A program made the position numbers and the translations under genes. Under the pieces are notes generated by a model. It was not told the DNA's origin and did not search any database. It was given only the letters and a program-made list of their open reading frames with translations. DNA of 64,000 bases from Mayamaea pseudoterrestris (lineage: Eukaryota): assembly GCA_027923505.1 (NCBI GenBank), contig BROI01000019.1, positions 372,001 to 436,000 of the forward strand, read 5' to 3'. The first letter of the stretch is position 1; each line of letters begins with the position of its first letter. Positions 1-64,000 of the stretch are shown piece after piece.

Positions 1-594
1 CGACTGGCGCGCAGAGAAACGGCCAGTTACTCTATGGCGCCCGATAATTCTGATCGTCGAACCTTGCCCGCCTTCCTCGCGATACAAAAGTTGCAGTAAA
101 TGCTTCGTCGAGCCATTTCGATATTTTAAAAGCAAACGCAGCAGAGTAGCCTCGGATCACGGCGATGATGACCACTCTTTCGCATGGCTACTCAAAAGCC
201 GCAGTCACGTTGTCAAGTTTTGCATCGATCACAAAAAGTACACTCGCTCGAAGCAATCTCATCGTAACTGTACCCCAGTCAGCTGTCGTTTTTGGAATAC
301 GATTCTTCCATCAGCAAGCAAACGATCCCTAGACAAAGGTACGAAGCATTTGGCGACCGTGCCAAGATCAAGCATGGCAAACTGCTTTTGGCGTTGAGTT
401 GCAGCAGCGAGAGAATGCTGCTGTCACCATCTGCTCATGCAAAGATGTTCAGATACTTTGTAACTTTGGCCGAACGTCGAAGTGACTTGTATTGGCATGT
501 CATTGCTGGATATTGATGTCCAGCATGGCGCTTTCTCGCCCTCTTCTCACTCAAAGCATGATTTTATCTGATAGTATAAACACACAGACGCATC

Positions 595-2429
595 ATGAGC
601 ACTACTAGTACTTTTCCCCTTGTCAATTTTGTCCCTTCGGCCATTCCGGCTGCATTCATCGCGACTCCCGGACCTGTCATGGCGACACCTCAAATGGCGG
701 CGTCCACTCCAGCCACGCCAGCAATGGCTCCGGCGGCGGCGGCTCAAAAGTATCGCAAGGCTCCCGACGCTCCAAAGCGATTCAAGTCGGCCTTTATCAT
801 TTTTAGTGCCGCCAAGCATCGCGAAATCAAGGATGCCAAGGCAAAGGAAGGAAAACATGAAAAGGTACGTATATGCAGCGAGCAAGGGACTATTTTGTGA
901 ATGCGTAGAAAGGATGTTCTGCATCGCCTCTCACTAACTCGAGACGCTCCTCTTGAATACTCTTTGCACGCGCAGACGACTGACATTGCCAAGCTCGTGT
1001 CGGAAGCCTGGCGCCAGCTTGAACCGGATGAAAAGTCAAAGTGGGAAGCCGAGGCGCAAAAGGACAAGGCGCGCTACGAAGTCGAAAAGCACATGTACAA
1101 GGGCCCATGGAAGGTTCTTGCCAACAAGCGGGCCCCAAAGGACCCTTCGGCGCCAAAGCGGCCCATGAGCGCGTTCTTGTCATACAGCAACAAGCTCCGG
1201 GCTGCGTTGAAAAAGGAAAATCCAAACGCGACGAATTCTGATTTGTCAAAGCTGCTTTCAGTAAAATGGCAAAGTCTTGACATGAAGGAAAAGAAGAAGT
1301 TTGTGGACGAGGAATTTGAGCTCCGCTCCAAGTACAAGATTGAAATGGCGGAATGGCGCGAGCGTAACGCGGAAGAGAAACGGGTGGAGCGGGCGGAACG
1401 CGAAGCAATTGCGCTCAGGACGGCGGAAGCTCAGGCGCTAGCACGACCAGCCATGGAGCAGGCGGCGGCACTTCAGCAGCAGGCCTTGGCAGCTCAGCAG
1501 CAACAAGTCAACATGGCCGTTGCAGCCAACCTTCAGCAGCAAATGATGGCCGCTGGTGTCCAGCAGCAGCAGCAGCAGCAACCTACCGGCCAGCAAGAAG
1601 GAACTGAAAATGGTCAGCCTAGTGACGGTCAGCAACAGAACGGGCAGACAGGAAACACTGCTTCGACAGGCGAGGAAGCTCAGCAAGGCCAAAACAATCA
1701 GGCGGCCGCGGCAAACGGCATGTTTAACATGAACATGGGCATGCAGATAAATCCTGCTTTGCTGGCTAATAATCCCTTTTTAGCGCAACAAATTCAGAAC
1801 CAGATGCAGTTTCAACAACTTTTTGGTACGTTGGTTGTGAAAAATTTGATTTAATGTTGTCGTCTCGTTGCTGGTGTGTTTTCTCATACTTGTGTTAACC
1901 GAACCTCGCAGCCCAGCAGCAGTTCATGGCAGCGAATATGAATCAGCAAGGAGGTGCCGGGTTTGGCCAAAACACGACAAATCAAGCCGGTGCGCCTGGT
2001 ATGATGGGACAGAACCCAATGTTTACTAACATGCCTGGTAACATGCAGCAGCTTGGTATGACCGGACAGAACCCTATGCTTACTGGCATGCCTAGTAACA
2101 TGCAGCAGCCTGGTATGACGGGACAGAACCCTATGCTTACTGGCATGCCTGGTAACATGCAGCAGCAGCAGATGCAGTTTCCGAATATGATGCAGGGGCA
2201 GATGATGATGATGGGAATGAATCCGCAGCAAGGCAGCCAGCAGGTTAGCGTAGAGCAGCAAGCAATGCAGCAGACGATGCCAAACGTAGCTGGCGATTCG
2301 AATTTTCAAGCCGTGCCTGCACTCAATGTCGAAGAACCACCGGCGATGCAGGCCGGGCAGTCAAACGACCAGGAGCAGCCTCAGCACGAATTGGAAGTTG
2401 GAGGAGAAGCGGACTCATTTGAGGCTTAG
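595..2429 (+). CDS. Double HMG-box protein with Q/M/N/G-rich low-complexity C-terminus; exons 595-864, 976-1825, 1912-2429
   Basis: Two HMG boxes (APKRFKSAFIIF...WRQL..EKSKWEAEA and APKRPMSAFLSY...KW). GT-AG introns 865-975 and 1826-1911 join three ORF pieces in frame. Confidence 0.9.
1995..2165 (+). repeat. Three tandem 57-bp (19-aa) coding repeats, PGMTGQNPMLTGMPGNMQQ
   Basis: Units start at 1995, 2052 and 2109 with near-identical DNA. Confidence 0.9.
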
Positions 2430-2489
2430 ATGTACACTTCATGTCCCATTTCTACATTAAAAAGGTTGCTTGTTTTATTTTAGCTTTAT

Positions 2490-3936
2490 TTATGTAGGAA
2501 CTGATTCTATGTTTCGTATTCTTGCCTTGGCAGCAACTTGTAAAGGCCAGTCTGCGCGCATATGAACCCGTCCAAACATTGAACGAGCGGGAGACTCCCA
2601 TGACGACATGGTCATCTGGCGGAGCAATATGGGAAAGTACTGATCGGCTTGTGCAAGAGATTGTTCGATCAAATGCATGCAATTATCCGATCGAGTGGTC
2701 GTTGAGTCGAGCTCAGACGCCGCCAACATACGACGTAACAAGACAAGTGCAAACGTACTTTTGACAATGTCTACATTAGAAGCTTCCTCGTGCAAGACAA
2801 TGTGACACTCATCCACCCAAGCCGCATAAGAAGCTCTTTTGTGGCTCCGTGGCAGTCGATGCTTCTTGTGCTTCGAGTTTCGACCAACTATGAGCAGGAA
2901 ACGCTCACCACGAAAAATGTGAAGCAGCTGCTCCAGCTCTTGCGGGGAGAGCTTGCTTCGTTCCAATGACCCAAAGGCACCCTGCCGTCGAGCCACAAAG
3001 TCGGATCGGAAGAACAATCGCTCCTGGTCGGCGATATCTTTTGGCGTCGGTATACTGGATGGAGCGTTCTTGCCCAGCTGCCCCTGGCTCGCTTCTAGCG
3101 CATGACAGAACTTTGAAATGGCATGCACAAGTCGTTCAAAGTTGAAGACTCGATATTGAACGCAGCGCAACTGCCGGTACATGCAAACCAGTTCCATCAC
3201 TTGCAGCACCAAGTACGCCGTAATGACGCCTCGAGCGCTAGTCCCAATAGCTTTCGACAAGCAGACACCACTAGCAATTCCAATCAAATCAACAATGGCA
3301 ATTTGTGCCTCGCCCTTGGCTGTAATATCACCAATATTATCAGTGCCATTACGAAAGCTATTGTAGATTGCCGTTCGCGTGCTACTCGACGTGAGCATGC
3401 TGGTTTGCTTGAAAGCATTCGCCAGCGTCGCCCACACCAGAAACCCAGACGGATTCAAGTACGTGACAATCTCCAAGGCGTTTCCAAAGGCGTAGCTCAC
3501 GGCCGATCGAAACCGCCACCGCTTGGCGTCACTGTCGAAACGTCGTCCCATGCGGGAAGCCCACAGCATGCGAACAATCTTGCCGAGGGCGTCCTTCAAG
3601 ACCCAGTTGAGTGCTGCTGATAGTGCGAGTTTGTTGTTGTTGCTGTTCGATAGCCCTAGTCCAAGGAGGAGTGACTGCGTTCCAAAGACGTGCAGATTGG
3701 CATTCACAAAGCGTTGGGCAATGCGCCATCGGATGAATGAATAGTAGTTTTTTGTTACAGATTGCGGCAAGAATGCAACACTCAGGTTGGGTAAAATAGT
3801 TTGCTGAATAAAGTTGCCTCGTTGCTTCTTTGATGGCTCGAACATGTCGGTGTATTGGAAAAGCCTTGACACTTCTAAGACATGATGATAGCAACGCACT
3901 AACAACTAGACAGGTAGAAGGTCGTATTCTTGTCAT
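2490..3936 (-). CDS. RUS1/ROOT UVB SENSITIVE (DUF647) family protein; probable signal peptide separated from the body by a 1-nt frameshift near 3860
   Basis: Motifs FLPQSVTKNYYSFIRW, ALNWVLKDALGK, FDSDAKRWRF, NIGDITAKGEAQ. The ATG at 3936 opens a signal-peptide-like segment in another frame. Confidence 0.85.
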
Positions 3937-4182
3937 TGCTTCTATAAGACGGAATATACGGTTGAAAAAAATGTGGTCGTCCCATAGAATTGACGGCTTT
4001 TTGGTGCAGTAAAGCAGACATGAATAGAGTTGTCCTTTTAGTGCCGCTTACATCTTGTCGCCCGTAACGGCTCGTTCGATCATCTCACGCGCTCACAAGA
4101 CCGGAAGCAGAGGAAAAGGGACGCCTGGTCAGTTTGCTCCTTCATTGAACTACTTAATCTTCCTTACAACAAATCAACAAAA

Positions 4183-5727
4183 ATGGAGAATACCATGATC
4201 CCGCAGGGCATTGAGATTGTCCAAAAGGCAATTCAGGCGGACCAGGAGGGCGACTTTGAAAAGGCGCTTGGCTTCTATCGCGATGCGTTGGCCCGGTTCA
4301 CCATTGGTTTAAAGTATGAAAAGAATGAAGCCCGCAAGAAACTAGTCATGGAGAAAGTGGAGGGCTACATGAATCGGGCGGAGGAGCTGTCCGATTACAT
4401 CAAAAAGCAAAATGAGCTCGATAAGAATGGCGGAGGAGGATCGGCGACGAAAAAGGCGGGCGACAAGGATGATCCGGATGAGGAAAAGGCCAAGCTTCGG
4501 GGAGCATTAGCTGGGGCGATTGTTTCGGAAAAGCCAAACGTCAAGTGGGATGATGTCGCTGGACTTGTCAATGCCAAGGAGTCGCTCAAAGAGGTACGCG
4601 AGTGGGAATTGTGATTTTCAAGTCTATTTTTGCTATGCAATTGGAATTCAGAATGTCTCAACATAGTTATTACTTTCTACAGACTGTCATTTTGCCGACC
4701 AAGTTTCCACAGCTTTTTACGGGAAAGGTACGCAATTGTTTTGGCGTTCGAGAATCAAGTGCGGGGCATACATGGCAGCTGCAATGAGCAGCAGTCTCAA
4801 GCACTTCATAAACTGACTCAAATTCATTCCATATTACATCAGCGCAAACCATTCAAGGGCATTCTGCTTTACGGACCTCCAGGAACTGGAAAGACCTACT
4901 TGGCCAAGGCTGTCGCTACCGAAGCTGACTCAACCTTTTTCAGTGTCTCGTCGGCCGATTTGATTAGCAAATGGCAGGGAGAATCGGAACGCTTGGTACG
5001 CAGTCTATTTGAAATGGCTCGGGAATCGGAAGGCGGACGCGCCATTATTTTTGTTGACGAGGTTGATTCGTTATGCGGAAGTCGGTCGGAGGGCGAATCG
5101 GATAGCTTGCGACGCGTCAAGACTGAGTTTTTGGTTCAAATGGACGGCGTGGGAAAGGATGAAGGCAAGGTATTAATCCTTGGAGCAACTAATATACCAT
5201 GGGAGCTGGATGCTGCCATTCGACGTCGGTTTGAGAAACGCGTATACATTCCCTTGCCTGAAGCGGAAGCACGAACATCCATGGTACAGTTGCATCTTGG
5301 TGACACGCCCAATAACCTCAGCGACGAAGATTTTCAGCGTATTGGTGACATTACCGAACGCGCTAGTGGATCCGACATTAAGGTGCTTGTCAAGGAAGCA
5401 CTCATGCAGCCTCTGCGCCGTTGCCAGCAAGCCAAACAGTTTTACGTTGATAGCAAAGGCGATTATCATCCATGCAGCAAGTATCCTAATTGCTCCAAGT
5501 GTCCTCCGAAACTTTCATCTGATCCGCCAGGCAAGAACTATACTTGCCAGCACTGCGGCGCCAAGCGCATGACACTCTGGGATGTCCCTTCTGATAAGTT
5601 GGTAGCGCCTGATGTTGTCCGCGAAGACTTTGAAAAGGTCATGCGAAATTCAGTTTCCACAGTGAGTGAAGCTGAACTGGAACGATTCACCGAATGGACC
5701 AAAATGTTTGGCCAGGATGGCGCATAG
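4183..5727 (+). CDS. VPS4: Vacuolar protein sorting 4 AAA-ATPase; exons 4183-4593, 4683-4727, 4843-5727
   Basis: N-terminal MIT domain, EKPNVKWDDVAGL, Walker A GPPGTGKT, Walker B IIFVDEVD, SRH LDAAIRRRFEKR, C-terminal FGQDG. Introns 4594-4682 and 4728-4842 keep the frame. Confidence 0.97.
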
Positions 5728-5781
5728 AAGTCGTTTGCACACAGCTTATAACCACAATAGTCGTTATGATCATCCTGATAG

Positions 5782-6642
5782 TTACCACCATTCAATCGTG
5801 CAGTCACTCGTTAGGTCGTCCTGTAGAGCTCTTCCAATCATGGTGATTCCATAGACTTGATTGGGCGACCCCATCAAATCCTGCAACTCGGGAGCCAAGA
5901 AATAAGCTTGTCGCTGGTACCAATGCACTAGCTTACCACTTCCCTTGTCATCGGCAACCAATAGAGTATAGTTGGCACCTCGCATCGCGTGAATGTACGA
6001 AATGACTTGCAGAGCCAAGGGCCCAACATTGCGCGATCGGAATTCAGGTTCAACAAACATGTAAATGATGGCACAGCAGCGCACTTGCTCTGTTTCGTTG
6101 GCAGAATCGTCGCCGAAACAGTCTTTGACCGTTTCAACAATGGGAGGAGCTGACGGCCCTGGAATGGTAGTAATTCCAAACCGAGCAATTTTGCGGCCGG
6201 TGTACCAGGCTTCCAAACAAATTTGATTCACTTCGGAAGGAAGCCAGACACGAGGTAGAGGTTGACTCGTAATTGAGTAGTTTGCGATTTCTTTCTTTGT
6301 CTGAAACATCCATTTGGCCCGGTCGGCAAAAGTCGCTTCCGGCGGCAATCGGATCTTCCAAACCAGATCGGCATGCGAGAATGGTGTGCTAGTTACGGGC
6401 TCGTCGGACTTGTCGGCAGCACGGCAAATACTCCACGATTGCTTTCGACTTCGTTGAGAATTTCTACAGGAGGATGTTGTACTTGTGCACTTGTCCAAAG
6501 AGTATTGACCCTGACGAATGTCAAGATTGGTAGAAGTCGGTAGGGCTGATTGTCGCGATAGCCAAGAAGCAGCTAGAGGGATTGTTAAAAATAGCAACAA
6601 CAAAGACTTGTTTTCATGCCACACATTTTTCATTAGTAACAT
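5782..6642 (-). CDS. GNAT-fold acetyltransferase-like protein with N-terminal signal peptide (start ATG uncertain: 6633, 6642 or 6723)
   Basis: Motif-A-like YMFVEPEFRSRNVG and later LVHWY. Hydrophobic LLLLFLTIPLAAS-W segment near the N-terminus. Confidence 0.65.
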   Translation of the reverse strand: MLLMKNVWHENKSLLLLFLTIPLAASWLSRQSALPTSTNLDIRQGQYSLDKCTSTTSSCRNSQRSRKQSWSICRAADKSDEPVTSTPFSHADLVWKIRLPPEATFADRAKWMFQTKKEIANYSITSQPLPRVWLPSEVNQICLEAWYTGRKIARFGITTIPGPSAPPIVETVKDCFGDDSANETEQVRCCAIIYMFVEPEFRSRNVGPLALQVISYIHAMRGANYTLLVADDKGSGKLVHWYQRQAYFLAPELQDLMGSPNQVYGITMIGRALQDDLTSDCTIEWW

Positions 6643-6878
6643 ATACGATGAAGCCTTTGCTTGTAATTTGGGAGAGACATGAATTGCCGAGCGAAAGTAA
6701 GCGACGAAGACGCAGCGACACATTCGTTGATGAATTTAACGCTAATCAAGATTCAACATCAACTAGTGGCTGAAGGTTTTAGTCAGCTACTTTTCTACCG
6801 ATGTGCTACCAGGTCCTCCGCATTCTTTTTGCTGATATATATATATACACATAAACCATTAATTGAAACATTAGTCCC

Positions 6879-8213
6879 CTATATTTGTAAACCCAGTCCG
6901 ATGCCGCGGCGTCCATGCGAACGCTGTGCAATAACCGCACGTCCATTTTGAAAGCAATCGCCATCCTCCACTGGACTCAGGAATCGACAGGCTGGACAAA
7001 TGACCAGTTGACAGTCAGGTACTGTCGCTAGAAAGGTTTCGCACGCCAGGCAGGCTAGTTGAGCCAGGTATCCAGATTCGACGGCCACAATGGTTTCCTG
7101 ACTGCTTCGCAGTGGCATGGAAAGACCAGGCGATATTTCAATCTGCAGCTCCGGCTTTACCATGTGCGAAGGCATAAGTTGGCGACGACTCGAGTGTCGT
7201 GGTAAAGCATCCTGGTAATATGGAGATCTGCTTGGTGGAGTTGCTACTTGCCTCTCATAAGCACATGGGTCGTGAACATACTCGCGCTGCAGGGATTGAT
7301 TACTATGCGAGGGATAGTAAGGTTGCCTGCATTGCGGAGGATTGTGATGGCTACCGCGCGTGATGCGGCTCGAGTCATTGTATGGACGCGCAGCCGCAAA
7401 TGCTGCTCGTGTTCGGCCACCGGCTCCTTCGTATCGGTCCTCCTGCATCAAGTTTGCACAAGGCAGTGATTCCTCCCACCGTAGACTCGGACTGCGCTGA
7501 AATGGTGTCGGTACACCAATTGCCGCTGGGCTGTTAAAAGGTGGCGCGTAAACTTCAAAAGCTGAAGTCGCTTCGACTCTGCGAGGGCGTCCGGGAGTGA
7601 GAATGGAACTCGATGAAGTCACCGAGAGGCCATATTCGCTATCGCAGGTGGGAGACATGTTGTCCGAAAAGATGGTAGACTCCTCGTAGGTCGTCTCGGT
7701 GCAGGACTGATGTGCAGCGTACGCACATTCGCCCAACATCATTTTCGTGCCCTCGTCGAACAGTCGTTCCTTATGTCGCTGCTCAAATAGATTGTCCAAG
7801 TATTTTTGCTCATCCAGTGCGTGCGTGAGGAAACAAGAAGGGTCCGAAAAGAGCTCATTATCAGCGTCGTGTTCGACATATTTAGCAGCTTTGACGGATC
7901 TGATTCTTCTGGCTCGTCGAAACATTTCATCCACATCAATGTCCGTCGTTTCGCTGTCCGAAAGGTCGTCCATGCAAGGGTACATGACGAAACTACTGCT
8001 GCTTCTTCGTCGGGAGGCTGGTACTGCATGTATTGGTTCCTCAGAATTTGTGGCAGCAGACGCAGCCTTTCTTCGTTGGCATGAAAGCGGGCTACCGATG
8101 ACCAAATCATTCTTTGAGCAACGTTCTCGCCGTGGGACGCTCATCTGCTGCGATCGAAAACGAGCAGCAGCTTCCATTTCGTTGCCGACATGGCCAAAGT
8201 TGTCTCCCTCCAT
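6879..8213 (-). CDS. Hypothetical protein: disordered Ser/Pro-rich body with C-terminal C4 zinc-binding motif
   Basis: About 445-aa ORF ending in IEISPGLSMPLRSSQET...CLAC...VICPACR...GIGLGL. First ATG at 8213; an upstream intron is possible. Confidence 0.7.
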   Translation of the reverse strand: MEGDNFGHVGNEMEAAARFRSQQMSVPRRERCSKNDLVIGSPLSCQRRKAASAATNSEEPIHAVPASRRRSSSSFVMYPCMDDLSDSETTDIDVDEMFRRARRIRSVKAAKYVEHDADNELFSDPSCFLTHALDEQKYLDNLFEQRHKERLFDEGTKMMLGECAYAAHQSCTETTYEESTIFSDNMSPTCDSEYGLSVTSSSSILTPGRPRRVEATSAFEVYAPPFNSPAAIGVPTPFQRSPSLRWEESLPCANLMQEDRYEGAGGRTRAAFAAARPYNDSSRITRGSHHNPPQCRQPYYPSHSNQSLQREYVHDPCAYERQVATPPSRSPYYQDALPRHSSRRQLMPSHMVKPELQIEISPGLSMPLRSSQETIVAVESGYLAQLACLACETFLATVPDCQLVICPACRFLSPVEDGDCFQNGRAVIAQRSHGRRGIGLGLQI

Positions 8214-8863
8214 GAGATGATGAAACTCTGCGATTCGATTAATTGGATGCAATACTAAACGCTGGCCTCACTGGTCATATGAAGGCAGCGGTAGTCCGCG
8301 TATAGCCTTGCCGCGAAGCCTTTTACTCAAGTATCACTCTCACCTGCACAAGGTTACGTGGATGCGTGAGCAAGACGAGTGATGAAAGAGATGGAAGCTT
8401 CAAGTTTCGTCGGAACAGTTTGATCTTGCCAAGTACTTTATCTATCATACTAGTTGGACAACTCTTAACCAACATAAGTAGACTGTCTTGGATAGATTAT
8501 TGCCTTTAGGGTGCGATCTTGCTGGTGGGCGTCATTTTGCATTGCCCATACGCCCAGGGCACAATCACAAATTTGCGGCCATCGCAAAAACCAATCGTAG
8601 ACTTTCAACGACTGAGACTGACTCCAACTCGTACAAGAAGTAGCTGATGACGCGTGGAGTACTGTACTTGTACCGGTAGTATAATCCATAAAGCAGCAAA
8701 TGCATGGGAGATCCCATAGCTGTCACAAGTACTCGCAAGTTGATCGTTGTTCAACAAGCTCCAGGAGGTTCTAATAGGATCGCAAGGTCATATGAAAATC
8801 CAATAAAGCTAATGAATTTATATTTTAAATCTCACAAACTCATCTTCTCACTCTTTGTAGAGA

Positions 8864-9904
8864 TTACTGTAGACCAAATGGCTCCTGCAACAAAGAGAAT
8901 GACCCAGTCGTTTGCCGGTAAGATTGCTGCTTTTGACATGCTCCCTTGACAAATTGCACGGCCGTGCCCATAATCTCTGGCAAGGACGAGACGGGAATCT
9001 TGCCGGATGCTTGAACGGCACAAATTTGCATCTGATCATCACTTATTTCGCTGGTCGTTGCTTTCGGCCGAGTGACTTGGACTGCGACATGGACTTGGCC
9101 GACGGCGCAGGCTTGTTCTTGACTCGTCCCATCAACAATCAAAACGAAGGATTGCTGTTGCTGCGACGAGCATGGTATCAGTGCAACGCTGACCAAAACT
9201 ACCCTAGGACCATCAGCAGTAAGAATCGGTTGCGCAAGTTGAATATCGTCTTGAACGATGAGCGAGAATTGCTGTTGCTGCTGACTATTGCTCAAAGATG
9301 ATACACTTGGATTGGAATTGTCCTGCGTTGCAACTGACGGTAATAAAGTAGATTCCAAGGCGGCTTGAACAACGCTTGACACCGCGTGCAATCGACAAGT
9401 GGCCGAAGATGCTGCCATTAAAAATACCAAGTCAATGGACAGCTTCCATACGTATTCGTGCGGTAGAATGCATAGAGCCTTGCGATTAACAAGTACATTG
9501 TCGTCTTGTAGTAGTAAATGCGTCAAAAGTGATTGGATTTCGTCCAGTTCGTTCTGATTCCCAGCCGATAACTTGTCGATTGCAATTTCAATAACACCAC
9601 GGTCCGGTCGACTCACGGAAGGCCGAACCACTTGGGCCTTGACGCTACATAGAATTGTTTCCTGCATATCCAGCGTAGTCAGCCGAGCTGATCCATTGGA
9701 CAAGATAAAGGGTGGTTCACCGTGACTTGAGGTGTGTTCTTCGTCACTGCTGAGAGCCGTTGCATTGGCCGATGAAGTGAGATAGCCTTTTTCAGTGACG
9801 ATTACATAATCCCGCGACTCTAGACATCGTCTCCCATCGATGCGGCCATCATCTTGACATCCCAAGCTAATGTATTGTTCCTCGGAGCGGCTGAGGAGCG
9901 TCAT
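8864..9904 (-). CDS. RRP42: Exosome complex RNase PH-like subunit, RRP42/EXOSC7-like (divergent)
   Basis: MTLLSRSEEQYISLGCQDDGRIDGR, SNGSARL, CSVKAQV, LCILPHEYVWKLSIDL, AALESTLLP match RRP42 hallmarks. Confidence 0.8.
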   Translation of the reverse strand: MTLLSRSEEQYISLGCQDDGRIDGRRCLESRDYVIVTEKGYLTSSANATALSSDEEHTSSHGEPPFILSNGSARLTTLDMQETILCSVKAQVVRPSVSRPDRGVIEIAIDKLSAGNQNELDEIQSLLTHLLLQDDNVLVNRKALCILPHEYVWKLSIDLVFLMAASSATCRLHAVSSVVQAALESTLLPSVATQDNSNPSVSSLSNSQQQQQFSLIVQDDIQLAQPILTADGPRVVLVSVALIPCSSQQQQSFVLIVDGTSQEQACAVGQVHVAVQVTRPKATTSEISDDQMQICAVQASGKIPVSSLPEIMGTAVQFVKGACQKQQSYRQTTGSFSLLQEPFGLQ

Positions 9905-10240
9905 GGTGAAGAAACTTGCGAAAATGGAAAAACGGACGGCTTTGCAGTCCAAATCTTACCGGTACTGCCAATCGCACCGGTACTGTACTGCATGCACTTT
10001 TTTCGGTTTTCGGCTCGACCATGATCATAACATTTGCATTTCACACTCATCATCATGATGAGTTTTGTAGCGCTACACAAACGAAGCATTCATTCAAGTG
10101 ACATAGTATAAACATTAATGCAGCAATCATAAGCAATCCTCGAGACGGTGGCAGTGCTATAGCTAATAATCCTTCACCACTCATCGCCATGCTGACGCCT
10201 CATGTTTCTGGATTCTTAAAATTTGAGAATTTTGCGACAA

Positions 10241-11700
10241 ATGGCAAATGCCGACCAACGGTATCGGCTCGCCAAGCACCATGCGGCCTCCTTACTTCAA
10301 TCAGCAGCTCTTGCACTTGTCAGCATGGCGTCTTCCGCGAGGAGTAGCGGCGGCTCTGCAGAGCACGAAGACGACGTGAATTTATATCAGACTCGCCGCG
10401 GCCGAAATAATGGAGGAAAGAGCCTCGAAGCTTGCTTTGCCATGTACAAGTCTCGACTGCCGGAGGTAAGCTTGTACTAATTAGGAGTGATAGAAAGGTA
10501 TTTGTCAAAAGAGAAGATTTTCTCATATACTTTTTCTTCTCGCAATCATACCAGAATGATTTTGATCGCGACAGCGTCAGTTCAGCCGACATGAGCACAT
10601 ACGAGTCCATTGAAGCATCATCTGCTTCCTCCATTTACGAAACAACCACGACTGATTCCTTGGAAGACTGTATATTTGATTCAGAGTCCAAGAATTATGC
10701 GAGCGCTAGCGGTACAGCGTCGGATTCAACGGAGAACCAGTTTGCACCCACGCCTCATGCGCCGCATGATCCGCTCCCTCCTATGATTCATCTCACCGGA
10801 GACTCAAAAAAGTTTGACTTCCTCTCGGCGTACGCAACGTCGCTTCTTGGTCCGAGCCCCAGTCCTCCTTGTCAGCTACATGTTGATGTGCCTCATTCTA
10901 GCTTGTCTGGTCATGACGTGCAGGATTCATTGGCTCACATAAATACGACGACTGAGTTTCTTAATCATTTAGACTTTTCATCCAATGCGTTTTCCTGGCC
11001 CGCTATTTCAGATATATGGGACCCAGGACAAGCTGATTCACCTCTTGCGGCCGCAACCAATGCAGCCAGTGAACTTGCTCTGGTATTACAGGCGGAGATT
11101 GACGTCCAAAAGGCTGGCAACAATGCCAAGTTTCGACGCTGGACGCCACAGGAGGACGCCTTGTTGCTCATGGCGGTGCAGGAACACTTTAAAAGCAAGC
11201 CGTTTATGGGGACGCAGATTCCGTTTCGAGCCATTGCGAAAAAGTACTTTGACGACAACCGCAATGGCTATCAATGCAAGAGTCGCTATCGCAAGATTCG
11301 TCCGGATGTCAATCGCACATCATTTACGCAGGCGGAGAATGATACAATTTTGGAAATGCAGCGTCAGGGATGCACGTTTTCGGACATTGCCAAGCAGCTT
11401 GAGAATCGAACAACGGATCAAGTTCGAAACCAGTTCAACGACAAGCTTGACCCAAATCTTCACAAGATGAAACACTGGTCCGACGAGGAAAAGAGAATCT
11501 TGTTTGACGCGCAAAAGCGCATGGGTAACAAGTGGATGGCCATTTCGAAGCTCCTACCAGGGCGATCAGAGAATGATGTCAAGAACCAGTGGCACAATAC
11601 TAAAACCAAGCAGCGTCGAAACATGCGTCGTGCCATGATGAGTCAAACATCAGAGGCAGTGATCGATTCGGAGGAGTTGGCGAGAGTCACGGAAGTGTAG
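10241..11700 (+). CDS. Myb-domain transcription factor with three Myb repeats; exons 10241-10465, 10555-11700
   Basis: WTPQEDALL...QCKSRY, FTQAENDTIL...RTTDQVRNQF, WSDEEKRIL..GNKWMAISKLLPGRSENDVKNQW. Intron 10466-10554 (GTAAGC...CCAG) is in frame. Confidence 0.88.
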
Positions 11701-11821
11701 AGAACGGGCTCATATTTTCGCTAGATGCCTATCCTTTCTGACAGTCTGACAGACAGCAGCATATTATTCACAGTAAACATCATAAGCATAATTAATGACT
11801 TTGACGTAATGCGTTTAGTCA

Positions 11822-13818
11822 TTAGGGCGTACATCGATTTGGATCGCGAGGAAACATTGAAGCCTTTCTCACATTGTCTAGTCCAAGGTAGAGAAAGACC
11901 ACGCGCTCTAAACCGATACCAGCGCCAGCATGAGGACTAACTCCATGTCTGAAGGATTCAATATAGCTCTTCAAACCGTCGCCAAATTCAATGCCCTTCT
12001 CCTCAAGTATCCTTAGCAAAAGCTCCGGGTCGTGACATCGTTGGGCTCCCGAGCAAATTTCTTGACCGCGAATAAAAATGTCATACGAGTTAGAAAAGCG
12101 TGCGTCCTCTGGATCTGGCATGGTATAGAATGGTCGAATTGTGGATGGATACTTGTCAAGCATAAAGAAATCTGTCCCAAATCGCTCCTTGACTACTTCG
12201 CCAAGTTTTAATTCCATGGCACCACTTAGATCGTCCATTCCCTCGCCAACATCCATGCCCTGTTCCCTCAATATATCCATAGCCTCGGGCCAATGCAGGA
12301 CACATGGTTTATCGGTGAATGCAACAGGTTCCGACTCGTATTGTTCGCGAATAACGGCTAGTTCTTTGGCCCAACGAGTCTCCAGTCCATTAAAGATATG
12401 TTTGAACAGCTCGTGAATAATTTCTAGCGTCTCCATGTAATGGTCCCCAATCGCCATTTCCAAATCAAGGCCAGTAAACTCACACAAATGTCGTCTCGTA
12501 TGCGACTTCTCTGCTCGAAAGACAGGGCCAATTTCAAAAACACGGTCCAAATCCGATGCAACAGCCATTTGCTTGTACAGCTGTGGTGACTGCGCCAAAC
12601 ATGCAGTCGTTCCAAAGTAGTCAGTGGTAAAGACTCCTGCACCCGACTCACTTTCTCCCGCAATGAGTTTGGGTGTATGGATTTCGACAAAACTATTGGA
12701 GTAAAGAGACTCGCGGAACAATTGACAAACGGCCGACTGTATGCGCATGATGGCATTGTTGGCTGGAGCTCTCAAATCAAGCCATCGATGATCCAAGCGT
12801 AAGTCCTGACCAAGCCGCGGAAACGGACGGTCCGTCGTCTGTGAGTCTTCCACCTCCTTTTCGCTGCGGCCAGCATCCTCCACCAAGAATGGCAATACTG
12901 CATCGGCTTTGGATACTGCATGAATTCGCTCCAATTTGAGTTCCATGCTCGAAACAGAGCATGACTTGACCGACGCAGGTGCCAGTATCCCTTGAACATC
13001 AACCATGCTTTCCACGGTCAGTGACTGGAGATAGCGAATCATTTGTTTCGAAGCTTCTGGGTCTGACTTGTCTTTAAAGTAGCAAGCTTGCAGAGTGTGA
13101 AACGTATCTTGTCGAATCACTAGAAAGCATGACCCGCCCTTAACGCGAATTGATTGCAGTCGGCCACGCAGCCAAACTTTTGTACCTTCTACAATCTTGT
13201 CTTGTTGCTCCTCGAGACTGGCAATTCGAGTCCACTCTCGCCCCGTCCGACTGCGTGACATGACTCGCGTCATGTCGCCAAAGGCTGGGTAAGATGCTTC
13301 GTCGTCAATTGAAAGGTAGGTGACATCGACTATCGGTGTCTCGGCCGCAGATACCTGCTCGGCTGCCCGAGCCTTGGCGAGTGCCTTTTCTTCCTTGGCG
13401 CGCTGTTTCTCAGCTCTTGTGCGACAAAGAGAGGACAAGATACGAATATGATGAGTTACCAGATAGATATATCAACAAATACCCTATCGCATACTCACTT
13501 TCTAGCTTCTCTGGCAGCCTTGACAGGATCCAATGTTGCGTCAACATCATCACTCGCTGCTGCTGCGGATGCCGTTGTTTCTGTGGGAGAATCGCTGCTT
13601 CTGTCGGCGGATTGATGCAAGGCCGATGTTGTCGCGTAGAATCGCCTATCGTTGCCAGGCAAGCAGCCTTTCACAAGATCAAAATAACTGGCAGCAAACT
13701 TTGTCCGTCTCCCTTGCGAATAGAACGACGATCGCGCGCCAAAGGATGCGACTCGACGAGTCGTCACGGCCACAATCATGACAAACAGCAGAGGATGGGA
13801 TAGAACGGGGTGTAGCAT
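11822..13818 (-). CDS. DARS1: Aspartyl-tRNA synthetase, eukaryote cytosolic type, with N-terminal presequence; exons 13818-13499, 13415-11822
   Basis: OB anticodon domain, LAQSPQLYKQM, motif 2 FRAEKSHTRRHLCEFTGLDLEM, motif 3 PHAGAGIGLERV, C-terminal FPRDPNRCTP. Intron 13498-13416 (GTGAGT...ACAAG). Confidence 0.95.
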
Positions 13819-14110
13819 AGGAACGTTTGAAAGATATCTCTATCCTCTTGCAGATGGCACAATACACAACTGTTTGGAGATTCCACCGAGCAATCTTGGT
13901 GGCCATCGTCATGGTGATGAAGGGTGATGGTGAAGCGAAAAAGAAACGCACGCCATCCTACCGGTACTCGGGTACCGGAGCGATGCGTGACAGCCGATGA
14001 GCTCATTCGTCCCGACGCGACGACCATGAGATTTTCTTCCGTCACAAAGTTTTGGCCTTTTGGAAATAAATCATCAGAAGGCTCATTAGCCTTAATTTGC
14101 GGCTGAAGTC

Positions 14111-16280
14111 ATGCCCAAGCCCATCGATGAAGACCGCGCTCGTCGCAAAGCCGAACTGGAAAAGAAGCGAGCGGCGCGCAAGGCCGAAAAGGAGCAACAG
14201 GAAGCCCTCTTGGAAAAGGCTGCCCAAGACTTGGCAGCGCTAAAGCTGCAAGAGGACAAATCCAGAGAAACCATCAACAAGGACAAGGGATCGTTTTCTC
14301 TGCTGCTAAACTTACCAGAGGATGCAATGCAGTTGCTTTACTGCATGCTTCCAGCTTCCGACCTCGGCTGCCTCATCATGACATGCACAACGCTGCACCA
14401 TTACCTCCCAAAGGCTCGAGTTCCTCATTTGAAAACTCGTCTAAACTCGAAGCGACTGCAAATGTGCCCCGATGAATCGCACGTGCATAGAGTGCTGCAG
14501 CAATCCTTTCCGACAGCAGCGCGAGGTGACATACAAACGACGAGCAAGACGAACAATATGAAAGATCATCGTCACGACGACCAAAATGACTACCTTTTCT
14601 ATGCGCGCTATGTAGAAGAGGCCATGGGATGTTCTACTTTATCCGTACCAAATGCTAGCGCATCCTCGTCACCTATTTCCAAGTCAAACCGTCCAGACTC
14701 GATCCTACTTCCAGCGTACACGCAGGGTCGGTTCGCGAGCACTAGTCCAGAACATTCCCTTTGTCGGGCCTCCAGAGCATCAGGATGCGCCAGCTGGGGC
14801 GTTGGCATGCGTGGTCAGCTTGGTCACGGCCAGCGACAGGATGAACGACTTCCCAAGCTACTGCGACAATTTGGATTGGACGAAATTCGCATTGTGCAGG
14901 TATCGGCTGGTGGTGGCTTGGTGCGCGTCGCACACTCACTGCTACTGACTAGCACCGGGCGCGTCTTGTCGTTTGGTACTGGCCAATACGGAGCGTTGGG
15001 ACACGGCTACTCGGCGGCCAAGCAACTGCCGGATGCACTCCGGCCGCAGTTTGTCGACTCGTTGAAGCACTTGACGTGCGTCTGCGTGGCGGCGGGCGAG
15101 CTTCATAGCGCCGTCGTGACGAGCGATGGAGACGTTTACACGTGGGTGAGTCTGCATTAATCTTGAATGCCAAGCTGATAATATGGCTTTCTTACCCTCT
15201 TGCCCTTTTACTTTTCGTTAGGGAGACGGCTTTTGCGGACAGCTTGGTCATGCCGACAAGCGGCCTCAACCAAGTCCCAAGCAGGTGACAAATGGCGGTT
15301 TGGAAGATGAATGTGTTGCAATGGTAACGTGCGGTGGTCGGCATACAATTGCCGTGACTGAAGAAGGGGATGTTTTTAGCTGGGGACTGGGTCATTTTGG
15401 CTGTCTCGGCCGAAGCTACACCCCATTTGACTATGACGCGGACGCTGCAATTGTGGCTTTTACTGGCGAAGATGCAGAACAACCGCACCAGGGGGCTAAT
15501 GACGACGCAGCTGCGCCACAAGAGATGGTAGAGGCGCCAATCGTGGAGCGAGATTTTGCGGCTGAGCTTAGAGAACATCTGGAGTTGCTCGCCAACATGA
15601 CTCTCGACGACTCTAGTACCCAATGCATTCCTCAACCAGTAGACTCGCTGCAGGGCATCAAGATTGTTAGCGCAAGTGCCGGCCATCGACATTCCTTGTT
15701 TCTTGCCGAGCGAGGGGCACTCTACAGCTGTGGGGCTGGCACGTCGGGCTGCCTTGGCCACGGCGACACTGCATCGCAAATGTTTCCAGTAAAGATAACA
15801 TCATTGGACGAGAATGGCGGAACGCGAGTCATACAAATGAGCGCAGGTGTCGATATGAGCATGGCCGTCGATAGTTGCGGTCAAGTTTATGGCTGGGGAA
15901 AGATGGATGGTGGTAGAATTGGTCTTGGATTAGAGCGAAAGTCTGTTACAATTCCTCGTCAGGTCACCATCAACGATGCCAATGGCGAGTCGGTGAAAGC
16001 CATTGACGTCGAATGTGGCTACGTGCACTCATTGATAGTCGGCATTGACGGATCAATTCACATATGTGGCGGCGTCGGTATTGAAGGAGCCGACGATGGT
16101 CAAGTCGAGGATAAGTCAATGGATGATACGATAGGCAAGCCGCGACAAGTGCCTGACTTCAATATCTGGCAGTGCGCCACGGAAGCGGCAAAGAAAGAAG
16201 CAGTGAAGAAGGAACGCTGGTCAAAGTATGGAAAGTACACCGTCAAGGGCCGTACGAAGATGATGAAGGGCGAGGACTAA
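14111..16280 (+). CDS. RCC1-repeat beta-propeller protein with F-box-like N-terminal segment; exons 14111-15145, 15222-16280
   Basis: Repeated GxLGHG / VxAGxxHS / GxVYxWG units. [16 protein letters not shown] resembles an F-box. Intron 15146-15221 is in frame. Confidence 0.88.
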
Positions 16281-16628
16281 TTTGTTGAATAATAAGCTAA
16301 AGCAAGATTATACTAGGATTACAGTGGCATACTTTCTAGTTTAGGACATAGTAATTGATAGAGATGATAAATTGTGTGAAAATGTGTGGCTGCCGATCAA
16401 GAAGAAACGCAAACGTTGGCGTAAAGGGGCGACAAGATCCAAACAGAAAGAAAACAAACATGCGTACACGTTGATAGGGCGTGGAATGATAATGGTGGCA
16501 ACAACAATTGAAGAATTCTTGATTTAGTATTGCAGGTGATAGCATGATGTGGGAAGAGTGCTTGCTCAAGGAGCATGGCGTGGCACAGCAAGTGAAAGGG
16601 TGATGGGCGGGTAGTAACCAAGCCGCGT

Positions 16629-17666
16629 TTAGACTTGGCTGGACGAAAGAGGTTTCGCAAAGCCAAACAAGTTGGCAGCCTCTTCCAGACTGGGAAGCGA
16701 GCTATCATATCCATCGCGGGCCAATTTGCAGGCCTCCTTCCACATGTCAATGCTGACCCGACGGTACTTGGGACGTGGCGTGTCGACGACTGCTTCCATG
16801 TCGTCGAACGACCGGGTGCGCTTGTTCGCGATCATAGTGGACTCTTCGACAGCTGTTGCGACAGAGGCGATATACTTTTGAAGAAAGTGCAACTTGATGC
16901 GATCTAGCTCGGCTTGATGAGAGGCCTCTCCAGAGCTAGTCTTTGGCACATATTCAAACTGCTCCAACACATTTTCAACCGCATCTTGGTCCAAGTCAGT
17001 CGCAACGTCGTCAATCGTTGGTTTCCCGCCCAGTTGCGGTCGCAAAATGTACACAATGACAGTGTCCATCTTGGTGTCAGCAAACCTCAACTCCTCGGTC
17101 TCGTCCGATGAAATGCTTTCGTCGTCCGAGCTAATGCAGCTGGTAGAATGTTCGCTGACAGTGTTTCGAGGCGGCGAAACGACTGGAGGGAGCGGTGGCT
17201 CATCCACAAGACTGACTAGCGAAACACTTCGCTTGTTGGGGAAAAAGCATGACGGTACCTTGCCCACCATGCCACAAAGTGTCGGCGAGACGGGCTCGGC
17301 CATTTTGACTTCGTCCTTGGTCTTGACCATTGTTTTTGTAGCCTTGGGTACATCCTGGACAACAAGCATTTGGGCTTCAACTTGAGGTTTCCAGAATCGT
17401 TTCCGGTTGTTGACGAACCAATTGGTAAGCTGCTTGAGCTTAATGCCAGTGTCGGTCATAATCTCCACCTTTTCCTGTTCCGTTGGATAGGGATGAGCAA
17501 TGTGAGCTGGGCTCATCATCCATGCCTTCAAGTATTCGACAGTTTCATGGGGCAGACAAGTCGTCTTGCGCTTGTTCTTGAGGTTTGTTTTGGACGGCAA
17601 AATGTGATGGGCGCGCCGCTCTGGTAGAGCACGGTGAGAGTCTTCAGACATGGTTTCGAGTAACAT
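16629..17666 (-). CDS. TALE-class (KN-type) homeodomain transcription factor
   Basis: LPHETVEYLKAWM...HIAHPYPTEQEK...QLTNWFVNNRKRFWKP shows the PYP loop and WFxN motif. Confidence 0.9.
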   Translation of the reverse strand: MLLETMSEDSHRALPERRAHHILPSKTNLKNKRKTTCLPHETVEYLKAWMMSPAHIAHPYPTEQEKVEIMTDTGIKLKQLTNWFVNNRKRFWKPQVEAQMLVVQDVPKATKTMVKTKDEVKMAEPVSPTLCGMVGKVPSCFFPNKRSVSLVSLVDEPPLPPVVSPPRNTVSEHSTSCISSDDESISSDETEELRFADTKMDTVIVYILRPQLGGKPTIDDVATDLDQDAVENVLEQFEYVPKTSSGEASHQAELDRIKLHFLQKYIASVATAVEESTMIANKRTRSFDDMEAVVDTPRPKYRRVSIDMWKEACKLARDGYDSSLPSLEEAANLFGFAKPLSSSQV

Positions 17667-19225
17667 TTTTAGTTTGGTAGTGGCTAGAGACTTCAAATGA
17701 GACGTCGATTGGTAATAAGTGCTGCTTCAAACAAGTTGATGGCTGTCCTAAAGCAAGGAAAAGGATTTGTGTCTAAGAAAAGTGCGTGTCGGCCATATTT
17801 TTCAAACGCCGAACTCGAAACAAATGGCAACGCCTTCTCCCAAGGTCATTGCCAAATGGATAAACACTTTTCAACCAATCAAAACGCTCACAAGGAAGAA
17901 TGGATGACGTAATGTTGCAGTAAAAACAACACGTCACTGAAACCCGGATGCGAAACCATCGATCCGTCGCAAACCGGAGACGTAACCATCGACGCACCCG
18001 TCGTCATGTCCGTCACGAGGCGGCACGCTGCGGCAGGCAAGCAAGCGGACGTGCATGATGGGCAGCGGGGAATGTAGCGTTGTAAATAGGTAGAGAGAGT
18101 GGTGACTAGACAATGAAAGTGTAGTCGTTTGTGGCATGTCATGGAGTAGGTGTAGCTTGATGGGACGAAGCTGTGACGATCAAAGTAGGCGCGACAAACG
18201 CGTTGTCCATGGCGTGACAAAGTCGTCACATGGAATCCATCATGGATGCAGTCGGATCTTTGTCTCGGGATGAGACAGAAAGACGACGACAAGAAAGACG
18301 ACAATGGTCACTCATGTTGTCCATGATCGTCATGATGGCGTTGGGACTGTTCTTCCTCGGTGGTTTCGCACCCATCAACCCAATGCTGCTGCAAGCGTGC
18401 CACTTTTTTCCGTGAAAGCGCAAGTCACACTTGCCAGTGCGCCGCAACTCACACACACGGGACGATGATGAACGATTTATTGCAAATGTTCGATAAGAGC
18501 TGTTGACGTTGACGATTGCTTACCTTGGGTCAAGTATCTTTCTGCCGCAGCAACAAGTGATGGCCTCGCTTTTGGAGTGAGGCTTCCTCTCTCGTTTGTG
18601 TGCTCGATTGAGACGGAAGAAACGAACTGCCTGCCTTGATCGTCAGCCGCGCCTGCTTCAAGACGAAGAGCCTTCTGGCTTGCACGTTTTCGTTAAATAA
18701 ATCGGGAACCGGTAGCCGGGGATGTGTCACTATGGTTCGGCTGTTTCGTCAGGCCATTGCATTCTCGATGTTGGATCCGTGAAAGATTCGTCTTGGCGAA
18801 TGTTTTGATTGGTTCATGATGACGACGCGTCATTGGTCCGTTTCCTTGGCCGGACTCAAAGTGCTAACGTTGCTATGTGTGTTTTGAATGGCTGCCAAAT
18901 AATATAGTATAGGAACGATTTAGGACGTCTGCCTAGAGGTCCAGCCTGCAGCTACGGTAGTTATGTAAGGAAAGATCCTGACAATAAAACAATCATTGTC
19001 GTCAAAGTGAGTAGATACAACACCATTTACCTCGTTCCATGCATGTCTTGTCTTGACAGGAGCTATGTTGCTCCAGATCTGAATTTACAGGAACACCGAA
19101 GGCCTTCCATGGAACAGCTCGAGGTTTACGCATGCCGACGTCAAAACACGAGATCACATCCTCGGAGAGAGGGACAAACATTGCAACGCATATATTATTG
19201 CATATTAGTAAACAAAAAAGTATAA

Positions 19226-19906
19226 ATGTCAGCTTCATCCACTCGCGTTCTCAAGACGGTTGTCTTCATGGGCTCGGCCAAGAATGTTGCTCCTCCGTGG
19301 GGCGGAGATGCTCGCCTCGGTGATCGCGTGCTAAGTCACGTGGAAGCGACTTTGGAAGATCGTATTGGTACGCTCGGAGCCGACACTATCAGGCACGATG
19401 TCAGCATTGTTGATCCACTCTTTGTGTTTGGAAAGCATGGTGCTTTGTCGGAAATTTCTGCCGGCGAGCTTTTGGCTCCTGCATTCTTCTTCAAGCAACT
19501 CCCAGCCAAGGCGCAAGCACTCCAAGACTTGATTGCCGGAGCAGACTGCTACGTTATTGTGAGTCCAGAGTACAATCACGTGGTACCTCCGGCATTGGCC
19601 TCTATCATGGGCCATTTTGGTGGCTCATGCTATTCGTGCAAGCCATCCGGCATAATCACATACTCTGCTGGACCTTGGGGTGGGCAGCGAGCAGCCTTGT
19701 CGATTGTAAGCATGACACACGAGCTGGGCTGCCTACCTGTGTCAAAGATGGTGGGGTATCCAATGGCGGCTGAATTGTTTCATGAAGATGGATCACCAAA
19801 GGATCCATCGCACCGAATGCTCAAGCAACTACCGGACATGCTGAATCAGCTTGAATGGATGGCTATCGCTATGAAAGACCAACGGGAGCGAGTTGGAAAG
19901 TTTTAG
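19226..19906 (+). CDS. NADPH-dependent FMN reductase (flavodoxin-like fold)
   Basis: [44 protein letters not shown]. Confidence 0.88.
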
Positions 19907-20487
19907 GATGAGCAGTAAACATCGTGCGCGTGAAGATGTAAGCACTTGCATGGATACAATGACTCTGTATGAAAATGCACCGAAAGGTTGTCTCGCCAAT
20001 TTGTCGATTGCCTTTGTAACTGGATGTGGAAGAAAAGGAGTAGTGTATTATTCGATTATTCAAAACACTGTAAAGCTATAGTGTCGCATTAGTAAAGCGC
20101 AGGTCACCACTGTGCTCGACGATGGACGCCGCAGCACTCGGAAAGGTTTGCGGCAAGCCTAATTGCGTTAATACATGTAGTAAGCCAGCACCTGAGCTAT
20201 TATGGCTGCATGGAGGTACTAAGAAATGATCCGAAAGTGTTGAGAGGATGACTAACTCTAAATGATTTGCAGATATGCAAAGGAGTACTCGTAGTATGTA
20301 TGGCACCGATAGCTAAGGCGGAGTCGTGCGAAAACGAGAAAGCGAATTTCGGTCATTTTCCGGTCATTTGCCGATGTCCGCGCAGCCGCGATCACCATGA
20401 GCGTCGGCGCGACACCAACTGCACATTGCCCTTGTCACACAACAGCTTTGTCAAAGGCAATAAACACCTTAGCATCATATAAGAGCC

Positions 20488-21479
20488 ATGTCAGATGACT
20501 GGATAGAGCTTAAGGGCGAGGCGCTTCAATTGAGAGTGAGTGCGCGGATGAAAGTTTGAATGACCCTTCAAACTAAAATCAATAATTACAGCCCACTAAC
20601 AATGCCGATGTCTTCGACCAGGTTATCCAAAACAAACCTGATTCCAACGAAAACGTGGCGCAATGGACCGATACAGTCTTGGTTGACTACGAAGGTCGAC
20701 AGTGCGACGACAGAGATGCCCCATTCGAGTCCTACCCTGTCTGTCAGTCCGGCAAGCAACTCGTCGTAACTTTCACAGACCAAATGCTCGTCAAGGCTTT
20801 GGAGATAGCTTTCATTCACTTACATGCAGGTCAAACGGCTTTGGTCTATGCCACTCCAAAGTTCGCGCTCGGAGAGACACAAAAACGATCGTACAACGAC
20901 GTTGTTGTTCCTCCCAATTCAAATGTGATCTACAAAGTCACACTGCATCACATTCTAATGAACACGGGCCGCATCAATCCTTATTTGCCAATACAAAAGG
21001 CAATTGCACAAAAGACGATTGCCAATGACTTGTATCAGTGCGAGTGGCCCGGCCAGCGCGATCGAGCAATGACGCTGTACGAAAAGGCCGCACGTGACAT
21101 GGAAACCTTGTTGCATGGAACCTATCTCACTAACGTTGCGGAGCCTGACCATCCGCAGCGCAAGCAAGTCAAGGAGCTCATGCTTGACAATCTTAACAAC
21201 ATTGTGGCCGTTTACTTGCGGAGCAAGCAGTACGAAAAGGCATACGAAGCAGCACAGCTGGTTCTTCGACGGGACGCCAGCAACGCCAAGGCACTGCTCC
21301 GAGCGGCAAAAGCTTGCATGATGAGCCGCCAATGCTCACGGAATGATCAGGACGATGCGTTGTGCGCTGCTGAGAAGGCGATCACCTACAAGGACAAGGA
21401 GGAAGTTGAGTTGAAGAAGCTGCGAATGCAGTGGAAACTGCGAAAGCAGATGGCCTTTGCCAGCGTTGCGACCGAGTGA
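20488..21479 (+). CDS. FKBP-like domain plus TPR protein (FKBP8/FKBP4-like co-chaperone); exons 20488-20535, 20592-21479
   Basis: FKBP signature ALEIA..LHAGQTALVYATPKFALG...VPPNSNVIYKVTL, then TPR helices (LNNIVAVY...NAKALLRAAKA). 56-nt GTGAGT...TACAG intron in frame. Confidence 0.8.
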
Positions 21480-21653
21480 TTACCGGTTAATAATCTTTCT
21501 CTAACGCGACAGTTTCAATAATAAATGCGAAGACATTTTTACTCATGGTCAAATGTTACCTTCCAAGTTCAAGGCTTGTTCGTCGTCTACCTATATGGAA
21601 TTTTACCTTGCAAAATAATTCTTGTCGTCATCATTCAAACGTGATCTGCATTG

Positions 21654-23063
21654 CTAAGGAGTTTTGGCTCGGGCGTCTCCGCTGACGTCAATATTCGTTG
21701 TACTTTCTGTTGATACGTTAATATGCTCGCCCCGATCAACAAGGCGGCGCAACTTTTGAGCCCGAATCAGCTGCAAGGAATCTCGCGTCGACTCGCTCTG
21801 AGGAGAGGACTTGTTTGAACCGCATATAGGACCGACTTGTCCAGCAACGACAGACTGATAGCGTGCACCATCATCACCATCTTCGGAACGTGGGACACGA
21901 TCAACAAAAAAAGCAGCGGATGAGTCTACTGCAAAGCTGGATGTTGTTTCTTCATTAACTGATCCCAATACTCTACCACCATTCTCTTGCTCATCGTACT
22001 TTGACAGGATCGAGTGCGAATCATCATCGTCATTTTTCTTCCTATCTCGCCGTCGGTGCTTTCGTTTGCGGTGCTTGCGTAGCCGTCGTCGTCGTTCTTC
22101 ACTCTCGGAGCTGTTTGCTGATGATGATGTTGATGTTGAAAGGTCATCGTCCGAACCAACAGACCGTCGCCGTTTCCTGTGCTTCCGGTGACTCTTCTTT
22201 GCCTTCTTGCCCTTTGACTTTTTTGATGTTTTCGCTTTGCGGGATCGTTTTCTGTCTCGTCTGTATTGCGATTGATAGTCGTCGTCGTCCTTGTCGTTAA
22301 GCAGTGGATACTGGTGGTCGTAGGATGTCGCCATTCCAAAACCGGCCCCATTATCACCTGGCTCGGCCAGCATGGACGGCTCCAAGGACGCATCCAGTGA
22401 CGCTCGTGCCGCCTTGACGGATGGGCCCATTGAGGGTAGCGATCGATGCTGCCGTTGTCGGTCCGCGGCCGCTTGCACCTCGCGCAAATACGCGTTCGCA
22501 TTGACGTGCTTTGGATCCAAGTCAAGCGCTCGTTGTAGATTATGCAATGCATCCGAGTGCTTGCCATGATTGGCTTGCAAGGCGCCCAATGCCACCAGCA
22601 AGTCTACATGGTCTGGAACCAGATCCAAGCCTTGCTGATAGGCGGAACGTGCCTTGGCGTAAGCGTCATGCGTTTGCGGCTGCTGCGTGGCAAGCTTTAT
22701 GCCGTCATGGAGACGTTGATCGGCCCATTGAATATTTTGTAGTCGTCGGAGATCAAGATAGTGAATATTCGGATATGCAGCCGGAGCTTGCTGATTTTGT
22801 CTTGGCGATGATGTCGCAGTAGCATGACAAAGCTCTTTCGAACGCTCGTCCTTTTCTTCCGTCAAAATCCATGGGATATGGCTGAAAACATTCTCTTCAT
22901 CGCCATTTTCTGATGTTTCTCTCATATACCGATGGCATAGAGAAGGATCAAGCAGCTGCAGCCTCCAATCATTGTGAGCGTGGGAAGCGCTCGTCGGATC
23001 GACAATGCTGAATGCATAAGTCGACGACGTCTGGTTGCCATTGCTGTCGCTCTTTTCAGACAT
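21654..23063 (-). CDS. TPR-repeat protein with K/R/S-rich C-terminus (TTC14-like)
   Basis: WADQRLHDGIKLA...YQQGLDLVPDHVDLLVALGALQAN...RALDLDPKHVNANAYL, followed by basic/serine-rich low complexity. Confidence 0.75.
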   Translation of the reverse strand: MSEKSDSNGNQTSSTYAFSIVDPTSASHAHNDWRLQLLDPSLCHRYMRETSENGDEENVFSHIPWILTEEKDERSKELCHATATSSPRQNQQAPAAYPNIHYLDLRRLQNIQWADQRLHDGIKLATQQPQTHDAYAKARSAYQQGLDLVPDHVDLLVALGALQANHGKHSDALHNLQRALDLDPKHVNANAYLREVQAAADRQRQHRSLPSMGPSVKAARASLDASLEPSMLAEPGDNGAGFGMATSYDHQYPLLNDKDDDDYQSQYRRDRKRSRKAKTSKKSKGKKAKKSHRKHRKRRRSVGSDDDLSTSTSSSANSSESEERRRRLRKHRKRKHRRRDRKKNDDDDSHSILSKYDEQENGGRVLGSVNEETTSSFAVDSSAAFFVDRVPRSEDGDDGARYQSVVAGQVGPICGSNKSSPQSESTRDSLQLIRAQKLRRLVDRGEHINVSTESTTNIDVSGDARAKTP

Positions 23064-23530
23064 TTTAGCCCAGCTAATCTGCAGTAATCTCTTTTGATCT
23101 ATAAGTCAGTCATTGATGCGCACTGACGGGGGTAAACGACCTATACGGCAAAAGCTGCTGCAGTGATGGATCTCTTGGTCATGGAGTCATGGCGTCATGG
23201 CGAACCTTCGCCTCATCCCACGAGCCATGCTGTGAGTGCCGGTGCGCATCGCTCCGTTATTAATACTTTTGAAACTTCGAAATGAACGAATCGCTTAAAA
23301 CGTAGCTCGCATCATCGCAGAAGTCGTTTCTAATCAATGAATGAGATATGACCGATTGGAACGGTGGTCTGACATAGTTTGTCATTGGGGCTGATTGCCT
23401 TCGACACGCTCGGTCCGCATCAATCGGTAGAAAGAAACGCCATCGCGTCAACGATGATTATCGTCAACGTAGGCTCACTTTTCTCAGCCTTGCATTCGTC
23501 GGCTGATCAGCATTACGACTTTGTCTCAAT

Positions 23531-24643
23531 ATGTCGGTTACATCAAAATCTATTGGTACTAAATCATCGGTGGACCTACGCGTTCTAGATTGCGATGCTT
23601 GTCAGTTGGCAGCCTCCCGCCAGGACGCCAGTTCAATCGTGCTCGACGATGCGGCTGCACCCAACCAGCCCGACCAAATCGCCAACGATGACGTCTTGAC
23701 ACTAAATGTCGGAGGAAAGGCGACAGTGCAGACGCTACGCAGCACGCTAACTTTTGTGGAGGGCTCGGTGCTGGCGGCTCGGTTCAAGCCCAACTGGGAG
23801 CATTCGCTCCCGCGAGACAAGAATGGGAACATTTTTGTCGACCAAGATCCCGATTTGTTTCTTCCCCTCATTGGATATTTGCGACAATTGGCTTCATCGC
23901 CGAATATTTTGAGCCGTGGCGTTCTCCCAATGACACCGACCTTTGGAGATGCAAAGACCGAAGCTGCCTTTCGGTCTATGATTGATTCCCTGCTGCTTAC
24001 CAATGTTTTGTACAACTACGAGGTTCAACGCTACGAGAACGACAAGTTTGTCACTGTAACACAAAGCTCGTCCATTCTTGACTACGTCATGGACTGCGTT
24101 CATCCCACTGGATCAACTCCGCCCAGCTGCGTCTCGTACTGTCTTGGTCGGCCTTTTCGCAGCCTTGGACCTTGTCACGAACGCAAAGTGCAAGCGTTTA
24201 CGGCGGTTTGCGATATCTCTAGCTTGAACGCTGGCACACGCGTGGTGGTGGGCTGGACGTTTCGTGGTCCGGATAGTGTGAATGGCACCACCCATCTCAT
24301 CAAAAGCATTGTCTACGACACAAAGTTACGCACCCTCAAGTGGATATACAAGGACGGCAAATGGATGCATGGCAAAGCACTTCGCCTAAGCTACACTGAC
24401 GCATCATCAGTTGCGATCCAGTGTAGCATGCCAATTGGCACACGAGACTTGGAGTGGTACATCGACGGTGCTTTTGTCGCTTCTACTTCTCAGGCAGTTC
24501 GGCATGGTGACTGGAAGGCTGCACATGGAGTGTGGCATTTGGGAGTCGAGCTCCCAGAGCATAGCAACTATGAGTGGACTCCATATATCAAGGTGTACGC
24601 TTCAGGCCGTTGCCAATTCTCTCATGTTGAGCTGGAAGACTAG
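23531..24643 (+). CDS. BTB/POZ (KCTD, K-channel tetramerisation-type) domain protein with beta-rich C-terminal domain
   Basis: LTLNVGGK...TLRSTLTFVEGSVLAARF...DKNGNIFVDQDPDLFLPLIGYLR. Confidence 0.85.
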   Translation: MSVTSKSIGTKSSVDLRVLDCDACQLAASRQDASSIVLDDAAAPNQPDQIANDDVLTLNVGGKATVQTLRSTLTFVEGSVLAARFKPNWEHSLPRDKNGNIFVDQDPDLFLPLIGYLRQLASSPNILSRGVLPMTPTFGDAKTEAAFRSMIDSLLLTNVLYNYEVQRYENDKFVTVTQSSSILDYVMDCVHPTGSTPPSCVSYCLGRPFRSLGPCHERKVQAFTAVCDISSLNAGTRVVVGWTFRGPDSVNGTTHLIKSIVYDTKLRTLKWIYKDGKWMHGKALRLSYTDASSVAIQCSMPIGTRDLEWYIDGAFVASTSQAVRHGDWKAAHGVWHLGVELPEHSNYEWTPYIKVYASGRCQFSHVELED

Positions 24644-25210
24644 TAGTAGTGGCTGTATTGGTGTAACTACCGTAACTGTAAGGTTGTGTAGTTAACTGAG
24701 CGAATGAACTAACGTGCAAAATATAATTTTGAAAAGATAACCTGCTCTCCTTCAAACGATGAATGCAGCTGCAATAGCATGTAATACAATTACAAAGCCT
24801 TCCGACGGAGTCTTAGTACATAGAGCCGCGGGATCATGCTTTGGACGCAAAGCGATTACGCCGGGCAGTCATAAAAAATATCTCGAGAATCACCGTGATG
24901 TCTTGCAATGTCTTCCACGACAACGTCGGCGAATCTTTGTTCCGTCAATAGTGACGAAAGTGTAGACGAGTGACACTTGCAAAATAGAAATTCGCGCACT
25001 TCGTGTCTTCCAATTCGCCGAGAGACATAGATGACGGTATATTACTTAACTTCCTTGAACTTGTCGTCCCCGATTTAAAATCTCGGATGAACTTCTCAAA
25101 CGCCGAACATGCATCTTCTGCGAGACGTCGATCGTCGATCCATTCCACCTCTTCCAACGTCTCACAATATTACACCGTCGTAAACCTTTCACAATACAAT
25201 AACTACCAAG

Positions 25211-25507
25211 ATGATTCTCGGAATGACCATTATCATCCCCCACGACTGCGCTCCTTCCATGCCAAGCCGCCGCCGTCCACGTGAAGAATCTTCGCCCGCG
25301 CCCCGCGACTCTAGCCCTCGAGTTCCTCGGCGATCAAGCGATGCCATTGTAAAGACGACGGACTCGCCACCCAAGATGCCATCGCGAAGCTACACATACC
25401 TTGACATGAAGCAATGTGGATCTTACATGGCTCTACACGACCCAGATCGAGAGAAGTTCTCAGGGCTTGTAGTGAAAGCTGTGCACATGGTGGCAACCTC
25501 GGCATGA
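25211..25507 (+). CDS. Small hypothetical Ser/Pro/Arg-rich protein
   Basis: 98-aa ATG-initiated ORF with repeated D-x-x-P-x-x-P-x-R motifs (DCAPSMPSR, DSSPRVPRR, DSPPKMPSR). Confidence 0.5.
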   Translation: MILGMTIIIPHDCAPSMPSRRRPREESSPAPRDSSPRVPRRSSDAIVKTTDSPPKMPSRSYTYLDMKQCGSYMALHDPDREKFSGLVVKAVHMVATSA

Positions 25508-25720
25508 CGGCATGATGCCGAGTACCACAATACATGCACATAGTGGTCGGTGTCTCTCCGAATAAGTATTTATAACCAAAAAATTGCAATTTTGATAATA
25601 CCTTTGAGCTTTTTATGTAGACACAAACTACTTTCAGTTTCAATCAGCCATCAGACCATCAAACTATTGCGGGGTAGTAGGGAGGTGCACAAGTCTATTC
25701 TTTCTGCCAATCAAAGTCGA

Positions 25721-26455
25721 TTAAAAGCCTTCAAAAAACTCGTCATCCTCGTCAAAGTCCAGTAGCGAGTCGTCGTCATCATCGAACGACATAAACGACA
25801 TACTGCTTCTTTCAGAATGAAGTGACACATCCATGTCGTCGCAGTGGTCGGACATGGTGTATAAGATAGCAGATGACTTTATGGGCAATGAGAACAACGA
25901 AGAACTGTCTTGATCTTCGCCATAATTGAGCCATTCCCTTATCTCGGCTTCATTTAATACAGCCATGCGTTTTGCTTCCTGCATCGACAAGTCTTGCAAA
26001 CTGTGACCACTGACCAAAGCTATCCTTATCTTGCGAGCCATGGCATTCAAGCGATTGCAGGAGCGCGTCTTGTATTGATCTATGGGTACATTTGGTACAG
26101 TAAGGTAGTCCCAATCCAAGGAAAGGGGATACGACTCGGCAATGGGGTGGTCGCCAATGGTCAAGTTAAACTCGCGAGTTTCAACGTTTGAGAATTGCAC
26201 GCGACGAGCTGGGTGCTCTTGCCGTACGAGTGTAGTTTCCTTGATGATGTCGTGTGATTCCGTACAGTCTGATAGGTCCTCGTAGCTGAGTATGGTGGAG
26301 GCAGTATGGCACGATTCGTCGGATCGGCCCCAACTCTTTAGCTCTTCGCTGTCGTTCTGCAGAAGTGCGTCGAGAGCTCCGCGGCGTGGGCCGTAAGAGG
26401 AAGATAGAATAACAGACTCCATAGTTTCGTTGGTGTTGCTCTTTGTCATGGTCAT
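25721..26455 (-). CDS. Hypothetical protein with RVxF-type motif and GDHP...PLSLDW domain
   Basis: RRVQFSNVETREFNLTIGDHP...YPLSLDWDY and an acidic tail. First ATG at 26455. Confidence 0.7.
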   Translation of the reverse strand: MTMTKSNTNETMESVILSSSYGPRRGALDALLQNDSEELKSWGRSDESCHTASTILSYEDLSDCTESHDIIKETTLVRQEHPARRVQFSNVETREFNLTIGDHPIAESYPLSLDWDYLTVPNVPIDQYKTRSCNRLNAMARKIRIALVSGHSLQDLSMQEAKRMAVLNEAEIREWLNYGEDQDSSSLFSLPIKSSAILYTMSDHCDDMDVSLHSERSSMSFMSFDDDDDSLLDFDEDDEFFEGF

Positions 26456-26891
26456 GTTTGCGTTATTTGAAAAAAGGTAAACGAGAAGCTGTGAGATTTG
26501 TGACGAGATGAATGGCGCAACGTGTGTGGCGTGGTGTTTCAAATCGCTCCGCGTTTTCCGCGGAGTCTCCGAAATCCCGTGGGAGGCTTAATTAGTCAAA
26601 AATGACAACCTCCGATCCTGTTTCCCTCGATTCTTTTTGACATTTTGGTGTTTCATAAATATTGCCCTAGAAGTTGTAAATGACTCTCCGCGTAGATCAT
26701 CTTACGTCATTGCTTGACGCGTGGCTTTCTCCGATACCGTTCTTGCTGACGCCAGACGCGCAAGCACGCGTTGTGGCCAAAACGAAAAACGGTCAGACAT
26801 TCGACGATCTCGCCCATCCCTTGGCCAACGATCGTCGTTCCCTCAACCATGGCATCGATACTTGCAGAGAGCATTTCATTTCAGGCACATC

Positions 26892-28016
26892 ATGTCGTCT
26901 TTAGCTGCGACTCAAGCTGACGGCTATTACGTTGGAACTGCATACTTTGATTCAGGTGCATATAAAAAGCAGTCAAAGAACGATTGGCATCGGAAGCAGC
27001 GAAACAAGGAACAAGCGTCTGCGAACAGCAAAACGGACAATCATGAAGCGAAGCAGTTAGTGGTTCGTTTTGAGCTTCCTTATAGTGGACGCTGTGTTGG
27101 ATGTAATGCATTCATCATGCGAGGAACTCGGTATAACGCGACCAAGATCAAGACGGATGAAACGTATTTTACGACGCCCATTCACGAGTTTCGTATGAAA
27201 TGTCGCGCATGTCAAGAATGCGAGTTCATCATTCGAACTAATCCTCAAGCAAGAGGGTTTGACTATGTGTCTGGCATTAGACGAAAGATGGGGGACGAGG
27301 AGAGTGCTGATGGGATGCTGATGGCGAGTAAAGCTGCACCTACAGCACCGGTATCCGCAACTGCAAACTCTACAATGGAACTATTGGAGCAAAAACAACT
27401 TGGGCATCGCGTCGCTATTACAGAAATGGAGCAACTACAGATGCTTCAAACTTCAAATCGCAGCTTGTACGAACACGATGCAGATGGAAATGCTAGAATT
27501 CGAACTGTTTTTCGTAAGGACCGGAAATTGCGACACCAGCGCTTACAGCAAGGACAAGCACTGGGATGGAGAAATGGCATGCCCCTTTTGGAAGCGAGTT
27601 TGGAAGACACTTGCCAGGCGAAGGCGTCAGTCTTTGGAGACGTGAAACAGCGAGAGCGACTATCCTGGCAAAAATCGAATCGACAATCTGTATTTAATGG
27701 TGGCACAAACTTGACCACCATTGGTAAGACGAAGTGTCGAAATAGCATTGCGGATGACAAGGCTAGTGCCCGACCCGATGGGGTTGTCTCGGCAGCCACA
27801 GTGACTAGCCGGCGACGCAGTCGACGAGCCACAACAACAATGGTTGACTTGACAATTCCTGACGACCCAATACCAGCTTCGCAAAGGAAACGGAAAAGAC
27901 TACTTTTGACAACACCGACAGGAGTGATACAGACCATGCCTGTAGCTTCTTTAAAGTCTGCGCCAAGTGCGCTTGACAGTTTGCGAGACTGCTACGGATC
28001 GGAAGACAGCGATTAG
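26892..28016 (+). CDS. YJU2B: CWC16/YJU2 family splicing factor (CCDC130/YJU2B-like)
   Basis: MSSLAATQADGYY, VRFELPY..RCVGC..RGTRYNA, YFTTPIHEFRMKCRAC..IRTNP..FDYVSG. Confidence 0.85.
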   Translation: MSSLAATQADGYYVGTAYFDSGAYKKQSKNDWHRKQRNKEQASANSKTDNHEAKQLVVRFELPYSGRCVGCNAFIMRGTRYNATKIKTDETYFTTPIHEFRMKCRACQECEFIIRTNPQARGFDYVSGIRRKMGDEESADGMLMASKAAPTAPVSATANSTMELLEQKQLGHRVAITEMEQLQMLQTSNRSLYEHDADGNARIRTVFRKDRKLRHQRLQQGQALGWRNGMPLLEASLEDTCQAKASVFGDVKQRERLSWQKSNRQSVFNGGTNLTTIGKTKCRNSIADDKASARPDGVVSAATVTSRRRSRRATTTMVDLTIPDDPIPASQRKRKRLLLTTPTGVIQTMPVASLKSAPSALDSLRDCYGSEDSD

Positions 28017-28089
28017 AGTGGACGAGTACAGTACTAACTTATTGTACTGTACTGTAAACATAGAGGTGTCCATTTTTTCATTAGAAGCT

Positions 28090-28820
28090 TCAACAATGCA
28101 TCCAAAGTGGCTTAAGCTCCTCGATCCGCGCCCGCGCTAAACCCTCACGTTTCAAGTCCTTGGTAGCATCGGGTGTGGCATGCTTTACAACTCGTTCCAC
28201 GACCATTCGCGAGTAAAACTCAGCCAGCGATTCACCTACAAGGGATCATGCGGCTGCGGTCAAAAATGCTGTATTGCTTATCTAGCACCGTAAACATACT
28301 AGTGTACGCGAGGAGACGTGTGCCCGTGGCATTTATTTCATCGTGCGATGCCAGCTTTGCCCCGATGCGTCCACTTACGTTCCTTTCTAGCTCGTCAGAA
28401 TGGCCATCCGTTCCCCCATAAAATCTTCCACTCTTACACTACCAGCAGATGCATCCGCATTCTCCGCTTCCGTCATCCTTAACCATACAAGAATACACAT
28501 TAATCCCGCCCGGTCGCCCGGTTGAGCTATTGAGCAGTCCTCGCCACATCCTCAAGATGACTGTCATCGTTGTCTTCTCAGCAAAATTCGCGCCTCTTGG
28601 TGGTTATCTACTACTTGCTCATCATTCTATTTGTTGCAGTCGACTTTTAACAGTCTTGCATCTCGTTTCTCGTCATTTTGAACGATGGGTGAGGTAGTCT
28701 TGAATCGCAGCGGTTTTGATTGAGTAACATTGAGACATTTGGATGGTGTCCACTCCACAATTTGCATGTCAGCCATATCCTTTCTTGTAAGCATCAGTCT
28801 CGTCGATGCCTCTTTCAAAC
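28090..28820 (-). pseudogene. Probable decayed fragment of a Kelch/DUF4110 (KLHDC4-like) gene
   Basis: Minus-strand pieces LDKQYSIFDRSR, then after a frameshift LVGESLAEFYSR...KDLKREGLARARIEELKPL. These resemble the DUF4110 C-terminus as I recall it. Stops and frameshifts surround them; the 5' boundary is uncertain. Confidence 0.45.
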
Positions 28821-28896
28821 TAAAGTCAAGAGCTCCTGTTCATAGTATTTGCCATTGTAGAGACCGAGCACTGTGGATTAACGCTATAATTGAAGC

Positions 28897-29964
28897 ATGA
28901 CCACTACTACTACCGATAGTCAATTGAAGCAACCTCGCCGCCGCCTTTGGATTGGTGGGACTTCTGGTTTAGCGAGAACCTATTTCAATGCCTTTCCAGA
29001 TGAAGCATGGCTCGTAACTGGTCGAAAGAAGCCTTCTTGGCTGCCAACTCAGCATGTATTTTGTCCTGTCGACTTTACCAATCACTCGGACTCGTCTCCC
29101 ATTTACGACGAGCTCATGAACGTTGACGACGATTCTACTATTGATGAGATTATCATTGGCATTCGACCTCCCTTGGCTTGCTTCAAGTCGTTTGCGGAAG
29201 CAAGCAGAGAGTACACGCTCTTGGCGCAAGGAATGGAACGGTTTTTGACGCGGATTTTGGCCGTTCACACCAAGGTATCCACTGTTATTCACATATCGTC
29301 AGTCGCTGCTGTTGATCATTCCACGGAGCAGGTGGAATGGAACGAGTCGAATGTTTCAAATGCTTCCTTGATCTATCCCTACGACATTTTTAAGCGTGAC
29401 TGCGAGCTCATGACGGAGCGGCTTGCCAAGCAACACGAGATTTCTCGGTGGACCAATTTGCGGATTAGCGCCATATTTTCGGATGCGCCAAACTGCATTC
29501 AATGTGGAGCCTTACAACTGCAGTCCATGTTGGTATCATGCGCCATGATGCAAAAGATTGACTGCAATAGTGCTAGGAACGTGGCTAGCTGTCTGCATGC
29601 CATGCTGCAAAACGATGACAACCATTCTGCTCAAGCACTAGCACCCGTCTACTACTACACCCGCTGCACTGATCAACCGGTTCCATACGTGAGTCATTTG
29701 CTGGACTATCAGTTTGTCTACAATGTACGCTGGATTGTTTGGCTGCCGGTCTTTGCCACGGTTTGCTTCCTCCAAGTCTTTCACTTCCTGTCCAGTACAA
29801 TCTTGCCTGTTCTACAGTCACTGGACTACCTTCTGATCGTAGCCTCACAGTCGCATTCCTTCGACAATGGATTGGTGCATTCGCAATTTGACTTTGTGGA
29901 GGAAAGCATTGTGGAATGTTTTATCAGAAGGCGATTGTTGCATCGAAAGTCGGATAAAGCCTGA
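28897..29964 (+). CDS. NAD-dependent epimerase/dehydratase (extended SDR)
   Basis: Rossmann motif WIGGTSGLA, IHISSVAA, catalytic YDIFK (YxxxK). Confidence 0.8.
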   Translation: MTTTTTDSQLKQPRRRLWIGGTSGLARTYFNAFPDEAWLVTGRKKPSWLPTQHVFCPVDFTNHSDSSPIYDELMNVDDDSTIDEIIIGIRPPLACFKSFAEASREYTLLAQGMERFLTRILAVHTKVSTVIHISSVAAVDHSTEQVEWNESNVSNASLIYPYDIFKRDCELMTERLAKQHEISRWTNLRISAIFSDAPNCIQCGALQLQSMLVSCAMMQKIDCNSARNVASCLHAMLQNDDNHSAQALAPVYYYTRCTDQPVPYVSHLLDYQFVYNVRWIVWLPVFATVCFLQVFHFLSSTILPVLQSLDYLLIVASQSHSFDNGLVHSQFDFVEESIVECFIRRRLLHRKSDKA

Positions 29965-30534
29965 ATATGGTAGTCACACAAAACAAACTGCAGGTACATG
30001 TACTATCATATTGCTCTTGAGCGAGATGCTAATATACAATACGCGGAAACTATCCCGCTTTATACAGATACAATAGTTGCCTTTGTCTGCATGAGTATAT
30101 ATATATGATAGGAGTAACAAAGCTCTCAGTTCAGCGAATGAGTCAGGGTTGCTTGCGGGTTGAAGCAGTCGATCCATCAGGCATTCGGTCATTATTTATC
30201 GCAGGGGTAACATGCTTCGCTCATGACGTTGGCCTTACCGCCAATGAGAAGGTCATTCTAGTCGCGCGTGCTGTCATATCGAACGCTCGAAAGCATTTAT
30301 TTAACACGAGTCAACCCGTTGTTCAGCAATCCTCAGCGCGCGAATAGAGACGTGGCGTCGATGCGAACGCCTTCGAAGATGTTCTTTTCTTTGTCGTAGA
30401 TTCAAGGTGTCATGAAACCCCGCGAAGCGGCATCACATTCCTCGAGCCGATCACCTGTTGCAGCATAATTCGACACAAGACCTTCGATCCACACCGGATT
30501 GCCCAGTCAACCACCTCACAATAAATAAACAAGC

Positions 30535-31296
30535 ATGCACTTTCATCCCACGATTCATGACTTCCCCGACTTCGACCTAATCATGACCGACGACCCGATC
30601 ATTCCTCAAGCTGTTGCATCATCCGCCGGCCATCGCCGCCGCGTTACTGCGGATGATAGTCGCCTCATTGCCAAGGCTGCTTCAGCTGCTCCTCGCCATG
30701 CGGACGATTCCATTGTTGTTTGCGGCCGCGGCAAAGGGGCCTATAACCGCCCCGGAAATAAGCGTTTTCGGGCCTTGATTCGTAGCCATTTGGCTTCCTA
30801 CATGGGAGCTGCCAACAAGTTTCAAAAGGGTGTTATCATTCAGCGCATTGCGCAGGATGTTCAGACGCACGGACTCGTCTTTGTTCGCAAGTCGGCCGAT
30901 GCTGCCCATCAATGGAGCGAGCTTGACGCCAAGGAGCGTCGCGATAAGATTGGCCACGCCATTCGCGAGGCTGTTGCCGAGCAAAAGTCCAAGTCTCGCG
31001 TCACTCGTCCCCCCAAGCACCTTGCCATTTCGCGTGATGGCTACGAAGCGAGGCAGCCCGTCTTGTCTTCGTCCGACAGCGTTATCAGCTTGACCCCGTC
31101 CATAGATGAGTCTGATGCATTGGATCAGGACCTGGAAGATCGTCGCATTCGCTTTGATCGCATGCTTGAATCTTTTCGCTCGGGAAGAGGAGGTGGTTGT
31201 GATGAGACGGAACCGGCGGCGATTGAGCCTGAAAGCTACATCTTCCCGGCCATTGAGCCGGACTTTAGCACCAGCCTCTCCTTCTATCCGGTTTAA
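30535..31296 (+). CDS. DUF6824-type domain protein (diatom-expanded family)
   Basis: IVVCGRGKGAYNRPGNKRFRALI...KGVIIQRI...FVRK...W..L...RDKIGHAIR. Confidence 0.8.
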   Translation: MHFHPTIHDFPDFDLIMTDDPIIPQAVASSAGHRRRVTADDSRLIAKAASAAPRHADDSIVVCGRGKGAYNRPGNKRFRALIRSHLASYMGAANKFQKGVIIQRIAQDVQTHGLVFVRKSADAAHQWSELDAKERRDKIGHAIREAVAEQKSKSRVTRPPKHLAISRDGYEARQPVLSSSDSVISLTPSIDESDALDQDLEDRRIRFDRMLESFRSGRGGGCDETEPAAIEPESYIFPAIEPDFSTSLSFYPV

Positions 31297-31635
31297 AGCC
31301 CTGGTAGCGTGTTCCAATGTGACGTGAACTTAAACTTACAATGACATAGAATTATACGTGTAAAAAATCCCGTTACAGATAACATGCCATTCTTATAAAA
31401 TAGAAACCGCCGCTACAGCTTGCTGATTACCCAGAAGACCTTACCTGAATTAGTCTTCACATACCGTACACAATAATTTTCGCCCATGTTTCGAGCTCCA
31501 AACGATCATTCACATCAAGAAGTTCGAGAAAGGTGCTTGCTGCAGTAGTACCGTATGAAATTGCTATCAAACAAACAGCGCCAATTGATTTCAAACATAA
31601 GCGCCAGCCGATGACAGTTTAGCCAAAAGTTGAAC

Positions 31636-34600
31636 TCAACTAAACAATGTGCGTCCACCTGAATTGAACCGCCCTCCTCGACCGCGGCCTGGACCTCCGC
31701 GACCACCAAAACCGGCACTTCCAAGTCGACCAGGCAGTGGCGTTGACGGCGCCGCCGGTTTGGGCTTCGTGTCAGCTGCATTCAGCCGCAGGTTTCCTCC
31801 ACTAGTGCCAAAGTTCTTGTCGATGTCGTCCATGGAAAGACGGTTGCGGATCTTGACCAGCTTCTCTTGTTCCAAGTAAACATTACCCCCAGTGAATTCC
31901 GCATTGGCGCTTTCCGCTTCGTAGCGCAAGACTCTTTGCTTGATGGCGTCCCGTTCGCGAATGGCTTCATCGTCTTTCTTGGAAGCGATTTGAGCCAGCT
32001 TATTATCCGACGGCACAATTAATGATTTGATCTCAATTTTTCCCTTGTTCCCCTTCTTCAGCAATTGAAAATTGACCCCCATCTTTCCCCCCAGCGCGTT
32101 GACGGTAGATGACATTGGAAGAGCGAGACTTTCCGCTGGAGTCGGGTCAAGTGTCTTTTTCTTGATCGTGCTAATCTGGCTTCCCGATGGCATTAATTCG
32201 GCGACCTGCTTTCGCGAAAGATTCTTGCCCTTTTCGAGCGCATCCATCGTGATCTTTCGGAGCTCACGCTCAAATGCTTCTTCCTCAAGCTGTCTCATAT
32301 ATGCTTCTTCGTCAAAATCTTCTTCGTCTTCACTGCTTTCCTCTCCATATTCATCGTCAGAGCTTTCAGCCGACTGCTCGGCGGTGCCTGGCCCTTCCGA
32401 CAGTAAATCACCTTCGACTTTATCGGAAACACTTTCTTGTCCACTTTCAATGCTGTCTTCGTCGTCTTCAAGCTGGGAATTTGATTCGTCGTCGTGCATC
32501 GAGTCATCCAAGGCAATGCTGCTCGACTTGGCGTCCATCAAAGTATCAGCTCTAATTGTTTCGTCGAGCTGTCCTGATTCTTCCATCGCCACAGTTGCAT
32601 TGTGGGCATCAAGCCAGGACGAATAACGAGGAAAACCTTCTTCTTTTAAACTTTGGTTTTTATTGGATGGCAGACTTTTTGTCACCTGTCGCCAACGCGA
32701 ATCGAGAACATCAAAGGTGTCCAGCAGTGAAAATTCGAGCTCGACCGGCAAGCTAGACTTGATAAAGAGGTATCTCTGGAACGCCGCCAAAAATCCCTTT
32801 AGTCGTGGGAGATTAGCTCTGGTGACAACTAAGTTGGCCGCAACATCAAGCAACGTGCAGACAAGCTTGATTCGGTAGGCCGAGGTAGGTGGGTCAATCG
32901 GCGTGGGAACACGCGGATCGTAAACAGAATGCTCCGACACGGCAACAGGCTTTGGCTGAGCTGAGATTGCTTCGTCCATCGTTACCAGCTCCGAATCATC
33001 AAGCTCTTTATCTTCTTGAATAGTTTGTGAGATGCCAGTCGCTGACTTGTAACCTGAAAGTGGGGGTAATTCTGTAACTGACATATCGCCGTTCGCAGCA
33101 ACGAGCTTCTTGCTCGCCTGTCGGAGAGCATGCGGTATCTCGTGGCCAATGTTGATGAAGTCATACAGATGCTGAAGTAAAACTTGTCCAGAGATTTGGC
33201 TACTGCAAAACAACTCTCCCAAGAGTCTCGCATACATTAATACTCTCTGCTGGTCACGGAAATCTGGATGTTCGATTCCCCATCGAAGCTCTTCTACAAC
33301 CAAATCGATCAATTTCACAGAGACTTCGCCCGCACTTCGATGCGCCCTGATTCGTTCCGCAACAGAGGCAATGGCCTGAATCGTCTTATACCTTCCCTTG
33401 CGGCATGCTTTGAGCATCAAGTTTGCCACCAACGCTGCGCAATCGTACGAAGGATCGTTCCAAGGTAAGCGCAAGAGTTGTTTTACTGTTGATGAAATGG
33501 AGCTTTCAGAAGAGTCAAGGTCAACGAGGAAGAGATGTCTCAAATAAGTCTCCAATGGAGGATATTCCTTCGCCTGTTTGCGTGGCCCGGCTGGTAAGGG
33601 ATTGACAGAATACATTGCGGCTTTTATGAGCGATTGCGATCTCTCGTCTAAATTCTTGGCTTTGCTAAGGCGTATCATTATCTCCATCAATGAAGTCAAT
33701 CTCGTGTTGGTCTGCGCATTGAGCCTGTAAATGAACCGACCACAAGTTTCCAGTAAGCAGCACAGAACATCAACATTGCTCCCTGTAAAGTCATCCAGAC
33801 ATCGACGTAGGCATCGAAGAAATACAATGGGCGGTGCCACTGAGAATTTCGTCAATTCGCTAATGTAGCGAGCAGTGCGAAATCGAGATTCTATGTGTTG
33901 ATTTTTCTTATATTTGGTCTGGCCATGAAACTGCTGCTCCAATTCTGAAACCAGTAATTCCGCTACAACATCCGGCCAGATACGGTCGATGGTGGCGGCC
34001 ATTCTCGAATAATATGGAAGTAAGTCAAGACGGTTACGCGGAACAAGAAACAACGTGCGGATTAGTCGTTTTCGTGCGCTTTTTGATGACCCATGATTCG
34101 TGCAGAAACGCTCAGTCAGCTCGTCAATCTGTGCACGCTGATGGCACTCTGGCAGCTCTTGTTCAAGGAGCATCATAAGTCGATAATGAGGCGTATCTTT
34201 GTTCTCTTCTTCCGCTGCTTCGTTCGCTTGATCTGCAAGCATGATATCGCCCTCTGCATCATTCAACTCCGCTTCTGTCATCTGCAATAATTCCGATGGT
34301 CCATCATCGCCCACGTCCTCGTCGTGCTGTGCTTCAAATCGTTTCTTATTATCTTCCTTTCGCTTCTCTACTTGCTCCGCTGTTGATCCCAACAGCGCTG
34401 GAGGAATTGTTGCAAGCAAATCGGGAATATCAGTGTAGAATGCACGAGTTTCTGCGTCGCCAAATGGACCAAAGTCATTCTCACCGCCTTCGCCGCTTTT
34501 CGTCCAAACTTCGAGTCCGCCACCACCGCCCTGAGCTGCATCGTCCCCTGCTACTAGATGGGGAACTGGTTGATCGAGAACGTCGGCGAGTGCCTCTACA

Positions 34601-36120
34601 GTCCTTTCCAAATTTTCCTTGAGCGTACGCGCGTCGGCTAATCCTTTTTCACGAGCTTCCGGCAAAGCACCGGACAAAATTCGATCCTGCTCGCATCGCT
34701 TTTCGAGTTTCAATAGCTTCTTGTGCGTCTGGACAAGAGAATCGGCCATGAACTGATAGGCGCCGAGACAATGTTGCGTTAACGATCGACAAACGTCTAT
34801 ATCGACGTTTCTGTTTGCTGATACATGCATCAGTTCAGTAATCAGTCCGCTAGCTTCCTCTAGCTGATCTTTGGGAGGCAACGAAATGGTATCTTCTTCC
34901 GCGCACACATTCCGTTGGGCCAAGGTGGTTTGAATGTAAGTGACCGCCTGCTGAACTGCTGTAGGCAATCTGCCAAAGATTTCGAAACCTGCTGATTTGG
35001 CGAAGGCCACCAACAAGCCACCATCCTGTACGAAATACTCATGACAATTGTCACCATTGTCCTTTGCTCCTGCAGCTTCCGTCACAACTTTTACAATGAG
35101 TTTCGAATCGTTCAACAAACCCACCAAATAAAACTCAACAAGGATTCTCAGGTTGAGTCGCTTAGTCTTAATATTCTGCCCATGTAGCAAGCCATCTTTG
35201 AGTCCTTGTATCAAGCTGGGCATGAACTCAGGATAACGCTCGTGCAGACAGACGCAGAAGGCGGCCAACGTATCGATCTCGCTCGCCTTTGGTTGACTTT
35301 CCAAAACATTCGTCACAAGCTCCTCCACGTAGCGCGTCAAATTCAAACTCTTTGCTTCCTTTAAAAGTTCAACTTTAGAAAAGCTCCATGCTGAACCTGA
35401 TTTGATCTTTTTGACGAAAGCCGTACACTTTTTGAGATCAGTTTTGAGCGTCTTTTTACTGGCTTCAAAGTTGGCTCGCGATTGCGCCAACACATCCTCT
35501 TGCAATGCCGCTCGGTACTCTGCATGACGGTGATAAGTATCAATCATAGACAGAATAAGTTCGCGAGAATGTTTCAGTTTGTTGAGCGCGTCTTCTTTTC
35601 GTTGTTTGATGCGTCGTTCCTCATTTGCCTTTGCCTTGGCGACGGCATGCGCTTCGAGTTTGACCTTATCGTTTGCTTGTTTCTCTTGCTCCTGCTTCGC
35701 AATGCGGTCCTTTTCGGCTTGAGTCTGTGTCGCTGCTTGCTTTTGGGGTACTTTAGATGACACAGCATCCTTCTTTCCAGTGCCAAAAGCGGATCGATTG
35801 CTCGGCAATCCGCGCCCTCCAGCTGCTCCCGTCGCAGTATTACCTCTCGCTCCTCCGCCTCTCCCATTTCCTCCTCCGCTGCGACTAGAAGCTATTGTTG
35901 GAGCTTTTACTTCAGTCTTTTTCGCATTATTGCTGTCTTTATCGTTGTTGCTACTGCTGGCATTGTTCGAGGAACTTTCCGCCGTCGGTCCTCGTCCTGT
36001 TCGTCCTCCTCGGGCAGTATTGCCGCCGCGTCGGCCCCCTCGCTGATTTCCGCCACCTCGGCCGCCTCCTGACGTCTGCCCAGGAGGCGGCTTGGGCTGC
36101 TGCTGCGGCTGAGACGCCAT
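31636..36120 (-). CDS. UPF2: Regulator of nonsense transcripts 2 (three MIF4G domains, acidic linker, UPF1-binding tail); no intron apparent
   Basis: LKTDLKKCTAFVKKIK, LNLTRYVEE, RLDLLPYYSRMAA, CLLETCGRFIYR, FQLLKKGNKGK. RGG-rich N- and C-termini. Confidence 0.95.
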   Translation of the reverse strand: MASQPQQQPKPPPGQTSGGGRGGGNQRGGRRGGNTARGGRTGRGPTAESSSNNASSSNNDKDSNNAKKTEVKAPTIASSRSGGGNGRGGGARGNTATGAAGGRGLPSNRSAFGTGKKDAVSSKVPQKQAATQTQAEKDRIAKQEQEKQANDKVKLEAHAVAKAKANEERRIKQRKEDALNKLKHSRELILSMIDTYHRHAEYRAALQEDVLAQSRANFEASKKTLKTDLKKCTAFVKKIKSGSAWSFSKVELLKEAKSLNLTRYVEELVTNVLESQPKASEIDTLAAFCVCLHERYPEFMPSLIQGLKDGLLHGQNIKTKRLNLRILVEFYLVGLLNDSKLIVKVVTEAAGAKDNGDNCHEYFVQDGGLLVAFAKSAGFEIFGRLPTAVQQAVTYIQTTLAQRNVCAEEDTISLPPKDQLEEASGLITELMHVSANRNVDIDVCRSLTQHCLGAYQFMADSLVQTHKKLLKLEKRCEQDRILSGALPEAREKGLADARTLKENLERTVEALADVLDQPVPHLVAGDDAAQGGGGGLEVWTKSGEGGENDFGPFGDAETRAFYTDIPDLLATIPPALLGSTAEQVEKRKEDNKKRFEAQHDEDVGDDGPSELLQMTEAELNDAEGDIMLADQANEAAEEENKDTPHYRLMMLLEQELPECHQRAQIDELTERFCTNHGSSKSARKRLIRTLFLVPRNRLDLLPYYSRMAATIDRIWPDVVAELLVSELEQQFHGQTKYKKNQHIESRFRTARYISELTKFSVAPPIVFLRCLRRCLDDFTGSNVDVLCCLLETCGRFIYRLNAQTNTRLTSLMEIMIRLSKAKNLDERSQSLIKAAMYSVNPLPAGPRKQAKEYPPLETYLRHLFLVDLDSSESSISSTVKQLLRLPWNDPSYDCAALVANLMLKACRKGRYKTIQAIASVAERIRAHRSAGEVSVKLIDLVVEELRWGIEHPDFRDQQRVLMYARLLGELFCSSQISGQVLLQHLYDFINIGHEIPHALRQASKKLVAANGDMSVTELPPLSGYKSATGISQTIQEDKELDDSELVTMDEAISAQPKPVAVSEHSVYDPRVPTPIDPPTSAYRIKLVCTLLDVAANLVVTRANLPRLKGFLAAFQRYLFIKSSLPVELEFSLLDTFDVLDSRWRQVTKSLPSNKNQSLKEEGFPRYSSWLDAHNATVAMEESGQLDETIRADTLMDAKSSSIALDDSMHDDESNSQLEDDEDSIESGQESVSDKVEGDLLSEGPGTAEQSAESSDDEYGEESSEDEEDFDEEAYMRQLEEEAFERELRKITMDALEKGKNLSRKQVAELMPSGSQISTIKKKTLDPTPAESLALPMSSTVNALGGKMGVNFQLLKKGNKGKIEIKSLIVPSDNKLAQIASKKDDEAIRERDAIKQRVLRYEAESANAEFTGGNVYLEQEKLVKIRNRLSMDDIDKNFGTSGGNLRLNAADTKPKPAAPSTPLPGRLGSAGFGGRGGPGRGRGGRFNSGGRTLFS

Positions 36121-36464
36121 GGTGGTCACATTGATGAACGCGCAGAGGCGGTCAAGATTTTTTGTGTGGTCCTTTCACGACGTCCAAGCGGTATCCCGTA
36201 TCCTTAACTTACTTACACTCAAAGTTAGCCACCATAATGGTATCGCTTTCGCCAATCAACTTGCTTTATTTGACTTGATTATTTATACTAAAAATTGTTA
36301 ATACTATAAATTCCTCCAACCGACAACCATTGTATAATAGGCTCTGCGTTGACAGTTGCATTGTCATACATTCGCCAGCAGACACTCCAATCCTGATGTC
36401 AAACAAAGCTACTAGTTTACAGCGCAACCTGCTCAAACCAAACATGCACAGAGACTACTACACA

Positions 36465-38402
36465 CTATATCATTTCGAACTCATTCTCGGCGGTCGCATC
36501 GCCGCCAGTGCCACCATCCATGGCAAAACTGCCGTCTTCATCGAATATCGAGCTCATGGCATCATAGTTGATCTTGCGCGACACTTTGCGCGTCGCCATG
36601 GCGGCCAACAATTGTTCCTCCGTCGTTGGAGGTGCTCCATCGTTGTCGCCATTTCCTCGCCTCGTTCTATAACGGGCTTGACCTTGAACTTGAACCATAT
36701 CTTCCTTCTCCATGGCCTTGCTGTTAGCTTCGGCAGTCAAGCGATCGCTTTCCTTGCGTTGCTGTTGTACCAAATAATCCTTATTGAGCTTGTTAAAAAT
36801 GACTTCCTTTTGCCGTTCCTCTTCTTCTGATCGAAACAGGCTATCAATTTCTAGATCAATTGATTCTGGCAAATCTTGCTTGAACTCACTCAGCGATATT
36901 TTAGACTCGGTCGGTACAAGCGAAACTTGAAGTTCCTCTGCAGTGCAGTAATCCGGTAGAACAATGGCCTTGCCAGACCGATTGCGCGGGTAAATAGTCT
37001 TCATCTCGTCTGGCAGCGTAGAAACGTCATGACCAGAGTAAAGGACCATTGACTTGGAGGTCGCATCGACTGCTGCAGGTTTCTTGTTAAAATCGTCATC
37101 TGCATTGTCGTCAACGGTTTTTATTTCTAAATCAACCAAAGACTTTTCACCGGACGCAGGCGCGGATCCCGCTTCAGCAAGCTCCTTTTCTAACGCACTG
37201 TATAACTCTGAGTGCAGCTCTCGGTTTGGGTTCCTTCGCTGGTGTGTGGCGCGCCATAGCGTCGCTCGCTTTCCTTCCGCAGGATTATCCAGCGCCCCCG
37301 ACGTCAGCAATTCAACGTTGCCATTCTGAATAGCCTTTGCGCGTGCTTCCAGCATCTTGTTGCGTGTGAAGACTGGCGGGTCCGCTTCAGATTCTAAATC
37401 AACTTGACCAAAGGTTTCCAGCGTTAACTTGGCACTAGGAGTTTGCTCAAACTCTTTGATACGTGTCGACACAGTCAGTCCACACACGCGAAGAATGCGC
37501 GTGACATCCTGATGGTCCCTACTGAAGCCATGGGCCCGCGCCGCAATTAAAAGGGCTGCGGCACAAATCCCAGCGGGCCGCCGACCGGCGACAATCCAGT
37601 CTCGCTTCATGCGTCCTACCAATCGAAGGGCAGTCATGGCCACGGCGTTGGCCTTCTTGTCCAAACCCAGATGAGCGGCAAAGCGATAGATGTACAAGGC
37701 TGGGTCTATAATTTCAAGCTTGAGTCCGAGCAATCGACGAAACTTGAGAAAGGTTGTTCCAAGAGTATATACGTTGACTTGGAGCACGTCTGAGAAATCA
37801 ATCAACATGTGTTGACTCTTTTCCTGTCGACAAGCAATGTAAAGACAAGCTGCAACGACATGAGTCGTCCTTCGCCCCTGCACAAAATTCTTCTCCACAG
37901 CGACAGTGAACAAGCGATGCGCCGCATCTATAAAAGTGGAACCCAACCGCAGCCGACTCGCCACATCCTGTATCCGACGACGGCCATTCGCCAGTGTAGT
38001 CTCTCGCGAGTCTCGTGAAAATCCAAATCGGCCAACGGTACTTCCCATGCCGCCTCGTCCTCCACCACCCGCCGTATACGCCTTGCTGCTCGTGGCACTG
38101 ACAAACTGTCCCACCATGCTGCTTGCACCACCGGCGCCTTCCACAAATTCAACAGCGCTGACAATCGCATTGTCTTCCACAACAACGCCGCAGGCAACGC
38201 AAACGCTTGCGCCAGTTCCACTGCTCGTCTGCGTTGGTTGCTCCAAGTCGGTGCTTCCGCAATTGGGACAGTAGAGGACCATGCCGGAATGATAAGTCGA
38301 GGATGCAGCGGCAGCATTAAACGAAGTTGCTCCCGTGTCATTGATATTTTCATTCATCGCTGTGCCAGCGGCGAACGATACAGATCGCTGCTGATCCGAC
38401 AT
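36465..38402 (-). CDS. BRF1: Transcription factor IIIB subunit BRF1
   Basis: Zn ribbon CPNCG..CVACG, cyclin folds (FVQGRRTTHVVAACLYIACR, IDPALYIYRFA, GRRPAGICAAAL), C-terminal SRKINYDA. Confidence 0.95.
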   Translation of the reverse strand: MSDQQRSVSFAAGTAMNENINDTGATSFNAAAASSTYHSGMVLYCPNCGSTDLEQPTQTSSGTGASVCVACGVVVEDNAIVSAVEFVEGAGGASSMVGQFVSATSSKAYTAGGGGRGGMGSTVGRFGFSRDSRETTLANGRRRIQDVASRLRLGSTFIDAAHRLFTVAVEKNFVQGRRTTHVVAACLYIACRQEKSQHMLIDFSDVLQVNVYTLGTTFLKFRRLLGLKLEIIDPALYIYRFAAHLGLDKKANAVAMTALRLVGRMKRDWIVAGRRPAGICAAALLIAARAHGFSRDHQDVTRILRVCGLTVSTRIKEFEQTPSAKLTLETFGQVDLESEADPPVFTRNKMLEARAKAIQNGNVELLTSGALDNPAEGKRATLWRATHQRRNPNRELHSELYSALEKELAEAGSAPASGEKSLVDLEIKTVDDNADDDFNKKPAAVDATSKSMVLYSGHDVSTLPDEMKTIYPRNRSGKAIVLPDYCTAEELQVSLVPTESKISLSEFKQDLPESIDLEIDSLFRSEEEERQKEVIFNKLNKDYLVQQQRKESDRLTAEANSKAMEKEDMVQVQGQARYRTRRGNGDNDGAPPTTEEQLLAAMATRKVSRKINYDAMSSIFDEDGSFAMDGGTGGDATAENEFEMI

Positions 38403-39308
38403 GATTGCTGTTTTTGTAACTGATTAACAGTTAATAGTCAATGATTGTTCGATATCCAATGGAAATTTGAGACGGATGATTTCGATAAAGAGCGAGAGTC
38501 ATAAGTATTCTTATCGCTATCGGCTTGAGGAACTGAAGACCCTCGAGTTTCGTGTAAATAGAAAGTAAATAGGCTTGCTGCAGGGCTCCCAAATCTCATG
38601 GTGATTTGCTCGGGTTTCACGGTCGCGACGCTTCGTCGGAGCGTTACTCGAGTACCAGTTACTGTCGGACCAGCATCAATCAACTCTGGTCGCCTGGTGA
38701 CCATGGAAATTGTGACGCCAAAGATCCACTATCGCTGCTGCTACTGTACAGCGGAGGAAGGAACCAACGACATGGAGTAGTAGCGTATCCGTTATAATTG
38801 CGTTTCGTAAGGATTTAACGAAATTCACGGCTTAGTACGGATCAAACTGGCGGATTGAGATTGGTACGTCATCCACAGGCATGAGAGTGAGAAGAAAGAT
38901 CGGTTCAGCAACATTCTCCCTTCGAAAACCTCCATATTGACAGCCCATGACGATACTCTTTGATTCCGTGAATCCCAATTTATGTGCCTTACGAATCAGA
39001 CCACAATTCTCCGAGGCTTGTCGATGTGAAAGAGTTGAATGTGTGACTAGCAGCTACGAGCGAATTGACAGTGAAGATGTGACGAGCCAATGATTCATTG
39101 TAAAATTAAAGTTTGAGATCACAAGGAGCCTTTGGCTCATATGCGTGATAACATATCCACAGTGAGGCTTTGTTGTTCGTCGTCCCGATGTCGTTTCGCA
39201 CGCTGCTCGCATGCGTACCGTAGCTTTCCCTCAACATTCTGCTCATCTCCACATCAATCGCTTTCATAACAAATCAAATTACAGGATCTCTGCCGATATA
39301 GTTATCTC

Positions 39309-40133
39309 ATGATTCATCATTGGACAGCTTGCTTGTTCATTTGGACGCTGGCTTTCGCTTGTGGATTCTCGCATCCTCTTGTCGCCCAACAAGGCCTGAA
39401 GGCTCGCCGGCACCAAGGTACGCTTGGGCTGCTCATTCGAGGCGGACAACAAGGCGAGGAAGCGAAAGACATGCCATCATCGCACAAATTGCAGCATAGA
39501 ATAGGAGAGGACTCTCAAATTATTAAATCGTCCGCTCCGGTCGCCGCCATGACGACTGCCCTTGGGTCCTTTGCAAGATTCTACGAAGGCTCGTTGGCAC
39601 GACGACCCATTGTCACCAAGAGCCTTACAGCTGGTTTCATATTTGGACTGAGCGACTTGTTGGCGCAAAAGATTGAAAGCCGAGACTCAAGTAAAACTAC
39701 CAAGTCAGTTTCGCAGCTCGACTGGTCTCGCATTCTCGCATCTGCTGCCGTTGGATTGTTTTATTTTGGCCCGGCAGCTCACTACTGGTACAACTGGGTT
39801 TTTTCAATTCTTCCTGGTACGAGCCTTGCGAGTACGCTACAAAAGGCTGCTTTGGGACAGCTAATATTTGGACCATGCTTCACCTGCATTTACTTTGGCG
39901 TCGGCTTGGCGCAGTCGGGCAAATTTACCTTGAGCAACTGGGTCACCAAGGTACGGCAAGACTTGTTTGGAGCATGGTTGGCTGGAACAAGCTTTTGGCC
40001 GCTGGTCGACATTATCAGCTACTCGCTGGTGCCAAAAACGTACATTCCACTCTTTGTTAACATGTGCAGCTTGGTGTGGACCATATACTTGTCACTGCTA
40101 TCGAATCGAAGCGCCAAGGCTGGAGCGGCATAA
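39309..40133 (+). CDS. Mpv17/PMP22 family membrane protein with signal peptide (ACG-F)
   Basis: PIVTKSLTAGFIFGLSDLLAQ, YFGPAAHYWY, FWPLVDIISYSLVP, VWTIYLSL. Confidence 0.9.
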   Translation: MIHHWTACLFIWTLAFACGFSHPLVAQQGLKARRHQGTLGLLIRGGQQGEEAKDMPSSHKLQHRIGEDSQIIKSSAPVAAMTTALGSFARFYEGSLARRPIVTKSLTAGFIFGLSDLLAQKIESRDSSKTTKSVSQLDWSRILASAAVGLFYFGPAAHYWYNWVFSILPGTSLASTLQKAALGQLIFGPCFTCIYFGVGLAQSGKFTLSNWVTKVRQDLFGAWLAGTSFWPLVDIISYSLVPKTYIPLFVNMCSLVWTIYLSLLSNRSAKAGAA

Positions 40134-40285
40134 GAAAAATGACTTTTAATATGTACCTGTAATGTATAGTAGCTAGTTTGTTTACAAATATCTTTTGCGT
40201 TTGTACGAGGATGACTGTCCCTTTGCAAAACCGTCGTCTGCACGAGCCATTCGCAGTGTTCACTCATCAAGTTGAGGCACGCACA

Positions 40286-41236
40286 TCATGTTCCAAGCAA
40301 CCGTGCAGCTCGTTCCAAGTCGCGGTTGAGATCAATCCACTTGTCGCTAGTTTGATTGACGCCTGCCAGTTTGCTGACGGCTGCCTCCATAACACTTTCC
40401 AATCCATCCAAACTTATGAGCCCCAGCTGCACCGCTGCCACGGCAGCTCCGACGTACGTTCGGAAAAAGATGATTGGTCTTCCATTGATAAGCTTTGGTG
40501 CTGGTACTTCTGTTGCAGCAGCAGCTCCTGGCTGATCCTTGACGTAGTGTAAAAAGACAGCCATGACTAATTCAGGATATTCGCGCAGCATGGTTTCACC
40601 GGCTTCCTGGTCAAGCTCGCCAGTGTCGCCCACGTATACGTATTGCATGATAGAGCCGGTAGGATCCTGCTCCAATAGCCGCTCAAAATTACTAAACTTG
40701 CGAAGTCCCTTGCGATCTTGAACAATCCATTCTGCTACACTACCATAGAGAACAGGTCCGAGTCCCCAGTTGTCAACCCCAGCTGCCTGGCCAGCCTTGA
40801 CAAAGGCTTGCGCAACGCTACTTGAATCTTTCAACTTCAATGCTCCCTTGAATTCCTCTGCTCGCGCTGTCAAAATGGCAACCTTTGGAGGACTCAATGC
40901 TGTTGGCGATGCAGCATTGACGCCAAGGCTTAGCTGCAGCATGAATTCCGCAACGCCTGGATAGACTTGTCCGCGATCATACTGCACGTCGATTCCTCCC
41001 AGCGCTACTCCGGCAACTTGAACGCCTCCGCTACTTTTGAGCGTGTCGTCCACGTCTGAAATGACTTGTGTGCAGACGATTGTTCGTGCCGGCGATGCTG
41101 CGCGGGGTGTCACGTTCAAAGACGATTTAGATGGTCGTAGGTCTTGTCGCCATGAGAAATAAAAGCCGTCGACTCTATAGAGACTACTAAGAAGTAGAAG
41201 TAGACATAATTGCTGGTAAATATAGTGCAAAAGCAT
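40286..41236 (-). CDS. HAD-superfamily phosphatase, App1 (phosphatidate phosphatase)-like, with signal peptide (VDG-F)
   Basis: ISDVDDT (DxDxT), ILTAR, YVGDTGELD, AVFLH. Hydrophobic N-terminus. Confidence 0.7.
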   Translation of the reverse strand: MLLHYIYQQLCLLLLLSSLYRVDGFYFSWRQDLRPSKSSLNVTPRAASPARTIVCTQVISDVDDTLKSSGGVQVAGVALGGIDVQYDRGQVYPGVAEFMLQLSLGVNAASPTALSPPKVAILTARAEEFKGALKLKDSSSVAQAFVKAGQAAGVDNWGLGPVLYGSVAEWIVQDRKGLRKFSNFERLLEQDPTGSIMQYVYVGDTGELDQEAGETMLREYPELVMAVFLHYVKDQPGAAAATEVPAPKLINGRPIIFFRTYVGAAVAAVQLGLISLDGLESVMEAAVSKLAGVNQTSDKWIDLNRDLERAARLLGT

Positions 41237-41430
41237 GCTGATTCGATGATCTCCTAGGAACTGAACGAAAGGATTTGCGATTTGCGATTTGCGATGCGTC
41301 GTCGTCTGCCCGAATTGTCGTGTCGTAGATGTAACGATGCGACAGATCCTTCACCCTCGTCATCATCATCATCACATTCTTGCATCATGCAAGTCTCTGG
41401 AAGTTTACTTAAGCATGCTGCAACGATATC

Positions 41431-42936
41431 ATGGATCCACTGCTAGCTCAACGAATAGCCAAACTTGTAATTGAAGATCACTACGAAAAGGATCTGCCGA
41501 AGAATCTGGGCAAACCCAAGCCCGACTCGGAATGGACTGTATTCGCCGCCATTGTTGCTGTGGAACAAGTTTCAACTGCAAGCGAAAGCAGCAGATCCGA
41601 GCCAAGCAGAATTTGGGTAGTGTCGAGTGCAACCGGAACCAAATGCACGGCTCAGACACGTGAGGATGGGACAGTGTTGCATGACTCTCACGCCGAAGTC
41701 TTGGCGCGCCGAGGATTTGTCAATGTTCTTTGGAAGGAGATTCTTTCAAGATGTCCAGAGAATAATCCTGCATCTAGTACATACACACAGCCAAAGAGCC
41801 ACTTTCTGCTGGAAGAAAAGGGCAGCATGTCATTCTGTTTGCGACAAAATGTCAAGCTCTACATGTACGTTAGCGACTCGCCATGCGGCGACGCTACCAT
41901 TTACTCGCAACACGCATCATCTGCATCAACAGCGACGGAAGAATTAGCATCACAAATTCAGTTTACTGGTGCCAAGATTATTGTACCGTCGTCATCTGTG
42001 GCGTCTTTAAACGGCATGAATCATTCTGACGGCTGCTTAATTCACTTAAACACGCATCATGCTTGCGCTAATGTCATTGCCCGGGAACCCGACGCTCAAC
42101 AACTTGGACGCCTCCGCAGTAAGTCAGGTCGTTCCGACTTGACAGCCGACCGACGAAGTATGTCCATGAGCTGCTCGGACAAGTTGGTCCGATGGTCCTT
42201 GCTCGGCTTACAGGGAGCCTTTCTTTCGCGGTTCATTTTGGAGCCAATCTTGTTGACTGGAATCGTTGTCGGCCGCGATGCAAAAACAGCAAGGTTGATA
42301 TCAGATGATGAGAAGAGTGATGATGCTCTTGGGTCCTCTGCAAGCTTGGAGACGTGCCAGCAGACATGGGCGTTGCAGCGAGCCGTGCCGGACCGCGTTG
42401 AGACGGCAAAGCAAGAGTTACGTTTGCTTGATCATTCTGAAAATGACGGCAAGCATCATGATCGCATTCAAAAATGGATCGCCAGTGTTAAGCCTCCTTG
42501 CGTATGTATTGTCAATGCACCAACATTTGCACGCGGCAAGGCGGCTGTGCAAGCGAGTGGTTTATCGCACAAGCGCAAACGCGATGCTTTACCAGTAACG
42601 CCCGTTAAGCAATCACCATGCGGTCTCTCATTAAACTGGCAGTGGAATGACAATATAGCGGAAGTAACAGTTGGCGCTCGAGGCATACGTCATGGTACGA
42701 AACCAAAGTCGTCCAACGATTACGTCAAGCTGCAGTCACGCTTGTCGCGCGCTACGTTTACACAGCATGCAAATAGCGCAAACTCATTTGATGCCAAATT
42801 CTCATACCATGAAAACAAGTGGAAATATGCGAGTGAGGACTATATGGCTGTCCGAGAGCAAATCTTCAAGACGCCGTCATTGTCAGCGTGGCTCGTCGGA
42901 TGTAATGTCGAATGTCACTCTGACAGACAAGGATAA
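41431..42936 (+). CDS. Adenosine deaminase acting on RNA, catalytic domain only (ADAT1/Tad1-like)
   Basis: ATGTKC, LHDSHAEVLARRG, PCGDATI, LRSKSGR, SMSCSDKL..W...GLQGA. No dsRBD visible. Confidence 0.88.
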   Translation: MDPLLAQRIAKLVIEDHYEKDLPKNLGKPKPDSEWTVFAAIVAVEQVSTASESSRSEPSRIWVVSSATGTKCTAQTREDGTVLHDSHAEVLARRGFVNVLWKEILSRCPENNPASSTYTQPKSHFLLEEKGSMSFCLRQNVKLYMYVSDSPCGDATIYSQHASSASTATEELASQIQFTGAKIIVPSSSVASLNGMNHSDGCLIHLNTHHACANVIAREPDAQQLGRLRSKSGRSDLTADRRSMSMSCSDKLVRWSLLGLQGAFLSRFILEPILLTGIVVGRDAKTARLISDDEKSDDALGSSASLETCQQTWALQRAVPDRVETAKQELRLLDHSENDGKHHDRIQKWIASVKPPCVCIVNAPTFARGKAAVQASGLSHKRKRDALPVTPVKQSPCGLSLNWQWNDNIAEVTVGARGIRHGTKPKSSNDYVKLQSRLSRATFTQHANSANSFDAKFSYHENKWKYASEDYMAVREQIFKTPSLSAWLVGCNVECHSDRQG

Positions 42937-42956
42937 TGTAATAAGCACGTAATTAT

Positions 42957-43556
42957 TTATAAAGGAAGGTACCCGCCAGTTTCATTTCTATACACTTGTC
43001 CAGAAAGCTGTAGCTCCTCCATCATTTTGGCGACAATCGCTTCTGACACATCCAAAACAAGCGCCAACTCGATTAACGTCACTCCATTCTTGTTGCCGAC
43101 CATGGCTTCGGAGCTAATAATTTGAAACAAGTCGTCGGGTTGAATGGAACGACTCGGATAGCCAAGTGATGTGCTTGCGTCCTTTGGATGCAACTGTGTA
43201 TGAACGATTTCCAGCCATCGTAACGTTTGTGCGTTTGGATCGTCGACTCGGGCGAGTTGCTTGACGAATAACGTCGGATCAGAGCTATTCATACTTCCAT
43301 TTCGTTCAAAACTTGCAATGCATTCGACGACGTTTCCTTGCACAAGATCTATTTGTCGAATCATGGACTGTAAGGCTATAACGAAACGTTGGTCTGTTCC
43401 ATCGTCGATCAGAATTTGTGCATATGATTCGTCTGACTCGTCGTCTGCTTGGATGGCCACGACTGTTCCCATGAGTCGAAAGAGTCGCTTGGAAGCCAGT
43501 ATCTCGTCGGATAGGTCCGACAGGAAGCAGCGATGCGGACAAGGACGGATGGCCAT
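42957..43556 (-). CDS. OB-fold plus C-terminal winged helix protein (RPA32-like)
   Basis: LMGTVV..ILIDDGT...DDPNAQTLRWLEI, and C-terminal GVTLIELA...MEELQLSGQVYRN. Confidence 0.65.
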   Translation of the reverse strand: MAIRPCPHRCFLSDLSDEILASKRLFRLMGTVVAIQADDESDESYAQILIDDGTDQRFVIALQSMIRQIDLVQGNVVECIASFERNGSMNSSDPTLFVKQLARVDDPNAQTLRWLEIVHTQLHPKDASTSLGYPSRSIQPDDLFQIISSEAMVGNKNGVTLIELALVLDVSEAIVAKMMEELQLSGQVYRNETGGYLPL

Positions 43557-44144
43557 GGTGATTATGATGATAATACGACGATGCCATGTTTCCTAGCCGA
43601 AGCAAAAAAGGTGCGCTCATCAGTGTCGCGTCATAACCGGTAAGACGTTATCGCTTGTGCCGTCGCGCAAGATTGAAAATGCAAGGGCGATGGGCCCCAT
43701 TACTTTGCGTCAATAGCCATGATATAGTCGATAGAGTGGTTGCCACTACTACAACCTACCATACATGACATGACAAAAGATTATTAATGCATCATTGACG
43801 TGGCTCAGTGCATAATCAGGTATGCTCTGTAAATAAATCTAATACCAAGGTATTGGAGATTTCGTTCTAATCTACTTGCGCTCATCAATTGAAAAGCTAT
43901 GCCGAGAGATAAAGTATAATGGGCAGCATGTGCAGCTTGAAGATCCGTGAGTGTAGAGCATTCCAAAGTTTGCCAAAACCTTGTGCCATGCATTTCAAAA
44001 TTCAGCAACAACTGATGGACTGAATGATTTAACATAGCTTGCAAGCAAAACTTCATCATCAAAAAGAATGATCTCAGATGGATGACGAGGATTTATTGTT
44101 CGCGCTTTCGCTTCATTTCGAATTTGCTTTCACAGAAACCAGGT

Positions 44145-44594
44145 TCAAGCATTCTTCCTCATTGCACGGTACTCGACCAGCGCTGCCACCCCAAGCATTC
44201 CCATGACAATCTTGGTGACTTGTCCAAATAAAAGAGGCGTGTCCTTGGGAACTTCGCCATGTTGTGCCGCCAGTTGCATACTGGGAACCAAACGAACAAA
44301 GGCGAGTGACATGCAGGCGCAATACGAGCTTGCAGCAAAGACTCGGACGCGCGGCTCCGTGTTCCAGGCACTGGCAAAGAAGCCGACGGCGACCAGTAGT
44401 TTTGTAAAGCCAATCCAATCTGATAAGAATTGCAAGTTGGCTCGAATTGCTGGGGAAGATTTGTCAAAGGAGGCGAGCCGTCGGGGATCAAATTCGTATT
44501 GACCAATCGACTTCCCTCGGCTCCAGATCATGATCGTGTCGACAACCTCTAAAGTACCCAATATTGAAGCCGTAATGCTATAAAGCAGAGACAT
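44145..44594 (-). CDS. Small multi-pass membrane protein of unknown function (start uncertain)
   Basis: About four hydrophobic helices in a 150-aa ORF from ATG 44594; the frame stays open further upstream. Confidence 0.6.
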   Translation of the reverse strand: MSLLYSITASILGTLEVVDTIMIWSRGKSIGQYEFDPRRLASFDKSSPAIRANLQFLSDWIGFTKLLVAVGFFASAWNTEPRVRVFAASSYCACMSLAFVRLVPSMQLAAQHGEVPKDTPLLFGQVTKIVMGMLGVAALVEYRAMRKNA

Positions 44595-45163
44595 GGCGCA
44601 AAAGCAGTAGAAGCCGTTTGCTTGGTGTACCCACAGTAATAGATGAATGACGAGCGAAGAGCGATGAGCAATTGAGGTGCGAAAGGCGAGGAGCAAGCGT
44701 TGCGTCAATTTAACACATGCGGGAAAGTGAGCACTCCATGCAAGCACCAATAAATCTGTTGCTAAGATGTTGACAGGAGCCGTAAAATGACATGCAGAAA
44801 TTAGTGTTTCGGGTGGTACGACATCGTCCTTCGACCATCATCGTCCATCGCTTGATGTTTGTGGACGAGCCAATTGTCACCATGCCGTGTCGCACAGGTT
44901 TTGCAACAGTGCATCGCCAGTTAACACATCCGCGGGGCCGGGAGGTGGCAGGATCAATGGTCCCAGCTCACGTGTAGCATCAGTTGTTTGGGAGGGTAAA
45001 TATCCATACAGTAACCAGCTACACGGTGCTACAGTGTGTGGCCTTTAATGACTACCCCCAATAGCTTACTGCAGCAAGCTCAATATAGTGATCTGCAACA
45101 AAATGTATACCAATGAGTTTCAGCATGTAAGTTTGAGGTAAAACTACGGAATGAGTCCTCCTT

Positions 45164-47050
45164 TCAATCTTCACACATGCTGATTTCCGTGTCCAGATCT
45201 GTGTAATGAGCCTTGCGCCCCCTCTTCCATCGCATCAGCCGCAACGTTACAAAGGCCGCAAACGCAGCGAGCAGCACCCATATCCACGGAGACATGCGAT
45301 GATGAACCGGGTAGATGGGGTTGCGCGACCCTCGTGGTAGCAAACTCTGTCCATGCGATACTACAACGTCGTCGTCAATCGCTGCTCCAATCCATATACC
45401 CGGTGTGTTTGGAGGTGGATACTCTTGAATGATATCCATTGTATCATTGACTCGAAACAGAATCTCGTAGCAAGTGCCAAAGACTTCAGCGCTCGGCGTA
45501 TTTGGCGCGGGAATGCGAGGCAGCCACCCTTCCCTTACACCTCGCAAGTAATCCCATTCGGCGAATCCACCGCCCTCCATTTTGAAATTCCAGTAGAACC
45601 AAGCCGCTGTAGTACCAATGTCAGCTGACTCATACGCTACCATTTGCGCTTGCGCAAAGTGTTGCAGAAACTCTTGTCGCGCGGGTGAGATTTGTCGATC
45701 AAACTCCGCGGCGACACCTGTGGATGCGATCGTGTCCATAATGTACTTGAGCATGGCTACTGGTAATGTATCAACGGCGACGCTCCACTCGCCCACCATA
45801 CGATGAATGCCTTTTGATGGGACTGTCTTCCGTGGGTAATCTTGGTAGCAGCAAGAGGCAACGTCCCGCTGTTCATTCGTGCAAACAAAGGCAATGTGTT
45901 GCCGAGGACTGAGTGATCGAGGAACTCGTTCAAAGACGTGGTAGTAGTGACTGTCAAGGTAAGTGTTTTTGTATTGATGTGGGTTAAGCCAGAAGCCTCG
46001 ATTGAAGTTCTTGGCCATGAACATGTCGCTGCGCGTAAACGATTTCGTACAAAACAATGTGTGAGCAGTGATTCAGATGCCTGTAAAGGCCCTCCTTGCA
46101 AATCAATCAACTCACCTAATGTACACATGGGTATCATCTCCAAGCTCTTTTCGCACAATGCTCAAGCCTACATTAATGAAATCTTCGTAAACGCGTTTGT
46201 CGCAGTCCTTGAATGGCTCATTCAGTAATCCAAAACCCGTGACAACGTCTTCATATCCTTCCTTGTAAATTTCCCGCGAAATGTCTCCAATCGCCGTCAC
46301 GAGTCGCTCGACATGTGCAGCATGCCGACTCCAGCCCTGACAGCTACTTCCACGCGCTAGTGACTGCCCACTATTGTCAAAACCATTCTGACTACCCGGC
46401 GCCGTGTGCATGTCCGGCCATACTTGCAGATCAAGCTCGCGGCACCATTGTAGCAGACGCATAAAGTACTTCCAGCGATCCGCTGGTACCCATGGTTCAT
46501 CGTCAATCACATTGCTTAAAATAAAGTGCGGCAGTGGCACCCGCACATGTGTCACGCCATTTTGTTTCAACGCCACCAAGTCGTTGCGAGTCACAAACTT
46601 GTCAAAGTGGTGGTTCAGCCATTCGGCCGCGAGACTTGTATTGTTGAACGCTTCTGCTAGCGTCCATTCGTCCATGGGATAGTCAATGTCACCAAAAACG
46701 TTTGGAATGCGGTGCGGCATGCATTTAGTCGTATTGCAGAGACGTGACTCGTCCTGCCGTTCCTTCTTGTCGTCATGCGATGACGCCACCGTCGGAGCCG
46801 ACAGCTGTCCGGGAAACCAGCAAAGATCGCCCTTTATATGACAATCCGTGACGCTAAACATGTAGGGCGTAATGTATCGCTCCAGGACGAGCCATCCGCC
46901 CAGATTGACGCCGCGAATCCATTTCGATGGCGCGTGCTTGGAAGGTACAAAGGTTTCATTGTAAATATATGGCTTTGGAGCTTTCTTATGCGCGCTAGAT
47001 CGAAGGTCTCGCGAAGTCAATCGGGGGTGCTGTTGCGGTTGCGGCGGCAT
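45164..47050 (-). CDS. GH5 exo-1,3-beta-glucanase with C-terminal TM helix; exons 47050-46116, 46028-45164 (upstream exon possible)
   Basis: IRGVNLGGWLVLERYITP, DMHTAPGSQNGFDNSG, acid/base NEP, DSHYYHVF, nucleophile VGEWS, WFYWNFK. Intron 46115-46029 is in frame. Confidence 0.92.
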
Positions 47051-47513
47051 CGTTTTACAATGAGTCTAACGCGATGATTGTTGACCAATGAGAGAGAGGC
47101 TCGAAGAAGAAAAATGCGGAAGGAAAGTTGAGCCTGACGTGAACGTGAATGGCTCGCAATGGGTACCGCGACTTCAGTCTTCAACAGAGCTTTGTCTACC
47201 AAGCTGAGTAGCGATTGTCGAAACCTTTGCTGAAGTTTAGTTACTGCCGGATGTTTCTCGCCGCGCGCGCCGCAAGTGCAATCATCCATCGGAAGACGAT
47301 CGTCATGGTGCGAACGGTGATGTGTGCGCGCGTCACGACCAATGACACATGTCGCAGCATGACTAATCTCATAGTCGTAGCGGTTCTCCCCTTGCGGCGA
47401 ACCACACAAACGCAACGAGAAGAGCGAGCAAAAACGAAGAGATCCTTGGACAAACCGACGGATTGCTTACCTACTCTTTACCTAAGAAGACTTGTCTAAG
47501 CTCTTATTAGATC

Positions 47514-49237
47514 ATGGCATTTACAGGAGAAACTTTGAACGATCGGTCGAAGGGAAAGGATGTTCGCACCAGCAACATTGTCGCCGCCAAAGGTACGAGA
47601 TGAATGAGCAAAAGAAGGAAGTGAATATTCGCGAGAGAGTGAACGAACAGTACTTTTGATAACTGAGCATCTAAATTCACCTTTGTTTCCTCCTTCTTGG
47701 TGTTCATGCAATGACTGCAGCCATTGCACAGGCCGTTCGAACCTCCCTCGGTCCACGCGGCATGGACAAGCTTGTGACGCTGGCCGACGGATCCACCCTC
47801 ATTTCCAACGATGGCGCCACGCTGCTCAGTAAAATGAATGTCTTACATCCAGCCGCCAAAATGCTGGTTCAGCTATCGCAGTCGCAGGATACGCAGGCGG
47901 GCGATGGAACAACGACGGTAGTCGTCTTGGCAGGTGCACTGTTGGATGCTTGTCGCAACTTGCTGCAAAAGAATATTCATCCAACGGTGGTAGCGTCGGC
48001 CTTTCTGCAAGCGGCCGACAAGGCGTGCGAGTACTTGAGACTCATTTCGCGACCGGTTGATGCGAGTGATCGAGAGCAATTGTTGAACGCCGTGGAAACG
48101 TGTCTTTCGAGTAAGGTGGTGGCGAGTCATACCAATGTCTTGGCTCCCATTGCTGTGGACAGCGTCTTGGGAATCATGCCGGATACCGATGACAAGGATG
48201 CACCCGTGCAGCTTGACTTGAATGACATTCGCTTGGTGACGCAGCTTGGTGGAACGGTCGACGAGACGGAGCTTGTACACGGATTGGTGCTGGCACAAAA
48301 GGGTGCATCCAAAACAGGCGGAGGTCCTTCGCGCATGGCCAATGCCAAGGTGGCATTGCTGCAGTATTGCCTGTCGGCACCCAAGACGGACATTGACAAT
48401 ACTGTTGTTGTTTCCGATTATGCGAGCATGGACCGCATTCTGCGCGAGGAGCGCAAGTACATTTTGGGTCAGTGCAAGGCTATCAAAAAGTCTGGTGCCA
48501 ATGTTGTCTTGTTACAAAAGAGTATTCTTCGGGATGCTTACAACGAATTGAGTCTGCATTTCTTGGCCAAGATGGACATTATGGTTGTAACGGACATTGA
48601 TCGGGCAGATGTTGATTTTGTTTGTCGAACGCTGGGGTGCTTGCCGATTGCGCACGCCGATCAATTAACGGCTGACAAGCTCGGACAAGCCGAGCTTGTG
48701 CAGGAGGTGTATATGGAAGGCGCTTCAAGCAAGGTGGTCAAATTTACCGGCGTCAAAAATCCGGGAAAGACAATGACGGTGGTTTTGCGTGGTAGTAACG
48801 ACTTTGTATTGCAGGAAGCCATGCGAAGTTTGCATGACGCTCAGTGCGTAGTACGCAGCTTGGTGCAGGAGCGAGCCTTGATTGCCGGCGGTGGTGCGCC
48901 AGAAGCAGAAGCGTCGTTGAAACTAAAAGAGTACGCTATGAGCTTAATGGGCAAGGATGCTTACTGCTTTGCCGCGTTTGCAGAGGCGTTGGAAGTCATC
49001 CCGTATACGTTGGCCGAGAACGCCGGAATGAAGCCGATTCACGTTGTAACGGAGCTGCGAGCCATGCACAGCGCTGGAGTGGCAGGCGCTGGAATCAATG
49101 TTAAAAAGGGCATTGTCTCGGACATGTACGAGCTGAATGTGGTACAGCCATTACTGGTGTCTGTATCAGCGATACGGCTGGCGTCCGAGACGGTGGCCAT
49201 GATTATGAAGATTGACGACCTTGTTGTGGTGCGCTAA
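47514..49237 (+). CDS. CCT4: T-complex protein 1 subunit delta; exons 47514-47592, 47721-49237
   Basis: KDVRTSNIVAAK/AIAQAVRTSLGPRGMDK, GDGTTT, LSAPKTDIDN..VSDYASMDRILREERKYIL. Intron 47593-47720. Confidence 0.97.
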
Positions 49238-49328
49238 GGGTACTAGACTTAAAATTTGAGTGCCAATGTTTTATGCTTATGCTACTCGCTACATATATAT
49301 GATAGCACTCCATATTTATGACAAAACT

Positions 49329-51956
49329 TTACCAACTTATGAATGTGTATTCGAACAAGCGAACTAACCGATGAACTAAATTTTGCAGCAACGACCTGGC
49401 ACCGTCAATATCCTCCTTGGCAATCTTGTCTTCGGCGGGAATCGCCGTGTACTGCGCCATGATATCGTCCAAGGAAACTGTGCCGTCGCATGCGGAGAGA
49501 AGGTCGCCTTCTAACTCATCCAGTAATGGAAACCACTCTTGCCCTAGACCGTGCATCGGGCGATCTACCATGCGGACTCGTGTCGTTGACTCAATCGTCT
49601 CTTCGTCCATTGGACCAACGTCGAGCTCCAAAGACGATTGAAATTCCACGCGACCAGAGCGGATAGGAAACGCAGGCTCTGCCTTCAGTGTCCCTTCCTT
49701 AGACACTTCGCTCAGCAATTTCCGTACATCGGGTTGCTTTCTGCTAATCACAAAAGGTCCCATAACGAGCATTTCAATTGCACCCATTGACGAAAGAAAG
49801 GTGCGAATGGCATCCTGCGGCGTCTCCACAATTGGTTCACCTGGTAATGCATTGAAGGAAGTATTCAGAACCATCGGAACTCCAGTGCGCTTGAAAAAGC
49901 TCGCGATTAGCTTATGGTAGAAACGATCATTTGCCTTGGTAACTGTCTGCAGGCGGCTTGAACCGTCAACGTGCGTGACAGCTGGTATCAGCGACTGCTT
50001 GTCGTCGCGAACCATTGCCGTGATGCTCATGTAGGGACTAGCGTTTCCATCTGCGGGGCACTGCGCTCCAAGATCAAACCATTTTGATGCTTCTTCGGCA
50101 AGGACACTCGGAGCGAACGGTCGAAAAGTCTCGCGACTCTTGACTTTTTCGTTTATAAAACTGAGTAAGCCTTTCTTCCTCGGGTCGGCTAGGATGCTTC
50201 GATGGCCTAACGCGCGAGGCCCCATTTCCGACCGTGATCGATACAACGCTACAACTCCACCGGAGTCTATTTCGTCTACAACTATTTTTATGAGCTCCTG
50301 CTCATTCCTGATAGTTTCAACCTCAAGCCAAGGTTTCGCCTTGCTAATTGCTTCCTCCATGCTGTCTTCAATGGGATCTGCACCAAGGTATGGAGTAAGT
50401 GGCTTGGACCATAGTGCGACTGACCTACGAACTCCAAGCTGTCGTCCAGTGTCAAGTCTCTTGTTCCCGAAAAGCCCAAATGCACAACAGCCCACAGCGA
50501 TACCCTCATCGCCGGGGTAAGGTGAAATGTACGTTTGGTCAAAGCCGAGCTCACGCGCCAATCGACCGTTCAAAACAGAGTTGAGAGCAACGCCTCCCGA
50601 TACGCAAAGATTGCTTTCTCCTGTTTCTTGTTTGAAATGTTGAACAAAATCCATCAAGACTGTTTCACAGTCGCTTTGCATGCGATGAGCCAGGGCAATA
50701 GCGTCGAGCGCCACGCGAGCTGGGAATCGTTCCTTGTCGAGTGTTTCTGTTTCGTCGAGGCAATCATCAAAGTCATATCGCTTTCTCCGCGTCCCATCTT
50801 TTCGAAACAAGTCTGGATCATCGCGGCTTGTGCAAGGAATACCTTGTATCAGTGACCTATCGATTTTGAGCGAACCTTCCTCGTAGAGCCTGCCACTGAC
50901 AATGGGTGTCTTGTGTAGTAACGGTTTCATAGTGTCCTGTCCATTCTTCCACTCATAGTCGGCCCAGGGCGCCAGCCCCATGACCTTGCCGCAAGCGTTC
51001 CAGTCACCAAAAATGTGGCTACTGACTCGCGAGTACAATGCTCCCACCGAGTCCATATTTTCAAACCCATGATTGTAAAGCGTTGGCGGCGTGCGTTCGG
51101 CCTGGAACCGCTTAAAGACGGGGTACAAGTCAATAGACGTGCTTGTTTTCGTGAAGCGATACACCGACTCGGCTTCCCTATAGTCAAAAACGTTGGAGGC
51201 TGCCGCTTTAAGCAAGTTGCTTGGTATGGTATGAAATGTTTCAAGCCCAAAGTTCAAGTCACTTATGTATGTTGTATCGTCCGTCTTTATTGCGTGTTGC
51301 ATAGTTCGAAAGCTTTCTCCCATACCGTCCATGACTACAACAAGTCCAGCGTCAAATGGCGCCTGCGTCGCTGTACTGTAGGCATGCGCCAAGTGATGCG
51401 AAAGCTCCAAGCGATACTTTGCGTCCGTCAGCAAGTTTTCAGGATCGGTATATCCATCCTCTTTTCCGCCATTGATGCGTAGACCAGCTTCCCATTCCAA
51501 ATGTTCAATGTTGTTTGATTCTAGTGGCAGTATTCTGTTATGATGATTGTTCATGACGACCGTGTCAATGTTCTCAAGGTGCAAGTCGAGTGTTTCCAAA
51601 CACTCTTCGACCAAGACTGCCGCGTTTCCTCCATCATGTTTGCGCCGCGTCAAGCGCTCCTTTGACACTGCAAACAAAACCTCGCCAGTATCTTTGTCGG
51701 CTGCGCAAATAGTGGCATCGTGTGTGTATTTGGTCAAGCCAATGACGAGTTTGGTGTACGGTGGAGCGGCAAGGGGATTTCTGTTGTTCGAGTCTTCATA
51801 AGGATTGTCGTACAAGTCGGCCTCGAAAGGAGTTGATTGAAGTCGTTGCGTATTCCGTATCCTTGATTGCTGATTTCTTTTATAAACTTGAAGCGACCAT
51901 GACTCAGCTACAGGGATCACTAGCCAAGCAACTAAAGCTGCTCGAGCGTCCATCAT
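49329..51956 (-). CDS. NodU/CmcH/TobZ-family O-carbamoyltransferase with N-terminal signal peptide
   Basis: HDATI, KERLTRRKH, HHLAHAYS, VMDGMGE, GKVMGLAPW, GGVALNSVLNG, EMGPRALGHRSILADP, KSRETFRPFAPSV, HVDGSSRLQTV, LNTSFN..GEPIVETP. Likely ATG 51956 (MMDARAALVAWLVIPVAES-W). Confidence 0.92.
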   Translation of the reverse strand: MMDARAALVAWLVIPVAESWSLQVYKRNQQSRIRNTQRLQSTPFEADLYDNPYEDSNNRNPLAAPPYTKLVIGLTKYTHDATICAADKDTGEVLFAVSKERLTRRKHDGGNAAVLVEECLETLDLHLENIDTVVMNNHHNRILPLESNNIEHLEWEAGLRINGGKEDGYTDPENLLTDAKYRLELSHHLAHAYSTATQAPFDAGLVVVMDGMGESFRTMQHAIKTDDTTYISDLNFGLETFHTIPSNLLKAAASNVFDYREAESVYRFTKTSTSIDLYPVFKRFQAERTPPTLYNHGFENMDSVGALYSRVSSHIFGDWNACGKVMGLAPWADYEWKNGQDTMKPLLHKTPIVSGRLYEEGSLKIDRSLIQGIPCTSRDDPDLFRKDGTRRKRYDFDDCLDETETLDKERFPARVALDAIALAHRMQSDCETVLMDFVQHFKQETGESNLCVSGGVALNSVLNGRLARELGFDQTYISPYPGDEGIAVGCCAFGLFGNKRLDTGRQLGVRRSVALWSKPLTPYLGADPIEDSMEEAISKAKPWLEVETIRNEQELIKIVVDEIDSGGVVALYRSRSEMGPRALGHRSILADPRKKGLLSFINEKVKSRETFRPFAPSVLAEEASKWFDLGAQCPADGNASPYMSITAMVRDDKQSLIPAVTHVDGSSRLQTVTKANDRFYHKLIASFFKRTGVPMVLNTSFNALPGEPIVETPQDAIRTFLSSMGAIEMLVMGPFVISRKQPDVRKLLSEVSKEGTLKAEPAFPIRSGRVEFQSSLELDVGPMDEETIESTTRVRMVDRPMHGLGQEWFPLLDELEGDLLSACDGTVSLDDIMAQYTAIPAEDKIAKEDIDGARSLLQNLVHRLVRLFEYTFISW

Positions 51957-52228
51957 TGTCGGCGATTTTGTGGTTGGTTGCGCGGAAGCGAAGTTGTCAA
52001 GATTTGAGTACCGATACGACTCAACAAGTATCGCACTGTTACTGTCACGACCACGAGTTGGCGACGCAAGATTCGATGATGCCGATCGATCTTCATTCGT
52101 CGACCGTCCCAACCTTTCATTGACGTTCGTTCGTCTCATCTCGTCATTGCAAGGCTCGAAACTCTTAAGATACGTTAAAAGGCAATCTTCACAGAACCTA
52201 ATACTTTTGACTGCGAGACAACAGTAGC

Positions 52229-54150
52229 ATGAGTGGCACCAGCTCTTCTTCCAATGCGCCTCCATTGAAAGGCAAGGATGACTATAGAGTCGATGGGTAC
52301 GTACGTCGAATCTGGACAGATCAAGATCATCTGAGCATGATGAATGGTCTACCAAAGGGATTTAAGAGCTTGATCAGTCATGTGTGCGCATGCCTTGCAC
52401 TTGTCCTGATCCGCTCCACAACCTCATCCTCATTCCGTCTCATCACGCACCTTTGACTACAGTTTGGAAAGCGTTCAACCAGCCTATGCGCATTTCAATG
52501 GCACCATGTACGCTGGAACCATCCCCACGAACCACGACAAGCGTCGCGGCGAAATGATGTTTTGGTTGTTTGAACCGGAGACGCAGGCAATACCCGATAC
52601 GATTGTTCTCTGTAAGTTGCCTTGTAAAATAATGGTCGGAACTACTGACGCTGTACTTCAAAACATTCACTATCTCACGATATCCAATGCCATTCGCAGG
52701 GCTCAATGGAGGTCCAGGTTGCAGCAGCTTCAACTGCGGCGTCTTGATGGAACACTCACCCGTCACACAGCCATTGCATTCGGCGGGCTACTGTTGCCTC
52801 CAGCCGCAGCCAGACTTTTCCGTCAACGAGTATGCCTGGACTAAGCATACGACCATGCTTTACCCAGAGTATCCAATTGGAACGGGCTTTAGCTACGGTG
52901 ATAATCCCGAGACGGAGAATGAAGGAGCGAGCGACTTGTATCAGTTCCTTCTCAACTTTTTCGAAATCTTTCCCCACCTTGCGGAACACAAGTTCTTTGT
53001 CACGGGCGAGTCGTACGCTGGCATGTTTGTTCCGTCCGTCGCTCGTTTCATTCATCGGGCCAATTTGGAACATCCCGAACACCACCAAATCAAGTTGGCG
53101 GGAGCGGCTCTTGGCAATGGATGGATGGACGCTGCAGTCCAAGGTCCAGCCACGATCGACTATTCCTGGTGGCACGGATTGATTGATGAGCCTACTCGCG
53201 ACGCGCTGCACGTTGAATGGAAGAATTGTTACGAAAAGAAGCAATTTGGCAATTCGCCCTTTCATCCGTTTAATGTGCAGGATGACTGTGGAATCATGTG
53301 GGGCATTCTGGCCGCGGCTGGCAATCCCAATGCCTACGACATTTCCACTTGGGATCCAAACGTTGATCAAGTCACTTTTGCGAGTGAGGCCTTTTACAAC
53401 TTGCCGAGCGTCAAGGAGATGTTGCATGCCCCCGCCAATATTACATGGCATGGCTGTCAAGGCATGGGACGTAGACGCTTAACATCGTTTGCGGACAAGC
53501 ACCAACAGCATCGTCGATTGTACATGGACAATGACAAGCCACTATCAGTCGTCCCATACGTTGGCGAACTTTTGGATGCGGGCGTGCCAGTCTTGATTTA
53601 CAATGGTGACCGCGACATGACGACCAACATGGTTGGTACCGAGTTATTGTTGAATCGTATGAAGTGGAAGGGGCAAGACAATTGGTTGGATGCGTCGCGA
53701 GGATTGTGGTTGCTACCGGATGAGTTGCGCAAGCCTGGCGAGCAAAAGCAAGCGGGCTGGGCCAAGGAGAGTCAGGGCTTGACATTTGTCGTTGTTTATA
53801 ATAGCGGTCACATGGTTCCCTACAACCAACCTGCACCGGCGGGAGATTTGCTGGTGCGATTTCTGACGGGAAAGAGTTTCATTGATGAAAAGGCGGAGCT
53901 CATTCGTGTCAATAAAGTCTCAGAGAAAGACCAATCTGCTTCATTGGATCGTCACCATGAGAAAGTGGCGTCTTATGATGCTGCGTACATGTTGGAAGCT
54001 TTCCCAACTTCCAGTAGTTTAGCGCTCGACGGCGGAGCTCATCAGCAAGCTATCACGGTCGTCTTGTCAATGCTTGTCGGCGCTCTGCTTGCAATTCTTT
54101 TTATGAAACGCCGCGAAAATCATTGGCACTCCTACGAGATGGTTGTTTGA
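52229..54150 (+). CDS. Serine carboxypeptidase (peptidase S10) with C-terminal TM helix; exons 52229-52296, 52463-52611, 52700-54150
   Basis: Spliced WLNGGPGCSS, GESYAG nucleophile, YNGDRD, SGHMVP. Introns 52297-52462 and 52612-52699 restore the frame. 5' end uncertain. Confidence 0.92.
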
Positions 54151-54189
54151 TAGCTTATAAGTTGCTAGGGTAGTAGGCATTGAGCAAAT

Positions 54190-57100
54190 AAACAGCTGCA
54201 GGCTGAGACTGGTGAGAACTTCTCATCAGTCATTTTGCAGTGCACAAACGCACTAGCCAGTCATCTATTTTTGTAGCGCACCTAACATAAGGATGTTAGC
54301 ACCATTCTGGCTTGATTTGGGCATACACATGGCTCAAGGTATGGGCATGTGAAAGGGATGGCAGCTGCTGGCTGAGACTGGTGACAAGTTGTCACCAATC
54401 ACATTGCAGTCCACAGACACACCAGCCAGTCAAGTTTTCTTGTAGCGCACCTGAAAGAAGGATGTTAGCACCATTCTGGCTTGATTTGGGCATACACATG
54501 GCTCAAGGTATTGGCATTTGAAAGGCATGGCAGCTGCTGGCTGAGACTGGTGACAAGTTGTCACCAATCACATTGCAGTCTACGGACACACCAGCCAGTC
54601 AACTTTTCTTGTAGCGCACCTGAAAGAAGGATGTTAGCACCATCCTGGCTTGATTTGGGCATACACATGGCTCAAGGTATGGGTGTTTGAATGTCATGGC
54701 ATCTGCGGGCTGAGACTGGTGACAAGTTGTCACCAAATACATTGCCATCCCCTAAAACTCCAGCCAAGTTTACCATCTTGTAGCGCAGCCTAAAAAATGA
54801 TGTTGGCACTATTCTGGTGTAATTTGGGCACCTACAGGGCCTGCTGTAGGGGCGTTTGAATGTCATGGCATCTGCGGGCTGAGACTGGTGACGAGTTGTC
54901 ACCAAATACATTGCCATTCCCTGAGACACCAGCCAAGCTTACCCCATCTTGTAGCGCAGCCTGAAAAAGGATGTTGGCACCATTCTGGTGTAATTTGGGC
55001 GCCTACAGGGCTTGCTGTAGGGGCGTTTGAATGTCATGGCATCTGCGGGCTGAGACTGGTGACAAGTTGTCACCAAATACATTGCCATCCCCTGAGACTC
55101 CAGCCAAGCTTACCATCTTGTAGCGCAGCCTGAAAAATGATGTTGGCACCATTCTGGTGTAATTTGGGCACCTACAGGGCCTGCTGTAGGGGCATTTGAA
55201 TGTCATGGCATCTGCGGGCTGAGACTGGTGAGAAGTTGTCACCAAATACATTGCCATCCCCTGAGACACCAGCCAAGCCTACCATCTTGTAGCGCCACCT
55301 GAAAAATGATGTTGGCACCATTCTGGTGTAATTTGGGCACCTACAGGGCCTGCTGTAGGGGCGTTTGAATGTCATGGCATCTGCGGGCTGAGACTGGTGA
55401 CAAGTTGTCACCAAATACATTGCCATGCCCTGAGACACCAGCCAAGCTTACCCCATCTTGTAGCGCAGCCTGAAAAATGATGTTGGCACCATTCTGGTGT
55501 AATATGGGCACCTACAGGGCCTGCTGTAGGGGCGTTTGAATGTCATGGCATCTGCGGGCTGAGACTGGTGACAATTTGTCACCAAATACATTGCCATCCC
55601 CTGAGACACCAGCCAAGCCTACCATCTTGTAGCGCCGCCTGAAAAATGATGTTGCCACCATTCTGGTGTAATTTGGGCACCTACAGGGCCTGCTGTAGGG
55701 GCGTTTGAAATGTCATGGCATCTGCAGGCTGAGACTGGTGATAAGTTGTCACCAAATACATTGCCATCCCCTGAGACACTAGCCAAGCTTACCATCTTGT
55801 AGCGCAGCCGGAAAAATGATGTTGGCACCATTCTGGTGTAATTTGGGCACCTACAGGGCTTGCTGTAGGGGTGTTTGAATGTCATGGCATCTGCGGGCTG
55901 AGACTGGTGACAATTTGTCACCAAATACATTGCCATCCCCTGAGACACCAGCCAAGCTTACCATCTTGTAGCGCAGCCTGAAAAATGATGTTGGCACCAT
56001 TCTGGTGTAATTTGGGCACCTACAGGGCCTGCTGTAGGGGCGTTTGAATGTCATGGCATCTGCGGGATGAGACTGGTGACAAGTTGTCACCAAATACATT
56101 GCCATCCCCTGAGACACCAGCCAAGCCTACCATCTTGTAGCGCCGCCTAAAAAAATGATGTTGCCACCATTCTGGTGTAATTTGGGCGCCTACAGGGCCT
56201 GCTGTAGGGGCGTTTGAATGTCATGGCATCTGCGGGCTGAGACTGGTGACAAGTTGTCACCAAATACATTGCCATCCTCTGAGACACCAGCCAAGCTTAC
56301 CATCTTAAGCGCAGCCGGAAAAATGATGTTGGCACCATTCTGGTGTAATTTGGGCGCCTACAGGGCCTGCTGTAGGGGCGTTTGAATGTCATGGCATCTG
56401 CGGGCTGAGACTGGTGACAAGTTGTCACCAAATACATTGCCATCCCCTGAGACTCCAGCCAAGCTTACCATCTTGAAGCGCAGCCTGAAAAATGATGTTG
56501 GCACCATTCTGGTGTAATTTGGGCACCTACAGGGCCTGCTGTAGGGGCGTTTGAATGTCATGGCATCTGCGGGCTGAGACTGGTGACAAGTTGCCACCAA
56601 ATACATTGCCATGCCCTGAGACACCAGCCAAGCTTACCCCATCTTGTAGTGCAGCCTCTCACACGCAGCCTGAAATGTTGTTGGCACCATTCTGGCTGTA
56701 ATGGTGTTGGGCACCATCTGGTAATTGGGACCTGGGCCTCTGTCGGGGCATTTGAGTGTCATGGCATCTGCGGGCTGAGACTGGTGACAAGTTGTCACCA
56801 AATACATTGCCATCCCCTGAGACACCAGCCAAGCATACCATCTTGTAGCGCAGCTTGAAAAATGATGTTGGCACCATTCTGGTGTAATTTGGGCGCCTAC
56901 AGGGCCTGCTGTAGGGGCGTTTGAATGTCATGGCATCTGCGGGCTGAGACTGGTGACAAGTTGTCACCAAATACATTGCCATCCCCTGAGACTCCAGCCA
57001 AGCTTACCATCTTGTAGCGCAGCCTGAAAAATAATGTTGGCACCATTCTGGTGTAATTTGGGCACCTACAGGGCCTGCTGTAGGGGCGTTTGAATGTCAT

Positions 57101-59350
57101 GGCATCTGCGGGCTGAGACTGGTGACAAGTTGCCACCAAATACATTGCCATGCCCTGAGACACCAGCCAAGCTTACCCCATCTTGTAGTGCAGCCTGAAA
57201 AATGATGTTGGCACCATTCTGGTGTAATTTGGGCGCCTACAGGGCCTGCTGTAGGGGCGTTTGAATGTCATGGCATCTGCGGGCTGAGACTGGTGACAAG
57301 TTGTCACCAAATACATTGCCATCCCCTGAGACTCCAGCCAAGCTTACCATCTTGTAGCGCAGCCTGAAAAATGATGTTGGCACCATTCTGGTGTAATTTG
57401 GGCACCTACAGGGCCTGCTGTAGGGGCATTTGAATGTCATGGCATCTGCGGGCTGAGACTGGTGACAAGTTGTCACCAAATACATTGCCATCCCCTGAGA
57501 CACCAGCCAAGCCTACCATCTTGTTGCGCCACCTGCAAAATGGTGTTGCCACCATTCTGGTGTAATTTGGGCACCTACAGGGCCTGCTGTAGGGGCGTTT
57601 GGGTGTCATGGCATCTGCGGGCTGAGACTGGTGACAAGTTGTCACCAAATACATTGCCATCCCCTGAGACACCAGCCAAGCTTACCATCTTGTAGCGCAG
57701 CCTGCAAAATGATGTTGGCACCATTCTGGTGTAATTTGGGCACCTACAGGGCCTGCTGGGCCTGCTGTAGGGGCGTTTGAATGTCATGGCATCTGCGGGC
57801 TGAGACTGGTGACAAGTTGTCACCAAATACATTGCCATCCCCTGAGACACCAGCCAAGCATACCATCTTGTAGCGCAGCCTAAAAAATGATGTTGGCACC
57901 ATTCTGGTGTAATTTGGGCACCTACAGGGCCTGCTGTAGGGGCATTTGAATGTCATGGCATCTGCGGGCTGAGACTGGTGACAAGTTGTCACCAAATACA
58001 TTGCCATCCCCTGAGACACCAGCCAAGCATACCATCTTGTAGCGCCGCCTGAAAAAAGGGGTTGCCACCATTCTGGTGTAATTTGGGCACCTACAGGGCC
58101 TGCTGTAGGGGCGTTTGAATGTCATGGCATCTGCGGGCTGAGACTGGTGACAAGTTGCCACCAAATACATTGCCATGCCCTGAGACACCAGCCAAGCTTA
58201 CCCCATCTTGTAGTGCAGCCTAAAAAATGATGTTGGCACCATTCTGGTGTAATATGGGCACCTACAGGGCCTGCTGTAGGGGCGTTTGAATGTCATGGCA
58301 TCTGCGGGCTGAGACTGGTGACAAGTTGTCATCAAATACATTGCCATCCCCTGAGACACCAGCCAAGCCTACCATCTTGTAGCGCCGCCTGAAAAATGAT
58401 GTTGCCACCATTCTGGTGTAATTTGGGCACCTACAGGGCCTGCTGTAGGGGCGTTTGAAATGTCATGGCATCTGCAGGCTGAGACTGGTGACAAGTTGTC
58501 ACCAAATACATTGCCATCCCCTGAGACACTAGCCAAACTTACCATCTTGTAGCGCAGCCAGAAAAATGATGTTGGCACCATTCTGGTGTAATTTGGGCAC
58601 CTACAGGGCTTGCTGTAGGGGTGTTTGAATGTCATGGCATCTGCGGGCTGAGACTGGTGACAAGTTGTCACCAAATACATTGCCATCCCCTGAGACACCA
58701 GCCAAGCTTACCATCTTGTAGCGCCGCCTGAAAAATGATGTTGGCACCATTCTAGTGTAATTTGGGCACCTACAGGGCCTGCTGTAGGGGCGTTTGAATG
58801 TCATGGCATCTGCAGGCTGAGACTGGTGACAAGTTGTCACCAAATACATTGCCATCCCCTGAGACTCCAGCCAAGCCTACCATCTTGTAGCGCAGCCTGA
58901 AAAATGATGTTGGCACCATTCTGGTGTAATTTGGGCACCTACAGGGCCTGCTGTAGGGGCATTTAAATGTCATGGCATCTGCGGGCTGAGACTGGTGACA
59001 AGTTGTCATCAAATACATTGCCATCCCCTGAGACTCCAGCCAAGCTTACCATCTTGTAGCGCAGACTAAATAAGGAAGTTGGCACCATTCTGGTGTAATT
59101 TGGGCACCTACAGGGCCTGCTGTAGGGGCGTTTGAATGTCATGGCATCTGCGGGCTGAGACTGGTGACAAGTTGTCACCAAATACATTGCCATCCCCTGA
59201 GACACCACAAGCCAGCTTACCGTCTTGTAGCGCAGCTCTGCAAAATGATGTTGCCACCATTCTGGTGCAATTTGGGCACCTACAGGGCCTGCTGTAGGGG
59301 CGTTTTGAATGTCATGGCATCTGCGGAGCTGAGGCTGGTGACAAGTTGTC
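54190..59350 (+). repeat. Tandem satellite array, 169-bp unit, about 30 copies
   Basis: Consensus read by eye: GGCTGAGACTGGTGACAAGTTGTCACCAAATACATTGCCATCCCCTGAGACACCAGCCAAGCTTACCATCTTGTAGCGCAGCCTGAAAAATGATGTTGGCACCATTCTGGTGTAATTTGGGCACCTACAGGGCCTGCTGTAGGGGCGTTTGAATGTCATGGCATCTGCG, recurring every 168-171 nt. Confidence 0.98.
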
Positions 59351-60017
59351 GAATGGTGCTAACATGCTCATTTATGGTGCGCTATAAGATATGATGACTG
59401 GCTGATGGCTCTCAGTAGACAGTAATGCAACTGGAGAGAACTTGTCACTGACACAATGCAGTTCCAGTTCATATGGCTACAACGTTTCCTCACCCTCTGT
59501 AGTCAGTTTCCAAGTGAGCCGGATGATCAGTCCTTTACCTTGGTTTATTCTACAGGGGTCTTATCCTACAAAACGCTAGTTGATAAAGCAGTTCTCTGGA
59601 AAATGAGATGAATTACGATTGGTTGAGAAGGAGTGATTGATGTATCAGTTGACTGCAATGTGACTGTTGAGAACTTCTCACCAGTCTCAGCCCACAGATG
59701 CCTTGTCATTCAGTTGCCCAAAGAACATGCCATGCCTAAGCTCCTATCACACCAGCATGGTGCCAACATCATTTTTCAGTCTGCGCTACAAGATGGTATG
59801 CCTGGTTTGGTGTCTCGGTAGACCACAATGTGACTGCTGAGAACTTCTCACCAGTCTCAGCCTGCAGATGCCTTGACATTTGATTGCCCATATAACATGC
59901 CATGTATACATCCAAATCATACCAGAATGGTGCCAACATCATTATTCAGTCTGTGCTCCGAAATGGTACACCTGGTTGGTGTCTCAGTTGACTGCAATGT
60001 AACTGTTGAGAACTTCT
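59351..60017 (-). repeat. Inverted, diverged copies of the 169-bp satellite (59351-59450 and about 59640-60017)
   Basis: GAATGGTGCTAACAT..GCGCTATAAGAT and GAGAACTTCTCACCAGTCTCAGCC are reverse complements of array segments. Confidence 0.9.
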
Positions 60018-60412
60018 TAACACCGTTGACGATTTCGCAGTCAACGTCTTACCTCCAAAAAGCTCCGATACAGGGTCCTTGGCCACGGTCTGTACAGCTC
60101 TTGATGGAGATGGCTCGTCGAATAGTCTTGCGCTCGCCACTACACGAATACGACTGCACTCTCGTCGCAAACTAGTAGTTCTATATTGTGAGCTTATCGC
60201 TACATCGCTACATCAACCACTCGGAAGATCATCCGATCAATCCGTTTCTTTCAATCACATTACATCAGTTGTAACTGGTCATTCCATTCATACAACGCAT
60301 CCACACGACGGTTGCGCACTTTCTTCATTCACATGTCACATACGACAGCTGCGGACTCGACACAAGCTAATTAGGGTTCGGGCTCTTGACTTCGCCGCTC
60401 TGCGACTTGTCA
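60018..60412 (-). repeat. Putative 3' LTR (about 390 bp) of the Copia element
   Basis: PPT GAGGGGAG (60420-60413) is followed directly by TGACAAG. The satellite resumes at about 60017. The exact LTR end (60018 or 60027) cannot be fixed without the 5' LTR. Confidence 0.7.
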
Positions 60413-63400
60413 CTCCCCTCGGGTACGCTGCTCGTCGTAGCCGCATTCTTGTCTTTCACAATCGCATACGATGTATCGCCGCGCCAAAACAATACTGGCT
60501 TGAGCAATGGCATCGCATCACAGTACGGCAGGTACTTCGTCAGTACGTCCGCAATGTTCTCCTTTCCGTCAATCTTTACAAACTTGATAATCCCCGCAGC
60601 AACTGCCCAACGAACACGATGGTAGGCCAACGCATTGTGTCGCTTGGACAACGTCGAACTCGGGATTGTAGATTGCGTAATCACTGCTTGGTTGTCTCCG
60701 TACATCCAGGCAGACTTCTCCAATGGTACGCCCATAGCCATGAGCGACGCACGTAGAGAAATGCTGATATCCGTTCCACTCTTTGCTACGCCGAATTCCA
60801 ATCCGAAGGTCGCAGTCTCGACTGTAGCCTGGAGTTTGCAATGCCAGTCGACAGGCGTCTGGTTGACAAATGACAAAACTCCTTCCAATGACTTGCCTGT
60901 CACCATGCAATGCATGAGACACGCATCCTCGAAAGTTGATGTTCGTACGGTCACACCCTTTGGCGGTGGGTAGACATCCAACATCTCATCAACTCCATCC
61001 TTCCCGTAAACGCTGCGCTCCCAATCTTGTTCCTCCATGGTGCCGAAGTGCTCCTCGTTGGCTGGCCACTTCGTACGGAAACGGATTGCTGCGTCCGGTA
61101 ACTCTCGCAAATATCCACAGACTCGCTTCACCCGCTGCAGGTGTCCCTTGCGCGGCTCCACACGGAATCGCGACAGACTCACAACTGCAACGGCAATGTC
61201 AAATCGTCCCAAAGTAATCGCCCACTGAAGTGCTCCGACTAGAGACTGGTAAATCTTCTTCTCTTGGTCGTTCAGCAGCTCGCTTTGGTCAAGTTCTGGA
61301 TGATCGTCTTTGTCGATTGGTGATGAGTACTTCTTCGGTGGCCCTCAAACAAACGCTCATACTGCGCCAAGAGTTTTGCAGAACGTAGGTCTTGGCCGAC
61401 CAGCAGAGGGTTCCGTCAGGGTCTCGTCCAAAGTCACCGCCCGAGATGATACTCGGGATGTCCAACACCTTTGAGCTTAAACTTGTACTTCTCCTCTAGC
61501 ATCTTGGAAGAACGCTGCTGGATCGTCTGAAATATTCAACAGATCGTCGACCCATACACAGAGGTAGTCGTAGCTGTCGCCGGGCGTCCTTGATCCACAG
61601 GTCGGAATCTGCAATAGGACGGCTTCCACCCTTCCGCAAGAAGGGCGCCGCAGCCGCTCGCGGAAACGTTCGCTTGTTCCGCAATCCGATAAAGCCTTGA
61701 CGATGACCAGGATGTGTCCTTGCGCGCCCGAACTGGGCCTCCAACGAAGTATACCTTCTCCTTGGTGAACGCTTCGAGATAAGCATTCCCAATGTCACCG
61801 ACCATGCACTTCTCTTGCCGTTCGCTTCTCCAATGACGAGAGCTAGACGCATTGCCTTCAATGAGATAACACTGGAGTAGGCATCGTCGTTGTCTTTCGT
61901 CATGTGGCCGCCTGCAACGAGACGTGCCTTGTATCGCAAATCGTGCTTGACATCGTACACAAAGTGGACTCGGATCTTCTCGTAACCAGTTGGTGGTGTT
62001 GTGGTGGAACTCGGACCGAGATCTTGAAACGTCTCGTACTCGTCCAGGTTCGCAAGCTCCACGCCTTCCGCGTCCGTCCACTTCGTGTGTCCTGCAGCTT
62101 CTTGGAGACGACGCGCTTCCTTCCAGTCTTGGGGTACTTGGACTCCAAACTTGTAGCGCGGTCCGTTCTTTTGCTGCTCCATTCGGTCGCCACCTTGCGC
62201 GCAACCTTCTTGGCGTTCCGGGCCCATCGGTTCAACGATGACCATCCGTCCTTGTCGAGAAGATTATGCTTTTGCGCGTAGGCTGCCACTGATACTTTGT
62301 CGCTTTCGATCATCGCGTTGAGAGGCTCCCAAGTCTTGGATCCATCATCCCATTGTACAAGGACGTTCCACTTGGAGTGCTTCCAGTTTTTCGACTTGCT
62401 CGTCAGCGGACCCTGATGGTCTAGAATCTCCTTGAAGAACCATTTACGCTCAGGATTCGCCATGTCTTGGTTCACTTCGGCCTCGTAGAGATCGGAAACC
62501 TCGACATACGACATGACTTCGTCCGCTTCGCCGTTACCAAGCTTCAGCATCATTTTAATGTTCTGATGGTTCTGGGCGTCGCGGTTGTTCAGCTTGCTCA
62601 TGACGGTCGCTCGAACTTCTTGCCCGTCGTCCGTCTTCATGAGAAACGACTTGCCGATAAGTTCGTCGGGTGCATACTTTGGGAGTTTGCGCCACGGATT
62701 GATGTTCTTCTTCTTCGGCTTGTCGTCATCGTCATCGGCAGGATTCGGATCTTCCTCCCCGTCGGTCATATCGTCGTCTTCCGGGTACTCCACCGTCTCG
62801 ACCAAAGGGGTATCGTCTTCGTCAGGAATGAAAGAATCATCGTCTCTGCTGTCGGCATCGGTAATCTTCTTGATCATTTCCGGCATAAGGATCTCGCCAC
62901 CTAGACCAGGTACGGTATAGAGACGCGGCTCCCCTTCTTTCATGACTGGGGAAGCAGGTGCCGGTACGCGAAGGTTCAAAAAATTTTGGGTTGTTTTGGG
63001 GTAAGCACACCGATTCGCGTCACTGATCTCGTGGGTCTTCGCAAATCGCAGATAAGTACGTCAGGTCGTCTCCGCACGTCGTGTTGGGACCAAGCCAGTA
63101 CGCCAAGGCGCTGGCGGGTACCGGGGCTTCGACATCCTTGACAAGTAGTTGAACAATTTCAAACCAACGAAAATGCAAATACGCCGAACCGGTGACTTGC
63201 CTAGTGATAAACTCGATGGGAGACTTGTCGTCTACAAGGTGATGCGACAAAGAGGTACATCTCGGGTCTGAAAGAGTAAAGCTGTGAAGCCAGAAGATGC
63301 GAAGTGCCCGTTCGGTCCATAAGTCGTCTTCATGACTTTCCTTTATGTGCCCGATGATGCGCCCGGCTGATTTGATTCATAGTACGTTGGCTGTGACGAC

Positions 63401-63990
63401 GGGCTAATCATGAACTCGCGACACATACTACGGGAAAGCACAAACGTTTCGCGACATCCGAGAAGACTTCCAACGGAGCTCCAAACTCGCGGATGAAATC
63501 AGAATCGTTTCGCACGCCACCTTTCGTCCGCATGGGATACACGAAATGATCTGAGCGTATACCATAGGAATAGCTGCACGATGTGCACCTGTACGTCCGC
63601 CCGATATTGACTCGGCCCATGGCTGGCTCGTCAAGAACAGTTGGGCCAGATCATCTAGACGTGTAGACGTTCAGGAATCGGTCTTGATGATTCGTGGGGG
63701 TATCGGGCGCTTCGGCATGTTGAACTGTGTGCTGTGGCGCAAAAGTATCCTTGATCGCTGCGCCGGGTACCATGCAAAGTTTGGCAGCAATGCGTCGATA
63801 TCAGGTTTCTTTGGCAGGATAGACTTGTAGGGCTGATAGACGAGATCCGCATTGGTACTTCTGTACGACGGCACAAACATTCAGCTCCTTCTGGTATAAA
63901 CAGGTTGATTGTCGGTCCGAGATTCGTGATACGCCACGCTGCTCTGACGATTTGGTGTATTTAGCGCACAGTATATAAACGTTCACACCC
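60367..63990 (-). pseudogene. Frameshifted Copia pol (INT-RT-RNase H)
   Basis: Pol motifs are split over several frames (60367-61212, 61496-62245, 61536-62204, 61900-62979, short fragments above 63000). Confidence 0.85.
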
Positions 63991-64000
63991 GTGTGTGGTA

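Follow-up and report, generated by a model that had tools for sequence, protein, structure and literature searches.

In Tribolium castaneum, the satellites Cast1-Cast9 have monomers of about 170 and 340 bp, account for about 4% of the genome and lie in the chromosome arms; they are exchanged between chromosomes, their longer arrays are more homogenised, and they are distinct from the centromeric satellite (PMC4675708). The nucleosome-length satellite CEN178 of Arabidopsis, present as one CENH3-defined array per chromosome, is preferentially invaded by the centrophilic Ty1/copia element Tal1 (PMC11735389), and the Tyba arrays of Rhynchospora, about 17 kb long, carry CENH3 and are interspersed in large numbers with genes (PMC10954556). 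The centromeres of the diatoms Phaeodactylum tricornutum and Fistulifera solaris are gene-free, short, low in GC and not highly repeated (10.1101/096016, 10.1101/2021.11.10.468027), and a centromere atlas of 325 genomes recorded cryptic states in all three protists and all four algae sampled (10.64898/2026.09.17.752431). Satellite DNA of the kind described below was not found for diatoms in the literature searched, from which supplements were excluded and in which subscription papers were mostly not included.

We analysed a window of 64,000 nucleotides (the whole stretch of DNA under study) on a 721-kb contig, C19, of Mayamaea pseudoterrestris. Its 169-bp satellite resembles Cast1-Cast9 in belonging to dispersed families of nucleosome-scale monomers, a likeness of organisation that implies no sequence relation, but differs in its strong CpG decay, its stacked multi-family islands, its 30-Mb genome and the insertion of Copia at a fixed unit position (PMC4675708). 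Like CEN178, it is a nucleosome-length satellite preferentially invaded by a Ty1/copia element, but its arrays are kilobase-long and numerous on a contig, and ordinary DNA holds 14 of the 38 elements; the available part of the Arabidopsis account reports no position preference of Tal1 within the CEN178 monomer (PMC11735389). The arrays are interspersed with genes, as Tyba arrays are, but they are unevenly spaced, and any CENH3 on them is hypothetical (PMC10954556). The array is gene-free like the centromeres of the two diatoms, presumably of the same broad lineage, but it is tandem and has a GC content of 51% (10.1101/096016, 10.1101/2021.11.10.468027). Overall, we consider that the array is probably one island of dispersed, CG-methylated satellite heterochromatin between genes (probability of about 0.6).

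Structure of the array and of its island

The features of the locus, in positions of the window, are:

52633..54150, + strand: serine carboxypeptidase gene next to the array, main open frame (PF00450, E 2e-74)
54190..54711, + strand: first three units of the 169-bp satellite, at the array edge and diverged (70-80% identity with a central unit)
54712..59350, + strand: 27 units of 169 bp, of the homogenised type, with pairwise identity averaging about 96% (0.956)
57291..57309, no strand: one copy of the conserved 19-bp palindrome, which each unit has once, at unit positions 6-24
59351..59448, - strand: inverted partial unit of a diverged type, same satellite family
59449..59636, no strand: decayed LTR piece of another Copia family
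59637..60017, - strand: inverted diverged units, about 76% identical to the main type
60018..60412, - strand: 3' LTR of a young Ty1/copia element, the two LTRs of which are 99% identical
60413..64000, - strand: Copia internal region, with pol in several frames, extending past the window end
62200..62499, - strand: chromo-fold module, upstream of the reverse transcriptase region

Anchor splitting yielded 30 satellite units at 54190-59350, and the TRF call had a period of 169 and 29.7 copies over 54271-59350. The earlier note had described about 30 near-identical units; the number held, but not the uniformity, as units 1-3 share 70-80% identity with a central unit and unit 15 contains a 32-bp insertion. 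Unit 1 carries the palindrome in a compensated form (TGAGAA-C-TTCTCA), and an internal duplication spans 16 units, with units 8-10 matching units 24-26. Over the 30 units, exact matches numbered 19 for TGGTGACAAGTTGTCACCA, 24 for CACCATTCTGGTG, 22 for CCTACAGGGCCTGCTGTAGG, 26 for ATGTCATGGCAT and 55 for CTGAGAC. The layout is head-to-tail, with a GC content of 51%, and the array is non-coding (longest frames across it, 112-131 aa).

The array starts 40 bp after the stop codon of the last gene (54148-54150), in agreement with the spacing first noticed, and the junction is spanned by a contig from public DNA run X1, with 3 differences from the window in 494 bases and a 34-bp insert at the junction. 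The locus is interstitial (426-438 kb on C19), and the distances of 426 kb and 290 kb to the contig ends argue against the subtelomeric domain proposed at the outset. Nor does the gene-dense region end abruptly here, as had been supposed: the array opens a CpG-poor island of 16 kb, which stops near C19:442.5 kb, and genes resume downstream, with a long ORF beginning at C19:445.4 kb. Within the island, the diverged inverted units (59351-59448 and 59637-60017) are interrupted by Copia sequence; the decayed LTR piece at 59449-59636 has lost 8 of the 11 CpGs of an intact copy. The terminal five bases of the segment 59637-60017, CTTCT, constitute the target-site duplication of the Copia element and lie within the palindrome. 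This element, the internal region of which (60413-64000) gave a weak RVT_2 match, below the cut-off, terminates at C19:437994, and the satellite continues beyond it.

Genome-wide distribution of the satellite family

Exact 16-mer matches (2249+2336, with 0 in the control) gave at least 4,585 copies of the 169-bp family, corresponding to 2.5% of the assembly, on at least 28 of the 41 contigs (a lower bound). On C19, the single contig mapped in full, five separate clusters make up 3.7% of the sequence; the largest spans 16 kb, at a distance of 185 kb from the window's array, and the spacing is non-periodic, all five being confined to the terminal 295 kb, after 426 kb free of arrays. The family occupies at least five separate places on each of C1, C8 and C18, and an array on C11 reaches about 30 kb (sampled at its ends). 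Genome mapping of the consensus, a check suggested beforehand, therefore revealed a dispersed, high-copy family and ruled out a local tandem expansion; the five clusters on C19 also speak against one domain per chromosome, with contigs not being proven chromosomes.

Identity to ten other array samples was 0.90-0.95. Many short arrays (2-7 units) are present at dispersed sites, and these arrays, together with array edges, consist of old diverged units; long arrays consist of one homogenised type common to several contigs. Array ends fall at many unit positions, and no shared terminal sequence was seen at them. The family is one of several unrelated satellites, all CpG-depleted, that lie side by side and have units of 169-187 and 347-371 bp, corresponding to one or two nucleosome lengths; satellite islands make up 8% of one contig. 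The motif ACAASTTGT has exact matches in the 169 and 347/348/356 families, a single occurrence in the 184/187 array and a one-mismatch form in the 181 array; it was rejected as a motif of all satellite families, being absent from the 171, 176/182, 234, 352 and 371 families. CCCTAA/TTAGGG repeats were found at none of the 21 contig ends checked, and chromosome ends are thus unmarked. Larger arrays may be unassembled, because 5 of these 21 ends break off in long-unit satellites.

Conservation of the palindrome

Enrichment of dyad symmetries over permuted sequence is a proposed centromere criterion (PMC5889037). The units had been described as rich in such symmetries; with 300 dinucleotide shuffles, this was borne out for the 9-bp stem (p 0.010) but not for general richness (stem number, p 0.31; summed stem length, p 0.12; DNA folding, z -0.3). 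The palindrome is the least variable part of the unit, with a variant frequency of 0.007 versus 0.037 at other non-CpG sites, and none of 20000 random site sets, nor any of 5000 permutations in a scan, varied as little. The low variation reaches past the stem, across positions 1-32; neither the 7-bp stem (0.047) nor the 5-bp stem (0.025) is conserved. Positions 12/18 were C/G in 401 of 439 motif matches, G/C in 22 and mixed in 5. Given that conservation is strongest in the 9-bp stem, the proposal that the units bind protein is possible, with binding predicted from the sequence. Template switching lets palindromes self-correct, so variation could drop without a bound protein.

Copia insertions within the satellite unit

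The Copia family inserted in the window (family 1) comprised 38 elements with host flank, grouped by hand. The 169-bp satellite hosted 15 of them (14 of 37 when the window's element is left aside) and ordinary DNA another 14; the remaining 9 had inserted into different satellites or CpG-poor DNA. The enrichment in the satellite was significant even with non-ORF DNA, of which the satellite makes up 13%, as the reference (p 1e-4), and could partly come from loss of insertions elsewhere. Ten of the 14 distinct sites lie at unit positions 156-169, a 14-bp arc beside the palindrome that was picked after the sites had been seen (Rayleigh p 4e-5), and nine of the 14 are located 14-19 bases to either side of the palindrome centre; the window's own Copia is at site 13, inside the palindrome rather than beside it. 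The 36 junctions outside the satellite displayed no target consensus, and a matrix built from them ranked hotspot positions 165-169 at 46-117 of 169, with weak power. Matching duplications were present in just four of the nine satellite-inserted elements having both flanks, so some junctions are recombined or misassembled.

Family 2 has 1 of 13 sites in the 156-169 arc and also carries a chromo-like module; the module cannot, therefore, explain the hotspot. General targeting of an open linker by all Copia families was rejected on the same count. The sites of family 2 have a periodicity of roughly 10 bp (scan p 0.035, 13 sites), too weak to use. For family 3, no recognisable 169-satellite flank was identified among the 22 matches listed, which were read by eye; one family 3 junction, at locus L141, is at site 169.

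The chromo-fold module was modelled with a pLDDT of 84, and its best structural matches were chromo/chromoshadow domains, with fold Z-scores of 5-6.4, under the tool's caution level of 8; Pfam and PDB profile searches detected no chromodomain by sequence. A single-sequence model was poor (pLDDT 56), yet 34 of the 40 weak rows listed were of the chromo type, and relatives were found upstream of RVT_2 in 7 of the 10 long proteins scanned. Ty1/copia elements of CoDi clade A have an integrase chromodomain (PMC2774666); the element described here has the Copia order too, its chromo-like module preceding the reverse transcriptase, a likeness by layout and not by tree, but satellite enrichment and a hotspot are observed here, whereas targeting data are absent from the available part of that account.

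CpG decay

The CpG observed/expected ratio over the array was 0.26-0.33, versus about 1.0-1.2 in genes. This contrast (0.27 versus about 1.0-1.2) supports the original view of a heterochromatin-type, nucleosome-length satellite in a diatom-like genome. In 383 units, the transition frequency was 0.129 at CpG and 0.016 at other sites, with CpG transitions seen for both strands; array-mean rates were 0.05-0.15 at seven of the eight CpG bases and 0.48 at the eighth, against a median of 0.013. Protection of the CpG at 73/74, near a putative nucleosome dyad, was considered, but the case for it weakened in a larger sample (from 0.02 to 0.05-0.06). The genome contains a DNMT5-like ORF (match to 7r76, E 5e-40). 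The findings on linker methylation reportedly come from Huff and Zilberman 2014. In the available part of one account, the organisms named for linker methylation are Micromonas, Aureococcus and Emiliania rather than diatoms, and DNMT5-dependent transposon silencing is described (PMC9998398); the DNMT5-like gene and symmetric CpG decay on repeats are points of likeness to these systems, but linker-restricted decay is not convincing here.

Interpretation

In an island of methylated satellite heterochromatin, the reading that we prefer, arrays would expand from old seeds through unequal exchange and conversion, and ectopic recombination would spread them. A DNMT5-type enzyme would methylate the arrays, with deamination then stripping their CpGs. 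Each unit would have a fixed chromatin register, most likely from a dimeric protein on the palindrome or from a phased nucleosome, in which case the palindrome would lie in or near the linker, and the Copia integrase would reach satellite chromatin via the chromo-fold module, inserting at the footprint edge. We infer every chromatin step of this scheme from the sequence. Factor-directed Copia integration beside the palindrome, with no centromere role, has a little under an even chance of being correct. We give a lower but appreciable weight to the absence of any bound factor, with template-switch self-correction keeping the palindrome and the hotspot arising from DNA shape or a weak integrase preference: the two Copia families choose different sites on the same 169-bp unit, and the 12/18 changes are compensated, with few intermediates, as quasi-palindrome correction would yield, but the low variation extends past the stem, conservation is lacking in the 7-bp and 5-bp stems and the outside-junction matrix, of weak power, does not place the hotspot high (46-117 of 169). 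An array of structured-RNA units, also proposed initially, is hardly credible: the 12/18 pair covaries (10 G-C, 9 C-G and 1 broken in 20 hand-picked units), but the hairpin loop would have 1-3 bases, the consensus energy is only -5.3 kcal/mol, Rfam gave no match at E up to 1 and folding with DNA parameters had a z of -0.3.

Taken alone, this array of 5 kb is unlikely to be the centromere. Satellite-type regional centromeres, in which the largest array per chromosome would load CENH3, this array being pericentromeric or displaced and Copia centrophilic, are unlikely, even though the unit is nucleosome-length, C19 and C11 have arrays of 16 kb and about 30 kb, respectively, and larger ones may be unassembled at the 5 of 21 checked contig ends in long-unit satellites. 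A gene at C2:130.1-130.6 kb (68% to H3) has diagnostic residues that we take to be CENH3-like, and C19 is without a Phaeodactylum-type low-GC peak (at most 2 windows of ≤32% GC per 3 kb). The Copia enrichment also resembles that of Tal1 in Arabidopsis (PMC11735389), but C1, C8, C18 and C19 each have at least five separate places, the GC content of 51% contrasts with the short, low-GC diatom centromeres (10.1101/096016, 10.1101/2021.11.10.468027) and C19, telomere-free at both ends, may not contain its centromere. It is quite unlikely, from the sequence features considered, that the palindrome is a box for a sequence-specific protein setting the nucleosome register and recruiting CENH3, with the arrays as satellite centromere units, possibly multiple, and a centrophilic Copia inserting at the footprint edge. 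A poly- or holocentromere, with many arrays along each chromosome loading CENH3 like Tyba in Rhynchospora, is very improbable: arrays of 3-30 kb among genes recall the mean Tyba array of 17.4 kb (PMC10954556) and the conserved palindrome could serve as a centromere-protein box, but the C19 arrays are non-periodic, with 426 kb devoid of them before the five in the terminal 295 kb, and Phaeodactylum ChIP peaks are typically one per chromosome (10.1101/096016). We also doubt strongly that a non-autonomous DNA transposon, Helitron- or MITE-like, transports the arrays as its internal or subterminal repeats; such an origin would suit the many dispersed arrays of 2-7 units and the multi-satellite block common to loci L021 and L026 (about 89-90% over several kb), but array ends fall at many unit positions with no common terminal sequence, and the shared flanks, among the matches listed, are other satellites or Copia LTRs.

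The palindrome and the Copia hotspot together single out one 40-bp candidate site for a binding protein and for directed integration; if neither holds, the arrays would be an ordinary satellite library, in a lineage with no apparent prior description of one. The presence of such arrays in a compact, diatom-like genome would make it possible to test directly whether repeat-based centromeres can exist in diatoms.

Structure of the array and its surroundings

The 169-bp array belongs to a genuine satellite family that is abundant, dispersed and marked by methylation scars. The tandem structure described in the earlier note was recovered both by TRF (period 169 bp, 29.7 copies, window 54271-59350) and by anchor splitting, which yielded 30 units. 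The description of these units as near-identical holds for most of units 4-30, which display few differences from the consensus (units 15, 21 and 30 deviate more), but not for units 1-3, which are only 70-80% identical to a central unit. The motifs picked out in that note are exact in 19-26 of the 30 units. The richness in dyad symmetries was upheld only for the 9-bp stem, which exceeds chance (p 0.010, one unit against 300 dinucleotide shuffles), whereas, measured in the same way, neither the number of stems (p 0.31) nor their summed length (p 0.12) nor the DNA folding energy (z -0.3) stood out.

The array begins 40 bp past the stop codon of a serine carboxypeptidase gene. A contig from a public DNA sequencing run (X1) bridges the gene end and the array start, with 3 of 494 bases differing and a 34-bp insert, and the junction is therefore unlikely to be an assembly artefact. 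Located precisely where the array begins (window 54189-54193), the insert starts with TG, is accompanied by a 5-bp duplication and resembles the footprint of a small insertion. The window (G000:C19:372001-436000, in an assembly of 30.6 Mb and 41 contigs) contains the following features:

1994-2166: 57-bp x3 tandem repeat, CpG-poor, within an open frame
44961-45064: isolated fragment (~100 bp) of a 176-bp satellite, between genes
49332-52361 (-): carbamoyltransferase of 1010 aa (PF02543/PF16861, a family better known in bacteria), close to the array
54190-59350: forward array of 169-bp units
59449-59636: decayed LTR piece
60018-60412: LTR of a Copia element (family 1), 5'-TG...TA-3', with TA in place of the usual CA

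The forward array is followed by an inverted partial unit, the decayed LTR piece and inverted diverged units, the last of these being split by the Copia element, which has LTRs 99% identical and a CTTCT duplication on either side. The CpG-poor island extends over about C19:426.2-442.5 kb, and genes then resume, so the array does not mark the abrupt end of the gene-dense region that had been proposed. Two divergently oriented histone-fold genes lie at the far edge of the island (G000:C19:442517-443517).

Distribution and CpG decay

A 16-mer from the unit occurs 2249+2336 times in the assembly (control, 0), a count corresponding to at least 775 kb, or 2.5% of the assembly, and the family is present on at least 28 of the 41 contigs among the matches listed. 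Contig C19, which was read end to end, carries five clusters (426-438, 488-491, 610-627, 656 and 701-706 kb; 26.6 kb in total, 3.7%) and none before 426 kb; 57.5 kb (8%) of this contig is taken up by CpG-poor islands. Within its array at G000:C19:488871-491528, a 1329-bp stretch is duplicated and the two halves have identical match profiles, which may reflect an assembly artefact. Identity was 0.956 inside the window array and 0.90-0.95 against ten other samples, two of which overlap. Old diverged types make up short arrays and array edges, and one type makes up the long arrays. At other loci, 169-bp arrays are adjoined by satellites of 171-187, 234 and 347-371 bp; these sort into groups, none of them significantly similar to the 169-bp family, and are all CpG-poor. 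Two such loci, L021 (C18:352-358 kb) and L026 (C8:1110-1116 kb), have in common an ordered block of 176-, 169-, 356-like and 371-bp satellites plus flank, at ~89-90%. No telomere repeat was found at any of the 21 contig ends checked, five of which break off inside long-unit satellites.

The observed/expected CpG ratio was 0.26-0.33 across the array, versus 0.93-1.21 in the preceding genes. In 383 units, transitions reached a rate of 0.129 at CpG bases, compared with 0.016 elsewhere. Array-mean rates from ~445 units, aligned without edge bias, were 0.05-0.15 for seven CpG bases and 0.48 for the eighth, whereas other C/G sites had a median of 0.013; the pattern held on both strands. Of the 11 CpGs in an intact copy, 8 have disappeared from the LTR piece within the island. 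The largest 169-bp array of C19 has a cytosine methyltransferase gene (PF00145, E 4e-56; G000:C19:603334-604275) ~6 kb away. Three methyltransferase-domain hits were obtained in the genome, one matching the solved structure 7r76 (E 5e-40), which we take to be fungal DNMT5. In Phaeodactylum, loss of DNMT5a has been reported to abolish DNA methylation and release CoDi elements (PMC9998398).

A conserved palindrome

Variation in the 19-bp palindrome at unit positions 6-24 was 0.007 per site, versus 0.037 at other non-CpG sites, a level as low as which none of 20000 random site sets and none of 5000 scan permutations came. The count of array-variant events agrees (2.4 in the palindrome versus 6.3), and the low-variation block spans positions 1-32; the other two stems listed in the earlier note showed no comparable conservation. 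Positions 12 and 18 covary (C/G 401, G/C 22, mixed 5 and other 11, in 439 matches), and the pair is kept in 19 of 20 hand-picked units spanning the subfamilies, although the swap may represent one or a few events, because the units are related. This pattern and the pairing fit a dimeric DNA-binding protein. Template-switch correction, which acts on quasi-palindromes, is an alternative cause of the conservation. The otherwise unrelated 347/348/356-bp family (G000:C19:641-656 kb; locus L036:6114-9868) has perfect stems of 11-13 bp (folding z -3.8 and -4.4), with the same core, ACAA(C/G)TTGT, as the palindrome.

Copia insertion in the satellite

The LTR of the window element has 76 exact end matches in the assembly. 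Family 1 junctions were classified from fetched flanks; those nested within the element itself were dropped, and two copies (C11:573 kb and C15:241 kb) yielded no host flank. Hand-grouping gave 38 elements: 15 were in the 169-bp satellite and 14 in ordinary DNA, the other nine being in different satellites or CpG-poor sequence. With the window copy excluded, 14 of 37 lay in the 169-bp satellite (p 1e-11 against a 3.5% share; p 1e-4 against the 13% of C19's non-ORF DNA that the satellite occupies). Junctions that shared site, orientation and subfamily were merged and a single imperfect one was discarded, which left 14 distinct sites, 10 of them at unit positions 156-169 (Rayleigh p 4e-5; p 0.0015, n=10, with orientations also merged and the window's site added). 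Relative to the palindrome centre, they lie at -61, -48, -28, -28, -23, -19, -17, -17, -16, -16, -15, -15, +14 and +14. No base consensus was found across 36 junctions outside the satellite. Counting against this picture, matching duplications are present in only 4 of the 9 satellite-inserted elements with both flanks.

The 13 sites of family 2, placed by eye using one locus and the first 100 of 179 matches, were scattered round the unit, and a single one fell within the arc 152-4 (Fisher p 0.0013); the hotspot is thus family-specific rather than a general open linker. One family 2 element (G000:C19:493274-499234), with an unbroken frame of 1987 aa, adjoins the 488-491 kb array. The constrained palindrome and the neighbouring hotspot suggest, at the level of sequence, that a protein or a nucleosome keeps a fixed register. 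Yeast Ty1, reported to insert at a fixed nucleosome surface, provides a precedent for register-specific insertion (PMC3545840). The Copia LTR (window 60405-60412) starts TGACAAGT, identical to the eight bases of the palindrome's left half, and the palindrome core TGACA...TGTCA (unit positions 9-21) reads like paired LTR ends; both may be due to chance.

The window element also encodes a module upstream of its RT region; among 10 long proteins scanned, 7 have relatives of this module ahead of RVT_2. The predicted structure (pLDDT 84; alignment with 70 of 150 listed relatives) best matched domains of the chromo and chromoshadow types, with Z scores (5-6.4) under the tool's caution level, and Pfam and PDB profile searches were blank. 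The Atlas cluster nearest to the module occurs most often in Bacillariophyta (two recorded members), marking the organism as diatom-like, and CoDi-A elements have been reported with a chromodomain of this kind (PMC2774666). This chromo-fold module may account for a pull towards silent chromatin. It does not explain the hotspot, because the other two Copia families seen have it too.

Centromere or dispersed satellite

A divergent H3 encoded at C2:130.1-130.6 kb is set apart by its N-tail, by one extra residue in a loop and by candidate substitutions that we take to be CENH3 marks, so a CENH3 test is feasible. A centromeric role for the satellite, raised in the earlier note, would accord with the unit length, the arrays of 16 to ~30 kb, the contigs breaking in satellites and the Copia enrichment. 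It is not favoured for the window array itself, given the many unevenly spaced arrays per contig and the GC content of 51%; moreover, the centromeres of two pennate diatoms have been described as short and low-GC (10.1101/096016; 10.1101/2021.11.10.468027). No low-GC peak of the type used to predict Phaeodactylum centromeres was detected on C19 (method after 10.1101/2021.11.10.468027). Our literature search, covering mostly open-access main texts, found no description of such a satellite family in diatoms, or of diatom satellite centromeres. The closest published match was Tribolium Cast1-Cast9, described as non-centromeric, with monomers of ~170 and 340 bp on chromosome arms (PMC4675708). For the dispersed 169-bp satellite, the palindrome constraint and the Copia hotspot are the sequence-level signals that make a fixed register worth testing.
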